NCBI GenBank assembly: GCA_963832575.1
Contig: CAWHUT010000002.1
Location: 125,827 to 189,826, forward strand
DNA length: 64,000 nt
Reading direction: 5' to 3'
From: an uncultured Alphaproteobacteria bacterium
GTDB taxonomy: Bacteria; Pseudomonadota; Alphaproteobacteria; ATCC43930; CGMCC-115725
A program made the translations under genes and the position numbers. This document shows positions 1 to 64,000 of the stretch, piece after piece. How positions within the stretch are numbered: the stretch's first letter is position 1; each line of letters opens with the position of its first letter. The notes below the pieces were generated by a model. It worked only from the letters and a program-made list of their open reading frames with translations, did not search any database and was not told where the DNA came from.

Positions 1-215
1 TGCACGACGCTTTCAACATCTTCATGACCACCGGGCTTGGCGCGAACGACCGCTTCTTCTATCTCGATCCCGACGCGAAACGCGGCGATTACATGGAGCT
101 TCACGCCGAGTTCGCCTGCATCGTCGCGCTCTCGGCGTGCCCCGGCAATTCATCTGGTCCGGCGAAAGGACCGTTGGGCGTGCAGATCTATCAGCCCCTG
201 CTGAAGCGCGAATGA
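1..215 (+). CDS. DUF1989 (urea-carboxylase-associated) family protein, C-terminal fragment; 5' end outside window
   Basis: Frame 3 is open from the window edge to TGA 213-215. The sequence ...FNIFMTTGLGANDRFFYLDPDAKRGDYMELHAEFACIVALSACPG... resembles DUF1989 C-termini as I remember them (not searched). Confidence 0.55.
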   Translation, partial: HDAFNIFMTTGLGANDRFFYLDPDAKRGDYMELHAEFACIVALSACPGNSSGPAKGPLGVQIYQPLLKRE

Positions 216-276
216 GGCCGGGCGCCGCTCGATAATCGTCTCCCACCCTTGGTCCTGCCGCCGACAGGAGGCGTCA

Positions 277-1299
277 ATGCGTGTCAATAGACTGGTCTTA
301 GCCTTCGCGACGGCGGCCCTGCTGCCTATTCTTGGCATGGCGGGCGCCCCGGTCTGCGCCGCCGATCCGCTCCCTATCCGCATCGGGTGGCTGCTGGTTC
401 CGGCGGAGATCACGCCGATCCTTTTTCCCGTGCCGGGCATCGCCAAGCACAGCGGGACGTCCTACGTGGTGCAGTCAACGCGGTTTCAGGGCAGCTCGCT
501 CCTGACTTCGGCCATGGCCTCCGGAGAGATCGACATCGCTCCCTTCGGCTACTCGTCCCTGGCCCTGGCGGTCGAGAATGCGCACATGAACGATCTGCGA
601 GTCATCGCCGATGAGGACCGCGACGGTGAGGGCTCGCATTTCACGACCCAGTTCATGGTCCGCAAGGACAGCCCCATCAAGACCGTGGAGGACCTCAAGG
701 GCAAGGTCCTGGCAACCAACGCAGTGGGCAGCATCGGCGACATGGCGCTGCGATTCATGCTGCGCCGGCACGGCGTGAACGACGCAAAGGATGTCAGCAT
801 CGTCGAGATCGCATTCCCCAACATGAACGCCGTCCTGGAGCAAGGCAAGGCCGACATGATCATCTCGGTCCTGCCTTTCTATCTCGACCCCAAGCTGCAG
901 ACGAGCGCGCGCACGCTCTTTACCGGATTGGACGCGATCGGCCCGTCTGAAATCTCCATGCTGACAGCGTCAGCCGGCTTTCTCAGCAAGAACCGCGCGG
1001 CCGTCGTCGACTTCCTCGAGGACTACTTGCGGGCATTGCGCTGGTACAACGATCCGGCCAATCACGGCGCGGTCGTCACGACCGTGGCTGAGTTCACCAA
1101 GCTGCCGCCAGAGCGGTTCTCGAACTGGGTCTTCACCGCCCAGGACTATTACCGCGACCCTCAGGGACGGATCGATCTCGCGGCGCTCCAGAAGAACCTC
1201 GACGTGCAACATGAGCTCGGTTTCCTCAAAAATCCGATGAACGCAAAGCCGTTCGTCGATATGAGCTTAATCGAGGAGGCCGCCAAGCGTCTTCGCTGA
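277..1299 (+). CDS. ABC transporter periplasmic substrate-binding protein, NMT1/THI5-like (nitrate/sulfonate/bicarbonate family)
   Basis: 340-aa ORF with a GGAGG-like RBS. N-terminal signal peptide MRVNRLVLAFATAALLPILGMAGAPVCA. The body resembles the NMT1-like SBP fold, and the paralogue at 6257 sits next to ABC ATPase and permease genes. Confidence 0.8.
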   Translation: MRVNRLVLAFATAALLPILGMAGAPVCAADPLPIRIGWLLVPAEITPILFPVPGIAKHSGTSYVVQSTRFQGSSLLTSAMASGEIDIAPFGYSSLALAVENAHMNDLRVIADEDRDGEGSHFTTQFMVRKDSPIKTVEDLKGKVLATNAVGSIGDMALRFMLRRHGVNDAKDVSIVEIAFPNMNAVLEQGKADMIISVLPFYLDPKLQTSARTLFTGLDAIGPSEISMLTASAGFLSKNRAAVVDFLEDYLRALRWYNDPANHGAVVTTVAEFTKLPPERFSNWVFTAQDYYRDPQGRIDLAALQKNLDVQHELGFLKNPMNAKPFVDMSLIEEAAKRLR

Positions 1300-1400
1300 G
1301 CACTGCCGATTGCTTGCAGAAAGGCCCGCAGGGTGCGCATATCGCCGCCAAAGTGCCAGTCATCTCGAGGATTGCCGATCACCAATCCTTGGAGGGGACA

Positions 1401-1939
1401 ATGGGGGATTTTGGTGTGAGGCGCCGCGAGGTGCTGAAGGCAGCGGGCGGCGCGGTCGTGGCGAGCGCGCTGCCCGGGGCCGTCGATGATGCGTTCGCGG
1501 CGAACCGCTCGGCGCGCATCCGGCTCAAGCGCGGTTGCGTCTTCACCTCCGATCCCAAGCTCGGCGATTTCGACGAGGCCGACGTGCTGGTCGAAGGCAA
1601 GAAGATCATCGTGGTTGGGCCCAACCTGTCCGCCGCCGGCGCCAGCATTATCGACGCGTCGGGCACGATCGTGCTTCCCGGCTTCGTCGACTCGCATCAC
1701 CACCTCTACCAGGCGTTCCTGCGCAACATCCAGGGTACCGGGCTGCTGGCCCGCTCAACAACGCCTACGGCGCCATCGTCACCGGCATGGATATGAGCAA
1801 TGTCGATACCGTGCTCGTCGCCGGCCGGATCGTGAAGCGGCGTGCTCGCCTGGTTGGCTTCGACATGGGGCGGGTGCGCAGGGAGGCGACAGTGTCGCGC
1901 GACTCGCCGGCCAAGCGGCGGCGCAAGGCGCCGCGATGA
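1401..1939 (+). pseudogene. Amidohydrolase-superfamily gene remnant with the central barrel deleted
   Basis: The N-terminal part (frame of 1401) has a Tat-like signal RRREVLKAAGGAVVASAL and the motif PGFVDSHHHLY. About 340 nt later the reading continues in another frame as NNAYGAIVTGMDMSNVDTVLVAGRIVKRRARLVGFD, a typical amidohydrolase C-terminus. About 300 aa of a normal enzyme are missing. Confidence 0.6.
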
Positions 1940-1970
1940 CATCGCAGCTATCGTTGACGGGAGGGTGATC

Positions 1971-3172
1971 ATGCGCGTGGCAATCGTGAATCTGGGGCTG
2001 CTGGTGTCGGGCGATTGGCGCGCGCCGCATGTGCCGGGCGATTCGATGCTGCTTGAGGACGGCAAGATCGCCGCGATCGGCACCGTCCCCAACGATGCGG
2101 TGAGCGCGGCCGATGTCGTGATTGACGCCGACAAGGCGATCGCCATACCCGGACTCATCGATAGCCAGGTCCACATCACCTTCGGCGACTACACGCCGCG
2201 GCAGCGCACCGTCGGGTTCCTCGAGAGCTATGTCCATGGCGGCGTCACCACCTCGATCAGCGCGTCGGAGGTGCATGTCCCGGGCCGACCCAAGGACCCG
2301 GAGGGCGTGAAGGCGCTGGCCGTCGCCGCATTCAAATGCTTCGAGCACTACCGGCCGGGCGGCATGCGGGTCTATGGCGGCTCCGTGATCCTGGAGCCGG
2401 GGCTGGTCGAAGCGGATTTCGCGGAGCTGCGCCAAAAAGGCGTCTGGCTCGCGAAAGCGGGCTTTGGCGCGGTCAAGACGCCGTTCGACTACGCGCCGAT
2501 GATCAAATGGGCGAAGGCCGCCGGCATGATCACGACGGTTCACACCGGCGGCTCGTCGATCCCCGGGTCATCCGGCATCTGGGCGGATCACCTTCTGGCG
2601 ATGCAGCCCGACGTGTCGTTCCACGTGAATGGCGGGCCGGTGGCGATGCCAGACGAGGATTTCCCCGCATCGTCAACGACAGCACGATCGCGTTGCAGGT
2701 CTGCACCGCCGGCAATCTCCGCACCACGCTGTGGCTGGGCGAACTCGTGCGCGACGCCGATCAGCTCGACCGCCTGCTGATCGCGACGGACACGCCGACC
2801 GGCAGCGGGATCATGCCGCTGGGCATGCTCTATACCATCTCGCATCTGGCGAGCCTCGGCGCGCGGCCGATGGAGGTCGAGACCGCAATCGCCGCCGCAA
2901 CCGGCAACAACGCGCGCATCTACAAGCTCAATTCCGGCTTCCTGCGGGTCGGATGCGATGCCGACGTGGCGATCATCGATGCCTGCGTCGGCGGGTCGAA
3001 GAACAACGCGCTGGACGCGCTGCGCAACGGCGACATGGTCGCGGTGGGCGCCGTCATCACCGACGGCGTGCCGCGCTTCGTCGGGCGCAGCCGCAACACG
3101 CCGGCGGCGATGAAGCAGGTGCGCGTCGCGCAAAACCGCATCCCCCACGACTTCTCAGGCAGCGCGCACTGA
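1971..3172 (+). pseudogene. Enamidase-like amidohydrolase, interrupted by a 1-nt deletion-type frameshift near 2663-2667 (pseudogene or sequencing error)
   Basis: MRVAIVNLGLLVSG...PGLIDSQVHITFGDY...VHTGG...NGGPVAMPDEDFP (frame of ORF 1842-2780) continues as RIVNDSTIALQVCTAGN...LIATDTP...DADVAIID (frame of ORF 2336-3172). The switch is at a C4 run. Confidence 0.65.
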
Positions 3173-3240
3173 GCGGCGGCTCAGCGCAGCCCGTCGTCAA
3201 ACCGTATTATGACGAATACTGAGTCGCAAGCGGTTGCGTT

Positions 3241-3275
3241 GCCGGCATTGCGCCATTGCGCGGCAAATGGCCGGC
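3241..3275. terminator. Possible bidirectional hairpin between convergent genes
   Basis: GCCGGCATT...AATGGCCGGC imperfect inverted repeat (9-bp stem with one bulge) between the stop at 3172 (+) and the stop at 3291 (-). No clear U-tract. Confidence 0.25.
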
Positions 3276-3290
3276 TCGGCGCGCGATCGC

Positions 3291-4280
3291 TCAGGCGTCG
3301 AGGACGAGCCGTCCGCCCTTGATGCGCGAAACGCAAATGCACATGATCTTGCCGCTCGCCTTCTGTTCCGCGGTCAGATAGGTGTCGCGATGGTCGATCG
3401 GACCATCGGCGTCGAGCACGGGAAGAGAGCACATGCCGCACTCCCCGCGGTGGCATTCATAGAGTGCATCATGGCCAGCCACGAGCAGGGCGTCGAGGAT
3501 GCTCATATTCGCGGGCACGTTGACGATCTCTCCCGAACGCCGCAACTCGACCTCGAGGCTCGCGTCAACGCTCGGCGCCGCGGCCGCAAAGGACTCGGTG
3601 TGAATTTGATACTCGGGCAAGCCGTGCGCGCGCGCGGCGGCGATTGCGGCGTTGTTGAGCCCGCTTGGACCGCAGACGTAGACATGCGTGCTCTGCGGCT
3701 CGGCCGCGATCAGGGCGCCGATGTCGAGACTGCGGCTGCGATCGCCGCCGTCGAGATGAAAGCGGACCCTGGCGCCAGCCATGCGTTTGATGTCGCTGGC
3801 ATAGGCGAGCAGGCTCGAATGACGCGCGCAAAAATAAAGTTGGAATGACGCCTCGCGCCGCACCAACGCGCGCACCATCGAATAGATTGGTGTGATCCCG
3901 ATCCCGCCGGCGATGATCAGGCTGCGCGGCGCGTCAAGCGCGAGGGGAAAATCGTTTTTCGGCGGTGAAATCGTCACTCGCGCGCCCCGGCCGATCTCGT
4001 CATGGAGGAAACGCGACCCGCCCTGCCCGGTCTCTTCGCGCTGCACGGCGATGCGATAGATGTGCGGCCCATCGTCCCAGAGCTCGGTACCGCCAAGGAG
4101 CGAATAGTGGCGCACGAGCCGGGGATGATCCCGGGTCGCCAGCACGACCTCGATATGCGCGCCCGGATCGTAGGGCGGCAGCATTCGGCCTTCCGCGGGG
4201 CTCAGCAGGAACTCGCGCACCGTCTCGGTAATGCGTCTGAGCCCGACAACGACGCTCTCTATATACGGCGGTGCTACCAC
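3291..4280 (-). CDS. PDR/VanB-family oxidoreductase (flavin- and NAD-binding domains plus C-terminal plant-type 2Fe-2S ferredoxin)
   Basis: RHYSLLG (RxYS flavin motif), GGIGITP (NAD motif), and C-terminal CHRGECGMC...C cluster motif. 13 nt downstream of the creatininase gene on the same strand. Confidence 0.85.
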   Translation of the reverse strand: MVAPPYIESVVVGLRRITETVREFLLSPAEGRMLPPYDPGAHIEVVLATRDHPRLVRHYSLLGGTELWDDGPHIYRIAVQREETGQGGSRFLHDEIGRGARVTISPPKNDFPLALDAPRSLIIAGGIGITPIYSMVRALVRREASFQLYFCARHSSLLAYASDIKRMAGARVRFHLDGGDRSRSLDIGALIAAEPQSTHVYVCGPSGLNNAAIAAARAHGLPEYQIHTESFAAAAPSVDASLEVELRRSGEIVNVPANMSILDALLVAGHDALYECHRGECGMCSLPVLDADGPIDHRDTYLTAEQKASGKIMCICVSRIKGGRLVLDA

Positions 4281-4293
4281 GGGGATCGCGGGC

Positions 4294-5094
4294 TCAGCGC
4301 GCCGCCCGCTCCTTCAAATTGCACAGCGGGAAGCGGATGACCTCGGCCACGAGTTCGGCGAGGCCGGCGGCGCGCAATTCGGTGAGCCGGGCCCCGCGCC
4401 CGGCATCGGCGTCGGTCGCGTCGCCCAGCGCTCCGGCGGGATTGAGGTCCTGGGTCTGCCACCCGAAGCCGATCCCCGGGCTTTCGGCGCGCAGATATTT
4501 GTATTCCTGTTCCCAGGCGATGGTTGCGGAGGTGAAATTGCGGCGCGCGTCCATCCGGACGAGATCGCCGCGCAGATACATGATCTGCGACGTTTCCGAT
4601 GAGCCGCCATGGATGCCGTGACGGCGCTCGGTCGGCGAGAAGAGATCGGGAATGCTGCCGAGGCTGTTCAAGTTCGTCGCCACCGCGAGCATGCCCAGCC
4701 GCACGCGCAGATCGCGTGCGACGATGTCCATGATCTGCGGCTGGCCGCCGTGGCTGTTCACCATGACGAATTTGGCGATGCCCGCGCGATGGACGCACTC
4801 GCCGATTTCGGTCCACAGCCGGATCAGCGTCTCCGCGCATAGGCTGAGCGTGCCGGGAAACGCCAGGTGCTCGTTCGACTTGCCAACCGGCATCGGCGGC
4901 AGCACCAGCACCGAGGCCGGCATGAGCTTCATCGCGCGGGAGACCGTGCCCTCGTTGATGATCGCATCGACACCGACAGGCAGGTGCGGCCCGTGCTGCT
5001 CGACCGCCGCCACCGGCAGCAATGCCACGGTGCGGTCGCGATCGAGACCGTCGAACTCGGTGGTTGCGAGATCCTGCCAGTAACGAGCCGCCAT
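4294..5094 (-). CDS. Creatininase-family amidohydrolase
   Basis: 266 aa. LPVAAVEQHGPHLPVGVD and HGG...S motifs are typical of the creatinine amidohydrolase family. Confidence 0.85.
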   Translation of the reverse strand: MAARYWQDLATTEFDGLDRDRTVALLPVAAVEQHGPHLPVGVDAIINEGTVSRAMKLMPASVLVLPPMPVGKSNEHLAFPGTLSLCAETLIRLWTEIGECVHRAGIAKFVMVNSHGGQPQIMDIVARDLRVRLGMLAVATNLNSLGSIPDLFSPTERRHGIHGGSSETSQIMYLRGDLVRMDARRNFTSATIAWEQEYKYLRAESPGIGFGWQTQDLNPAGALGDATDADAGRGARLTELRAAGLAELVAEVIRFPLCNLKERAAR

Positions 5095-5211
5095 CAGGGC
5101 ACTTCCTTCGAGGGTAGAAGAGGTATCGCCGCGACGAAGGTCGCAATAGCGCGCCTAGGAGCGGTCCTCGGATGCCGAAACCTCGTCCTATCAAAGCCAA
5201 AGAGGACGATA

Positions 5212-5253
5212 GGAAAAGCATCAATTTTCGCCTAGAGTGATGCATATAAGGCA
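5212..5253 (-). promoter_or_regulatory. Copy C of a conserved 41-42-nt operator-like motif (LysR-type T-N11-A box plus conserved downstream block), oriented toward the creatininase operon
   Basis: The reverse complement TGCCTTATATGCATCACTCTAGGCGAAAATTGATGCTTTTCC aligns with the copies at 6077 and 10881. Confidence 0.45.
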
Positions 5254-5285
5254 GCAGCGGTTTCCGCGAAGAGACGAGGTCGTCC

Positions 5286-6065
5286 ATGGGCGGTATCCGA
5301 TTGGGGTCCAGTCCGGCGAATTCCTGGCATGTATCGGCGCAGTTCGTCGATGCCGTGCGCGATCCGGTGCCACCGGCGCCGATCACGCTCGCCGCCCGGC
5401 CGCAGGATCTGCGCATCGATCTCAGGCGGAGCGCTTTCATCGTCATCGACATGCAGAACGATTTCTGCGCGCCGGGAGGATGGCTCGACCATATCGGCGT
5501 CGACATCGCGCCGGCGCGCCGCCCGATTGCGCCGCTCGCTGCGCTGCTGCCGCTACTGCGCGCGGCCGGAGTGCCCATCCTGTGGGTGAATTGGGGCAAC
5601 CGCCCCGACCGGCTCAATCTCAGCCCGTCGCTGCTGCATGTCTACAACCGGACGGGGGCGACGGTCGGTCTCGGCGACCCGCTGCCGGGAAACGGCGCGC
5701 CGGTGCTGGAAAAGGATAGCTGGGCGGCGGCGATCGTCGACGGCCTGCACCCCGCCGCGGGCGACATTCACATCGACAAGTATCGCATGAGCGGTTTCTG
5801 GGACACGCCCCTCGACAGCATCCTGCGCAATCTCCGCATCAGCACTCTTCTCTTCGGCGGCGTAAACATGGACCAGTGCGTCCTGTGCACGCTCCAGGAC
5901 GCGAATTTCCTGGGCTATGATTGCGTCCTGGTCGAAGATTGCGCGGCGACGACATCGCCGCCCTATTGCCATCAGGCGACGGTCTATAACGTCACGCAAT
6001 GCTTTGGCTTTGTCGCGGTTTCCCAGGACTTGGCGAGCGCCCTGGCCGCCGCGCCGGCAACCTGA
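5286..6065 (+). CDS. Isochorismatase-family cysteine hydrolase (RutB / N-carbamoylsarcosine-amidase-like)
   Basis: FIVIDMQNDFC and GGVNMDQCV (nucleophile Cys) motifs. 259 aa. Confidence 0.85.
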   Translation: MGGIRLGSSPANSWHVSAQFVDAVRDPVPPAPITLAARPQDLRIDLRRSAFIVIDMQNDFCAPGGWLDHIGVDIAPARRPIAPLAALLPLLRAAGVPILWVNWGNRPDRLNLSPSLLHVYNRTGATVGLGDPLPGNGAPVLEKDSWAAAIVDGLHPAAGDIHIDKYRMSGFWDTPLDSILRNLRISTLLFGGVNMDQCVLCTLQDANFLGYDCVLVEDCAATTSPPYCHQATVYNVTQCFGFVAVSQDLASALAAAPAT

Positions 6066-6076
6066 GGGACCCTTGC

Positions 6077-6117
6077 TGCCTAAAAGGCACCACTCTTATC
6101 GAAATTTGATGCTTTCC
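6077..6117 (+). promoter_or_regulatory. Copy A of the conserved 41-nt operator-like motif, upstream of the ABC transporter operon
   Basis: TGCCTAAAAGGCACCACTCTTATCGAAATTTGATGCTTTCC is 36/41 identical to copy B at 10881. Confidence 0.45.
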
Positions 6118-6256
6118 GAGTTGCCCTCGCCGATGGCTCAATGCGCGGGGTAGAACATTGGCGTGGAAACGGTGTGCGGCGCGCCGGGTCGTGGGCAAGC
6201 GATGCGACCGCGGGCCGTCAGCGAAGGCTCATGCGAAAAAATCCCGAGGAAACCCG

Positions 6257-7264
6257 ATGACAGGATACCGGGGCTTCAAATCCGTTCCGATTTGGCTGGC
6301 CGTGATGGCCGCCTTTGTGCTCGGCCCGGCCGCACGCGCCGATGATCACATCATCGTGCAGCTTGCCTGGCTGCCGTCGGGTGAGAACCAAGCCCCTTAT
6401 GCCGGCATCGCCCAGGGTTATTTTGCCACCGAGCATATCCAGGTCGACGTGCGCCGCGGCGCCGGCGGCGGCGACGCGTTGGACAAGGTTGCCACCGGCG
6501 CGGCGCAATACGGCATCACCGATCTTGCCACGGTCATGGCGGCGCGCGGACAGGGCGCCCCGGTCAAGGCGATCATGGCGCTTTACGTGCGCGCGCCCCA
6601 CGCGGTCATCACCCGCGGCGATACCGGGATCAAGAGTTTCGCCGATCTGCCCGGCCACACCCTCGGCACGGCGGCGACGGCATCGACGAATCTGTTCTTC
6701 CCGCTGATCCTCAGCGACAACCATGTCGACCCGACCAAGATCAAGATCATCAACGTCGATCCGTCCGCCCTGGGGCCGATGCTGTTGACCAAGCGCGTCG
6801 ATGGCGTCTTGATGTGGGTGACCAATCTTGCCTCGCTGTCGGGCCCGGCGCAGCAGGAGCATGTCGATCTGGTCACGCTGCCCTTCGCCGCCGGCGGCAT
6901 GGAAATGTATAGCGAGGTGATTATTGCCACCGAGCAACAGCTCAAGGCGCAGCCCGACCTGACCCGCCGCTTTCTGCGCGCCCTCAGGCTCTCCTATTTC
7001 TTCATGCGGGACCATCCGCGCGAGACCGCCGTCTATGGCAAGCAGGCGAACCCGCAGCAGGATGTCGATATCGAGACCGCCCGGACCAAGATCGTCAACG
7101 ATTTGATGTTCCGGCCGCCCAACGACGGCGACCGGTTCGGCACGTTTGATCCGGCCTTGCTGCACAAGACCTATGAGTGGATGGTGCGGGCGCATCAGAT
7201 CGACCCGTCGGTCAATCCGGAGCAGTATGTCGACCGCAGCTTCCTGCCGCCGCCGGGCGGCTGA
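6257..7264 (+). CDS. ABC transporter substrate-binding protein, NMT1-like
   Basis: ATG 6257 follows an AGGAAA RBS and gives the signal peptide MTGYRGFKSVPIWLAVMAAFVLGPAARA. Followed by ATPase and permease genes. Confidence 0.8.
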   Translation: MTGYRGFKSVPIWLAVMAAFVLGPAARADDHIIVQLAWLPSGENQAPYAGIAQGYFATEHIQVDVRRGAGGGDALDKVATGAAQYGITDLATVMAARGQGAPVKAIMALYVRAPHAVITRGDTGIKSFADLPGHTLGTAATASTNLFFPLILSDNHVDPTKIKIINVDPSALGPMLLTKRVDGVLMWVTNLASLSGPAQQEHVDLVTLPFAAGGMEMYSEVIIATEQQLKAQPDLTRRFLRALRLSYFFMRDHPRETAVYGKQANPQQDVDIETARTKIVNDLMFRPPNDGDRFGTFDPALLHKTYEWMVRAHQIDPSVNPEQYVDRSFLPPPGG

Positions 7265-7285
7265 GCGGGGCGGTCTGGATAGAAG

Positions 7286-8089
7286 GTGAGCGTGCCACTG
7301 GACCGGAATTACGCCGCCGGCCTCGACCAGCCGGCAATCGCGCTCGACGGTATCCGGCATACCTATGTCCCGCGCAGCGGCCGGGCCGTCCTCGCCCTCA
7401 AGGGTGTGAACCTCCTCATCGAGCGGAACGAGTTCGTTTCCATCGTCGGCACCTCCGGCTGCGGCAAGTCGACCCTGCTGCGCCTCATGGCGGGGCTGAT
7501 CACGCCGTCGGCCGGAACGCTGTCGGTGCTGGGGGCGCCCGCCGGCCAGCATCGCCGCCAGGTCGCGCTAGTCTTTCAGAAGCCGTCCCTGCTGCCGTGG
7601 TTCAATGTCCTCGACAATGTTCTCTTTCCGCTGCGGCACATGGGCCAGACCGTGACGGCGGTGGAACAGGCAGAAGCAATGGAGCTTCTGGCCCTCGCGG
7701 GCGTGGCCGAGTTCGCGCAATCGCGCCCCAAGGAGCTCTCGGGCGGCATGCAGCAACGGGTCGCGTTGTGCCGCGCCCTCATCACCAACCCCACCATTCT
7801 TTTGATGGACGAGCCGTTCGCGGCCTTGGACGCGCTGACGCGGGAGGAGCTCGGGACCGAGCTCTTGCGCCTGTGCACCGAGCGGCCGAAGACCGTGGTG
7901 TTCGTTACCCATTCGATCGCCGAGGCAGTGCTGCTGAGCGACCGGGTCCTGGTGATGGCCGCGCGGCCCGGGTACATCAAGACCGAGATCACCGTCCCGC
8001 TGCGTCGGCCGCGCCATGCCGAGGTCATGAAAGAACCCGCCTTCCAGGAGATCTCCACCCGTGTCCGCGAAGCTATCTATCAGCGCTGA
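7286..8089 (+). CDS. ABC transporter ATP-binding protein (nitrate/sulfonate/taurine type)
   Basis: Walker A GTSGCGKST, signature LSGGMQQR, Walker B LLMDEPF. Confidence 0.9.
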   Translation: MSVPLDRNYAAGLDQPAIALDGIRHTYVPRSGRAVLALKGVNLLIERNEFVSIVGTSGCGKSTLLRLMAGLITPSAGTLSVLGAPAGQHRRQVALVFQKPSLLPWFNVLDNVLFPLRHMGQTVTAVEQAEAMELLALAGVAEFAQSRPKELSGGMQQRVALCRALITNPTILLMDEPFAALDALTREELGTELLRLCTERPKTVVFVTHSIAEAVLLSDRVLVMAARPGYIKTEITVPLRRPRHAEVMKEPAFQEISTRVREAIYQR

Positions 8090-8894
8090 GGCCGATGCGC
8101 CGGCCGCGCGCCAGAACCGCCCGTCACGGGCAGCGCTGCGCTCGGTGGTGACATCCGTCACGACCATCGCCGTCGTGATCGTGGTGTGGGAGATCGGGGT
8201 GCGCGCGTTCCATGTTCCCGTCTTCATCCTGCCGCCGCCGTCGGCAATCGTGCACGACACCGCCGGGCTCGGCTGGTCGATCTTCGGCCATATCGGTGCC
8301 ACCGTGAGCACGATCCTCGCCGGATATTTCCTGGCGATCCTCATCAGCCTGCCCCTGTCGATCGCGATCTCCAGCTCGCGCATCCTGGCCAATGCGCTCT
8401 ATCCGCTGCTCATCATCAAGGAATCGATCCCGGTCGTGGCGCTGGCCCCGATCCTCATCGTCATCCTCGGCGCGGGCGAGGCGCCGCGCGTCACGGTCAC
8501 GGTGCTGATCGCGCTCTTTCCGATGGTGGTCGCCAACGCGACCGGCCTTTCCCAAACCCCGTCCGAGCTCATCGAGTTGAGCAATTCGATGGGCGCGTCG
8601 TGGCTGAAGCAACTGATCGACATCCGCCTGCCGTCGGCGATCCCCTACATCTTCAGCGGCCTCAAAGTCTCGATGACGCTGGCGATCGTCGGCGCCGTCG
8701 TGGCCGAGTTCGTGGCTTCCGAACGCGGCCTTGGCTTCCTGATCTTCACATCGACCGCGTTCTTCCACGTGTCGATCTCGTTCGGAGCCATGTTCATCCT
8801 CTCGATCCTGGGCCTCATCCTGTTCCAGTCGGTAGCACTGATCGAACGCCGGTTCTTTCCCTGGTCGATCGGAGGGGTGTCCGGCATCGAATAG
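8061..8894 (+). CDS. ABC transporter permease
   Basis: 277 aa with multiple hydrophobic helices. Overlaps the ATPase stop. Typical BPD-type permease composition. Confidence 0.85.
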   Translation: MSAKLSISAEADAPAARQNRPSRAALRSVVTSVTTIAVVIVVWEIGVRAFHVPVFILPPPSAIVHDTAGLGWSIFGHIGATVSTILAGYFLAILISLPLSIAISSSRILANALYPLLIIKESIPVVALAPILIVILGAGEAPRVTVTVLIALFPMVVANATGLSQTPSELIELSNSMGASWLKQLIDIRLPSAIPYIFSGLKVSMTLAIVGAVVAEFVASERGLGFLIFTSTAFFHVSISFGAMFILSILGLILFQSVALIERRFFPWSIGGVSGIE

Positions 8895-8934
8895 GACGCG
8901 CGGCCGAAGCGCTCCCCTCCTCGGAGATTGCGAC

Positions 8935-9924
8935 ATGATCCTCTACACGGCGCCGATGGCTGCGACCTCGATCCCGGTGATCGATCTCACCAAGGGAGCC
9001 TCGCCGGACCTCGACGACCGCCGCGCCGTCGCCTGGGAGATTCACAAGGCCTGCCGCGACACCGGCTTCTTCTATGTCAGCAACCACGGCATTCCCGACG
9101 CGGTGATGACCCGGCAGCTCGACTGGACGCGGCGGTTCTTCGACCAGCCGATCGCGCGCAAGGATGGGGTGAGCTTCGAAAACTCGCCGTGGAAGCGCGG
9201 CTACGAAGGGATGCGGCGGCAAACCCTCGACGCCGGCTCGCCGCCGGACCTCAAGGAGGGCTTCATGTATGCCGGCGAATGCGGGCCGGATCATCCCTAT
9301 GTGCGCCAGCACGTGCCGCAATACGGGCCGAACCAGTGGCCGGCCGAGCTTCCCGGCTTCCGCGAGCAGATGCTGGATTATCAGGCGCGCATGGAGACGC
9401 TGGGCCGGCGTCTCCTGCGCCTTCTGGCGCTATCCGTCGATCTTCCGGAACGGCAATTCGACGACGGCCTCGACAATCCGATGTGCTCGGTCCGGCTGCT
9501 GCATTATCCGCCCCACCCCGATCAGGCCGCCTTCAATCAACTGGGCGCCGGCGCCCATACCGACTGGGGCACGATCACCATCCTGCTGCAGGACGATTGC
9601 GGTGGCCTGGAGGTCCAGAACGCGGACGGCGACTGGATCCGCGCCAGCCCGATCCCCGGCACCTTCATCATCAATCTCGGCGACATGGTGCGGCGCTGGA
9701 CCAACGATCTCTATCATTCCACCCTGCATCGCGTGCTCAACAACATCGCCGCGCGCGACCGCTATTCGATCGCCACGTTCTTCAATCCCGATTATTTCTA
9801 TCGCGTCGAATGCCTGCCGACCTGTCAGCCTGCGGACGGGCTTCCCACCTACGCCCCCTGCACGGTCGGCGAGCACATCCTGGAGATGTTCCACAAGACC
9901 TACCAGATCGCGCCGGGGGCCTGA
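8935..9924 (+). CDS. 2OG-Fe(II) oxygenase (isopenicillin-N-synthase-like family)
   Basis: N-terminal IPVIDL...FFYVSNHGI. HTDWGTITILLQD ... HSTLHRV gives the HxD...H iron triad. Confidence 0.85.
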   Translation: MILYTAPMAATSIPVIDLTKGASPDLDDRRAVAWEIHKACRDTGFFYVSNHGIPDAVMTRQLDWTRRFFDQPIARKDGVSFENSPWKRGYEGMRRQTLDAGSPPDLKEGFMYAGECGPDHPYVRQHVPQYGPNQWPAELPGFREQMLDYQARMETLGRRLLRLLALSVDLPERQFDDGLDNPMCSVRLLHYPPHPDQAAFNQLGAGAHTDWGTITILLQDDCGGLEVQNADGDWIRASPIPGTFIINLGDMVRRWTNDLYHSTLHRVLNNIAARDRYSIATFFNPDYFYRVECLPTCQPADGLPTYAPCTVGEHILEMFHKTYQIAPGA

Positions 9925-9933
9925 GCCGCCGCG

Positions 9934-10866
9934 TCACGACCGATGTGCCGGCTCGCGCAGGCGGGCGAACGCGGTCTTGAATTCCTCGGCCATGAGATTC
10001 GGCACGATGTCGAGGGCGCCCTTGGTGCGGTGGACCACTTTGAGGACCTGCGGCATGAGCTGGGCGTTGCGCAGCGGCAGATAGACCAGCTCCTTGCGCC
10101 GACGCTCGCCCTCGACCTCCATCTCGTTGAGGAAGGTGAGCCCCTCCTCGAGCATGGTCATGCGCTTCATGATGCCGATGGAATTGGTTTCGACGATCAT
10201 CTCGGGCCGCAGCCCCGCCTCCGCGAATGCGGCGTCCATGTTCTGGCGCACGAGCATCTTTGTATCGCCCATGACCAGGGGATAGGCCGCGCATTCCTGG
10301 AGATCGACGGAGGTGCGGCCGGCCAGCGGATGGGTGGGTGACACCACCGCGCCGAGCCAGCATTCGACGCTGGCGACGGTGTGAAGGGTGCGCGCGGGCG
10401 GGATATTGAAGGCCAGCCCGAGATCGATCTCGCCGGCCGTGACGGCATTGACGATGTCCTCGAGCGCGAGGCTGCGGATGAGAACGGTGATCTTCGGACG
10501 CCGGTGGCAGAATTCGGTCACGATCTTGGGCAGAAAATCGGTCGCCAGCCCGTCGACGGCGGCGATCGAAGCCTCGCCGTGGCGCAGCCCCTTGAGGTCC
10601 CGCATCATCGTGCAGACGCGCTCGTGCTGCTTGAGAGTGTCGTAGACATGACCGAGCAGCAGTTCGCCCGCCGCCGTGGGCCGCAAGCCCCGCGGCAGGC
10701 GCTCGAAGATCGGCGTGCCCAGCTCGTCCTCGAGAGCGAGGATTTGACGGTTGATCGAGGACGATGCCACGTTGAGCCGCGCGGCGGCCTTGCGGATCGA
10801 GCCGCAATGGGCAACTTCGCTCAGATACCTCAGCATTTTCGCGTGCAGCATGACAGGCGGTCCCAT
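9934..10866 (-). CDS. LysR-family transcriptional regulator
   Basis: HTH region LRYLSEVAHCGSIRKAAARLNVASSSINRQILALEDELG followed by a LysR substrate-binding domain. The start may be one of the internal Met codons (10851 or 10836). Confidence 0.9.
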   Translation of the reverse strand: MGPPVMLHAKMLRYLSEVAHCGSIRKAAARLNVASSSINRQILALEDELGTPIFERLPRGLRPTAAGELLLGHVYDTLKQHERVCTMMRDLKGLRHGEASIAAVDGLATDFLPKIVTEFCHRRPKITVLIRSLALEDIVNAVTAGEIDLGLAFNIPPARTLHTVASVECWLGAVVSPTHPLAGRTSVDLQECAAYPLVMGDTKMLVRQNMDAAFAEAGLRPEMIVETNSIGIMKRMTMLEEGLTFLNEMEVEGERRRKELVYLPLRNAQLMPQVLKVVHRTKGALDIVPNLMAEEFKTAFARLREPAHRS

Positions 10867-10880
10867 CCGTCAACGACCGT

Positions 10881-10921
10881 TGCCTTATAGGCAGCACTCT
10901 AATCGAAAATTGATGCTTTCC
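10881..10921 (+). promoter_or_regulatory. Copy B of the conserved 41-nt motif in the LysR / FAD-oxidase divergent region
   Basis: TGCCTTATAGGCAGCACTCTAATCGAAAATTGATGCTTTCC. TGCC-N5-GGCA is a T-N11-A palindrome 15 nt from the longest lysR start. Confidence 0.5.
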
Positions 10922-11002
10922 ATATGGTCGCTGCGTGCCCCGATAATGGGGATCGAGTGGGGTGTTCTCGGCGCAGCCGCGCGTCCCCCTGAAGGGGTTC
11001 CT

Positions 11003-12436
11003 ATGAACGATGCCGTGACGACAGAAGCGGTGGCGGGAAAGCTGGACCGGGATGCATTCCAGGCCCTGATCGGCGATGTGCCGGTCATCGACGACCCGGT
11101 CCAGGTCAAGCTGAAGTCGCGCGATTTCCATTGGTTCAGCCCGATCCTGCGCAAGACGCTGGCCGGCCTGGTGGCCGACCTGGTGGTGGTCCCGCGCTCG
11201 GAAACCGAGGTCATCCGCGTCGCCGCCGCCTGCGCCCGGCTCGGCCTGCCGCTGACGGTGCGCGGCGCGGGAACGGGGAATTACGGCCAGGCGATGCCGC
11301 TCCATGGCGGCATCCTCATGGAGATGACGTCGCTCAACACTCTGTGCTGGATCAGCGCGAAGCGCGACCACGTGCGCGCCCAGGCCGGCATGCGCATGTC
11401 CGAGCTCGACAAGCATGCCCGCGCCCAGGGCTGCGAGCTCAGGGTCCATCCCTCGACCAAGCGCTCCGCCACGGTCGGGGGCTATTTCGCGGGCGGGTCG
11501 GCCGGTGTCGGCGCCATCAATTTCGGCGGCCTGCGCGAGCCCGGCAATCTGCTGGGCGCGCGCGTGGTGACGCTGGAGGAAGAGCCGCGTGTCATAGAGT
11601 TGCGCGGTCCGGACACAGGGCTCGTCAATCGCACCTTCGGCAGCACCGGCATCATCACCGAAATCGAGATGCCGCTCGCGCCGATGCACCCGTGGCGCGA
11701 TTGCATCGTGACGTTCAACGGCTTCATGCCGGCCGTCCGCTTCGGGCATGCGCTGGGGAGCGACGGCGCCATCATCAAAAAGCTCATCACGCCGCTGGCG
11801 GCGCCGATGGTCGCTTACGTCCAGCCTGTCGCCGCGCGCGTGCCGCAAGGCGCCGACGTGGTGATCTGCATGATCTCCGAGGCGTCGATGGCGCGATTCG
11901 GCGCGCTCGTCAAAGCGCATGGCGGGACGATTGCGTGCGACGATGACGCCATCGCCGCCGAGACCGATCCCGCGCGCGTGCCGCTGTTCGAATACACCTT
12001 CGGCCACACCACCTTGAACGCGCTCAAGGTGGACCGCACGCTGACCTATCTGCAGACGCTGTTCGAGACCACGGACCAGCTCTTCGCCAAGCTGCCCCTG
12101 GTACTGGAGCAGTTCGGCGACGAATTGCTCCAGCATCTGGAATTCTATCTCTATGACGGGCATTTGGCGTGCAGCGGCGTTCCCGTCGTGCGCTACACCA
12201 CGCCCGAACGGTTGCAGGAAATAATGGATTTTCACGAGGCGAACGGGATCAGCGTCGCCAATCCGCACATCTCCACCGTCGAGGACGGCAGCCGCTACAA
12301 GCGCGCGCCCGGCGACCAGCTCAAATTCAAGGCCGAGGTCGATCCGCTGGGGCTGCTCAATCCCGGCAAGATGCGCTCCTATATGCCGGTGCGCGCCTGG
12401 CAGCCGCACGCGGCGGTAGAGGCGCGCGGGCGCTAG
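11003..12436 (+). CDS. FAD-binding (PCMH-type, FAD_binding_4) oxidoreductase
   Basis: VVPRSETEVIRVAAACARLGLPLTVRGAGTGNYGQ motif. The start is placed at ATG 11003 (MNDAVTTE...) because the upstream part of ORF 10751 overlaps the lysR promoter region. Confidence 0.75.
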   Translation: MNDAVTTEAVAGKLDRDAFQALIGDVPVIDDPVQVKLKSRDFHWFSPILRKTLAGLVADLVVVPRSETEVIRVAAACARLGLPLTVRGAGTGNYGQAMPLHGGILMEMTSLNTLCWISAKRDHVRAQAGMRMSELDKHARAQGCELRVHPSTKRSATVGGYFAGGSAGVGAINFGGLREPGNLLGARVVTLEEEPRVIELRGPDTGLVNRTFGSTGIITEIEMPLAPMHPWRDCIVTFNGFMPAVRFGHALGSDGAIIKKLITPLAAPMVAYVQPVAARVPQGADVVICMISEASMARFGALVKAHGGTIACDDDAIAAETDPARVPLFEYTFGHTTLNALKVDRTLTYLQTLFETTDQLFAKLPLVLEQFGDELLQHLEFYLYDGHLACSGVPVVRYTTPERLQEIMDFHEANGISVANPHISTVEDGSRYKRAPGDQLKFKAEVDPLGLLNPGKMRSYMPVRAWQPHAAVEARGR

Positions 12437-12445
12437 GCGTTTCGC

Positions 12446-12874
12446 GTGACCCTCCCTCCTGCGATCAAGAAGTCTCTCGGCGACTGTCCGGTCTATCGCA
12501 TCTCGCCGGCGGATACGAACTACTTCGCCCTGGTGTTCGATCCGCCGGGCGAAGGCTGCGACCTCGTCGCGGTGGTCGAGATCTTCGCGCCGGGCGGACG
12601 GACGCCGCCCAACGCCCATCGCACCGCCCATGAAATGTTTTTCGTGCTCGCCGGCGAGGGCCGTGCGCGCGCCGGCGGCGACTGGATCGCGCTCGCCAAG
12701 GGCGATGCGCTGATGATCAAACCCGGGACCGAGCACGTGGTCGAGAACACCGGCTCCGGCAAGCTCTATTGCCTGACCTGCATGGTTCCGGACGAGGCTT
12801 TCGCGGCCTTGATCAGGTCCGGGACGCCGATGACGCTGGACGACGAAGACCGCCGGGTTCTCGGAGCCGCGTGA
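12446..12874 (+). CDS. Cupin-domain protein
   Basis: PGGRTPPNAHRTAHEMFFVLAGEG...GDALMIKPGTEHVVEN is a classic two-motif cupin signature. Its stop overlaps the next start (gtgATGg). Confidence 0.75.
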   Translation: MTLPPAIKKSLGDCPVYRISPADTNYFALVFDPPGEGCDLVAVVEIFAPGGRTPPNAHRTAHEMFFVLAGEGRARAGGDWIALAKGDALMIKPGTEHVVENTGSGKLYCLTCMVPDEAFAALIRSGTPMTLDDEDRRVLGAA

Positions 12875-14535
12875 TGGCGCGCTATCGGGTGGCGCCGCGC
12901 GAAGAGCAGTCGATGCACTGCCGCGACGGCGTGCGGCTCGATGCCCATGTCTATCGCCCCGACGGTGCCGGGCCGTTTCCGGTCCTGCTGATGCGCCAGC
13001 CCTATGGACGCGCCATCGCCTCGACGGTCACCTTCGCCCATCCGAGCTGGTACGCGAGCCACGGATATATCGTCGTCATCCAGGACGTGCGCGGACGCGG
13101 CACATCGCAAGGCGAGTTCCGCCTCTTCCTCGACGAGGCCGCCGACGGCCACGATGCCATCGACTGGGCCGCGGCGCTGCCGGGCTCGAGCGGTGCCGTC
13201 GGCATGTATGGCTTTTCCTACCAGGCCATGACGCAATACTTCGCGGCGAGCGGCCGCCACCCCAGCCTCAAGGCGCTGTCGCCGGCGATGGGCGCCTGGG
13301 ACCTTCATGCCGACCTCGCCTACGAAGGCGGCAGCCTGCGGCTGCAGGCCGGCGTCGGCTGGGCGCTTCAGCTGGCGACCGAAAGCGCGCGGCGCGTCGG
13401 CAACGCCGCGGCGCATCAGGCGCTGTTCGCCGCGGCCAAGACCATGAATTTCCACGAGGCGACACCGGCGCGCCCGCAGGTCTTGACCGCCCACGGCGCC
13501 TATACGCACTGGTCCGATTGGCTCGAACATGATGCGGCCGATGATGTCTATTGGCGTCTGCGTTCGCCGCGCACCGTGGCGGCTGATCTTGATCTGCCGA
13601 TCCTGCATGTCGGCGGCTGGTTCGATGCCCTGCTGACCGGCACGCTCGCGGCCTATCGTCATTTCGCGGCGCGCGCCAAGGCGCCGCAGAAGCTCGTCAT
13701 CGGGCCGTGGGCGCATGTCCATTGGGGAAGGCGGGCCGGCCAGCTCGATCATGGCGCGGAGGCTGCGAGTACAATCGACCGATTGCAGTTACGTTGGTTC
13801 GACCATTGGCTGCGCGGCATCGATACCGGCATTGTCGAGGAGCCGCCGGTGCAGCTCTTCGAGCTCGGCAGCAATCGCTGGCGTAGCTTTGCGGCCTGGC
13901 CGGATCCGCCACGGGCATCGTTCTATCCCGTGAGCGACGGGCTCGCCGCCATTGACCCCGGCGCCGGCCGGCTCGTCACGCAACCCGGCGACGCCGGCGA
14001 GGATGTCATCGTCGCCGACCCCTGGCGCCCCGCGCCGACCCTAGGCGGCCATCTCGGCTTCCCTGCCGGTCCCGCGGACCGCGCTGCCGTCGACCAGCGC
14101 AGCGATTGCGCGACCTACACCACGCCGCCCCTCAATGTGCCCATGGCAATCGCCGGCGAGCTCGCGGTCGAGGTGTTCGCGCATGCGGACCAGCCGTCGT
14201 TCGATTTAGCCGCCATTCTTTCCGTCGTCCACCCGGAGGGACGGGTCCTGCCGCTGACCGAAGGGTACGCGCGCGTCGACCGCCCGGGCGCGCCGATTGT
14301 CATCGCGATGCGCGCGATCGCCGCCAGCATCCCGGCCGGCGCGGCCCTGCGGCTCTCGCTCCAGCCGGGCTCCTTTCCCGCTCATCCCGTCAATCCCGGC
14401 ACGGGCGAGCCCCCGGACCGGGCGCGCCTCATCGACGAGCGGATCATCACGATCACGCTCCAGCACGGCGCGGGCACGCCGTCCCGTCTGTTGGTACCGC
14501 TCGCACGATCCGATCTGGGCGTCGTGAGAAATTGA
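12874..14535 (+). CDS. CocE/NonD-family (S15 X-Pro dipeptidyl-peptidase-like) alpha/beta hydrolase
   Basis: RDGVRLDAHVYRP...PVLLMRQPYGR...GYIVVIQDVRGRGTSQGEF...GMYGFSYQA (nucleophile elbow). Confidence 0.8.
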   Translation: MARYRVAPREEQSMHCRDGVRLDAHVYRPDGAGPFPVLLMRQPYGRAIASTVTFAHPSWYASHGYIVVIQDVRGRGTSQGEFRLFLDEAADGHDAIDWAAALPGSSGAVGMYGFSYQAMTQYFAASGRHPSLKALSPAMGAWDLHADLAYEGGSLRLQAGVGWALQLATESARRVGNAAAHQALFAAAKTMNFHEATPARPQVLTAHGAYTHWSDWLEHDAADDVYWRLRSPRTVAADLDLPILHVGGWFDALLTGTLAAYRHFAARAKAPQKLVIGPWAHVHWGRRAGQLDHGAEAASTIDRLQLRWFDHWLRGIDTGIVEEPPVQLFELGSNRWRSFAAWPDPPRASFYPVSDGLAAIDPGAGRLVTQPGDAGEDVIVADPWRPAPTLGGHLGFPAGPADRAAVDQRSDCATYTTPPLNVPMAIAGELAVEVFAHADQPSFDLAAILSVVHPEGRVLPLTEGYARVDRPGAPIVIAMRAIAASIPAGAALRLSLQPGSFPAHPVNPGTGEPPDRARLIDERIITITLQHGAGTPSRLLVPLARSDLGVVRN

Positions 14536-15356
14536 CCGCGTCGTCGCACCCCCTCGCCGGCAAGATCGCCATTGTCACCGGCGCAAGCCGCGGGCTCGGC
14601 CGGGCGATCGCGCTGGCGCTTGTCGATGCCGGCGCCTGCGTCGTCGGCACCGCAAACCGCAGTATTGCCGAGCTCGAAGCCGTCGCGGCTGAGCGCCACG
14701 GCAGGATCATCCCCTCGCGCGTGGATAGCGCCGACCGCGCGGCCTGCGTGCGGCTGGTCGCGGAGACCGAACGCGATCTCGGCCACGTCGACATCCTCGT
14801 GAACAATGCCGGGCTGGGCATGATTCACGTGCGGCGCGACTATCCCCATAACCCGACGCCCTTCTGGGAATGCCCCGGTGAGATGTGGGACCGGATGCTG
14901 CAGGTCAATCTCAGCGGCGCCTTCTATCTCGCGGCGGCGACCGCGCCGCAGATGAAGGCCGCCGGCTGGGGCCGCATCATCAATATCGGCACCCGCCGGC
15001 GCACCATGGTCCTGCCGAGCTTTTCACCCTATGGCGCGTCGAAGGCGGGGCTCGAAGCGGCGTCGGTGGTCTGGGCGAAGGATCTGGCCGGGACCGGCGT
15101 GACCGTGAACGTGCTCCTGCCCGGCGGCATGGCGGACACGACGCTCGTGCCCGATGCTCATCGCCGATCCAGCGAGACGCACGCCGGGCTCATGAGCCCG
15201 GACATCATGGCCGAGCCCGTGGTGTGGCTGGCCAGCGCGGCCTCGGATGGCGTCACCGGCCGTCGCGTCGTCGCGAGCAAATGGGCGGCGGGCCTGGCCG
15301 CGGCCGTGAGCGATGCCGGATGGGGCGTGGGCGGACACCCGACCGACGACGACTAA
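14532..15356 (+). CDS. SDR-family oxidoreductase
   Basis: TGASRGLGRAIA (TGxxxGxG) and YGASKAGLE (YxxxK). The only in-frame start shortly before the Rossmann motif is TTG 14532, which overlaps the CocE stop. The exact start is uncertain. Confidence 0.75.
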   Translation: MTASSHPLAGKIAIVTGASRGLGRAIALALVDAGACVVGTANRSIAELEAVAAERHGRIIPSRVDSADRAACVRLVAETERDLGHVDILVNNAGLGMIHVRRDYPHNPTPFWECPGEMWDRMLQVNLSGAFYLAAATAPQMKAAGWGRIINIGTRRRTMVLPSFSPYGASKAGLEAASVVWAKDLAGTGVTVNVLLPGGMADTTLVPDAHRRSSETHAGLMSPDIMAEPVVWLASAASDGVTGRRVVASKWAAGLAAAVSDAGWGVGGHPTDDD

Positions 15357-15373
15357 GATCGGAAACGGTAGCG

Positions 15374-16483
15374 TCAGCGCTCGCGTGCCGGATCGTAAAG
15401 CGGGCTCTCGAGATAACGGCCGAGCGCAAAGCGCACCAGCACACCCGCCACCGCCGCGGTCGGCACGGCGATGAGGACACCCAGGAAGCCGAATAGGCTG
15501 CCGAAGGCCAGAAGCGCGAAGATGATCCATACCGGATGGAGATTGACCCGCCCGCCGACGAGCCGCGGCGACAGCAGGTTGCTTTCGCAGAAAGCGCCCA
15601 CCGCGAAAACGCCCAGCACGGCGACGATCCGCGCGCCAATCCCGAACTTGACGAGGCCGAGACCCAGCGCCAGCAGCAGGCCCGTCATGATGCCCACGAA
15701 CGGGACGAACGACAGGATGCCGGTGAGGATGCCGACGATCACCGCGAAATCGATCCCCACGACGGTGAGCGCCACGCCGTAATAGACGGCATCCACCAAC
15801 CCCACCAGCAGCTGCCCATGCACGAAGCCCGCGAGGGTCGCGTCGATGCGGCGCGCCTGCTCGCGGATGGTGGCGGCATGCCTGCGCGGCAGCCAGCCAT
15901 CGATCTCGGCGAGGATGCGGTGCCAATCGCGCAAGAGAAAAAACGACACGACCGGCGTCACGATGATGAGCGACAGGATATTGGCAAGCGCGAGCCCGCC
16001 GGAGACGAGCCGCTCGAGCAGTCGCGCCGCCCAGCCAAGCATGGACGCCATCTGCGCCGCGGCAAAATCCCTGAGCTTTGCGATGTCGTCGGGTGCGAGA
16101 AATTGCTGGGCGGTCGCGAGCAGCGCCGCGATTTCGCTGCGGCCATAGGCGACCGCCTCGGGCGCGCGGCGCGCGAGTTCCGCGGCCTCAAGCTGCAGCA
16201 GCGGCACCAGCAGCGCCAGGATCAACCCGACGCCCAGAAAGAAGCAGAGCAGAACGAGGCCGGCACTCAGTCCACGCGGCAGCCGCCACGCCGCGAGCCT
16301 GTCGACGGCGGGATTGAGGAAATAGGCGATCGCGCAGCCCGCGACGAACGGCAACAGAATGCCGCTCAAGAGATCGAAAAGCAGGATGAGGACGCCGAGC
16401 GCGCCGAGCCAGAAAAGCCACGCGACGCGCTCCACGGGACATCCCCCCGATGACCGGTCTCTGCGCGGGCATGATGCCCCCAT
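15374..16483 (-). CDS. AI-2E family (PerM/UPF0118) transporter
   Basis: Multi-pass membrane protein. LPFVAGCAIAYFLNP... and C-terminal GFLGVLIAVP resemble the AI-2E family. The start may be internal. Confidence 0.7.
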   Translation of the reverse strand: MGASCPRRDRSSGGCPVERVAWLFWLGALGVLILLFDLLSGILLPFVAGCAIAYFLNPAVDRLAAWRLPRGLSAGLVLLCFFLGVGLILALLVPLLQLEAAELARRAPEAVAYGRSEIAALLATAQQFLAPDDIAKLRDFAAAQMASMLGWAARLLERLVSGGLALANILSLIIVTPVVSFFLLRDWHRILAEIDGWLPRRHAATIREQARRIDATLAGFVHGQLLVGLVDAVYYGVALTVVGIDFAVIVGILTGILSFVPFVGIMTGLLLALGLGLVKFGIGARIVAVLGVFAVGAFCESNLLSPRLVGGRVNLHPVWIIFALLAFGSLFGFLGVLIAVPTAAVAGVLVRFALGRYLESPLYDPARER

Positions 16484-16544
16484 TGCCCTTCGCGGGCAAG
16501 ACGGACCGGGGCGTGTTCTCGGTCAGTCGGGATCGGCGGTACGA

Positions 16545-17876
16545 CTACTCCGCGGCCCAGCGCGGCGCCGCGTTGGCGTGCCTGCGCATCTGTTCCTCAT
16601 AGGCCTCGCGGAACGGCTGGCCGTCGGGAGCCACGAAATTGCCCGCGCGATGGCCGCGATAGCTGCCGGCATCGTCAACACCCGGCAACTTCGTCGATTT
16701 GTCCTTCGCGAACGCGTCGACGAGACGGAGGAGCTTGTGCCGTGCGCGCGCGATCATCGCGTCGCTCGGGGTGAGATTCTCGAGCGTGCGGTCGCTGATC
16801 GGCCCCAGCATGCCGCCGATCGCATTGTCCTGCACGGTGAGCCCGAAGATGCCGCTGAACACGCCGCCATGACGCTGCGCCTCGCGGTCGATGAGATAGT
16901 CGTTGCCGGCGTTGTTCACAAGGCGCCAGCGCCCGAACCAGTCGGTGGTGTTGGGCAGGTACGCGATGCCGCTGTCGGCGGCCGTGCCGAGCCCCGGGAT
17001 CGGCTCACCCGAGCTCAGCCGGGACCGCATCCGACCCATGGTCGCGCGGTTGATCGTGATGACGAGGGTGTGGGTATCGTCCATCGGGATGTAGCCCTTC
17101 ATCATGATCTGGTCGGCGAGCATGGCGGCGGGCGGGATCACCCAGAAGGGGACGATGAAGTGGGCAAGCCGCCAATGGGTGTGGGCGGAGTCCGCCGGAC
17201 GGTAAGCGCCGTACATCAGCCCCAAGGCTGTGTCCTCGATATGGAATTGCGGCGTGCGGTCGGCGGCGAGGTAGGTGAGCGTGTCGCCCGGAACCATCTC
17301 GACCGGGTCGACGCCGCCGAGATGGAGAAAGCCGAAATGCGACGTATCGAGGTCGTTCTCCAGGCCTTGGAACCAGTTGTAACCCTGCTGGATGATGCGG
17401 ACGGAGATGTCGTCACTCTTCAGATCGTTGAGCTCGAAATCGGGGAAAGGCGGCGCTTCGGCGCGGTCGCCCATGTAGAGCCAGATCACGCCGTAGCGTT
17501 CCGTCGTGCGATAGGCCTTGGCCTTGATCTTGTGCTTGAAATCCTGATGCGCCGGAACGTTCGCCATCTCCAGGCAGTTGCCCGCCACGTCGAACTTCCA
17601 GCCGTGATAGATGCAGCGTATGCCGTCTTTCTCGTTGCGCCCGAAGAACAGCGATGCGCAGCGGTGCGGGCAGCGGTGATCGAGGATGCCGAGGCGGCCG
17701 GACGTGTCGCGGAACGCGATCAGCGGCTCGCCGAGCGCCATCAGCCGCACGGGATCGCCGTCGGCCACGACCTCGTCCGAGCGGGCCACCGGTATCCAAT
17801 ACTCGCGCATCAGCGCGCCCATCGGCGTGCCCGGACCGACCCGGGTCAGAAGCTCGTTCTCGCGCGCCGTCGTCAT
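16545..17876 (-). CDS. Rieske 2Fe-2S oxygenase alpha subunit, class IA (phthalate/VanA-type) family
   Basis: CPHRCASL...CIYHGWKF Rieske motif. The start is taken at MTTARENELL. No adjacent reductase or beta subunit. Confidence 0.85.
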   Translation of the reverse strand: MTTARENELLTRVGPGTPMGALMREYWIPVARSDEVVADGDPVRLMALGEPLIAFRDTSGRLGILDHRCPHRCASLFFGRNEKDGIRCIYHGWKFDVAGNCLEMANVPAHQDFKHKIKAKAYRTTERYGVIWLYMGDRAEAPPFPDFELNDLKSDDISVRIIQQGYNWFQGLENDLDTSHFGFLHLGGVDPVEMVPGDTLTYLAADRTPQFHIEDTALGLMYGAYRPADSAHTHWRLAHFIVPFWVIPPAAMLADQIMMKGYIPMDDTHTLVITINRATMGRMRSRLSSGEPIPGLGTAADSGIAYLPNTTDWFGRWRLVNNAGNDYLIDREAQRHGGVFSGIFGLTVQDNAIGGMLGPISDRTLENLTPSDAMIARARHKLLRLVDAFAKDKSTKLPGVDDAGSYRGHRAGNFVAPDGQPFREAYEEQMRRHANAAPRWAAE

Positions 17877-18029
17877 GGCGCCCTCCCTCGCATGGCCGCA
17901 CCGCAACGGAACTATAACGCCGCGAAATCACGGGTGTTAATCCCTTGCTGTGGGCTCCCCTGAAAACCGTTCATCTCGCTCGCGATCGCGGCGCCGCGGC
18001 GCTAGCATCCCACCGGGGAGGATACCGCC

Positions 18030-19220
18030 ATGAAACGCAGCGTCGATCGCATCCTGACCACCCACGCCGGCAGCCTGCCGCGCCCCAATGATCTGCTCGA
18101 GCTCTATCGGGATAATGCACCCGACACGGTTCTGCTGCCACGGCTGAAATCCGCGATCGCGGAGATCGTGGCGCTCCAATCCGACGCTGGCGTCGATGTC
18201 GTCAACGATGGCGAATTCGGCAAGGCCATGCGCGCGGCCGTCGATTATGGCGCGTGGTGGTCCTACGTCTACGATCGCCTTGCGGGATTCGAGCTGCGGC
18301 AGGCCCAAGCCGCAAAGGCGCGGGCGGGGTGGACCTTCGGCAGCAAGGAACGCAAGGAATTCGCCCTGTTCTACAAGGAAGACGGCGGCATGGGCAGCGC
18401 CGGCCAGAGCGGCAGCAGCTCCGCCCGCATGTTCGGGCTCGTCTGCGCCGGGCCGGTCAAGTACACGGGCCACGCCGCCGTCGCGCGCGACATCGAAAAC
18501 CTGAAAGCGGCGATGCGCGGCGCGCGCGCGGAAGAAGCCTTCATGACGGCCGTGTCGCCGGCAACCCTGCAAATCCTGCCGAACGAGCATTACAAGAATC
18601 GGGAAGACTATACCTGGGCGCTGGCCGAGGCGATTCACGCGGAATACAAGGCCATCACCGACGCGGGATTCATTCTCCAGATCGACGATCCGGCGCTCGT
18701 CGATGTCTACGATTGGTGGTTCTCGCTGAACGACGACATGGCCGGCTACCGGCGGTGGGCAGAATTGCAGGTCGAAGCGGTGAACCACGCCCTCAAAGGC
18801 ATCCCGGAAGACCGCGTCCGCTTCCATATCTGCTGGGGCAGTTGGCACGGGCCCCACCAGGGCGACGTTCCGCTTAGGGACGTCGTGGACCTTCTGGTCA
18901 AGGTGAAGGCGCAGGGCTATTCGGTCGAAGCCGGCAACGTGCGCCACGAGCATGAGTGGAAAGTGTGGCGCGACGTCGCGAAATTGCCGGCCGGGAAAAT
19001 CCTCATCCCCGGCGTGGTAAGCCACGCGACCAACGTGCTGGAACATCCAGAACTCGTCGCGGATCGCCTCATCCAATATGCCGGGGTCGTGGGACGCGAG
19101 AATGTCATCGCCGGAACCGACTGCGGCCTGGGGGGGTGGATTCATCCGCAGTTGGCGTGGGAGAAGCTGCGCGCGCTGCGCGAGGGCGCTGATTTGGCCT
19201 CGCGGCAGCTTTGGAAATAG
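18030..19220 (+). CDS. Cobalamin-independent methionine synthase II-like (MetE C-terminal-domain family) Zn enzyme
   Basis: THAGSLPRP N-terminus. Putative Zn ligands are in RFHICWG (H-x-C), EAGN (Glu) and GTDCG (Cys). Paralogue at 56432-57613. Confidence 0.75.
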   Translation: MKRSVDRILTTHAGSLPRPNDLLELYRDNAPDTVLLPRLKSAIAEIVALQSDAGVDVVNDGEFGKAMRAAVDYGAWWSYVYDRLAGFELRQAQAAKARAGWTFGSKERKEFALFYKEDGGMGSAGQSGSSSARMFGLVCAGPVKYTGHAAVARDIENLKAAMRGARAEEAFMTAVSPATLQILPNEHYKNREDYTWALAEAIHAEYKAITDAGFILQIDDPALVDVYDWWFSLNDDMAGYRRWAELQVEAVNHALKGIPEDRVRFHICWGSWHGPHQGDVPLRDVVDLLVKVKAQGYSVEAGNVRHEHEWKVWRDVAKLPAGKILIPGVVSHATNVLEHPELVADRLIQYAGVVGRENVIAGTDCGLGGWIHPQLAWEKLRALREGADLASRQLWK

Positions 19221-19309
19221 CGAAGAACCCTTGCGGCCGGCGGCGTCATCGCACCGCCCGTTGATTGTGGCGAGGCTGGTGTTAAACTCCGGCCGCACGG
19301 GGCCGATGG

Positions 19310-19927
19310 ATGATCAGAACTTTTGCGATATTCGCCGCGATTAATCTGTGCCTGCCAACGGCCGCGTGGGCGCAGGCCAATCCATCCGCGGATCAGATCA
19401 TTCGCGCCCTCACGCCGCCGCCGCCCGCGGCAGCGGCGCCAGCGGCGACGGTCGCTGAACCTCCCAAGGCTCCTCCTGCACCGGCCCCTCAAACCACGCC
19501 GGCACCAGCTCCGCAGCCGCCTCCGGCGCCGGCCCCTCAGGCTCCTCCTGCGCCGGCCGTCGTAGCCGCGCCCAGCGCGCCGTCCATCAATCTGTCGATC
19601 GATTTTGCCGCATCCTCGTCACAGCTGACGCCACAGGCGATCGCATCGCTCGATCAGCTCGGAAAAGCGCTGAGCAGCGCGGCGCTGTCGGGGTTTGATT
19701 TCAAGATCGTCGGTCACACCGACACGGTCGGGAACCCGCAATCCAACAAGGCGTTGTCTCTACGACGGGCCGAGGCGGTCAAATCCTACCTGGCGAGTAA
19801 ATACGCGATTGCGCCGTCGCGCCTGCAGGCGAGCGGCGTCGGGGAGGAGGATCTTCTCGTGCCCACGCCGGCCAATACCCCCGAAGCGCGCAATCGCCGA
19901 GTGCAGATCATCAATATCGGCAAGTAA
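19310..19927 (+). CDS. OmpA-family protein with Pro/Ala-rich linker
   Basis: Signal peptide, (APAPQ)-like low-complexity region, then the OmpA_C motif IVGHTDTVGNPQSNKALSLRRAEAV...NRRV. Confidence 0.85.
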   Translation: MIRTFAIFAAINLCLPTAAWAQANPSADQIIRALTPPPPAAAAPAATVAEPPKAPPAPAPQTTPAPAPQPPPAPAPQAPPAPAVVAAPSAPSINLSIDFAASSSQLTPQAIASLDQLGKALSSAALSGFDFKIVGHTDTVGNPQSNKALSLRRAEAVKSYLASKYAIAPSRLQASGVGEEDLLVPTPANTPEARNRRVQIINIGK

Positions 19928-19943
19928 CCGGGAAATACCGCGA

Positions 19944-21371
19944 TCAGAACGCCGAGATCTTGGCGATCAGCCGCCGCCTGAACTCGGCCGCGTCTTCCGG
20001 TCGCTTGATATGGGCGATCAAACGATCCACCAACGTGCGGGCGTCGGGCGCGTCCTTGCTGGCCTGGGAAACCAGGAGCTTGGCGATCGGCCCGATCACG
20101 CGGGCGAGGCCCTCGACGGCCGCTTCCTGTAGCTGTGGGGTGACGGGAAGGGTCGACAAACTGCGATTGTCACCGGCCAGCGAACCCGTTCCGACCTGGG
20201 TGCGCTGTCCTTGCCCGCCATTGACCGAGCCTACGACCGTCCCGGCGGCGCGCGGCGCGCCAACGCCCGACAGCGAACCGGGATCGGCCGGGTGAGCCTT
20301 GAGGAATTCGGCGATCTCCTCCGGTCGGCTCAGCGCCGTGCTCAACATCGCATGAAGCTCGGATAGCGAGGTCGCCGTCTGGGCGGCCTGCTTTACCTTC
20401 ACGCGCGCGATCGGCCCCACGTGGCGGGCGAGGCTCGCTTCGAGCACGCGCAGCTCGTCTGGCGCGAAACGACTCTCTCCCGGCGCGACGGACCGCGCGC
20501 GGGGAACCACCACCGTATCATCGGCCGGCTGTGGCGGCGCGGCCACTTCGACCGCGCTCAACGCGTCGATGAAGCTGTCCGCGGTGGGGAAGCGATCCTC
20601 CGCCCGTTTGGCGAGGCCGCGCCGGATGACCGGCACATAGGCGGCATTCGGCCCGTTCTCCATGTCCGAGAAATCGAGCGGCGCCTGGTCCAGCAGCCGG
20701 GCGATCGTTTCGGCCATGGTGCGGCCGGCAAAAGGCGCCCGCCCGTTCAGGATCTGATAGAGGATGCAGGCGCTGGCGAAGAGATCGGCGCGGTGATCGA
20801 CCGCACTGCCGTTGACCTGTTCCGGCGCCATGTAGTTGGGGGTGCCGAGCATCTCCCCAAGCTGCGTCTGCGAGCCATGCTCGACACGCGCGATGCCGAA
20901 ATCCGTTACCTTGGCTTGTCCCTCGGGCGTGACGATCACGTTGGCCGGCTTGATGTCGCGATGGGTGATATGCTGGGCGTGGGCATAGGCCAGGGCCGCC
21001 AGCATCTGGCGCATCACCGCAAGGCAATCCGTCTGCGCCCGGAGCGTGGGATCGCGCAGGATTTGCGAGAACGGATGCCCCGGGACAAGCTCCATGACGA
21101 TGAAGGGACGGGAAGCGTCGTCGGCGAAATCGAAGATCGCGACAATGTTGGGATGGGCGCAGCGCCCCGCCGCCTGCGCCTCGATCCGGAAGCGCTTCAG
21201 ATATTCCTCGCGAATTTCCGCCTGCAGCACCTCGTCGCGGATCACCTTGATCGCGACGAAGCGTTCGATCAGCGGATCGTGCGCGCGGTAGACCGTGCCG
21301 ACCGCGCCTGATCCGATGATGCCGACGGGTCGGTACCGACCGATCTGATCTGGCAGGCCGCCCTCGCTCAT
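19944..21371 (-). CDS. Hanks-type Ser/Thr protein kinase, soluble, with two C-terminal ~56-aa helical repeats
   Basis: GSGAVGTVY, VAIK, HRDIKPANV, DFG and APE motifs are all intact. No transmembrane segment. The C-terminal repeats share LARxVGPIA(R/K)...RPE(E/D)xAEF. Confidence 0.9.
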   Translation of the reverse strand: MSEGGLPDQIGRYRPVGIIGSGAVGTVYRAHDPLIERFVAIKVIRDEVLQAEIREEYLKRFRIEAQAAGRCAHPNIVAIFDFADDASRPFIVMELVPGHPFSQILRDPTLRAQTDCLAVMRQMLAALAYAHAQHITHRDIKPANVIVTPEGQAKVTDFGIARVEHGSQTQLGEMLGTPNYMAPEQVNGSAVDHRADLFASACILYQILNGRAPFAGRTMAETIARLLDQAPLDFSDMENGPNAAYVPVIRRGLAKRAEDRFPTADSFIDALSAVEVAAPPQPADDTVVVPRARSVAPGESRFAPDELRVLEASLARHVGPIARVKVKQAAQTATSLSELHAMLSTALSRPEEIAEFLKAHPADPGSLSGVGAPRAAGTVVGSVNGGQGQRTQVGTGSLAGDNRSLSTLPVTPQLQEAAVEGLARVIGPIAKLLVSQASKDAPDARTLVDRLIAHIKRPEDAAEFRRRLIAKISAF

Positions 21372-21413
21372 GTCCGGACCGTCATCGCAAGAGCGCCAAG
21401 AAATTCGCGGCTT

Positions 21414-22283
21414 CTATTGCAACATCTGCAGGGCGCTATCGAGGCTTCGCCGCATGCGCGAGAACGACGCCGTGAGTGAGGCGATCTCGTCCGACCCTTT
21501 TGGCTCGAATTCCGCGACATCGGTCTGACCCTGACTGACCGCTTCGGCAAGGCTCGCGACCCTCACCACCGGCTTGATGATGACATAGTGAAGCAATACG
21601 TTGATGAGCACCAGCACCGCCACGAACATGACAAGCAAGGCAATCATGACGTCCAGAAAAGCGCCGTGCGCCTTTGCCAGGGCAACAGTCATCGGCACGG
21701 AAACGATCTGGGCGCCGACGGTTTCGTGAAGCTTCCAGCCAAAGCCGTTGGCCGAGCCGTACTTGGCGATCATCGAGGCCGGCGCCACCGAGGGGGTGGA
21801 ATGGCAGGCCAGGCACGTCACGTCCGTCACCGAGATCGGCTCGGCGAGATTGAGGGCTTCACCCGTGGGCGTGATGCGCGTCCCGATCAGTTCGGTCGAG
21901 CCGGGCTGGTTGCGAAAATGCTGAATGAAATCCGCCTGCCAGTCCGTCGGCCGGTTCGCCGGATTGGTGGGATTGAGCGCCGTCTCGACCAGCGCATAGT
22001 TCGGGAACGCCTTGTGCATCAGGTCGAAGGTCTGTTTCGCGGCAAAGAAGGGAATGCCCGCCGATTGGAACACGCTTTGATCGGTTCCGGTGAGCAACGG
22101 CACGATCTCGCTGTCGGTATAGCTCTTCACGGCATTGGCCGCGCTCATCATCACGCGCGCGTTCTCCAGAACGTCCTGGCGCGCATTGGCGATGAAGAGA
22201 TTGTTGAGAAGCACGCCGATGCCGATGTAGCCGATGCCGAAAGCGATCAGGATCGTGATGTTGAATTTTGCCCGCAGTCGCAT
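21414..22283 (-). CDS. Membrane sensor: periplasmic DUF3365 (Tll0287-like c-type haem) domain plus HAMP, with no output domain
   Basis: TM1 (ITILIAFGIGYIGIGVLL). NPTNPANRPTDW...CLACH (CxxCH)...VGAQIVSVP matches DUF3365. TM2 is followed by HAMP (VVRVASLAEAVSQGQ...EIASLTASFSRM), and the protein ends there. Confidence 0.75.
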   Translation of the reverse strand: MRLRAKFNITILIAFGIGYIGIGVLLNNLFIANARQDVLENARVMMSAANAVKSYTDSEIVPLLTGTDQSVFQSAGIPFFAAKQTFDLMHKAFPNYALVETALNPTNPANRPTDWQADFIQHFRNQPGSTELIGTRITPTGEALNLAEPISVTDVTCLACHSTPSVAPASMIAKYGSANGFGWKLHETVGAQIVSVPMTVALAKAHGAFLDVMIALLVMFVAVLVLINVLLHYVIIKPVVRVASLAEAVSQGQTDVAEFEPKGSDEIASLTASFSRMRRSLDSALQMLQ

Positions 22284-22348
22284 CTTTTCTTTCCCCAGTG
22301 GTGAGCGTCGCTAGCGCGGACCCTCGCGGTTTCTTGTGACGGGAACGT

Positions 22349-22915
22349 TCATTTGGCGGCGGACTCCCCGGCCAATGTCTGCTTCAACCAGGGGGTCTGC
22401 TGGGCGCCCGGAAGCGAAAAAAGGCTCATCGGGGCAAACGTCTTCCAGTCGATCGCTTGTTCGGTCTTGCGGTCGAGCGAGACGGTGAAGGCAGAATTAT
22501 CCACATTCTTGCCGCCGGCGCCGCGGACGGCGATCACGCCGGCATAGGTCGCGGACTGGACTTCAGCCTTGGCAAAGTCGGCCTGGATGTCGTTGGTCAG
22601 AGCCGCCGCCATATAGGCGAGGGTGTAGTAGGCCGGGCGCTGGAGCACATCGACGCGCTGGTCGTCGGAAAGCGCCTTCAGATCCGACGAAATCAGGAAG
22701 TATCGGCTGACATCGGCCTCGGCGCAGGACATCGTCCGATCGATTTTTGCGTCCTTCGCGGCGACGGTGTCGGCGCAGACGGGGGCGGCTCGGGCCGGCG
22801 TTGCCGCGGCCAGGCCCATCGCACACGCACCGGCGAGCGCCGGCAAGAGAAGCACGGCGGACCACCGCCGCGAAAGGCGCCAAATCGCGCCCGGATCGCT
22901 CAAGCCGCTTGTCAC
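22349..22915 (-). CDS. Exported hypothetical protein
   Basis: 188 aa with signal-like RRWSAVLLLPALAGACAMGLAAATPARA. No motif recognised. Same strand as, and immediately upstream of, the DUF3365-HAMP gene. Confidence 0.5.
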   Translation of the reverse strand: MTSGLSDPGAIWRLSRRWSAVLLLPALAGACAMGLAAATPARAAPVCADTVAAKDAKIDRTMSCAEADVSRYFLISSDLKALSDDQRVDVLQRPAYYTLAYMAAALTNDIQADFAKAEVQSATYAGVIAVRGAGGKNVDNSAFTVSLDRKTEQAIDWKTFAPMSLFSLPGAQQTPWLKQTLAGESAAK

Positions 22916-23130
22916 GCGTTCCCCTGATGCCGGCGGGCCTTAAGGTCGAAATTCTAGCCCGGATAACCGACCGTTCGATTAATTTTGACTGCTCTACAGC
23001 AGCTTCGTTGCCCGGAACAGATTAAGTACAGCCCAGACCGCTCGTCCACCGATTTCTGGGAGCGCCGTCCGACTGGGGACCGGTGGGCTGACGTGTCGCC
23101 GTCGCCAGAGAGCCGCTTTCACCGAGCGGA

Positions 23131-24162
23131 TTACAGGCCCTTGAGGATTGCTTGCCGCTTCTCTTGGTATTCGTCCGGAGTGATGAGCCCGCGGTCCCGC
23201 AACGCCTGCAACTGGGCAAGTCTCTCCGCGGCTCCCGCCGGCAGCGTCTGGTCGGCAGCCGCATCGTCGGTCTGATCGGTCGGCGCCGCGGCGGACGCGC
23301 CGGCTCCGGCCTTGTCTTGCAGCTCCATCGAACGTTCCCTGACCCGATTCCCGAAATCTTCGCTGAGCGGGGCGATGGCGACCGGGAGCGCCGGATGGGC
23401 CTGCATCGGTGCCTCGGTCTTGTCGGCGCTGCTGCCGACGACGTTGACCGCGCGGAGCGAATTGAGGAATTGGGCGGCGCGCAACGCACCCGCCGGCGTC
23501 GCCATCGTCTCCAGCCGCATCGAGCATTGGGCGCGCCAATATGTACGCAGGGTCACGACCGCTTCTGACGGCGGGAGGGCCTCGGCGTCGAGTTCGCTGT
23601 AGCTGCCGAGCGGGGTGCCCTCGACAAAGGCCGAGCGGCGAATGCGCATGTGCGACGTATCCAAGAAGCGCGCCGTCTGCGCCATGACCGCGTCGGCGGT
23701 GGATTTGGTGGTCCGGGACAGGTCGCCGGACTTGGCGCAAAAGCACTCGGCCGCCTCGTAATAATCGTTATCGCGCACCTGGCGCGCCTCCTCGAACGAG
23801 GCGAGGTCGGAGGCGCTCGTGCGCGCCGGCTCGGACCGGCCGCTGAAGGTGACGGAAAGGTCGGAGCATTTCTGCGAAGACCACTCCTCGCGCACGGGGA
23901 GCTCGAGCGGCGGCAGGGCGAATGACTGCGGCGCAGTGTCGGCCACTTGCGCAGCGGCCGGAGCCGGTTGCGCCGGCGCGACGGCCGTCTGAGCCGGCAC
24001 CACCGCCGTTTGAGCGGTCTCGGCCGGCGCCACCGACTTGACGGCGTTGCCATATCCGTAATAGCCGGAATAGCCGGATCCGTAATAGCTGGCCGGATCG
24101 ACACAGCCAACAAGCATTGCAGAGCACAGTCCCGCGACCAGCAGCGCAGTATGCCCTTGCAT
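23131..24162 (-). CDS. Lipoprotein with Tyr/Gly-rich N-terminus and C-terminal SHOCT domain
   Basis: Lipobox LVGC after MQGHTALLVAGLCSAM. SYYGSGYSGYYGYG tract. C-terminal LAQLQALRDRGLITPDEYQEKRQAIL is a typical SHOCT motif. Confidence 0.6.
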   Translation of the reverse strand: MQGHTALLVAGLCSAMLVGCVDPASYYGSGYSGYYGYGNAVKSVAPAETAQTAVVPAQTAVAPAQPAPAAAQVADTAPQSFALPPLELPVREEWSSQKCSDLSVTFSGRSEPARTSASDLASFEEARQVRDNDYYEAAECFCAKSGDLSRTTKSTADAVMAQTARFLDTSHMRIRRSAFVEGTPLGSYSELDAEALPPSEAVVTLRTYWRAQCSMRLETMATPAGALRAAQFLNSLRAVNVVGSSADKTEAPMQAHPALPVAIAPLSEDFGNRVRERSMELQDKAGAGASAAAPTDQTDDAAADQTLPAGAAERLAQLQALRDRGLITPDEYQEKRQAILKGL

Positions 24163-24339
24163 AACCCACCTCCCCCGGACGCGGACCCATCGCAAGCACC
24201 GGGCGATTTGCGCGCAAAGTTCCGCGATTCCCCACCAAAACTATACGCATGGCCCCGCAAATATGCAACGCGCGAGTCATTTATAAGTGATGTTCAGGGG
24301 CCTTGTGACGCGTGCCGATGCAAGAGCCGGCGGCCAATT

Positions 24340-24894
24340 CTATTGCGGCTGTGGCGCTGCCGGAGCAGCCGGTTTCACGTTCCAAGGAGTTGGCACAATA
24401 CTCGGAACAGCCGGCGCCGCTTTCCAAGGAGTTGGGGCAGCACTCTGAGAACTCGGTTCAGGGTCAGCCGGGGCCGGTGCCACGCTTGGCGCCGCCGGTG
24501 CGATCCAAGGAGCCGGTGGCGGGCCCGAAGGCACTCCTAGCGAACTCGAACCCGCGGGCGCTCGATTCGGCAAAAGCGGCGCAACGTTGGTCGCCGGCGT
24601 CAGCGCAGCGGTCGGTGGCAGGGCAGCAGGAGCGCTGGGATAGGAATAGCTGGGATAGGGATAGGAATATGAATAGGCGTAGGGATACGAATAGGGATAG
24701 GAATACGCGTAAGCGTATGACGGGACGACGGCGAAACCGGGCGAGACGCGACCGCCCCGCCAACCACCACCACCGTACCACCCTGCCCCGCCACGCGCGT
24801 AGGACGGCGATGCGAATCCGACGGCGAGGATCACCGCAAGGGCGATCCTGGTCCGCGGAATCACCCCTCGGCGTCGAAACAATGGCATCGTCAC
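24340..24894 (-). CDS. Exported low-complexity Tyr/Pro/Ser-rich protein (hypothetical)
   Basis: Signal peptide RTRIALAVILAVGFASPSYA, then GWYGGGGWRGG, YAYAYSYPYSYPYAYSYSYPYPSYSYP and three TPW/APW repeats. Codon usage is atypical (TAT preferred), and the opposite strand is also open, so coding status is uncertain. Confidence 0.45.
   Translation of the reverse strand: MTMPLFRRRGVIPRTRIALAVILAVGFASPSYARGGAGWYGGGGWRGGRVSPGFAVVPSYAYAYSYPYSYPYAYSYSYPYPSYSYPSAPAALPPTAALTPATNVAPLLPNRAPAGSSSLGVPSGPPPAPWIAPAAPSVAPAPADPEPSSQSAAPTPWKAAPAVPSIVPTPWNVKPAAPAAPQPQ
24637..24720. repeat. Imperfect short tandem repeat (GGATAG/GAATAG-type hexamers) that encodes the (Y-P/S)n tract
   Basis: gggataggaatagctgggatagggataggaatatgaataggcgtagggatacgaatagggataggaatacgcg is visibly periodic. 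Confidence 0.6.
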
Positions 24895-24971
24895 TGGGCG
24901 ATCTGCGCTCGTTCGAGCGACAAAATACGCGTGAGATATACAGCGGTCAATGTAGGGGGCGCTCGGTGAAT

Positions 24972-25246
24972 TACGCCTCCGTATCGTCGGCCTACCAGCA
25001 CGCCTCCCTCATCTACGATACGCGGCACGAGATCGAGCGGCGCACTGCCCGGACGCGGATCCATCGGGCGTCTCGAACGTCCAACTCGATGAAATCAGCG
25101 ACGACAATACGAGCGTCACAGCGTCGTCCATGATGCTTCTGATCGAGCTCATCCGGCACCGTCAAAGGATTTATTCGGCGCAATGCGAATTTTCGCTGCG
25201 TCGCGAAGGAAGCAGATGGAAAATCAGCCGCAAGAAAGTGAATTTG
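24972..25246 (+). pseudogene. Possible relic of an NTF2-fold / ring-hydroxylating-dioxygenase beta-subunit-like gene (frameshifted, truncated)
   Basis: Two adjacent + frames read ...IYDTRHEIERRTARTRIH / GVSNVQLDEISDDNTSVTASSMMLLIELIRHRQRIYSAQCEFSLRREGSRWKISRKKVNL. The second resembles the C-terminal ...RTRH-VSNV...LRR-dG-WkI-RkvxL pattern of that family as I remember it. No start or N-terminal half. Confidence 0.3.
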
Positions 25247-25561
25247 CCTGCGCATAGAGGATTTGCTAGCGGGACTCTCGGCCTATTTCGATGCATTTAT
25301 ATTGTCCCGCCTGGTGCACGCATCGGACAGGAAACTCGAACCGCATGTCGATCCCGGCGCGTCACACGGATCGTAAGTAACGGCGAAGAATTCGTACTTC
25401 TCCCCCTCGCCTCAAACGCCATACACTCCGCTTCCATCGGACGAATGTCGCCCTTATTAATCCCTAAGTAGGAGCAATCCGAGACGGGCGTGCCATAAAA
25501 TTAACACAATCTCTGTCAATCAATTTTACTGGATGTCTCCACCAAAATTCTGGGGTAGATC

Positions 25562-31919
<6,358 letters not shown>

Positions 31920-31934
31920 CGGAGAGCGGGGGCC

Positions 31935-33617
31935 ATGGACGATAACGGCGAAGTCTATATCCTGCTGGTCGATGACCAGCCGGCGAAGCTGCTGAGCTAC
32001 GAGGTCATTCTTCGCGATCTCGGCGAGAACCTTCTCATGGCGGGATCGGCGCGCGAGGCGCTCGAGCATCTTCTCAAGAAGAACATCGCGGTCGTGCTAA
32101 TCGATGTCTGCATGCCCGAACTCGACGGGTTCGAGCTCGCGGCGATGATCCGCAACCATCCGCGCTTCCAGACGACGGCGATCATCTTCGTCTCCGCGGT
32201 TTCGATCAGCGATATCGACCGTCTGAAAGGCTACGAATACGGCGCGGTCGATTACGTACCGGTGCCGGTCATTCCGGAGATCCTGCGCGCCAAGGTCCGG
32301 GCCTTCGCCGAGCTCTACCGCAAGACGCGCCAGCTCGAAATCCTCAATAGCGAACTGGAGCGCCGGGTCGCCGAGCGGACCATGGAGCTGGCGCAGGCCA
32401 ATGCCGATCTCGAGCAGCGGGTCGAGGAGCGCACGCGCGAGCGCGAAGTGGCGCTGGCTCAGGTGCACGAGATGCAGAAGCTCGAAAGCCTCGGGCAGCT
32501 TACCGGCGGCCTCGCGCACGATTTCAACAATCTGCTGGCCGCCATCCTCGGCAATCTCGATATGCTGGCGCGCCGACTGCCTGCCGACGCGACGATCCAG
32601 CGCTTCATCAACAACGCGCTGCGCGCGGCCCAGGGCGGCGCGACGCTGACCAAGCGCCTGCTTGCCTTCGCGCGGCGCCAGGAACTGAAGCCCGAACCGG
32701 TCGATGTCGTCCGTCTCACCGACGGCATGGCAGAGATGTTGCGCCGTTCGCTCGGGCCGATGATCGAGATCGCCACCGCGTTTCCGGCGGACCTCGCGCA
32801 CGTCCATGTCGATCCCAATCAGTTCGAGCTGGCCATCCTCAACCTCGCCTTGAATGCGCGCGATGCCATGCCGCTGGGCGGGCGCCTGACGATCGGCGCG
32901 CGCCGCGAGACCGTTGAAGCCGGGCGCGTCCCGAGCCTCGCTGCGGGCGCATATCTCTGCGTGACCGTGATCGATACGGGTGTCGGAATGGATGACGCGA
33001 CGGTGAAGCGGGCGGCCGAACCGTTTTTCACGACGAAGGGCCACGGCAAGGGAACCGGATTGGGCCTGTCGATGGTCTATGGCCTCGCTTCGCAATCGGG
33101 CGGCCTCGCGCGGATTTCAAGCCGGCTGGGCGCGGGGACGACGGTGGAGCTTTGGCTCCCCGTGGCGGATCAGGTCGAGACCCAACAGCCTTCGCCCGCG
33201 GCGCCGAAGGCGGTCGGGGTCACACGCGCCTGTCGCATTCTGCTGGTCGACGACGATCCGATGGTCACGGAAGGCACGGTGGCGATGCTGGAGGATCTTG
33301 GCCACAATGTCGTGGTGGCGTCTTCCGGCGCGTCCGCGCTCGACGTGATCCGCGCGGAATCGCCCTTCGATCTCATCATTACCGACCATGCCATGCCGGG
33401 CATGACCGGCAAGGAACTGGTGCAACACATCCGCCAGACCAGGCCCAGCGTGCCCATCATTCTCGCCACCGGCTATGCCGAGCTGGCGAACGGCGACTAT
33501 CTCGGCATTCCCAGACTCGACAAGCCGTATCGCATGGACAAGCTGGCCTCGGTGATCGCAGCCTCGGTCTGCGACACCGAAATTGTCGCTCCCGTCAGTC
33601 CGGCGCCACAGGCATAA
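31935..33617 (+). CDS. Hybrid histidine kinase, REC-coiled coil-HisKA-HATPase_c-REC
   Basis: ILLVDDQP...VLIDVCMPELDG (REC), H-box GGLAHDFNNLL, DTGVGMD and GTGLGLSMV (ATPase), ILLVDDDP...ITDHAMPGMTG (REC). 15 nt after the giant kinase. Confidence 0.9.
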   Translation: MDDNGEVYILLVDDQPAKLLSYEVILRDLGENLLMAGSAREALEHLLKKNIAVVLIDVCMPELDGFELAAMIRNHPRFQTTAIIFVSAVSISDIDRLKGYEYGAVDYVPVPVIPEILRAKVRAFAELYRKTRQLEILNSELERRVAERTMELAQANADLEQRVEERTREREVALAQVHEMQKLESLGQLTGGLAHDFNNLLAAILGNLDMLARRLPADATIQRFINNALRAAQGGATLTKRLLAFARRQELKPEPVDVVRLTDGMAEMLRRSLGPMIEIATAFPADLAHVHVDPNQFELAILNLALNARDAMPLGGRLTIGARRETVEAGRVPSLAAGAYLCVTVIDTGVGMDDATVKRAAEPFFTTKGHGKGTGLGLSMVYGLASQSGGLARISSRLGAGTTVELWLPVADQVETQQPSPAAPKAVGVTRACRILLVDDDPMVTEGTVAMLEDLGHNVVVASSGASALDVIRAESPFDLIITDHAMPGMTGKELVQHIRQTRPSVPIILATGYAELANGDYLGIPRLDKPYRMDKLASVIAASVCDTEIVAPVSPAPQA

Positions 33618-33816
33618 GCGTCGGCATACGCCCTGACCCGGACCGACAATGCACAGGACGGGCTGTGATAATTATGTGATAACCCGATATTTGGGCGGGA
33701 ATAGACTTTTTGAAAATGTACCTCCGCATGTATTGTTGCTTGTTGCGCCGACAACCGGGGTCGCGGGGTTGTTCAGCGTTCCCCCTTTTTTTCGGATCGC
33801 AAAGGGAATTGGTCAG

Positions 33817-34194
33817 ATGACTGAACCGCGACAAGATTTGCGCATACTCGTCGTTGAAGATGACGAACTCATCGCGGAATTGATCGAGGACATGCTGACG
33901 GAAGCCGCCTACACGGTGGTCGGTCCGTTCCGGCGTTTCGCGGAAGCCTTGCAAGCGGCAGAAACGGAGACCTTCGACGCGGCACTTCTCGACATCGACC
34001 TTGCGGGGCGCCCGAGCCACCCTGTCGCCGAGGCGCTTACGCGCCGAAACCTGCCCTTCGTGTTCCTTACGGGGTACGGCAAAGGTGCGTTTGCTCCGGG
34101 CTACGCCGAGCGACCGATCGTTGCCAAACCATTCGTGCCCAAAGACCTGCTCGACGCCCTGACACAAGTTGTGACACCACCCCGGGCCAAGTGA
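33817..34194 (+). CDS. Stand-alone receiver-domain response regulator
   Basis: MTEPRQDLRILVVEDDELIA...LLDIDLAGRPS...KPF. The start is placed at ATG 33817. The upstream part of ORF 33649 is not protein-like. Confidence 0.8.
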   Translation: MTEPRQDLRILVVEDDELIAELIEDMLTEAAYTVVGPFRRFAEALQAAETETFDAALLDIDLAGRPSHPVAEALTRRNLPFVFLTGYGKGAFAPGYAERPIVAKPFVPKDLLDALTQVVTPPRAK

Positions 34195-34256
34195 CGAACG
34201 TCATTCTCAGGCGCCGACGGGGTTGTTCGAGCAAATATTGCGGGAGGGGGGAAGCG

Positions 34257-36005
34257 ATGATGGAAAGGCCAAGGCGCGTCACCGCGACCGTGCTGGCTCT
34301 GAGCCTCGCCGCGAGCGTGCTGCTGCTGGGTGCCATCGCCGGCTATCTCCACATTACCGCGGCCGGGATGGCGAGAAGCCAGGATCAATACCTCCACACG
34401 GCGGACGTCATCAACACAGCCCGATCCGTCATTGTCCTGGTCGGCGGGGCGCTCGCGACGCTGGTGGCCGCCGCGGGCACCCTCTTTGCCGCGGTACGGC
34501 GGAGTTACCGCTCGCAGAGAGTGCTGCAAGCGACCGTGAACGGCGTCACGCGAGGCATTGCCGCCTTCGAGAAAGGCCGTCTCGTCGCGCGAAACGAGCG
34601 CTTCATGGATCTGCTGCACATTCCTTCCGAGCTCGGCAAGATCGGAACGCCGGCCGTGCGCTTGGAGCAGACCGCGACGGACGGATTGCTGGTCGATCTG
34701 ACGGAGCAGATGAATCGTGCTCGGGACACCAATCAAAGCTTCATGATCGAGCGCAACCGGCCCGATGGCGCGATTTTCCAACTGTATTTCAGCCCGCCTT
34801 TGGACGGCATCGCCGTTTTCGGCGCCCACGACGCCACGCTGCAGCGCCAGTCGGAACGGTTTCTGCAAAATGCCCAAAAGATGGATGCGCTGGGCCAGTT
34901 GACCGGTGGGATCGCGCATGATTTCAACAATCTTCTGACTGTCCTCCTGATGAATCTCGACGTGATGCGCAAAGATCCGGCCGTCATCGATAAGTTCAGC
35001 CGGCGCGTCGAGCTGATGACCGCGGCGTCCCTAAAGGGCGCCACGCTGGTCAGGCAGCTTCTGGCCTATGCCAAGAAACAGCCGCTGGAACCGGAGGTCG
35101 TCGATCTGACGGAGGTCATGCCCAGTCTTGCCGATCTCATCAAGCGCACCATCGGCGAGAATATCGACGTGGACGTCAGCGTCGGCCGCGACATTTGGCC
35201 GACGATCGTCGATCCCGCCCAATTCGAATCGACGGCGTTGAACCTGGCGCTCAATGCGCGCGACGCCATGCCCGACGGCGGCAGGCTCATACTCGCGCTC
35301 GCGAACACCACGCTCGACAACGCCTATGCAAAACAGCACGGCGACGTCACGCCCGGCGATTACGTGCTGTTCTCCGTCAGCGACAGCGGATCGGGCATGA
35401 CGGAAGAGGTGCTTTCGCACGCTTTCGATCCGTTTTTCACGACCAAGGGCGAGGGCCGGGGAAACGGCCTGGGGCTCAGCATGGTCTATGGCTTCGTCAA
35501 GCAGATCGGCGGCCACATCAGGATCGACAGCGAGCCGGGCAAGGGCACGTCCGTCGAGCTTTACTTCCCGCGCTGCCGCGAAGCGGCGACATCCGCGCCA
35601 TCGTTGCCAGCCACTGACACGCCGACCGGCACCGAGACCATTCTTGTCGTCGAGGATGACGAGAAGCTGTGCACGACCACGGTCGGCGTGCTGAAGGACC
35701 TGGGCTACAACACGTTGCACGCCGCCGACGGTCGATCGGCACTGACGCTTCTGGAGAGAGAAAAGCCCGTCGACCTCTTGTTCACGGACATGGTTCTGTC
35801 GGGGTCCGTCAACGGCCGAACGCTCGCCGAGGCAGCGCGCGCGCTCCATCCGACGATCAAGGTCCTCTATACTTCCGGCTATACCGAACAGGCCGAGCAG
35901 CATCAGGGCCACTTGGACCCGAGCATCGGACTTCTCAGCAAGCCCTATTGCACCGATGAACTCGCCATAAGGCTAAGGCATGTGATGTCGCGCAAGCCCG
36001 GGTAG
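34257..36005 (+). CDS. Membrane-anchored hybrid histidine kinase (TM-sensor-HisKA-HATPase_c-REC)
   Basis: GGGAGGGGGG RBS before ATG 34257. TM helices VLALSLAASVLLLGAIAGYL and VIVLVGGALATLVAAAGTLF. H-box GGIAHDFNNLL, DSGSGM and GNGLGLSMV. REC ILVVEDDE...LFTDMVLSG. Confidence 0.9.
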   Translation: MMERPRRVTATVLALSLAASVLLLGAIAGYLHITAAGMARSQDQYLHTADVINTARSVIVLVGGALATLVAAAGTLFAAVRRSYRSQRVLQATVNGVTRGIAAFEKGRLVARNERFMDLLHIPSELGKIGTPAVRLEQTATDGLLVDLTEQMNRARDTNQSFMIERNRPDGAIFQLYFSPPLDGIAVFGAHDATLQRQSERFLQNAQKMDALGQLTGGIAHDFNNLLTVLLMNLDVMRKDPAVIDKFSRRVELMTAASLKGATLVRQLLAYAKKQPLEPEVVDLTEVMPSLADLIKRTIGENIDVDVSVGRDIWPTIVDPAQFESTALNLALNARDAMPDGGRLILALANTTLDNAYAKQHGDVTPGDYVLFSVSDSGSGMTEEVLSHAFDPFFTTKGEGRGNGLGLSMVYGFVKQIGGHIRIDSEPGKGTSVELYFPRCREAATSAPSLPATDTPTGTETILVVEDDEKLCTTTVGVLKDLGYNTLHAADGRSALTLLEREKPVDLLFTDMVLSGSVNGRTLAEAARALHPTIKVLYTSGYTEQAEQHQGHLDPSIGLLSKPYCTDELAIRLRHVMSRKPG

Positions 36006-36108
36006 CTTGCCGAGATTGAGGGTCGCGTCCAATCATGTCCCCGGCAACCGCGCTTGACCTGCTCGCCGATTTTTGCACCGCAGATAGCTGGAGAATTGTA
36101 CAGTAACA

Positions 36109-36996
36109 ATGGTCCCGGCAAGCAATCGTTCGGACGAGAATGGCGACGCCGATGATGCAGATCCTGCCGCAACGGCTGGTCGCCGAAGGGATGCCATGGC
36201 GCTTTCGCCGCCGGCCAAATCGGTCAACGGCGTGAACTCTGAAGCCGTGCCATCCTGCGCCCGCGTCGCTCTGGTCGACGACAATGACTTGTTCCGCGAA
36301 TCGCTGTGCCTCGATCTATCGGAGGCCGGATTCGAGGTGCGGTCCTTCCCATCGGGCGAAGCAGCCGTCGGCTACCTCACGGCCGGGGACGATACCGACA
36401 TTGTGCTGCTCGACTGGATCATGCCCGGAATGAACGGGATCGAGGTTCTGCGCCGTATTCGCGAAGCCAGGCGCACCGTGCCGGTCGTGTTCCTCACCGA
36501 GCTGACCGACCAGATTTACGAGGAGACGGCGCTGCAGGGCGGCGCCGTCGATTTCATCGAAAAATCCCGCGGCTTTTCCATTCTCCTCCGACGCATCAAG
36601 CTCATCCTGCAAGGCGCCAAGGCGGGCCAATCCGATGCGACGGCCGCAACGGCCGTCGGACGGATCCTGGTTCGCGGCAGTCTGGAGCTTCGGCGCGGCT
36701 CCGCACACGCGTTCTGGAACGGGTGCGACGTCACGTTGAGCATAACCGAATTCAAAATGGTCGATCTTCTCGCCACGCGGCTGGGACAGAACGTCCACTA
36801 TCGCGAGCTTTACGATCTCGTTCACGGCGAAGGCTTCATTACGGGAAGCGGCGCCGAAGGGTACCGCGCCAATGTGCGCGCTTTCGTCAAGCGCATTCGC
36901 GACAAATTCCGCAGCATCGACAAGGATTGGGACGCCGTCGAAAATTTTTCCGGCTTCGGGTACCGCTGGCGCGACCGGTCGACCGATCCCTCCTAG
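36109..36996 (+). CDS. OmpR/PhoB-type response regulator (REC plus winged-helix DNA-binding domain)
   Basis: VALVDDNDL...VLLDWIMPGMNG...K, then the trans_reg_C-like segment LSITEFKMVDLLATR...GFGYRW. The start may be the internal Met (MALSPP...). Confidence 0.85.
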   Translation: MVPASNRSDENGDADDADPAATAGRRRDAMALSPPAKSVNGVNSEAVPSCARVALVDDNDLFRESLCLDLSEAGFEVRSFPSGEAAVGYLTAGDDTDIVLLDWIMPGMNGIEVLRRIREARRTVPVVFLTELTDQIYEETALQGGAVDFIEKSRGFSILLRRIKLILQGAKAGQSDATAATAVGRILVRGSLELRRGSAHAFWNGCDVTLSITEFKMVDLLATRLGQNVHYRELYDLVHGEGFITGSGAEGYRANVRAFVKRIRDKFRSIDKDWDAVENFSGFGYRWRDRSTDPS

Positions 36997-37122
36997 GCGC
37001 GACCATCTCTCGGACCGGGAACCCGGCGTCCGTTATGGACGCAAAAGAGCAGCGTTCGGTGTTAACATCCTTAACGGTTGCCGACGCAACAGCCGCCTTG
37101 ACGCTTTGCGGAGCAGGTCGCG

Positions 37123-37497
37123 ATGCAAGACGGGAAACTCACGATTCTTGTCGTCGACGATGCTGTTGATGTTCTCGAAACCGAGACGACTGTGCTGGGA
37201 GAATTCGGATATTACGTGATCCCCTGCACAAGTGCAGACGAGGCACTAGCGATCATTGCGCGCGACGATACGATTGACATGGTGCTGACCGATGTCGTCA
37301 TGCCCGGCGAAATCGACGGGTGGCACTTGGCGGAACGAATACGCAACCTCCGCCCGCGGATCAAGGTGGCATTTACCAGCGGCTATGTCATGCCATCGAC
37401 GCGCTCGATCCTGACGGCGCGCCACGAACTGTTCCTGCCAAAGCCGTGGCGACCGGACGCGTTAGCGGATTTAATTCGTCGCGCCTTTGCGACCTAG
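37123..37497 (+). CDS. Stand-alone receiver-domain response regulator
   Basis: ILVVDDAVD...VLTDVVMPGEIDG...FTSGY...LPKP. 124 aa. Confidence 0.85.
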   Translation: MQDGKLTILVVDDAVDVLETETTVLGEFGYYVIPCTSADEALAIIARDDTIDMVLTDVVMPGEIDGWHLAERIRNLRPRIKVAFTSGYVMPSTRSILTARHELFLPKPWRPDALADLIRRAFAT

Positions 37498-37547
37498 CCG
37501 CCGCGGACGGTGGCGTCACCGTCCAGCGGCAGTGCCGTCGCGTATAG

Positions 37548-38321
37548 TTACAGCGCGTTGCAGGGACGGATGATCGTGCGCCACATGTGCGACGACGGCG
37601 TATTGTCGTTGCCGAGGCCTTCCTTCGGCTGTTTGAAATGACGGCCGATGATGTCCTCGAACTGGTCCATGGTGACGACCACGTTGGGATCGAAGGAATA
37701 GAGGTCGTTCACGCAGATCATTCGCGCCGCCATGTACCATTTGTGCTTCTTCGTCCGTTCATAGTCGGCCTGAATGTACGGATCGGGCTTATAGTCCGCG
37801 CCGAACATGCGGATGTAGTTGTCGGGATAGGCGTAGCCGACCAATTCATCGGGATAGAAGCGCAGGCACTGGTGGTAGCGGATCGCCCAGCTCACCTCCT
37901 CGTCGACATAGGGCTCGAGCAGCTGTGCACCCCAATAGCCGTGATCGCTGCGGATGAAGCCAACGACGGCGATATCGTGAAGCAGGCACGCCAAGACCAT
38001 TTTCTCTTCAAGACCGTTCTTCTGGGCCAGGTTGGCGCTCTGCAAGAGATGCTGCTGCGAACCGAGCGCAAAGCGGTACTTGAAGAAGTCGAGGAGCATC
38101 GGCTTCTCCGGCATTGCGGGCAGGCGCGGGTCCTCGCCCATCAGAAGATGCTTCCCGGTTCCCTGACCAAAGCTCAGGGATTGCTCCCCATCCGCCAGTT
38201 GGAACAGCAACGACTTGGTGACCAGCCGATCGCCCAGCTCCTGCATCTGGTGATGTTCCAATTCATCGGCACGTTGGGAAATGGACTGAGCTTGCGGCAT
38301 TGCCGTATTCCTTCCCGCCAT
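37548..38321 (-). CDS. HD-domain protein (metal-dependent phosphohydrolase or PhnZ/MIOX-like; function unknown)
   Basis: H-x23-HD arrangement (QQHLLQSANLAQKNGLEEKMVLACLLHDIA) with further His at +12 and +35. Same strand as, and downstream of, the cyclase gene. Confidence 0.55.
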   Translation of the reverse strand: MAGRNTAMPQAQSISQRADELEHHQMQELGDRLVTKSLLFQLADGEQSLSFGQGTGKHLLMGEDPRLPAMPEKPMLLDFFKYRFALGSQQHLLQSANLAQKNGLEEKMVLACLLHDIAVVGFIRSDHGYWGAQLLEPYVDEEVSWAIRYHQCLRFYPDELVGYAYPDNYIRMFGADYKPDPYIQADYERTKKHKWYMAARMICVNDLYSFDPNVVVTMDQFEDIIGRHFKQPKEGLGNDNTPSSHMWRTIIRPCNAL

Positions 38322-38490
38322 AATTCAAGACCAGTAACGTAATGTACGCTTCTCGTTCAAACAAGTATCCCGTCGATCGACGCCGCGCAGATCCGGGGAT
38401 CGTTGTGTCGGATTAACACGGCCGTAGGCAAGTTTGTTGCCCATCTACTACGACCCGTCTCATGCAAAAGAGGCGACGGACGGGAGCGAT

Positions 38491-40047
38491 CTAGTCGCGC
38501 CCGCGTCCCCTGAGGCCCACAATGTTGTATGTCTCGACCGGGCGCTGCAGGCCTTTCAAGACGAGCCCGCCGATCGCCTCGGTGTCGATCATGTCCTCCA
38601 GGACCGCCACGACGCGTTGCGGCGCCAGGATCTGCCCGGCTTTCGCTTCCGCGCAGAGCCGCGCGGCGAGATTGGTCACGGTGCCGATCGCGCCGTAATC
38701 CAAGCGTCCCTCGAAGCCGACGGCGCCGATCGTCGCATAGCCCTGGGCGATGCCGATGCCGAGGGCCAGATCGAAGCCGCGCTTCTTCCACGCAACGCTC
38801 AGCTCGCTGACGCGCTCGGCCATGGCGAGCGCCATCCGCACCGCCCGCTCGGCCGGATCCGTCACCGGGACGGGATCGTTGAAGAACACCATCATGCCGT
38901 CGCCGGTGAAGCGCTCGAGCGTGCCTTCGCCGGCGAGAATGAGCTGGCCCATCGCCGCGTGATAGTCGCGCAGGATGCCCATCACCTCCTCGGGCTCGGC
39001 GGTCTCGGCGAAGGCGGTGAAGCCGCGCAAGTCGAGGAAGACGACCGTGATCTCGCGGCGATGGGTCTTGAGGGGATCGTCGGCGCCGCCGCTCACGATG
39101 AGCTCGGCGAGCTGGGGCGAGAAGAACCGCTTCAGCCGGCTCAAATGCTCGACCTGCGCGACCTGTTCCTTCACCCGCTGTTCGAGCGTGCGGTTCCACT
39201 CGGCAAGCTCGCGCAGGTGGCGCACCTCTTGATCGCGCAGGCGCTTCTGCTCCATGCAGGCGCCGATGCGCGCCTGCAGCAGCACGGGGTTGAACGGTTT
39301 GGGCAGATAGTCGACAGCGCCCAGCGCGATGCAGCGTATGACGCTGTCCATCTCGTCCAGCGCCGAGATCATCAGCACGGGGATGTGACGGAGCGCATCG
39401 TCGGATTTCATCCGCTTCAGCACTTCGTAGCCGTCCATCTCGGGCATCATTACGTCGAGGAGCATGAGATCGATCGCGCGTTCGCGCAGGAGCTCGAGCG
39501 CGCTGCGCCCATCCTCGGCCATGACGACGGCATAGCCCTGGCGCGCGAGGCGGCGCGACAGCATCTCACGATTGCCCTCGTTGTCGTCGACCACGAGGAT
39601 GGTGCCCTGTCCGGCGCCGACGCCCGCCGTCGGTTGCCTAGGCGCCACCGTCGGCGACGCTTCCCGCGGCATGACGAGCCCAAGGAGGTGGCGCGCCGCC
39701 ACCGCGATCCGCTCGATATCGTCGCGAATTCGCGCCGTGCCGGCGACCTTGGCCTCGGCCTTGAGCGCTTCCGTGGATTCGACGACACGGTGTAGCGACG
39801 GCGACAGCGCCGCGGCGAGCCGCGCCTGCACATCATCGGCATTGTTCTCCGCCGGACCGATCAGCGTGGTGAGGCGCCCGAGGATCTCGCGTGCCTGCTC
39901 CTGGACACGTTGCAGGGCCGGAACCAGCGCGGACGCGCCGGTATCCTCCGCTTCCTCGAGCAGCATCTCGCTGAAGCCGATGATGTGATTCAGTGGCGTA
40001 CGTAACTCGTGGCGGAGGTGCGCCAGGGCATCGGAGGTCATGGTCAT
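38491..40047 (-). CDS. DHp(HisKA)-only domain plus receiver plus class III adenylate/guanylate cyclase
   Basis: N-terminal H-box [19 protein letters not shown] with no G1/G2 ATPase boxes following. REC ILVVDDNEGN...LLDVMMPEMDG...KP. Cyclase ITVVFLDLRGFT...FTGDGMMVFF...GAIGTVTNLAARL. Confidence 0.85.
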   Translation of the reverse strand: MTMTSDALAHLRHELRTPLNHIIGFSEMLLEEAEDTGASALVPALQRVQEQAREILGRLTTLIGPAENNADDVQARLAAALSPSLHRVVESTEALKAEAKVAGTARIRDDIERIAVAARHLLGLVMPREASPTVAPRQPTAGVGAGQGTILVVDDNEGNREMLSRRLARQGYAVVMAEDGRSALELLRERAIDLMLLDVMMPEMDGYEVLKRMKSDDALRHIPVLMISALDEMDSVIRCIALGAVDYLPKPFNPVLLQARIGACMEQKRLRDQEVRHLRELAEWNRTLEQRVKEQVAQVEHLSRLKRFFSPQLAELIVSGGADDPLKTHRREITVVFLDLRGFTAFAETAEPEEVMGILRDYHAAMGQLILAGEGTLERFTGDGMMVFFNDPVPVTDPAERAVRMALAMAERVSELSVAWKKRGFDLALGIGIAQGYATIGAVGFEGRLDYGAIGTVTNLAARLCAEAKAGQILAPQRVVAVLEDMIDTEAIGGLVLKGLQRPVETYNIVGLRGRGRD

Positions 40048-40349
40048 GCGTCGCTCGCCCTCAGCAACAGCGCCTCATCCACCCACACCCCCGTGGCGAG
40101 GACCATCCAACCCGCCATTCAACCTCGCGCCATCCTTATCCGTCAAGCCCTCGGCGGGGTGGCCAATCCCTGCCGGCGAATTCCGGCGTCTGGTGGGCTA
40201 CCTCCGATCCTGTCCCATCCGCCGGCGTTCAGGCGCCTGTTGCTGAGGTGTCGGGAGTGGCATAATCCCTGTCGGGGATGCTGGGACGGTTGCGTCGCAC
40301 CGCCGCTATGGCGAAGCTGGTGGCGCCATGGAACCCCGAGGAAGGCACG

Positions 40350-43109
40350 ATGCCGTATGTCTCGATCCGCGCGCGGCTGATCTTCCTTTCCGTCGTGTGG
40401 CTCGCGATCCTGGCCGCGACGTCGGTGCTGTTGACGCGCGAGCTGGTGCGCGATTCCAACGCCCTTGCCGAGGAAGCGCGCCTCGTCTCCATCGTCCGGA
40501 ATGCGAACATTGCGAGCAAGCATTTCGGCGATTTGAAATATTGGCTGATGGACATGGCGGTCACCCAGCTTGCGCGCTCGCAGCAGAGTGCCGACGCCGC
40601 CAAGGCTGAGCTCGATGCGGACCTGAAGGTGATCGCGCCCTCCGATCCGCCGGGCGTTGCGGCCGTCGGAAAAGAGGTCGATGCGCTGACCGCCCTGGCG
40701 CAGAACGCGGCCGAGGCCTATTCGAGCGACGAGAGCGCGGTGGGCAACGCGCTCATGGCCCAGGCAAAGACCCACATCCTCACGGTGGACAAGGATATCG
40801 AGAACATTGTCGATCGGCTGGAGCAGCAGTCGATCGGCCTTCGCGATGCGTCGATGCACACGGCCGGCCGCGCGGTCGACCTTTCGATTACCGGCGGCAT
40901 CGTCGTGCTCGCGCTCGCCATCAGCCTCACCGCGCTCGTCGTGCGTTCGATCAATGCGCCGTTGCGGCGGCTCGAGCGCTGCATGAATGCGATCACGCAA
41001 GGTCGGCTCGACGTCCCCATCCCCCCGGCCGGCCGTGACGAGGTCGGCGCCATGACGGGTGCGCTGGCCATGCTGCGCGACAGTCTCATAGAGCGCAACC
41101 GATTGGAACAGGATCGCCAGCGCGCCGAGGCCGCCACCAGGCGCGCGCAGGAGCAAATGACCGAGGCGATCGAGGCGATCTCCGAAGGCTTCGCGCTCTA
41201 CGACCCCGACGATCGGCTCGTCATCAGCAACAGCCGCTATCGCGACATGTATGCCGGGCTCGACGTCGAGGTGACGCCGGGAACGCCGTACGAGGCCCTC
41301 ATCAGCGCGGCGGCCCGTGCCGGCCGCATGGCCGTCGCGGCCAACCAGACCGAGGCATGGCTGGCCCAGCGTCTCGAACGCCATCGCCATCCCCACGGTT
41401 CCGATGTGCAGCAGCGCGCCGAGGGAAAATGGCTCCGGATCAGCGAACGCCGCACCGCCGAGGGCGGTATCGTCGGCGTCTTCGCGGACATCACCGAATT
41501 GAAGGAACGCGAACTGCAACTGGGTGAGCTTGTCGATCGGCTTGCCGATGCCCGCGACGAGGCCATGCAGGCGACGCTCGCCAAGAGCCGCTTCCTTGCC
41601 AATATGAGCCACGAGCTGCGCACGCCCTTGAACGCCGTCATCGGCATCACCGAGATGCTCGTCGAGGATGCCGCGGACGCGGGCAATGCCGATCTTCTCG
41701 AGCCGCTCGGGCGCATCGGGCGCGCCGGCAAGCATCTCCTACAGCTCATCAACGAGGTGCTCGATCTCTCCAAGATCGAGGCGGGCAAGCTCGAATTCCA
41801 TTACGAGGACATCGATCTCAGCCCGCTCGTCGACGAGATCATGGGGGCGGCACAGCCCCTGGCGGCGCGCAATGCCAATCGCTTGGTCGCCGATTGCGCC
41901 GGCGACATCGGCACGATGCGCAGCGACGTGACGCGGCTGCGCCAGATCATCCTCAACCTCCTCAGCAATGCCTGCAAGTTCACGGAGAAGGGTACCGTGT
42001 CGCTGAGCCTCGCCCGCACCCAGGCGGATGGCGCGGAGTGGCTCGATCTGCGCGTCGCCGACACCGGCATCGGCATGACCGCGGACCAGCTCGCCAAGCT
42101 GTTCCAGGAATTCACCCAAGCCGATAGCTCGACGACGCGAAAATACGGCGGTACCGGTCTTGGCCTTGCCATCACCGATCACCTCTGCCGCATGATGGGC
42201 GGCTCGATCACCGTCGCTAGCGAGCCCGGCCGGGGAACAACCTTCGCCGTGCGCTTGCCCGTGCTGGGCGCGGCGCCGACAACGGAGGACGATGCCACCG
42301 TGGCCGCGGATGTCCGCGACCGCGCGCCGCCGCTTCCCCCGCGGAGCACCAATCGCGTGCTCGTCATCGACGACGACGCCACCGTGCGTGACCTGATGCG
42401 CCGCGTGCTCAGTCGCGAAGGGTTCGATGTGGTTACGGCGGCGGACGGCAATGAAGGGCTGGCGCTGGCGCGCGAGATCAAGCCATCGGTCATCACGCTC
42501 GACGTGATGATGCACGATATGGACGGCTGGGGCGTGCTGCAGGCGATCCGCGCCGATCCTGCCTTGGCGGACATTCCCGTCGTGATGCTGACCGTCCTCG
42601 ACGAGAAGCAGCGCGGCTTTGCCTTGGGCGCGTCGGCCTATCTGACCAAGCCTGTGGACCGCGCCCGCCTTGCCGCAGCACTCCAGCCCTTCAAATCCAA
42701 GGGCGCAAACCAGCGCGCGCTCGTTGTCGAGGACGACGACGACACGCGGGAGCTGATGCGCCGGCTCCTGGTCGGGGAAGGCTGGATCGTGGGCACGGCG
42801 CGGAACGGACGCGATGCCTTGGCGTTGCTCACGGCAGAGCCGCCGCACCTCATCCTGCTGGACCTGCTGATGCCCGAGATGGATGGGTTCGAGTTCCTGG
42901 CGGAGCTGCGAGCGACACCAGAATTCCGCGCCATTCCCGTTGTCATCGTCACCGCCGCCGATCTTACTGACGAGCAACGCCGGCGGCTCCAGGGCGGGGT
43001 CGAGCAAATCCTGCAGAAAGCGGCCTACGGGCAAGACGAACTGCTGGTCGAGATTCGCCGCATCGTCGGCCGTTATGCCGCGGCGGCCGAGCGCGTGGGC
43101 GGTGCCTGA
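40350..43109 (+). CDS. Membrane hybrid histidine kinase (periplasmic helical sensor-HAMP-PAS-HisKA-HATPase_c-REC-REC)
   Basis: GAGGAAGG RBS before ATG 40350. Two TM helices flank a helical region of about 170 aa. HAMP ([19 protein letters not shown]). PAS-like [12 protein letters not shown]-box [15 protein letters not shown] and [10 protein letters not shown]. Two REC domains (VLVIDDD..., ALVVEDDD...). Confidence 0.9.
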
Positions 43110-43111
43110 GG

Positions 43112-43492
43112 ATGACCAAAATTCTCTACGTCGAGGACAACGAGGACAATTTCTACATGTTGTCCAACCGGCTGAAGCGGCGCGGCTATGACCTCGTCAT
43201 GGCGCCGGACGGCGAGAGCGGCATCGCCCTGGCAAAGAGCGAGGCGCCGGCGCTCATTCTCATGGATTTGAGCCTGCCCGTCATGGACGGATGGGAGGCA
43301 ACGCGGCGCCTGAAGGCCGCGAGCGAGACGCGTCACATCCCCATCATTGCGCTCTCCGCTCACTCGATGGCCGGCGACCGCGAGAAAGCGCTCGCCGCGG
43401 GCTGCGACGAGTTCGACACCAAGCCGGTCGAGTTGCCGCGCCTTCTGGACAAGATCGCGACCCTGCTTGCGAGCGCCGGGACGACGCCCTAA
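43112..43492 (+). CDS. Stand-alone receiver-domain response regulator
   Basis: KILYVEDNEDN...ILMDLSLPVMDG...ALSAH...DTKP. Starts 3 nt after the kinase stop. Confidence 0.9.
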   Translation: MTKILYVEDNEDNFYMLSNRLKRRGYDLVMAPDGESGIALAKSEAPALILMDLSLPVMDGWEATRRLKAASETRHIPIIALSAHSMAGDREKALAAGCDEFDTKPVELPRLLDKIATLLASAGTTP

Positions 43493-43600
43493 CGAAGCGT
43501 CGCCGCGTCCGCGAGGATACGGCGATTTGCCGCTGCAGGGGCGTGAGGGGAGAGCGCACGAACATGGCCCCCCAAGTTCCGCTGTTTCACCGCCGGGCGC

Positions 43601-44557
43601 CTATTGGTTGGACGCCGCGACGACCGGATTGGCCAGAACGCCGATGCGGCCGGCGCGAACTTCGATGCGGTCGCCGGGCCGCATGAAGACCTTGGGATTG
43701 CGCCCAAAGCCGACACCCGACGGCGAGCCCGTGGTGATGACGTCGCCTGGGCGGAACAGGTAGAACTGCGAGTAATAGGCGATGAGCTTGCGCACGCCGA
43801 AGACGAGGTCGCTGGTGTTGGCCGACTGCATCACCGCGCCGTTGAGCCGGGTTTCCAGTTGCACGTCGTCGGGATCGCCGATCTCGTCGCGCGTCGCCAC
43901 CACCGGCCCCATGGGACAGAAGGTGGGGAACTGCTTGCCCAGGAGATTGCGTTCCCACGCGAGCACCCCCGCCATCACCGCGGTCGCCTGGAACACCGGC
44001 GCCACCCAATCGCGCGCCGAAACATCGTTGACCAGCGTATACCCGGCGACGTAGTCGAGGGCGTCCGCCTCGGTGACCGCGTGGCACGGCCGGCCGATGA
44101 TGACGCTGAACTCGCCTTCCCAATCGACCATGTCGGGATGCGACGCCGGCAGCACGATCGGCGCGCCCGGGCCGATGATCTGCGAGGCGTTCTTGGCAAA
44201 CGAGGTCGGATAATCGGGCACCGCCGAGTTCATCTCGCGCAGATGCGCATGATAATTCATGCCGCAGGAGAGGATCAGCGCCGGGTCGGTGATCGGCCCC
44301 AGCAGCCGCGCGTCGGCGCGCTTGACCAGGGCCCCCGCCTCGCGCAGGCGATCGCCCAGGCTCGGGCTGGAGCCGATCGCGTCGGCGACACGGCGGACGA
44401 TATCAAGCGCCGCGTCGCCGCCTTCGAGGATCCCGCGGACGGTCGGCGGCAGCAGGCGCGCGGCGATCACCGCCTCGCGGCAGCCCACGAGATCGACGAT
44501 CTCCTCGCCCAAGACGACACCGGCGCCGGGGCGTGCGGCAAGCGTGACGAGCTGCAT
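43601..44557 (-). CDS. Fumarylacetoacetate hydrolase (FAH)-family protein
   Basis: WEGEFSVIIGR...NDVSARDW...PGDVITTGSP.GVG motifs typical of the FAH fold. GGAGGAG RBS. Confidence 0.85.
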   Translation of the reverse strand: MQLVTLAARPGAGVVLGEEIVDLVGCREAVIAARLLPPTVRGILEGGDAALDIVRRVADAIGSSPSLGDRLREAGALVKRADARLLGPITDPALILSCGMNYHAHLREMNSAVPDYPTSFAKNASQIIGPGAPIVLPASHPDMVDWEGEFSVIIGRPCHAVTEADALDYVAGYTLVNDVSARDWVAPVFQATAVMAGVLAWERNLLGKQFPTFCPMGPVVATRDEIGDPDDVQLETRLNGAVMQSANTSDLVFGVRKLIAYYSQFYLFRPGDVITTGSPSGVGFGRNPKVFMRPGDRIEVRAGRIGVLANPVVAASNQ

Positions 44558-44623
44558 CGCGAATTCTCCTCCTGAACGACGGCAGCGGCAGCGGGCCGAC
44601 GAGCGGTCCCGCCGCCGGTTTCC

Positions 44624-45145
44624 TCAGATGTCGACGCCCGGCCGCGCGAACTTGCGGTCCATGTGGCCCTTGCCTTCGAGATCGCCCAGATCGAAGAGCC
44701 AGGAATAGCCGCCCTTCGGGTTGGTCAGAATCTCCCAGCAATTCTCGTCGGCATCCCAGAAATAGAAGCTGTAGGTGCCGTGCTGCAGGATCGGCTTGCT
44801 GATCTTGTGCAGCCGCCATTTCTCCGCCTGCGCGCAGGCGATGCGATAGGCCTCGTCGACATCGGCCTGGGTCTCGACATCGAGGCCGTTGTGGTTGAGC
44901 AGGTTCATCTCCGCCGGCCGCTTGGAATAGACGACGGCATAGACATGCGGGCCGCCCAGGCGGATGATGAGCGAGATCGGGCTGGTGCGGTGAACCTCCA
45001 GGCCCAGGAACTCTTCGTAGAATTTCCGCGAGAATTCGAGGTCGCGCGATTCAAGCGTACCGTGCGACAGGAAATTGAGCTTCAGCGCCGGTTGTACTTT
45101 CGTCTCAACCTCTGGCGCTTCGGCCGTTGTGGGGGTCGTCGACAT
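44624..45145 (-). CDS. VOC-family (glyoxalase / extradiol-dioxygenase fold) protein
   Basis: LNFLSHGTLESRDLEFSRKFYEEFLGLEV ... HGTYSFYFWDADENCWEI is typical of the VOC beta-alpha-beta-beta-beta module pattern. Confidence 0.7.
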   Translation of the reverse strand: MSTTPTTAEAPEVETKVQPALKLNFLSHGTLESRDLEFSRKFYEEFLGLEVHRTSPISLIIRLGGPHVYAVVYSKRPAEMNLLNHNGLDVETQADVDEAYRIACAQAEKWRLHKISKPILQHGTYSFYFWDADENCWEILTNPKGGYSWLFDLGDLEGKGHMDRKFARPGVDI

Positions 45146-45199
45146 GAGGCATCTCCCGGACGGTTGGCTGTGACCGTTACCGGAAAATCCTAACAGGGA

Positions 45200-46018
45200 T
45201 CATTCTGGGTCGCCATGGTGATCGATCCGGTCGGCAAGGTCGTGCAGGATGGTGCGGAGCGCCGTGGCAAAGGGCGCGGGCTCGATCATGAAGGCCAGGT
45301 GGTTTCCGGGAACGTCGGCGTATCGGCCGCCGACCAGCGGCGCGAGAAGACGCGCCGTGCGCGCATAGTAGGCCTCGCCGCTGGCGCGCCCAGCCGCGGT
45401 CACCACAGGAACCTTGCTGCGGCGGATGGCGTCGAGATCCGGCTCGTAGCCGCTGAGGTTCAGAAATTCGTGGGCCATGAAGAATTGGACGTCGAGGGGA
45501 TCGGCGAGTTCACCGATCGGCATCCTGTCGAACCCGACAAGGGTGCCCATGAACAGCTTCATCGCAGCCCCGGCCCCCTCGGCCAGGAACTTCGCATGGA
45601 CGGCGGCAACGGGGGTCAAATCCTTGTCGGCGGCCGGCAGCAGAGCCTTGATCGGCGGCTCGTGCGCGATCAATCCCTTGACCAGGCGGGGATGAGCCCC
45701 GGTCAGCGCGAGACTGATATTGGCGCCACCGCTGTTGCCGAAGACAAAGGCGCTCTCCGCCCCCATCGCGCGGATGACCGCCGCGGCATCGCGCGCCTGT
45801 TGCGCCATGTCGAGGTCGGCGTTCCTGTCGCCGGTGCTGCGTCCGCGCGCGCGCCGGTCATAGGTCACGACGGTGAATTCATCGGCAAGGATCGCCGCCA
45901 CCTGCGCGTAGCAGCTTCCCGCGCCGCCGCCGCCCGCGATGGTCAGCAGCATCGGGCCGTGGCCGACATGGTCGTAGGCGATGTCGGCGCCTTCGGTGTG
46001 GACTTTACTGGTAGTCAT
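45200..46018 (-). CDS. Alpha/beta-fold hydrolase
   Basis: Start at MTTSKVHTEG (GGAGG RBS). GNSGG nucleophile elbow. HGPMLLTIAGGGG oxyanion region. Confidence 0.8.
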   Translation of the reverse strand: MTTSKVHTEGADIAYDHVGHGPMLLTIAGGGGAGSCYAQVAAILADEFTVVTYDRRARGRSTGDRNADLDMAQQARDAAAVIRAMGAESAFVFGNSGGANISLALTGAHPRLVKGLIAHEPPIKALLPAADKDLTPVAAVHAKFLAEGAGAAMKLFMGTLVGFDRMPIGELADPLDVQFFMAHEFLNLSGYEPDLDAIRRSKVPVVTAAGRASGEAYYARTARLLAPLVGGRYADVPGNHLAFMIEPAPFATALRTILHDLADRIDHHGDPE

Positions 46019-46059
46019 GGAATGCCTCCGCATCGCTGCTGCGCCGGCCGATACCGTCG

Positions 46060-47238
46060 CTATTGCCACTCCATCGGCAATCCGACGTAATTCTCCGCCC
46101 AGGTCATCGCGCCGGCGCGGGAACTCGTGATGTAGTCGATCTCGGCAAGCTGACGGCGGCGGTCGAACGCGCTGTCATCTTCGAAGCGGTGCAGGAGCTG
46201 GGTCATCCACCACGAGAAGCGCTGCACCTTCCACACCCGGCGCAGACAGACACGCGTATAGTCCGCGAGGAGGTCGCTGCGGTGGTCCTTGTAGAACGCG
46301 GTCAGCGCGCGGGCGAGCACGCGCACGTCGGCGATCGCCAGGTTCATGCCCTTGGCGCCGGTCGGCGGCACGATGTGCGCGGCGTCTCCAGCCAGGAAAA
46401 GGCGGCCATATTGCATGGGCTCGACCGCGAAGCTACGCATGTCGGTGATGCCCTTCTGCACGATCGGACCTTCGGAGAGCTTCCATCCCGCGCCGCCCGC
46501 CGTCCTCAAGCGCATCTCGTCCCAGATCTGCGCATCGCTCCAATCGTCGATGTTCTCGTCGCGCGCGCATTGGAAATAGAGCCGGCTCAATGTCGGCGTC
46601 CGCATGGTGAGAAGCGCGAAGCCGCGCTCGTGATGGGTGTAGACGAGCTCGTCCTTGGTCGGCGGCGCCTCGGCAAGGATGCCGAGCCAGGCGAAGGGAT
46701 AGGTGCGATCGAAATAGGTGATCTTGTCGGGCGGAACGCTCGTGCGGCTGATGCCGTGGAAGCCGTCGCACCCGGCGATGTAGTCGCATTCGATCTGCTG
46801 CGGTGCGCCGTCTTTGGTGAAGGTGATGCGCGGACGCGGTCCTTCGAGATCGTGAAGCGCTACGTCGGTCACCTCGAAGAAAATGGGCGCGCCGTAGCCA
46901 AGGCGCACGGCAACCAGATCCTTCACCACCTCCTGCTGCGCATAGATCATCACCGCCTTGCCGACGAGATCTTCGAAATCGAGGCGATGCAGCTCGCCCT
47001 TGAACTTGATGTAGAGGCCGCCATGGACCATGCGCTCGCGCAGCATGCGCTCGCCCACGCCGGTCTCGATCAGGAGATCGGCGCTGCCCTGCTCGAGGAG
47101 ACCCGCCCGCAATCGATGCTCGATATAGTGCCGGCTCTTGTCCTCGATGACGATCGTCTCGATGCCCGCGAGATGGAGAAGATGGGCGAGCACGAGACCG
47201 GCGGGGCCGGCCCCGACAATCCCGACCTGGGTGCGCAT
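46060..47238 (-). CDS. pobA: 4-hydroxybenzoate 3-monooxygenase-like flavoprotein hydroxylase
   Basis: MRTQVGIVGAGPAGL (start with GGAGG RBS), CDGFHG, and LAGDAAHIVPPTGAKGMNLA. About 392 aa, collinear with PobA as I remember it. Confidence 0.75.
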   Translation of the reverse strand: MRTQVGIVGAGPAGLVLAHLLHLAGIETIVIEDKSRHYIEHRLRAGLLEQGSADLLIETGVGERMLRERMVHGGLYIKFKGELHRLDFEDLVGKAVMIYAQQEVVKDLVAVRLGYGAPIFFEVTDVALHDLEGPRPRITFTKDGAPQQIECDYIAGCDGFHGISRTSVPPDKITYFDRTYPFAWLGILAEAPPTKDELVYTHHERGFALLTMRTPTLSRLYFQCARDENIDDWSDAQIWDEMRLRTAGGAGWKLSEGPIVQKGITDMRSFAVEPMQYGRLFLAGDAAHIVPPTGAKGMNLAIADVRVLARALTAFYKDHRSDLLADYTRVCLRRVWKVQRFSWWMTQLLHRFEDDSAFDRRRQLAEIDYITSSRAGAMTWAENYVGLPMEWQ

Positions 47239-47255
47239 GTTTGGACCTCCCCTCG

Positions 47256-47915
47256 TTAAGCCGGACGCTTTCCGGTCGCCCGTTCGGGCTGCTGCAAGCC
47301 CGCGCAAACGATGTCGAACTGCTGGCGCAAATGGCCGAGGCTGCCTTTCACGTCCGGGCGATCCGCCGCCAGGCAGAACCTGATCTCCGTGCGATAGAGA
47401 CTGAAGAGCACGTGCGCTGCAAGTTCCGGCGCAACGCCGGTGGCGACGGTGCCGGCGTGTTGCGCCGCAACAATGATCTCGGCGAGCCGCCGTTCCGTCT
47501 TTTGCACGCCGTCCCAGATCCGCTGGGCAACCAAACCGTCGGTGAAGGTGATCTCGGTCATCATCTGGCGCGACAGATGCGGCGTCTTGCTGAAGAAGCG
47601 ATAGAATTCCTCGAAAAAACCGATGAGCTGATCGACCAGGGGCTTGCTGCGATCAACGCGCTGCGTCGCGCGCTCGGTGAGCGCGTCGAGCTCATCATCG
47701 AACAGCAGGAGCAGCAGATCCCGCTTGTCCTTCGCATAGAGAAACAAGGTGCCGAAGGCCACATCCGCGCGCGTGGCGATGTCGCGCACGGTTGCGGCCT
47801 CGAACCCGTTGCGGACAAACACCTCCCGCGCCGCGCGGCGGATGCGGGCAAGCTTTTCGCGCTTGTTCGCCTCTCGGCGTCCCGTCGGCAACAGGGCCAC
47901 GGCATTGGCCGGCAT
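47256..47915 (-). CDS. TetR/AcrR-family transcriptional regulator
   Basis: HTH region FEAATVRDIATRADVAFGTLFLYAKDK. First gene of the minus-strand pobA cluster. Confidence 0.85.
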   Translation of the reverse strand: MPANAVALLPTGRREANKREKLARIRRAAREVFVRNGFEAATVRDIATRADVAFGTLFLYAKDKRDLLLLLFDDELDALTERATQRVDRSKPLVDQLIGFFEEFYRFFSKTPHLSRQMMTEITFTDGLVAQRIWDGVQKTERRLAEIIVAAQHAGTVATGVAPELAAHVLFSLYRTEIRFCLAADRPDVKGSLGHLRQQFDIVCAGLQQPERATGKRPA

Positions 47916-47984
47916 CGGGAACCGTGCTCCGAATAGCCAAAATAATGCAGCGCAAAGATAGGCGCTTGAAGGCCCCCAAGTCCA

Positions 47985-48014
47985 GTGACAAAATGAACGC
48001 GATCATTTTTGCAC
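47985..48014. promoter_or_regulatory. Imperfect palindrome, candidate TetR operator in the divergent promoter region
   Basis: GTGACAAAATGA-acgcga-TCATTTTTGCAC. 10 of 12 positions are complementary (perfect core AAAATGA/TCATTTT). An AT-rich island in a GC-rich spacer. Confidence 0.4.
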
Positions 48015-48121
48015 GCGGGCCGGCATGGCCCGCAAGAGCCGGCCGGTGCGCCCGCGCCCGACCCATTGTAAAGTGGCGCGCACCCCACGCGCCTGACCGC
48101 CGGGAGGGAGGCCGCCAACTC

Positions 48122-49102
48122 ATGCCCTACACCGTCCCCGAACCGCACCTCAACCGCTCCATCACTCTGCAATTCCAGGGCGACTGGGGGCAAGCGAATC
48201 TGCACCGCATCCTGGGCTGGCTGAGCCAGGAGATCGTCGACCGCACCGGTCCGTTCACCCGCGTCGGTATCTGGAGCGGGCGCGGTGGGCTCGATGCGAT
48301 CCAGGCGGTCGGGCGGGGCCAAGTCGATATCGCGCTCGCCGTGCCGAGCGCCTTCGTGCCGATGACGCTTGAGGGCAAAGGCATCGCCAAGGGCGAGGCG
48401 TTTCCCACGCTGCGCGCGCTCGGCACCATGCCGCAGACCGATCGCCTCGTGGTCGCCGTCAGGGCCGAGCACGCCATCCGCTCGTTCGACGATTTCCGCC
48501 GCAAGGCACCGAAGCTGACCATCACCGCCTCACCGGATGACGGCGTCAACACCGTCGGTTACGCTGCCCAGCGGCTGATGGAGAGCGCCGGTCTGCCGCG
48601 CGCCAAGATCGAATCCTGGGGCGGTCGCTTCATCGAACGCGAACGCCCGAATGAGTGCGTCGCGCTGGTGCGCGAGGGAGAGGCCGATGCCATCATCCAC
48701 GAGGCGATCATGACGCAGTGGTGGCAAGACCTCGCCAATTCCACCCCTCTGTCTTTCCTGGCCGTAGAGGAGTCCATGCTGGCGACCATGATGCAGGACT
48801 ACCAATGGCCGCGTGCAATGCTCCCGTCGGGCTACCTCAAGGGCATCGATGGGGAGCTGACGACGCTCGATTTCTCGGATTTCCTGATGATCGCGCGCGA
48901 AGATCTGCCGGACGACGTGGCCTATCTCCTGGCCTGGTGCATGTGCGAGCGGCGCGACGTGATCGAGCGCTTCTACCGCCACATCCCGCCGGAGCGCAGT
49001 CCGGTGACCTATCCGCTGGTGCCGGCAAAGATCGCCCACACGAGCATACCGCTTCATCCCGGCGCTGAACGCTACTACCGACAGGCAAAGGTGATCCCAT
49101 GA
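48122..49102 (+). CDS. TAXI/NMT1-like periplasmic-binding-protein-fold protein without signal peptide
   Basis: GGGAGGGAGG RBS before ATG 48122. GRGGLDAIQAVGRGQVDIALAVPSAFVPMT...LRALGTMPQTDRLVVAVR resembles TAXI-family solute receptors. The N-terminus MPYTVPEPHLNRS is not hydrophobic. Confidence 0.5.
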   Translation: MPYTVPEPHLNRSITLQFQGDWGQANLHRILGWLSQEIVDRTGPFTRVGIWSGRGGLDAIQAVGRGQVDIALAVPSAFVPMTLEGKGIAKGEAFPTLRALGTMPQTDRLVVAVRAEHAIRSFDDFRRKAPKLTITASPDDGVNTVGYAAQRLMESAGLPRAKIESWGGRFIERERPNECVALVREGEADAIIHEAIMTQWWQDLANSTPLSFLAVEESMLATMMQDYQWPRAMLPSGYLKGIDGELTTLDFSDFLMIAREDLPDDVAYLLAWCMCERRDVIERFYRHIPPERSPVTYPLVPAKIAHTSIPLHPGAERYYRQAKVIP

Positions 49103-49806
49103 CGACCGAGAGGACGATACCGAAGCCCGATCCCCAGCGCGAGCCGCTCAAGGTCAATGTCTATCGCTTCGTGCAGAATTGCACGACGACGCTTGCGCCG
49201 CTCTTCCCCTATGTCGACGAAGGCGCGATCGTGCCCTGCGCCGCCACCTTTCGCGGCGCGCCCGGCAAGCGCTACGGACGCTTTCAGCATTTCAACACGG
49301 TGGACGAGGTGGCGGTGGTCTGGGGTGGTTCGGGCAGTCAGCGCCGCGGCGCCGGCCTCGTTCATGTCGGCCCTAAGCTGCATCTTGTCGCGCCGATGGA
49401 GAACGCCGAGAATCCCGAGGACACCAACGTCATCGTGATCACGCAGCGCCAAGCGGTCGGCAAGGCGCAGCGCGAAGAAATCCGCTTCATCTGCGACAAG
49501 TGCGACCGGCGCCTCTTCATCGAGGAGCTGGACGCGACGCCGGCGAAGCGCGGCACGAAGCCCGCCATGGGCACGGCCCCCTTTATCACGCTCGCCGAGA
49601 CCTACAAGGCCGCCCAACGCTTCAACGCCGACGAGGCCGCGCGCAAGTGCCCGCATTGCGGGCACCAGAACCCGCCCTTCCCGATCGAGGCCTGGGGATG
49701 GGATGTGTATGTCAACCAATCCGAGATCGCGCTGCGCGGCACCGTGGCGATCGCCGAGGCGCGCGTCGCGGGTCCGCCGCAAGGCGGCGCCAAGGGAGGG
49801 CGATGA
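49099..49806 (+). CDS. 3-hydroxyanthranilate-3,4-dioxygenase (HAO)-like cupin, paralogue A (metal triad retained)
   Basis: QHFNTVDE (H-x5-E) and KLHLV His. C-terminal CDKC...CPHC rubredoxin-like site aligned with the HAO pattern (W/F)xC(D/E)xC...(R/K)xCxxCG. ATGA overlap with the upstream gene. Confidence 0.6.
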   Translation: MTTERTIPKPDPQREPLKVNVYRFVQNCTTTLAPLFPYVDEGAIVPCAATFRGAPGKRYGRFQHFNTVDEVAVVWGGSGSQRRGAGLVHVGPKLHLVAPMENAENPEDTNVIVITQRQAVGKAQREEIRFICDKCDRRLFIEELDATPAKRGTKPAMGTAPFITLAETYKAAQRFNADEAARKCPHCGHQNPPFPIEAWGWDVYVNQSEIALRGTVAIAEARVAGPPQGGAKGGR

Positions 49807-49807
49807 C

Positions 49808-50392
49808 ATGCCGCGCAATCACAACGTCATGACCTTTGCCAATGCAGGCACGGCGGGGCCCTATGACGAGCGGCCGATGCTGCCCGACACGCTCGACCTG
49901 CAGATCTACCTGAGCCGGAACGACCGGCCGCAGCCGTTCTTCCTGATCTGTCAGCACGACACGGTCCTGTTCGCGTTCTCGGGCGAGGGCCATGTCGAGT
50001 ACAAGGACGCCTCGGTGCTGCGCCATACCTACGAAGTCGGCGATCACCTCTATGTGCCGGCCGGCGTCCCGCACCGGATCGTCCCGCAATCCCCGTCGCT
50101 CCAGTACCGCTACAAGCTGCCGGAGACGGAGCTCGAGGGCGTCGCGTGGTATTGCGAGGGCTGCGGCAAGGAGCTTTACCGCGAGATCTGGGAGATCGCC
50201 GCCGAACTGCCGCAGGAGGCCTATCTGCGGATCACCAGCGCCTTCAACGCCGACGCGAAGCATCGCACCTGCGGCGCCTGCGGCGCGGTCCATCCGACCA
50301 TCGATCTCGCGCCCTATCGCTGGAGCGCGATTGCCCGCGAGCTCAAGGCCGAGGCGACGCCCGAACCCGCGAAAGCGAACGCGGCGTCGTGA
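49808..50392 (+). CDS. HAO-like cupin, paralogue B (carboxylate ligand missing)
   Basis: QHDTVLFAF has no Glu at +5/+6. VPAGVPHRIVPQ, then WYCEGCGKELY...FNADAKHRTCGACGAVHP closely mirrors the HAO C-terminal 4-Cys site. Confidence 0.65.
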   Translation: MPRNHNVMTFANAGTAGPYDERPMLPDTLDLQIYLSRNDRPQPFFLICQHDTVLFAFSGEGHVEYKDASVLRHTYEVGDHLYVPAGVPHRIVPQSPSLQYRYKLPETELEGVAWYCEGCGKELYREIWEIAAELPQEAYLRITSAFNADAKHRTCGACGAVHPTIDLAPYRWSAIARELKAEATPEPAKANAAS

Positions 50393-50423
50393 CGGCAACG
50401 ACGCCACTGCGAAGGACAATTTC

Positions 50424-50972
50424 ATGGCCAGCCGCTTCTTCGACACCTTCCTGGACGAGCTGCAGGCGCGCACCGAGATTGCCGACACGCTCCTGCGCTT
50501 CATCCGCGGCATCGACCGCCAGGATTGGGCGCTGGCGCGCTCGACCTATCATGACGATGCCATCGACGAGCACGGATTTTTCCGCGGCCCGGCCGATGAG
50601 TTCTTAGGCATCGTCGCGCGCCTGCACGAGCACCAGGAGCATTCGATGCATGTGATGTCGAACATGCTGATCGAGTTTACCGCGCGCGACCGGGCGCTGG
50701 TCGAGACCTACTGCCTGGTGTTCCAGCGCTTCGGCCCGGGGGCTGCCGGCGTCGCGCCCGGCAGCAAGGGCGTGCGCAAGATGGCTACCGCGCGCTATAT
50801 CGACCGCTTCGAAGCGCGCAACGGCGAGTGGCGCGTGGCGCACCGCACGCTGGTGTTCGGCGATATCCAGGATCAGCCGCTCGAAGCGCCCGTCACCTTC
50901 CCGCCCGGGTTCGTCGAGCAGCGCCACGGCATGGACGATTTCCTCTACACGGCACAAGCCATGACGGCGTGA
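50424..50972 (+). CDS. SnoaL/NTF2-like fold protein
   Basis: ELQARTEIADTLLRFIRGIDRQDWALARSTYHDDAIDEHG...RYIDRFEARNGEWRVAHR is the typical SnoaL_4 pattern. Confidence 0.7.
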   Translation: MASRFFDTFLDELQARTEIADTLLRFIRGIDRQDWALARSTYHDDAIDEHGFFRGPADEFLGIVARLHEHQEHSMHVMSNMLIEFTARDRALVETYCLVFQRFGPGAAGVAPGSKGVRKMATARYIDRFEARNGEWRVAHRTLVFGDIQDQPLEAPVTFPPGFVEQRHGMDDFLYTAQAMTA

Positions 50973-50983
50973 TCCCGCGCCCC

Positions 50984-52252
50984 CTAGCGGCGCACCTGGC
51001 CGGGCACCCTACTGCGGCCGAGGCGGATCGGCGCCAGCAGCAGCGCGCCGCAGGCCATGCCGATGCTGAGGAAAAACAGCGCGGAATTGAACGATCCCGT
51101 CGTTTCGCGCAGCCAGCCGATGATATTCGATCCGAAGAACCCGGCGCTGTTGCCGATCATATTGATCAAGGCCAGACCGCCGGCCATGGCCGTGCCGCTG
51201 AGAAAGCCCATGGGGATCGTGAAGACGACGCTCAATGCGCAGCCCAGACCGAAGCCGGTGAGCACGAGCCCGGCGAAGGCGACCGACGGCAGGGCGGCGA
51301 CGCTGCTGATCATGAGACCCAGGGCGCCGATCAGCGCGCCACCGACAAAATGCCACTCCCGCTCCTGCACCCGATCGGAGTGCCAGGAATTCACCACAAA
51401 GCCGAGGGCGAGGCCGATGAAGGGGATGGTGGTCAAGAGGCTGACCTGAAGGTTGGAGAGGCCGGACATCTGCTTGACGATCTGCGGCATCCAGAAGCCC
51501 ATGCCGTAGGTGGTGAGCGTGACGCAGAAGAACGCGATGCCCGTGCGCCAGACGCGGGCGCTGGTGGCGGCCATGCGCAGGGTGCCTATGCCGTGCGCCG
51601 AGCTTTCCACCGTGTCTTTGGCCAATTCACCCGTCAGCCAGGCACGCTGCGCGTCGCTGAGCCAGCGCGCCTTCTCCGGGCGGTCCGTCAGGAAGCGCAG
51701 GGTGAAAATCCCGAACAGAATCGACGGCACGCCCTCGACGATGAACAGCCATTGCCAGCCCGCCAGACCGGCCACGTGGTCGAGCGACAGCACCAGACCG
51801 GCAATCGGGCCGCCGATGATGACCGAGAACGGAATGGCGAGCGCCGACACCACCACCGACTTGGCCCTGTATCGCTTGGGCGCCCAAAGATTGATGACAT
51901 AGACGGACCCGGGGGCAAAACCGGCCTCGGCGAGGCCGAGCAGAAAGCGCAGCGCGTAAAACGACTTTGCGCCGGATATGAAGGCCATAAGCATGGCCAC
52001 GACGCCCCAGCTGATGCAGATGCGCGACAGCCAGATCCGGCCGCCGAGTTTTTCCAGCAAGACGTTGCTCGGGATCTCGAACAGCAGATAACTGAGGAAG
52101 AACAGCCCCGCGGCAAATCCGAACACTTCGGCGTTGAGGCCGAGCTGCCGGTTCATTTGCAGGGCGGCGAAGCCGATATTCGACCGGTCGAGCTGATTGA
52201 GAAAAAACATGATGAAAAGCACGTAGAATACGCGCCTGCGGACCTGCCGCAT
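50984..52252 (-). CDS. MFS transporter (anion:cation symporter-like)
   Basis: Start taken at MRQVRRRVFYVLFIMFFLNQLDRSNIGFA, typical of the ACS-subfamily N-terminus. 12-TM-like hydrophobicity. Confidence 0.8.
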   Translation of the reverse strand: MRQVRRRVFYVLFIMFFLNQLDRSNIGFAALQMNRQLGLNAEVFGFAAGLFFLSYLLFEIPSNVLLEKLGGRIWLSRICISWGVVAMLMAFISGAKSFYALRFLLGLAEAGFAPGSVYVINLWAPKRYRAKSVVVSALAIPFSVIIGGPIAGLVLSLDHVAGLAGWQWLFIVEGVPSILFGIFTLRFLTDRPEKARWLSDAQRAWLTGELAKDTVESSAHGIGTLRMAATSARVWRTGIAFFCVTLTTYGMGFWMPQIVKQMSGLSNLQVSLLTTIPFIGLALGFVVNSWHSDRVQEREWHFVGGALIGALGLMISSVAALPSVAFAGLVLTGFGLGCALSVVFTIPMGFLSGTAMAGGLALINMIGNSAGFFGSNIIGWLRETTGSFNSALFFLSIGMACGALLLAPIRLGRSRVPGQVRR

Positions 52253-52491
52253 TGTGCTGCGCTCAATGTTCTCCACTTGCACCTCAGCGATTTGCCGGCA
52301 TGAGAACGACGACGTGGCCGATATCCATCGCCGGCTCATCGACCGGTGGCCGGCCGCGACGACCTTATCATGCACAACCAGGAAATCGAGGGGGTCAGCC
52401 AGATGGGTGGACGTACCCGACCGCCTCGACGGACTTGCCGAGGGTGCGGAAAGAGGACACCCTGATGCGCCCTAATACGGGAGCAACAACG

Positions 52492-52803
52492 ATGATCAAG
52501 GTCAGCGTGCTTTACCCGCACAAGGACGGCGGCAAGTTCGACATGGACTACTATCTGACGAAACACATGCCGCTGGTTCGGCAAAGGCTCGGCGCCGCCC
52601 TGAAAGGCATCTCAGTGGAGCAAGGCATTGCCGGAGGTGCGCCCAATTCGCCGCCGCTCTTCGTCGCCCTTGGCCATCTGCTCTTCAACAATGTCGCCGA
52701 GCTTCAGGCGGCGATGGCCCCCCATGACGCGGAACTCAGGGGCGACATTCCCAATTTCACCAACATCCAGCCGACCTTTCAGATCAGCGAAGTGAAGATG
52801 TAG
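52492..52803 (+). CDS. EthD-family protein
   Basis: MIKVSVLYPHKDGGKFDMDYYLTKHMPLV...IPNFTNIQP matches the EthD (TIGR02118-like) pattern. Confidence 0.75.
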   Translation: MIKVSVLYPHKDGGKFDMDYYLTKHMPLVRQRLGAALKGISVEQGIAGGAPNSPPLFVALGHLLFNNVAELQAAMAPHDAELRGDIPNFTNIQPTFQISEVKM

Positions 52804-52863
52804 CGCGACAGCATTCGCTGCCTCGTCATCTCAACCTCATATATTGGCGCATTTCGCGCGATC

Positions 52864-53166
52864 TTATGGCGGCGTCCCGCGTTGGCGCTCGGCCTCGAGG
52901 AGGATGCGCGCGAGCGCGCGCATCATGCTGTCGGCCGCCTCGCGCAGCCCGTCCAGAGCCTGATCGGTGGGGTTGGCGGCGGCGGCGTCGAGCGCGCCCT
53001 TCAATCGTACGAACTCGTCGAGGATGCGTTGGCGCAGCGCCGGATCGACGCCAGGACGATCATCATCCCCATTGCCGGCCACGTCGATCCTCCAGCGCGC
53101 GTTGACAGGCTGTTTGCCGGCGCGCGGACAAACGGGGGAAGCCGGGCCGGCCGGAAGCCGGCGCAC
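52864..53166 (-). CDS. Hypothetical small helical protein (coding status uncertain)
   Basis: 100-aa ORF. The C-terminal two-thirds is helical-looking (PALRQRILDEFVRLKGALDAAA...MMRALARILLEAER). No motif recognised. Confidence 0.25.
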   Translation of the reverse strand: MRRLPAGPASPVCPRAGKQPVNARWRIDVAGNGDDDRPGVDPALRQRILDEFVRLKGALDAAAANPTDQALDGLREAADSMMRALARILLEAERQRGTPP

Positions 53167-53580
53167 CGGTCATTGATCCTCAAGGGCCGCGGCACGAGCG
53201 AAGCCTCCGAGGATAGCGCCGCGGCAGAGCCGGCCGCGTTCTCCGGTGGCGGTCACATGCCCCGGGACGCATCGGCTACGATCCGCCCCCGCACAGCGAG
53301 ACGAGCTTGCTTAGGAGAAGGGTGGCCGCGGCGTCTTTTCGTGGACTCAAGGCGACCTCCAGGCCACCTGAAGCGGCGACGCTCAAATGCCCGATGAGCA
53401 GTCCCATCAGCCGATCCGTCGCGTTGCCCGCGACCGCCGCTGCTCCTGGCACCGCCGGTGCCCGCTCGGGCTCTGCAGCGGTGAGCCCTGCGGAGACAGA
53501 CCATCCGTCCTCCGCGGCGGCCGGGCGCGGCACCGAAGAAGACCGCGGGCCTGCGCGCCTATGTACGGGTCCTGCCCGAG

Positions 53581-54234
53581 GTGCGGTGGGCGGCCGCCGG
53601 CGGGCTCGCGACGACGCTGCAAGACCGCACTTACATCATGCTGCTCACCGCCATTTCCGGGCTCGAGGCGGTCGGCGCGGTCTTCGCCGGCGGGTTCCTC
53701 TTGCGCATCTCGTCGATCCTGTCGACCGCGTGGTCGCGCGTTGCCCGGCCGCAAATGGCGCGCTTCGTGGCGATGCGCGACCTCGGCGGCCTCGACCGAA
53801 CCCTGTGGACGGGCGTCGGCGCGCTACTGGCGCAGCATCTGGCACTCTGCCTCGCGGTCGTTCTGCTGTGGCGCTGGATCGCGCCGTTCCTGTCGCGGGG
53901 GCGCTACGAGGGGCTTTACGAAGTCGCGCTGTGCTGGATCGCGGCGACGACCTTCGCCCAGTTCCGCGCGGCACTGTCGGTAGCACTGCAGGCGGCGAAG
54001 GACTTCCGCTTCCTCGCCCTGACGACGGCCCTGGCGGCGGCGATCACGCTGCCCACGACGCTCGTGGTGATCTTCGCCTTCGGGTGGCGCACGAGCGTGC
54101 TCGGCCTCGCCGCGGGGGAAGCCGCGGCCGGAGGCGCCATCCTCCTGCGCTGGCTCCGCATCCGAACGCGGCTGCGGGGTCCCATCGCGGCAAGCGACGA
54201 GGCATCGGGCGTCCGGCGGGTCGCGGCTGGATGA
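53581..54234 (+). CDS. Wzx/MOP-type polysaccharide flippase-like protein, C-terminal half only (probably truncated)
   Basis: About 6 hydrophobic helices with short basic loops (LATTLQDRTYIMLLTAISGLEAVG...). The frame is closed by TGA at 53482-53484, so the N-terminal half expected for this family is absent. Confidence 0.4.
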   Translation: MRWAAAGGLATTLQDRTYIMLLTAISGLEAVGAVFAGGFLLRISSILSTAWSRVARPQMARFVAMRDLGGLDRTLWTGVGALLAQHLALCLAVVLLWRWIAPFLSRGRYEGLYEVALCWIAATTFAQFRAALSVALQAAKDFRFLALTTALAAAITLPTTLVVIFAFGWRTSVLGLAAGEAAAGGAILLRWLRIRTRLRGPIAASDEASGVRRVAAG

Positions 54235-55643
54235 GGCCAGCCGCCCTTCCCTGGGCGCGCGGCGCCGTCCAAGGCCCAAACGTGGCGCCAAGCCCGCTCC
54301 GGCGGAAGCGGTTCGCCACGGCGGTCCCGGCGCCATTGCGACCGCGATGTGATTTCTGGAACGTTTACGCCCACGTGCTCCTCGTCCTCTTCCTGGCCCG
54401 CGTCTTCGACCTGACCCGCATCTTCTCGCTCGCCCCGCCGCCGGATGTCGCGCTGGTGAGCACCGGCGATGGCGATCCGACGACTCAGATCGTGACGCTG
54501 GCGATGGCGGCAGCAGCGCTGCCGCTGGCGGTGCGCAACAAGGATGCCGTGTGGGCGGCGCTCATCGGCCTCTGGCCCGTGCTGCTCCTCCTTGCCTGGT
54601 GCTGGCTCAGCGTCTCCTGGGCGATCGTCCCGGAGATCTCGATGCGCCGTATCGCGCTCAGCAGCCTGGTTGTGTGGATCCTCTACGGCGCCTTGGCAGA
54701 GCTGCGCACGCCGGCGGCGGTCATGCGCACCCTCATGGCGGTAACGGCCGCGATGATCGTTGCCGACTACGTCGTGCTCGCCGTCCTGCCGACGGCCGCG
54801 ATCTGGCACGGAACGGACGTACAGGGCATCCACGCCAGCAAGAACGATGCCGGCGCGGCGGCGATGATGGCCGCGCTCGCCTGGACGGCGGGGTTCATCG
54901 CCGTCCGGCGCCCGGTGGCGCGGATCGGCTGTGTGGCGATGATCCTCGCCGCGACCGGGTTTCTGCAGATGACCAACTCGAAGACCTCGCTCATCGTTCT
55001 CCTCCCGGCAGTGGCAATCGCCGCCCTGTTCTGGCACGGGCTGCACCAGGGCAGACCCTTTCTCGCCATGACCGCGGCGCTCGCGGCGGGATGCGGCGCG
55101 CTGGTCCCGCTGCCGTTCGCCTTCCTCAGGCCCGACGCGATCTTCCTGGCGCTGTTCGGAGATCCGACCTTCACCGGACGCACCGTGATCTGGCGCTTCG
55201 TCGCCGGCTTTGCCGAACGCCATCCCTGGACGGGGGTCGGGTTCGGCTCGCTGTGGAACGTCGGGCTGAACGGGCCGGACATGCAGCAGGGCTATGGCGT
55301 CATTCTGCAGGTCGCGGAGGGCCATAACGGCTATCTCGATCTCGCCGCCACCACCGGCTATGTCGGCCTCGTTCTCGGCGTCGCGGTTCTGCTATGGCCC
55401 TTCGTCCGCCTCTTCGCGCAGCCGGCCGAGACGCTGTTCCGCGGCCCGCAGGCACCGGCCGCCGCGCTCATGACGGCGTATCTCGCGAGCGGCATCTTCC
55501 ACAATCTCACGGAAAGCTCGCTCATCCGCGCCGCCCACCCGGTCTGGGTGCTGTCGCTTGCAGCGATGATGACGATCGCCTTTGCGGGCCGATCGGCACG
55601 TCGTCACGGCCAAGCATTGCCTGGCTCGAACGATCCGACGTAG
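54231..55643 (+). CDS. O-antigen ligase / polymerase family (Wzy_C) membrane protein
   Basis: ATGA overlap with the upstream ORF. Many TM helices. SKNDAGAAAM, NSKTSLI and EGHNGYLDLAATTGYVGL are motifs typical of O-antigen ligase-like proteins. Confidence 0.75.
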   Translation: MRPAALPWARGAVQGPNVAPSPLRRKRFATAVPAPLRPRCDFWNVYAHVLLVLFLARVFDLTRIFSLAPPPDVALVSTGDGDPTTQIVTLAMAAAALPLAVRNKDAVWAALIGLWPVLLLLAWCWLSVSWAIVPEISMRRIALSSLVVWILYGALAELRTPAAVMRTLMAVTAAMIVADYVVLAVLPTAAIWHGTDVQGIHASKNDAGAAAMMAALAWTAGFIAVRRPVARIGCVAMILAATGFLQMTNSKTSLIVLLPAVAIAALFWHGLHQGRPFLAMTAALAAGCGALVPLPFAFLRPDAIFLALFGDPTFTGRTVIWRFVAGFAERHPWTGVGFGSLWNVGLNGPDMQQGYGVILQVAEGHNGYLDLAATTGYVGLVLGVAVLLWPFVRLFAQPAETLFRGPQAPAAALMTAYLASGIFHNLTESSLIRAAHPVWVLSLAAMMTIAFAGRSARRHGQALPGSNDPT

Positions 55644-55679
55644 GATGATCCGTCCTTTTCGAGGGAGCGTGGACCTCTC

Positions 55680-56405
55680 ATGTCACCGGAAATCATCGCC
55701 GAGCTTGCCCCGACGGGCGTCCTGCGCGCAGGCATCAACCTGTCGAATTTCCTGCTGGTGACCGGGAAAAGCCCGGCGGGCGATCCCGAGGGCGTCTCCC
55801 CCGACATGGCCCGCGAAATCGCGCAGCGCCTGGGCGTGCCGGTGAAGTATGTGACCTTCAAGTCCCCCGGCGAACTCGCGGATCAGGCGGGCCGCGGCGT
55901 TTGGGATGTCGGGCTCATCGGCGCGGAGCCGCAGCGCGCCGAGACGATCGCGTTCACGGCGGCCTATGCCGAAATCGAGGCGACCTATCTGGTGCCGGCC
56001 GGTTCGCGCCTGAAGACGGTCGCCGATGTCGACGCGGCCGGCGTGCGGATCGCGGTGACGGGCCGCAGCGCCTATGGCCTCTGGCTCGAGCGCAATATCA
56101 AGCATGCCGAACTGGTACGATCGGATACGCTCGACAGCGCCTTCGAGCAGTTCGTTCGCGGCAATCTGGAGGCGCTTGCCGGCCTCAGGCCGCGCCTTCT
56201 CACGGACGTGGAGAAACTGCCCGGCGCGCGGATCATCGACGGACGGTTCAGCTCGGTTCAGCAGGCGGTCGGAACGGCCCGGAAGAACACGGCCAGCGCC
56301 GCATTCCTGCGCGCGTTCGTCGAGGAGGCCAAGGCGTCCGGGTTGGTCGCCCGCCTCATCGAACGCCACAAGGTGCGGGGTCTCTCGGTCGCGCCCGCGG
56401 CCTAG
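55680..56405 (+). CDS. Family-3 solute-binding-protein-like domain protein (no obvious signal peptide)
   Basis: LRAGINLSNFLLV...VSPDMAREIAQRLGVPVKYV...WDVGLIG...IAFTAAY resembles the SBP_bac_3 pattern. Confidence 0.6.
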   Translation: MSPEIIAELAPTGVLRAGINLSNFLLVTGKSPAGDPEGVSPDMAREIAQRLGVPVKYVTFKSPGELADQAGRGVWDVGLIGAEPQRAETIAFTAAYAEIEATYLVPAGSRLKTVADVDAAGVRIAVTGRSAYGLWLERNIKHAELVRSDTLDSAFEQFVRGNLEALAGLRPRLLTDVEKLPGARIIDGRFSSVQQAVGTARKNTASAAFLRAFVEEAKASGLVARLIERHKVRGLSVAPAA

Positions 56406-56431
56406 TCAACCAGCCGCACGCACCATCGATA

Positions 56432-57613
56432 TCAACGCCAAAGGCGCTGCGAGGCAATTCGCGCGCCTTCCCCCAGCGCCTGCAATTTCGCCCAGGCGAC
56501 GGTGATGGGAATTTCCGTATTGCCCGCTGTCGACTGAAAACCGCAATCGTTGCCAAACATCACATTCTCTCGTCCCGCGGCGCTGGCCCAGTGTTCGATC
56601 CGCTCGGCGACGACTTCGGGATGTTCGATCATGACGCTGGAATGGGTCACGACGCCGGGAATCAGAATCTTGCCCTCCGGCAGCTTGACCTTCTCCGGCA
56701 CATGCCACTCATGCTCGTGGCGCGGATTGCCGGCCTCGAACGAATAGGCGCCCGCCTTGATCGTAAAAAAGAGATCGATCACGTCGCCGAGCTGCAAATC
56801 GCTGACGCGCGGCCCGAAATTCACGCCGTAGCAGGTGTGGAAGCGAATGCGATCCTCCGGCAGATCGCGCAGGGCATGGTTGAGATATGCGATCCTGGTC
56901 TCGGCCCATTTGCGATAGTCGGCCAATGTCATGGTCTTGCTGGTGTCCCAACCGCTGACCAAGCCAGGAAAATCGATCTGCAGCAGCAGCCTGGCATCGA
57001 GGATCGCCTTGTATTCCTCGCGCATCGCGTCGCCATAAGCGACGACGTAGTCTTCCTCGGTCTTGTAGTATTCGTTTTTCATCGCCGAGAGGGGAGCCGA
57101 GGCGGGAAGGAATCCTTCATCCGCGCCGGCTGCGGCCATCGCCGTCTTCAGATTCCGGATGTCGCGCTGGAGCTTCTCGTGGCCGACATAGCGGATCGGG
57201 CCCACGCACACCCGCGGCGGCATGCGGATCACGTGGGCAAACGGGTTGTTCTCCAGGACGTTTTTATAGAAGTCCGGGAACATCTGCGCGTCGCGACCGT
57301 CCGGATTCATGGGGCCGGTCGGCACGGGAAGTCCGCCCGGCGGCATGCGCGCTTCGAAGCCGTCCAGGCGCTCGGCAACGTAGTGATTGAAGCTCGGTTT
57401 GCTGCACTCGCCGTCGGTCACCACATCGATGCCCGCGTCCACCTGCTTGCGCACGATGTCGCCGACATGCCGCGTGAGTGCAGCCTCGTAGGCGTGACTG
57501 TCGACGGCTTGGCCCGCGGCCATGGCCCGCATAGTGCCGAGAATCTCCGTCGGCCGCGGCAGGCTGCCCGTATGCGTCGTGCGGATACGGACGGTGCTTC
57601 GCTTCATGCTCAT
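56432..57613 (-). CDS. Cobalamin-independent methionine synthase II-like Zn enzyme (paralogue of 18030-19220)
   Basis: THTGSLPRP, RFHTCYG, EAGNPRHEHEW and GNDCG are collinear with the 18030 gene. Confidence 0.75.
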   Translation of the reverse strand: MSMKRSTVRIRTTHTGSLPRPTEILGTMRAMAAGQAVDSHAYEAALTRHVGDIVRKQVDAGIDVVTDGECSKPSFNHYVAERLDGFEARMPPGGLPVPTGPMNPDGRDAQMFPDFYKNVLENNPFAHVIRMPPRVCVGPIRYVGHEKLQRDIRNLKTAMAAAGADEGFLPASAPLSAMKNEYYKTEEDYVVAYGDAMREEYKAILDARLLLQIDFPGLVSGWDTSKTMTLADYRKWAETRIAYLNHALRDLPEDRIRFHTCYGVNFGPRVSDLQLGDVIDLFFTIKAGAYSFEAGNPRHEHEWHVPEKVKLPEGKILIPGVVTHSSVMIEHPEVVAERIEHWASAAGRENVMFGNDCGFQSTAGNTEIPITVAWAKLQALGEGARIASQRLWR

Positions 57614-57816
57614 GGGAAATTCTCCGTACGGCGCTGCCCCGTGCGCGATCGGTCAGACGCCTCGCATCAATGCGAAAAAATGCATCTTTTCCGGCGCGCC
57701 GGCAAGGCACTAGCGTGCCGGGTCACGCGCTCGCCGCCATCACGGTATGGACCAGAGCACGAACGGCGACCGCCCGCAAAGCCGTACGTCACGCTTGGCG
57801 GTTTGCATTGCACGCT

Positions 57817-58668
57817 CTACCGGGCGGCGGCGAGGCGGCGGAACTGCCGCGCGGCCGCATCGACCGCGGCTAGATATTTCGCCGGGTCATGGTCGCCGCA
57901 GCGCTCGCCGGTTGCCAGATGGAAGCCGCCGCGCGCGAAGGCCTGGGCGGGGCCTACGCCGCAGAGATGGACGATGGCGGCGAGATCCTGCTTCTGTTGC
58001 GCGCCCGCTTTCGCGTTGGGCTGACGGGCGAGGATCGCTGCGACACTGCGGTCCAGGTACACCGCCGTAAGCTCGATGGCATGGCTCGGCACGACACGAG
58101 TATAGAGGCCGTTGAACCAGCAGCCACCCGCGACGACCATATGCCGGCGGATGCAATAGTCTCGCGCCTCGGCGAAAGCGGCGTCGGTCATCTGGTACAT
58201 GCCGACGGCGCTCGAGGCGGGCTCGTAGATCGCGAAAGGATGCCAGGTCAGGCGCCAACGCCAATAGGTGCGGGCGATGGGATTGCCCGCGCCCTCGACC
58301 TGGGCCAGCGCCGCCAGCAGTTCGGGCGAGATGGCGGCGGTGGAATATTCGCGAAAGAGCGGCCCGTAGTGCTGCCACGTATCGGCCGGCATCTTGTTGA
58401 GTTCGCCGCTCACGGGAAAGAACATCTCGGTCGGCTTGTGGATCACGTGATAGACGAAGTTTACCGCCGCGAAGACCGCGAGAACCGTCACCACAACGAC
58501 ACCAATCCGCACCGCGCGCGGTGTCGCGTTCAGCTTTCCCCGCGCCCAGCGCGCGCGCTTGCGCCAGCGTCGGACCCGACGGAGGAGAGCGCTCCGTTTG
58601 CGCCGGGTACGCGCCTTGCCGGGCCGGACTCTGGAGGCGCGCCGTTGGCCCGAGAGCTGGCTGATCAT
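57817..58668 (-). CDS. Membrane-anchored lytic-transglycosylase (SLT)-like protein with a highly basic N-terminal tail
   Basis: N-terminal RRASRVRPGKARTRRKRSALLRRVRRWRKRARWARGK, a TM helix (IGVVVVTVLAVFAAVNFVY), then LAALAQVEGAGNP...GMYQMT, which resembles SLT-domain motifs. Confidence 0.5.
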   Translation of the reverse strand: MISQLSGQRRASRVRPGKARTRRKRSALLRRVRRWRKRARWARGKLNATPRAVRIGVVVVTVLAVFAAVNFVYHVIHKPTEMFFPVSGELNKMPADTWQHYGPLFREYSTAAISPELLAALAQVEGAGNPIARTYWRWRLTWHPFAIYEPASSAVGMYQMTDAAFAEARDYCIRRHMVVAGGCWFNGLYTRVVPSHAIELTAVYLDRSVAAILARQPNAKAGAQQKQDLAAIVHLCGVGPAQAFARGGFHLATGERCGDHDPAKYLAAVDAAARQFRRLAAAR

Positions 58669-59996
58669 GAGGCTGATCGCGCCTTCGCGTCGCGCTGGTA
58701 AACCGCGAAGATCGCCTTGCCGATGAGAGACGTCTCCGCCGCGATGCAGCGTGCATAGACGTTGGCCCGTGCGGCCTGAATTTCCCCGGACTCTGGCGAC
58801 GCGGCCCCAGCCAACTCGATCAAATGCGCCGCCAGCCGCGTCCGCCCGTCTTGGGCCAGCATCGTGGCCCGCTGGGCGAGCTTCTCAGCTCCACCCGCCA
58901 AAGTCGCGATCTCACTTGCCAGTTCGGCAGCAGGCGCGGGTTTGAGGTGAGCCGGGTTGCCATCGAACCAGCCGGCATAGAGGTGCCAGATATTCCGGAC
59001 GACAAATTCGGGGTCATCGTATTTTGGCAGCAGATAGGGCCGGGCGATGAGGCTTTGAGGCGCGCAGACACGGTGAAGGATCTCGTCGAGCGAGCAGCCC
59101 TGGTTCATCAGGCTCAGCGTCTGCGCGACTAGGCTTTCCAACACTTCCGCCCCATCGCTCAGGATCTGGGCCGCGCGCTGCGGACCAAAGACAACCGGAC
59201 CGTGACCGGGGACAAGCACCGTCGGATCAAGAGCCTGCATGCAGCGGAGCGCCGCTGCCCAGTCAGGCGCGTAGCGTTGAACCTTTCGCGGATTGCCCGC
59301 ATTGGGAAATACCCAGATCACGAAGTCGCCGCTCACGAGGACGCGCTTTTCGGGCAGCCAGACGAAAGTGGCATCGTCCGTTTCGCCACGCCCGTGCGAA
59401 AGCTCGATCCGAAGGCCCCCGACGGTGAAGCTGAGAACGTCGTCGTAGATCTGGTCCGGCCGCCGATGATGGTCCGGGAATGTGTAGCCAGGCTGATTGA
59501 ACTGGCGACCCATCACGAGGCTATTCAGTCCCTGTGTCGTGTCGTACCGCGCGAAACGTTGCAGCACGTTCCGGTGAGCGACGATGTGCGGCCGGGCAAT
59601 CCCCCTGGCGTCAGCCTCCTGATCGAGGAGTCGTGCGCCCCAGGTATGGTCGATATGGCCGTGGGTGTAGATGACGGTATGAACCGGGTCGTCATCCCAC
59701 CGACGCAAGGCGGCCAGCGTCTGGCTCGCGGTCTCGCGGCTTCCGGTGTCCACGAGCACCAGCCCCTTGGGGGTGCGGATCGCGGTCGCGTTTCCGAACA
59801 GATAGCCGGTATGGATAGTGATGGCGTCGTCCGCGATCGGCTTGGCCGACCCGCCAGAAACGGTCGCAGTCCAATCCTCCAGTGCGGCGTCGCCATGCCA
59901 TAAGCGCTCGAATAGCGGGTCCTGTTCCACCGCGCTCATCCCTTGATCCCGTGGCCGCGCCGGCCTGTCATAGCGCGATCCGGCCGCAGTGGACAT
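58665..59996 (-). CDS. MBL-fold hydrolase, alkyl/aryl-sulfatase-like (MBL plus dimerisation domain, no SCP2 domain)
   Basis: YTHGHIDHTWG (HxHxDH) and YAGWFDGNPAHL, typical of the alkyl-sulfatase dimerisation domain. 443 aa at most; the start may be internal (MSAVEQD). Confidence 0.65.
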   Translation of the reverse strand: MSTAAGSRYDRPARPRDQGMSAVEQDPLFERLWHGDAALEDWTATVSGGSAKPIADDAITIHTGYLFGNATAIRTPKGLVLVDTGSRETASQTLAALRRWDDDPVHTVIYTHGHIDHTWGARLLDQEADARGIARPHIVAHRNVLQRFARYDTTQGLNSLVMGRQFNQPGYTFPDHHRRPDQIYDDVLSFTVGGLRIELSHGRGETDDATFVWLPEKRVLVSGDFVIWVFPNAGNPRKVQRYAPDWAAALRCMQALDPTVLVPGHGPVVFGPQRAAQILSDGAEVLESLVAQTLSLMNQGCSLDEILHRVCAPQSLIARPYLLPKYDDPEFVVRNIWHLYAGWFDGNPAHLKPAPAAELASEIATLAGGAEKLAQRATMLAQDGRTRLAAHLIELAGAASPESGEIQAARANVYARCIAAETSLIGKAIFAVYQRDAKARSAS

Positions 59997-60026
59997 CCGG
60001 GGGCGCTACGGCTGCGGCAACGCGCA

Positions 60027-60731
60027 TCAATCGCGGATGCCGAGCCATTCGGCAACGCGGCGCGCGGTCCGCTCACGCTGCTCGGTCATCTTCCAGACGG
60101 AAGCTTTGGCTTGTTCCAGCACGGCGCGCGGCGCTGTCTCGGGCGTGCCGCTCCTGAACGGCGGTTCGGGCGCGTAGGCGATGGCCAACTGTATGACCTG
60201 GGCAACGTCGTCGCCGCGCAGGTCCGCGGCGACCCGGAGCGCGCCGTCGATGCCGGCGGTGACCCCTGCGGCGAACACGAACTTGCCGTCCATGACCACG
60301 CGCTCGTTCACCGGGGTAGCACCGAAGAAAGGCAGAAGATGCAGTGAAGCCCAATGCGTGGTGGCCCGCCGGCCCCTGAGCAACCCGGCCGCACCGCAGA
60401 TCAACGCGCCCGTGCACACCGAGAACAGGCATCGAGCCCCGGCCGCCTGGTCGCCGATCCATGCAAGGACGACCGCGTCATCCATCAATGCCTCTTGGCC
60501 GAAACCGCCCGGTACGACCAGGACGTCGAGCTGCGGCGCTTCCGCGAGACTTGCATCCGCGATCAACTGCAAGCCGCGCCAGTCTCGCACCGGCGCGGTG
60601 GTCTTGCCGAAGACCCTGCAGGTGGAATTCGGAACGCGCGACAGGACTTCGAAAGGACCGGTCAAATCGATCTGGTCGGTGTCCTCAAACAGCAACAAGC
60701 CGATTTGAAGGTGGGTTTCCTGTGGAATCAT
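60027..60731 (-). CDS. DJ-1/PfpI-family protein
   Basis: IGLLLFEDTDQIDLTGPFEV...SVCTGALICGAAGLL (nucleophile elbow Cys)...ATTHW. Confidence 0.8.
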   Translation of the reverse strand: MIPQETHLQIGLLLFEDTDQIDLTGPFEVLSRVPNSTCRVFGKTTAPVRDWRGLQLIADASLAEAPQLDVLVVPGGFGQEALMDDAVVLAWIGDQAAGARCLFSVCTGALICGAAGLLRGRRATTHWASLHLLPFFGATPVNERVVMDGKFVFAAGVTAGIDGALRVAADLRGDDVAQVIQLAIAYAPEPPFRSGTPETAPRAVLEQAKASVWKMTEQRERTARRVAEWLGIRD

Positions 60732-60798
60732 GATGGCAAGGCCGCGTGTGGACTTTGCGATGGACAAGGCCAATCTAGCCTGGCAGGCTCTGGCGGAA

Positions 60799-61791
60799 AT
60801 GCCAGAGAACCCTCGTTTTCCGCCAAACCGGCCGCGGGTGATCGAGATACTCGCCTATCCGGCGGTGCAGTTGCTCGATGTCGCCGGACCGCTGCAAGTC
60901 TTCGCCTCGACCAACGAGCTTGTGGCCCGGCATGGTGAGCCGCCGCTCTATGCGCCGCGGGTGGTCTCGGCGGCCGCCCCGGTCGTCACCGCTTCGGCCG
61001 GGCTGGGGCTGGTGGCTGCGCCGCTGACGCGGGCACGGGCGGTGCTCGATACACTGCTCGTGGCGGGCGGGCCGGGCGTCCAGGCTGCCGCCGCCGATCC
61101 GGCAGTTCTGAATTGGGTGCGGGCGCGCGCGGCGCGGGCGCGGCGGGTGGCGTCGGTCTGCACGGGCGCCTTTCTGCTGGGTGCGGCAGGTTTGTTGGAC
61201 GGGCGGCGCGTGGCGACGCACTGGATGTATTGTGCCGAACTGGCGCGGCGCTTTCCGGCCATTCAGGTGGAACCGGACCCGATCTTCGTGCGCGATGGTG
61301 CGGTGTGGACGTCGGCGGGCGTGACGGCCGCGATCGATCTGGCGCTGGCGCTGGTGCAAGAAGACGCGGGGCGCAGCTTGGCTCTTGCCGTCGCGCGCCA
61401 CCTGGTCATGTTCCTCAAGCGTCCCGGCGGGCAGGCGCAGTTCAGCGCCGTCCTGTCGCTGCAGGGGGCAGAGGATCGGTTCGGCGCGTTGCATGGCTGG
61501 ATGGTCGGGCGTTTGACCGGCGACTTGTCGCTGCCGGCCTTGGCCCAGAAGGCCGGCATGAGCGAGCGCAGCTTCAGCCGGCACTACACGGAGGCGACCG
61601 GCACCACGCCGGCCCGCGCGGTCGAGCGGCTGCGCGTGGAAGCGGCGCGACGGTTGCTCTCCGATACCCGCTTGCCGGTGAAGCGCGTCGCCGAGCGCTG
61701 CGGGTTCGGGTCGGAGGAAACATTGCGCCGAAGCTTCCTCCGCCAACTGGCTGCCACCCCGCAGGAGTATCGGGCGAGATTCAGCCGCTGA
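60799..61791 (+). CDS. GlxA-family transcriptional regulator (DJ-1/PfpI-like N-domain plus AraC HTH)
   Basis: VIEILAYPAVQLLDVAGPLQVF...SVCTGAFLLGAAGLL. C-terminal AraC HTH (AQKAGMSERSFSRHY...VAERCGFGSEETLRRSF). Alternative starts at 60730 and 60760. Confidence 0.8.
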   Translation: MPENPRFPPNRPRVIEILAYPAVQLLDVAGPLQVFASTNELVARHGEPPLYAPRVVSAAAPVVTASAGLGLVAAPLTRARAVLDTLLVAGGPGVQAAAADPAVLNWVRARAARARRVASVCTGAFLLGAAGLLDGRRVATHWMYCAELARRFPAIQVEPDPIFVRDGAVWTSAGVTAAIDLALALVQEDAGRSLALAVARHLVMFLKRPGGQAQFSAVLSLQGAEDRFGALHGWMVGRLTGDLSLPALAQKAGMSERSFSRHYTEATGTTPARAVERLRVEAARRLLSDTRLPVKRVAERCGFGSEETLRRSFLRQLAATPQEYRARFSR

Positions 61792-62008
61792 GGCGGCGCC
61801 AGGCCATGCGCTGCCCCGTGCCGGCGGAGTTGGCGAGATTGATGCGATCCGCGCGGGCGCGCTTGCGAGTGTGCGGTCCAGGCCGATTTCCCGGCTTGGC
61901 CGGCTGTTGCCTTCGACGTATCGGCAACGCTATAGCCCGCGCTGAGAAGCGTGCGGGCCGCCATCGGCGGGCGTACGTCGCACGAGGCCCCGTGGGAGCA
62001 CCTTGCCG

Positions 62009-63208
62009 ATGAAAGTCTATGTGTTCGATTTGCTTGCCTATGGGCAGCCGTTCGAGAACTTCAAAGCCGACCGCTACATTCCCTATCCGCTGCCGGGCCG
62101 TCATTTCGATCCCGAAGTCGCGGCGCGGACATTCGCCGAACATCTCGATGCATGGGAGGAAATGGACCGGCTGGGCTTCGACGGCGTCGGCTTGAACGAG
62201 CACCACACCACGCCGCACAGCCTGATGAACTCGCCCAACATGATGGCGGCGGTCGCGGCGCAGCGCACCAAGCGGCTCAAATTCCTGATGCTCGGCAACC
62301 TCCTGCCGCTGCACAACCCGCTGCGCGTCGCCGAAGAGCTGGCCATGGCCGACTGCATCTCGCGCGGGCGCGTACTCTCCGGCTTCGCGCGCGGCATCAC
62401 GCGCGAATACAACGTCTATGGCGTGGCGATGTCGGAATCGCGCGCGCGCTTCGAGGAAGCCTACGAGATCATTCTCAAGGCCTGGACCGAAGACGTGTTC
62501 TCTTTCGAGGGCAAGTTCTGGTCCTACAAGGACATCGCGATCTGGCCCCGCCCCTATCAGCAGCCGCATCCGCCGATCTGGATCCCCTTCACCGGCAGCA
62601 AGGAGACGATCGAGTGGACCGGCAAGCATAATCTCAACGCCGTGCTGCCGGACATCACGCCGGGCCTCACCGAGGACATCGTCGGCTATTTCGCAAAATC
62701 CCTGGCGCAGCACGGCCACCGCATCACGCCGGACCATCTCTGCCTGTTGACCGACGCCTTCGTCGCCGACAGCAAGGACGCGGCGATCGCCGAATACAGC
62801 CCATCCTATCTCTATTTCACGCAGGCGCTGTGGCACCACGGCAGCATCACCGAAACTGGCGCGCAGCGTGAATCCGGGCCCGGCTATGTCGCCTCGACCT
62901 CCTATGACTACATCCGGCCGGAGAACCGCGCCGCGGCGCAGATGGATCGCGGCAAGATCCGCAACATGAATCTCAGCGATGTCGAGATGCGCGTGAAGAC
63001 CGGCAAGCTCAATTGGGGCAACGCCAAGGAGGTGACGGACACGCTCATCGACACGGCCGAGCGCGCCGGCGCCGATGCCGTGGTCCTCAACATGAACGTG
63101 GGCGCGATGCCGCACGCGCAGTTCATGGCGCAACTCCGCCGCTTCGGCGCGGAGGTGCTGCCGAAGCTGCAGGCCCATCGCGTTACGCGCGTGCCGAACT
63201 GGACCTGA
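62009..63208 (+). CDS. LLM-class (luciferase-like) flavin-dependent oxidoreductase
   Basis: MKVYVFDLL...GFDGVGLNEHHTTP...LRVAEELAMADCISRGRV is typical of the LLM family. ATG 62009 is preferred over TTG 62003 (GGGAG RBS). Confidence 0.8.
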   Translation: MKVYVFDLLAYGQPFENFKADRYIPYPLPGRHFDPEVAARTFAEHLDAWEEMDRLGFDGVGLNEHHTTPHSLMNSPNMMAAVAAQRTKRLKFLMLGNLLPLHNPLRVAEELAMADCISRGRVLSGFARGITREYNVYGVAMSESRARFEEAYEIILKAWTEDVFSFEGKFWSYKDIAIWPRPYQQPHPPIWIPFTGSKETIEWTGKHNLNAVLPDITPGLTEDIVGYFAKSLAQHGHRITPDHLCLLTDAFVADSKDAAIAEYSPSYLYFTQALWHHGSITETGAQRESGPGYVASTSYDYIRPENRAAAQMDRGKIRNMNLSDVEMRVKTGKLNWGNAKEVTDTLIDTAERAGADAVVLNMNVGAMPHAQFMAQLRRFGAEVLPKLQAHRVTRVPNWT

Positions 63209-63306
63209 GGCGGATCGGTCGCGCCAAATCTCCCTCTTCACGCCGCGCGAACCCGGCCCACATACAGGGGCCACGGCCGAATGGGCCTGGGAAAAGGAGG
63301 TCGCCT

Positions 63307-63777
63307 GTGAATTTCTTTGGCGCCGTGGTCGCGATGCTGCTGCTGGTCGCAGCCGCCGGATCGGCCAAAGCCGACGATGTCGGCTGCATCAGCACCACGT
63401 TCAACCTGCTGTCGCCCAACGACAAGGTCTGCGTCAGCGATTTCGAGGATCGCCGGGTCCCCGGCGTTGTCTGCCACATCTCGCAGGCGCGAAAGGGCGG
63501 CTGGGGACAGCCGTTCGGCCTCAACGAGGACCCGTCGAATTTCTCGGTGGCGTGTCGTCAGGTCGGCCCGATCACCGTGGACCTTTCCAAGCTGCCCGAG
63601 AACGAGGAAGCGTTCAGCGAGAAGACCAGCATCTTCTTCAAGGCCACGCGCATCTATCGCATGGTCGACAAGAAGCACAACACGCTGGTCTACCTCGCCA
63701 TCAGTTCCAAGATCATCAACGGATCGCCGGCGAATGCGATCAGCACCGTTCCGATCATGCCATGGGAGACGAAATGA
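63307..63777 (+). CDS. creA: CreA-family protein
   Basis: AAAAGGAGG RBS before GTG 63307. Signal peptide, then ...RVPGVVCHISQARKGG...LVYLAISSKIINGSPANAISTVP matches CreA as I remember it. Confidence 0.7.
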   Translation: MNFFGAVVAMLLLVAAAGSAKADDVGCISTTFNLLSPNDKVCVSDFEDRRVPGVVCHISQARKGGWGQPFGLNEDPSNFSVACRQVGPITVDLSKLPENEEAFSEKTSIFFKATRIYRMVDKKHNTLVYLAISSKIINGSPANAISTVPIMPWETK

Positions 63778-63802
63778 GCGGCGCCCACGCGCAGCCCGCT
63801 CA
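63775..63802. terminator. Possible bidirectional hairpin between convergent creA and rlpA-like genes
   Basis: TGAGCGGCGC-ccac-GCGC(agcc)CGCTCA imperfect stem overlapping both stop codons. No strong U-tract. Confidence 0.25.
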
Positions 63803-64000
63803 CTGATTCAGCGAGGATTTGAGCGAGCTGGCCTGATCGGCCGCGAATACTTCCAACCGCACCGACAGGACGCCATCGTCGGCGACCCCCAGCGCCTTGG
63901 AGGCGGCCGCCGAGAGATCGATGATGCGGCCCTTCACATGCGGGCCACGATCGTTGATGCGAACCTTGACGGTGCGACCGCTATCGAGATTGGTCACACG
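63800..64000 (-). CDS. rlpA: RlpA-family (DPBB domain) septal-ring lytic transglycosylase-like protein, C-terminal part; start outside window
   Basis: ...TNLDSGRTVKVRINDRGPHVKGRIIDLSAAASKALG is the conserved RlpA double-psi beta-barrel segment. The ORF runs off the window edge. Confidence 0.7.
   Translation of the reverse strand, partial: RVTNLDSGRTVKVRINDRGPHVKGRIIDLSAAASKALGVADDGVLSVRLEVFAADQASSLKSSLNQ

Follow-up and report, generated by a model that had tools for sequence, protein, structure and literature searches.

Probable non-covalent receptor-kinase complex between a terminal-HAMP haem-c receptor and an adjacent soluble Ser/Thr kinase in an alphaproteobacterium-like soil bacterium

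The minus strand of the window, i.e., the 64,000-nucleotide stretch of DNA analysed here, carries a gene for a membrane-bound Cache_heme-HAMP (CHH) receptor and, 42 nt downstream in the same frame, a gene for a soluble Hanks-type Ser/Thr kinase (Table 1). A preliminary description had proposed a sensor that consists of a transmembrane helix (TM1), a DUF3365-like domain with a CLACH motif, a second transmembrane helix (TM2), and a HAMP domain followed directly by the stop codon, as well as a neighbouring kinase with all catalytic motifs but no membrane anchor. Both architectures were confirmed by the open reading frames, Pfam, and hydropathy and, for the kinase, by reading of the motifs.

Table 1. 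Positions of genes, domains, and motifs at the receptor-kinase locus.
Feature	Position in the window	Strand	Residues	Basis and details
CHH receptor gene	21414..22283	-	289 aa	TM1, periplasmic sCache_heme, TM2, HAMP, stop
TM1	22188..22268	-	aa 6-32	Hydropathy; inside continuous model helix aa 3-64
Periplasmic Tll0287-like/sCache_heme domain	21693..22187	-	aa 33-197	Pfam
sCache_heme model strands			aa 97-102, 132-138, 141-151, 188-197	Inserted helix aa 155-161
CLACH haem-c attachment motif	21801..21815	-	C157, C160, H161	Read directly
TM2	21594..21671	-	~aa 205-230	Hydropathy; continuous model helix aa 199-250 into HAMP AS1
C-terminal HAMP	21420..21593	-	aa 231-288	Pfam and model; AS1 to ~aa 250, connector aa 251-265, AS2 aa 266-288
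Thr254, start of HAMP connector	21522..21524	-	aa 254	Model position compared with the preprint description
Soluble Hanks-type Ser/Thr kinase gene	19944..21371	-	475 aa	Two C-terminal predicted HAMP-docking modules
Kinase catalytic domain	20541..21341	-	aa 11-277	Pkinase and motifs
Docking module 1	20292..20471	-	aa 301-360	Small helical bundle
Recognition helix 1, VGPIARVKVKQAAQ	20379-20420	-	aa 318	Preprint counterpart IGPLARFLVRKSLN
Docking module 2	19947..20159	-	aa 405-475	
Recognition helix 2, IGPIAKLLVSQASK	20055-20096	-	aa 426	Preprint counterpart IGPIARIVVSRALR
Upstream 188-aa protein gene	22349..22915	-	188 aa	Hydrophobic N-terminal segment; 65 nt upstream of receptor gene

In the receptor, Pfam recognised a Tll0287-like domain (PF11845; aa 33-197; E = 8.7e-33) and a HAMP domain (PF00672; aa 231-281; E = 4.7e-07), and it assigned no domain between the latter and the end of the protein at aa 289. 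Two segments (aa 6-32 and aa 200-243) reached the hydropathy threshold of at least 1.6. The only two cysteines lie in the sequence C157-L-A-C160-H161, and the receptor is hence devoid of an axial cysteine; the CxxCH motif itself was present in 81 of 81 aligned receptors. Homology searches retrieved 3,564 relatives (E ≤ 1e-5). Almost every one of the best 120 has a length of about 290 aa and terminates with the same HAMP domain. Judged by these lengths, the stop after the HAMP domain is genuine and does not reflect a truncation. The AlphaFold2 (AF2) model (pLDDT 87.6) has a Cache-like fold whose CxxCH helix forms an insertion between strands three and four, and Foldseek returned Tll0287 as the best match (5b82; E = 7.3e-08; TM = 0.74), followed by CitA, GSU0935, and the HAMP domain of Af1503. 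The assignment of DUF3365 as PAS-like in the preliminary description has been superseded, since the domain has been reclassified as a Cache domain termed sCache_heme (PMC12889525). A pair of methionines (M45/M46) on the periplasmic helix after TM1, which is conserved in 71 of the 81 receptors, could provide the sixth haem ligand. The second helix (AS2) of the HAMP domain bears a nearly invariant FNRMRRSL-type motif, FSRMRRSL in the window receptor, and its residues R276, M277, S280, and L281 are conserved in 79 to 81 of the 81 sequences.

The kinase matched the Pfam Pkinase profile at aa 15-229 (E = 2.9e-49) and contains the complete set of catalytic motifs, i.e., GSGAVG, VAIK (K42), HRDIKPAN, DFG, and APE. 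It has no membrane anchor, because no 19-residue stretch attains the hydropathy threshold of 1.6 (maximum 1.32). The catalytic domain is 44% identical (E = 1e-73) to that of a kinase from Pseudomonas azotoformans, as compared with the sequence printed in Fig. S2 of the corresponding preprint (bioRxiv 10.64898/2026.05.25.727664), which contains machine-reading errors. The C-terminal 185 aa yielded nothing above noise in a Pfam profile set that lacks PF26309; homologues of the kinase carry the precomputed annotation PF26309/DUF8082. This region contains two repeats that both include a [VI]GPIA[RK] helix. The AF2 model (pLDDT 82.4) consists of the catalytic domain and two confidently predicted small helical bundles, which are separated by disordered linkers of low confidence (aa 287-297 and aa 365-403). 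Three helices were predicted both in module 1 (aa 304-332, 336-344, and 350-359; mean pLDDT of 88-96 per 10-residue block) and in module 2 (aa 412-440, 444-452, and 458-474). Among 55 homologues, G319 and P320 of the first module and G427, P428, and A430 of the second are invariant. A PDB set without the cryo-EM entries of the preprint contained no match to the docking region, and the same search with the receptor retrieved the Af1503 HAMP domain only. The predicted layout of catalytic domain, two bundles, and linkers matches the description given in the preprint, in which the bundles are connected by flexible linkers of roughly 30 residues.

Upstream of the receptor gene lies a gene for a 188-aa protein that is probably secreted, as judged by its N-terminus, and that belongs to no known family (no match in Pfam, NCBIfam, or PADLOC). 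The closest relative harbours a 68%-identical homologue in the same position, and the unit is kept there despite different outer flanking genes. The gene is the probable first member of a three-gene unit in the window lineage. In none of the other 80 loci did a homologue adjoin the receptor gene. In 22 other loci, a family of probably secreted proteins is encoded upstream of the receptor, to which the window protein showed no detectable similarity. The remaining neighbours of the pair encode an OmpA-like protein as well as metabolic and signalling functions. Scans of the locus revealed no promoter-like site, and terminator-like sites occurred only at the level of shuffled sequences. The window sequence was present in metagenome runs from soil, sediment, and rhizosphere, all of them DNA, and in no RNA runs. 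The nearest named relatives are metagenome-assembled genomes of Rhodospirillales/Acetobacteraceae, and the host is a high-GC soil bacterium.

The preliminary description knew of no comparable system, a statement that is now outdated. Deshpande, Xu, Dunleavy, Zhulin, and Crane have reported a CHH receptor and an operon-encoded Ser/Thr kinase from P. azotoformans (bioRxiv 10.64898/2026.05.25.727664). The full-length kinase binds its receptor with a Kd of ~90 nM, binding is abolished when the C-terminus is missing, and the complex contains one kinase per receptor dimer (2:1). A cryo-EM structure at 3.47 A (PDB 35YV) shows the two C-terminal helical modules clasping the HAMP dimer on both subunits (bioRxiv 10.64898/2026.05.25.727664). 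[quoted passage not shown] The authors prefer a model in which the receptor alters the quality of its HAMP domain as a substrate over an allosteric switching of the catalytic domain, whose direct control they regard as unlikely in view of the flexible tether, and they allow for another haem ligand (bioRxiv 10.64898/2026.05.25.727664). The NO off-rate of the receptor is typical of NO sensors, and a stable O2 complex is not formed (bioRxiv 10.64898/2026.05.25.727664; PMC12889525). The literature on the CHH/kinase system consists of these two preprints from one group.

Both P. azotoformans proteins correspond closely to those of the window. The receptors share the succession of transmembrane helix, sCache_heme domain with CxxCH and without an axial cysteine, transmembrane helix, and terminal HAMP domain. 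[quoted passage not shown] The differences concern the host, which is alphaproteobacterium-like whereas the preprint treats gamma- and betaproteobacteria, the first recognition helix, which is the more diverged one (Table 1), and the gene content: a PP2C phosphatase gene is present in P. azotoformans but was not seen among the annotated genes flanking the window pair, and the upstream gene for the 188-aa protein is specific to the window lineage. From these sequence features, the window pair is an alphaproteobacterium-like member of the newly described CHH/kinase system. Thr254 is a candidate counterpart of the phosphorylation site Thr256, an assignment based on its position in the model and on the description in the preprint. 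Threonine occupies this column in only 8 of 81 receptors and in 2 of 41 kinase-partnered loci; on this alignment, receptor phosphorylation at the site therefore cannot be the general output.

The co-occurrence of receptors with adjacent partner genes was analysed across 80 loci, all of different species. The contig ends before the partner position in 5 of them, which leaves 75 testable loci. A gene with the docking module directly adjoins the receptor gene in all 75, a degree of adjacency far beyond chance, and the loci are labelled as Alpha-, Beta-, and Gammaproteobacteria, Methylomirabilota/Rokubacteria, and Thermoanaerobaculia. Ser/Thr kinases bear the module in 42 of the 75 loci (plus one fragmented kinase), TIR proteins in 15, proteins whose only effector domain is class III cyclase-like in 9, and fusions of kinase and class III cyclase-like domain in 8. 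An apparent fusion of receptor and kinase in one metagenome-assembled genome may or may not be real. Cultivable carriers of the system include Rhodopila globiformis, Virgifigura deserti, and strains of Variovorax and Dyella, with a TIR-DUF8082 protein in Dyella japonica. The invariant neighbour of the receptor is thus the C-terminal module and not the kinase domain, and the window pair represents the ordinary kinase version. Two GPxA helices were present in 31 of 41 kinase-type partners and in nearly all cyclase-type partners, so that each receptor dimer would accommodate one effector. With the single copy of the module that is present in each of the 15 TIR partners, one HAMP dimer would carry two TIR domains, and this could plausibly serve to gate their association with each other. 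Neither preprint (bioRxiv 10.64898/2026.05.25.727664; PMC12889525) mentions TIR partners or docking-module cyclases in its main text, and the cyclase-like, kinase plus cyclase, and TIR fusions extend beyond what is described there. We lean towards the view that DUF8082 is a portable HAMP-docking adaptor rather than a kinase accessory, through which effectors of different kinds can be driven by CHH receptors that lack an output of their own. Among cluster representatives with the docking module, about 90 of 145 lacked a Pfam match at E ≤ 1e-4, a figure that is indicative only; many of the short representatives look like kinase fragments.

Several known systems share individual traits with the window pair. 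In the Geobacter chemoreceptors GSU0582 and GSU0935 and in the stand-alone protein Tll0287, the periplasmic domain likewise has a Cache-type fold into which a CxxCH haem-c element is inserted, in agreement with the match of the window model to 5b82 and 3b42. In fused sCache_heme sensors, however, the output module (MCP, histidine kinase, or cyclase) is covalently attached, and Tll0287 has no signalling part at all. Tll0287 also uses Cys/His ligation of the haem, whereas the window receptor has no spare cysteine; a protein from P. putida is of the same axial-Cys type as Tll0287 and in this respect unlike the signalling-type CHH receptor (PMC12889525). The classic receptor with a HAMP domain at its end is Af1503 of Archaeoglobus fulgidus, which likewise has no output attached. 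Its HAMP domain is the closest solved one by sequence (E = 2e-08 with the receptor family profile; RLRRSL in AS2 versus RMRRSL in the window). Af1503 differs from the window receptor in its archaeal origin and in the nature of its extracytoplasmic domain. To our knowledge, no partner of Af1503 has been identified. Kinases of the PknB/Stk1 type share the Hanks catalytic domain, and the NCBIfam model PknB_PASTA_kin aligns with aa 11-281 of the window kinase, at 256 bits and thus far under the family cut-off of 450. PknB combines its own transmembrane helix and extracellular PASTA sensors in one polypeptide, whereas sensor and kinase of the window are separate proteins with a docking module. The functional parallel is found in the H-NOX and NosP proteins, haem-based NO sensors that are encoded beside a separate signalling enzyme and act on it non-covalently, like the CHH pair. 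They are cytoplasmic, bind haem b, and act on histidine kinases of two-component systems or on cyclic-di-GMP enzymes, whereas the CHH receptor is periplasmic and haem c-based, signals across the membrane via HAMP, and has a Ser/Thr kinase as its partner.

Taken together, the products of the two genes probably form a non-covalent receptor-kinase complex of the CHH/Ser-Thr kinase type. In the window, the evidence consists of domain architecture, motifs, predicted folds, and conserved gene linkage. Binding of haem and NO, complex formation, stoichiometry, and NO-enhanced phosphorylation are properties of the P. azotoformans homologue. That the window proteins behave alike, that NO is their physiological signal, and whatever the pair brings about downstream are what we infer. 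The receptor is expected to be a membrane dimer whose sCache_heme domain would bind a c-type haem covalently on C157 and C160, with H161 as the proximal ligand and without an axial cysteine. Its sole cytoplasmic part would be the four-helix bundle of the HAMP dimer, on which one kinase would dock. The kinase would use for this its two pseudo-symmetric helical modules at the C-terminus (DUF8082), so that a helix of the IGPIA[RK] type from either module contacts one of the HAMP subunits, and a flexible linker would keep the catalytic domain tethered. A small periplasmic haem ligand, most likely NO, may then change the HAMP conformation and thereby alter the substrate choice of the tethered kinase; for the homologue, the phosphorylated residue is the threonine with which the HAMP connector starts, a position that would correspond to Thr254. 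The earlier proposal that the output-less HAMP domain signals non-covalently to the soluble kinase, possibly via its C-terminal repeats, is thus supported by the homologue and in agreement with the linkage data. In view of the authors' preference for an altered HAMP substrate over allosteric switching, the term 'receptor kinase' in the strict sense would go further than the data from the homologue.

Two alternatives accept the complex and concern its function; we consider both of them possible, albeit doubtful. The docking may be real while the receptor serves mainly as a membrane anchor and substrate of a constitutively active kinase, so that the haem state would merely gate access to the HAMP threonine as a feedback or adaptation mark and the real signal would exit otherwise. 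This fits the faster reaction of the isolated catalytic domain with the NO-bound homologue receptor, the authors' doubt about direct control through a flexible tether, and the quite different effectors borne by the docking module elsewhere, as expected of a generic recruitment device. However, the poor conservation of the connector threonine makes receptor phosphorylation unlikely as a conserved purpose, and the strict conservation of an output-less HAMP domain beside an effector argues for information passing to the effector. The other alternative is tentative to the same degree and retains the signalling complex, with an input other than NO in the soil bacterium of the window, e.g., periplasmic redox, a different haem ligand that is diatomic or otherwise small, or a cue delivered by the 188-aa protein. 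Room for a different ligand is left by the preprint, M45/M46 might occupy the sixth position, and the lineage-specific upstream gene for a probably secreted product is co-conserved with the pair. Against it stand the NO-sensor-like off-rate of the P. azotoformans receptor, the missing stable O2 complex, and the small redox effect, and the window receptor likewise lacks an axial cysteine. The preliminary description had left the choice between a redox and a gas signal; the ligand effect demonstrated for the homologue is that of NO, with a much weaker response to Fe(II)/Fe(III).

The complex itself is called into question by two readings of far lower probability. PADLOC models of the anti-phage Ser/Thr kinase PD-T4-6 matched the window kinase strongly (best E = 6.5e-85), and the kinase could be a stand-alone defence protein with an incidental sensor next to it. 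We judge this to be very improbable, as most models, including the strongest, cover only the generic Hanks catalytic domain (~aa 10-290), the C-terminal modules and their linkage to the receptor are conserved throughout the testable loci, and the homologous kinase binds its receptor with nanomolar affinity; the sensor, the OmpA-like protein, and the metabolic and signalling genes form the neighbourhood of the kinase, which is not that of a defence island. Even less credible, to the point of being refuted, is a truncated histidine kinase or chemoreceptor, be it a pseudogene or an assembly artefact, that is paired with the kinase by chance. The general rule that HAMP normally precedes an output domain is all that speaks for it, whereas thousands of homologues exist, nearly all of the best 120 have the same length and end residue, the AS2 helix is almost invariant, and the partner gene is conserved. 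The non-covalent CHH/kinase complex hence remains the best explanation of the locus.

With the window pair, the CHH/docked kinase system, which has so far been studied in a single Pseudomonas species, extends to an alphaproteobacterium-like soil bacterium with the described sequence features intact, and this supports the claim of generality made in the preprint. The CHH family carries a periplasmic haem-c signal, probably NO, across the membrane, links gas sensing to Ser/Thr phosphorylation, and shows what role a HAMP domain can have as the last domain of a protein. If the adaptor view of DUF8082 is true, the docking module would be a general plug-in interface between HAMP and separate effectors, which would represent a new principle of HAMP signalling and might be reused in engineering.

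The two adjacent genes considered here are an alphaproteobacterium-like example of a Cache_heme-HAMP (CHH) receptor and its Ser/Thr kinase, a system that has itself been described only very recently. The preliminary description had placed both ORFs exactly, with a gap of 42 nt on one strand, and its layout of the receptor (membrane segment, DUF3365-like domain with CLACH, second membrane segment, HAMP, stop) was borne out by Pfam, hydropathy, and the positions of the cysteines. Residues 33 to 197 match the Tll0287-like family (PF11845; E = 8.7e-33) and residues 231 to 281 match HAMP, with no Pfam domain after it. Hydropathy gives two membrane segments (residues 6 to 32 and 200 to 243), and the only two cysteines are both in C157-L-A-C160-H161. 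Histidine kinase and chemoreceptor matches in NCBIfam were partial, limited to the HAMP region, and all far under the cut-offs. The earlier labeling of DUF3365 as PAS-like has been superseded by its reclassification as a Cache domain into which a CxxCH element derived from cytochromes is inserted (PMC12889525).

In the receptor model (pLDDT 87.6), a single long helix leads from the first membrane segment into the periplasm, and the CxxCH helix (residues 155 to 161) sits between the third and fourth strands of a Cache-like sheet. The second membrane segment continues straight into the first HAMP helix (AS1), followed by a connector (residues 251 to 265) and the second helix (AS2, residues 266 to 288). 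The top structural match was Tll0287 (5b82; E = 7.3e-08), with further matches to CitA-type Cache domains, GSU0935, and the Af1503 HAMP domain. By sequence, the closest solved HAMP is also that of Af1503 (PDB 4gn0 and 2l7h; family profile E = 2e-08), which has an R[LM]RRSL stretch in AS2 in common with it; Af1503 is a receptor that likewise ends with its HAMP domain. A search of 5.8 billion proteins yielded 3564 relatives at E ≤ 1e-5, in which CxxCH and large parts of HAMP are invariant. Nearly all of the best 120 of these are about 290 aa long and have the same HAMP end, which rules out that the receptor is a truncated sensor. The adjacent methionines M45 and M46 in the periplasmic helix past the first membrane segment are kept in 71 of 81 receptors; they are candidate distal haem ligands, which would agree with the six-coordinate spectra published for a homologue.

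The partner is, as had been claimed, a soluble Ser/Thr kinase with a complete Hanks catalytic domain (Pkinase E = 2.9e-49) and all catalytic motifs (GSGAVG, VAIK, HRDIKPAN, DFG, and APE), in which no membrane-spanning hydrophobic stretch was found. Its last 185 residues, which had no match in a local Pfam copy lacking PF26309, hold two repeats with a [VI]GPIA[RK] helix in each, and the same region in homologues is annotated as PF26309 (DUF8082). Across 55 aligned homologues, G319, P320, G427, P428, and A430 do not vary. The AlphaFold2 model (mean pLDDT 82) is confident for the catalytic domain up to residue 277, for a helical module at residues 304 to 359, and for a second module at residues 412 to 474; residues 287 to 297 and 365 to 403 are disordered.

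The preliminary description knew of no described example, but the CHH architecture has been named, and a receptor of Pseudomonas azotoformans studied with its downstream kinase, in a preprint posted on 28 May 2026 (bioRxiv 10.64898/2026.05.25.727664). According to this preprint, a Ser/Thr kinase nearly always adjoins CHH receptors, upstream or downstream, and a PP2C phosphatase is at times nearby; the annotated genes flanking the window pair showed no PP2C gene. The P. azotoformans kinase comprises a PknB-like catalytic domain, a linker of about 30 residues, and two related small helical bundles with a linker between them. Its catalytic domain shares 44% identity with that of the window kinase (E = 1e-73), as compared with the sequence printed in Fig. 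S2 of the preprint, our copy of which contains some machine-reading errors. Full-length kinase and receptor associate with a Kd of about 90 nM whether or not ATP is present, the isolated catalytic domain shows no binding, and each receptor dimer takes one kinase. In the 3.47-Å cryo-EM structure, the two bundles touch the two HAMP subunits pseudo-symmetrically via the helices IGPLARFLVRKSLN and IGPIARIVVSRALR (bioRxiv 10.64898/2026.05.25.727664). According to the companion paper, the axial Cys known from Tll0287 is missing in this receptor, NO dissociates from it slowly (6e-4 per s), and a stable complex with O2 does not form (PMC12889525).

Non-covalent signaling from HAMP to the kinase, perhaps through the C-terminal repeats, as proposed in the preliminary description, is supported by experiments on the P. 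azotoformans homologue (bioRxiv 10.64898/2026.05.25.727664). For the window pair, the direct basis is sequence, predicted fold, and gene linkage, and with the complex and the NO response carried over from the homologue, a 2:1 receptor-kinase complex is most likely. The two modules would hold the kinase on HAMP, and HAMP, and with it phosphorylation, would be altered by a haem ligand in the periplasm, probably NO.

Such a pair may be a true receptor kinase, or the kinase may simply be tethered and meet a substrate that depends on the ligand. The P. azotoformans kinase, which requires Mn2+, targets Thr256, where the HAMP connector begins. NO on the ferrous haem speeds up this phosphorylation relative to both the ferric and the ferrous form, and the authors consider direct control of the catalytic domain by the receptor unlikely (bioRxiv 10.64898/2026.05.25.727664). 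In the window receptor, Thr254 is a candidate counterpart of Thr256, as judged by the position described for the latter. Only 8 of 81 receptors, and 2 of 41 at kinase-partnered loci, have Thr in this column, and receptor phosphorylation there therefore cannot be the general output of the family.

When each species was represented by one genome, at least 529 species carried the receptor gene, and from these 80 loci were kept, labeled as Alpha-, Beta-, and Gammaproteobacteria, Methylomirabilota/Rokubacteria, and Thermoanaerobaculia. Linkage was assessed by tblastn and then with an iterated profile of the C-terminal 185 residues of the window kinase. A gene with this region directly adjoins the receptor in 75 loci. 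The other five were unscorable: in L038, L051, L052, and L064, the contig ends inside or just past the start of the downstream gene (a kinase beginning is visible in three of the four), and in L026, a near-duplicate of L025, whose partner is upstream, only 374 nt separate the receptor from the contig start. The linkage of the receptor to a gene with this region therefore holds in 75/75 testable loci, and the conserved part of the neighboring gene is the kinase C terminus. In the closest relative (L081/L082), the receptor is 80% and the kinase 78% identical, and the outer flanks consist of different genes.

Two loci have unusual ORFs. In L002, a MAG record, the frame stays open past ...RMLE, and receptor, kinase, and docking modules form one ORF. 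A natural fusion is one possibility, but insertion of one G would likewise convert a normal ...LES-stop/ATGA overlap to this form. The fragmented kinase of L008 points to frameshifts, i.e., a decaying gene or assembly errors.

Positions of features in the window and in related receptor loci (L numbers), and partner types
Feature	Position or loci	Strand	Remarks
CHH receptor gene, 289 aa	21414-22283	minus	ORF
Kinase gene (Hanks-type Ser/Thr), 475 aa	19944-21371	minus	ORF
Recognition helix 1, VGPIARVKVKQAAQ	kinase aa 318-331
Recognition helix 2, IGPIAKLLVSQASK	kinase aa 426-439
Receptor HAMP	21420-21593
M45 and M46 codons	22146-22151
188-aa protein, hydrophobic N-terminal segment	22349-22915	minus	65 nt upstream of receptor; family unknown
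OmpA-family peptidoglycan-binding gene	19310-19927	plus	convergent with kinase; 16 nt between stop codons
354-aa protein, SHOCT domain at end	23131-24195	minus	upstream of three-gene unit
Pro/Tyr-rich repeat protein (YSYPYSYPYAYSYSYPYP...), hydrophobic N terminus	24340-24894	minus	upstream of three-gene unit
Very large hybrid histidine kinase	25562-31919	plus	two ORFs
Upstream protein family, examples	L017 114-743; L018 5011-5985; L022 5494-5967
Kinase + modules	42 loci		plus L008 (6922-8012), kinase split among several short ORFs
Apparent receptor-kinase fusion	1 locus: L002 (6001-8361)		786 aa
Kinase + class III cyclase-like domain + modules	8 loci: L037, L045, L048, L054, L063, L071, L073, L075		660-813 aa
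Cyclase-like domain + modules	9 loci: L021, L022, L031, L044, L047, L059, L068, L069, L076		about 370 aa
TIR domain + module	15 loci		TIR_2 E 1e-17 to 5e-21
TIR partner directly downstream	L028, L034, L036, L053, L062, L067, L074		Dyella/Rhodanobacter isolates, gammaproteobacterial MAGs
TIR partner upstream, divergent	L016, L020, L023, L025, L027, L029, L032, L039		alphaproteobacterial MAGs
Receptor with two partners	L076 3888-7993		kinase upstream, cyclase-like protein downstream, both module-bearing
Receptor with two partners	L040 4953-10034		two module-bearing kinases around the receptor

A homologue of the probably secreted 188-aa protein (68% identical) occupies the same position in L081/L082 despite the differing outer flanks, which suggests a three-gene unit in this lineage. 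The protein has no sequence relation to the upstream genes of other loci. In 22 loci of the kinase and cyclase types, these encode a probably secreted family of about 170 to 350 aa with no Pfam match, located 9 to 256 nt before the receptor or slightly overlapping its start; a FecR-domain protein is found instead in L056 and L061, and a caspase and peptidoglycan-binding protein in L009 (Pfam), with homologues in L010 and L035. L009 also has an OmpA-like gene just past its kinase, 36% identical to the OmpA-family gene of the window but on the same strand as the kinase. The hybrid histidine kinase of the window (at least nine HAMP repeats, GAF, HisKA, HATPase, and three receiver domains) is in two ORFs because of one extra G within a repeat near 26346, GAGATTCTT-G-CAGCTCAAG, where EILQLKE is expected; the split is a frameshift, pseudogene, or sequencing error.

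Across the related loci, the docking modules accompany kinase, cyclase-like, and TIR domains. The cyclase-like partners (nine loci) match Guanylate_cyc partially (E = 1e-6 to 9e-8) and, like the kinase-cyclase partners, lie directly downstream of CHH receptors. Pairwise BLASTP related the modules of the cyclase-like and TIR partners to those of the window at E = 8e-15 for the cyclase type and at 8e-09 and 1e-06 for the TIR types. Two GPxA helices are present in 31 of 41 kinase-type and nearly all cyclase-type partners, and exactly one in 15/15 TIR partners; groups of receptor HAMP sequences track the partner type. Among 1.84 billion cluster representatives, the C-terminal region of the window kinase had 658 matches at E ≤ 0.001, the best 145 of which include 42 kinases, 8 cyclases, and 3 TIR proteins by Pfam, with many of the remainder resembling fragments. 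The two-partner loci L076 and L040 suggest that effectors compete for, or alternate on, one HAMP.

TIR is not mentioned in the text of either preprint, and cyclases appear there solely as sensor-fused domains, while the gene-neighborhood figure may show such neighbors; a literature search found no mention of DUF8082 or these partner terms in other papers. The window pair is of modest interest in its own right. What may be a new observation is that the docking domain is used as a module with cyclase-like and TIR effectors; this comes from the related loci and not from the window.
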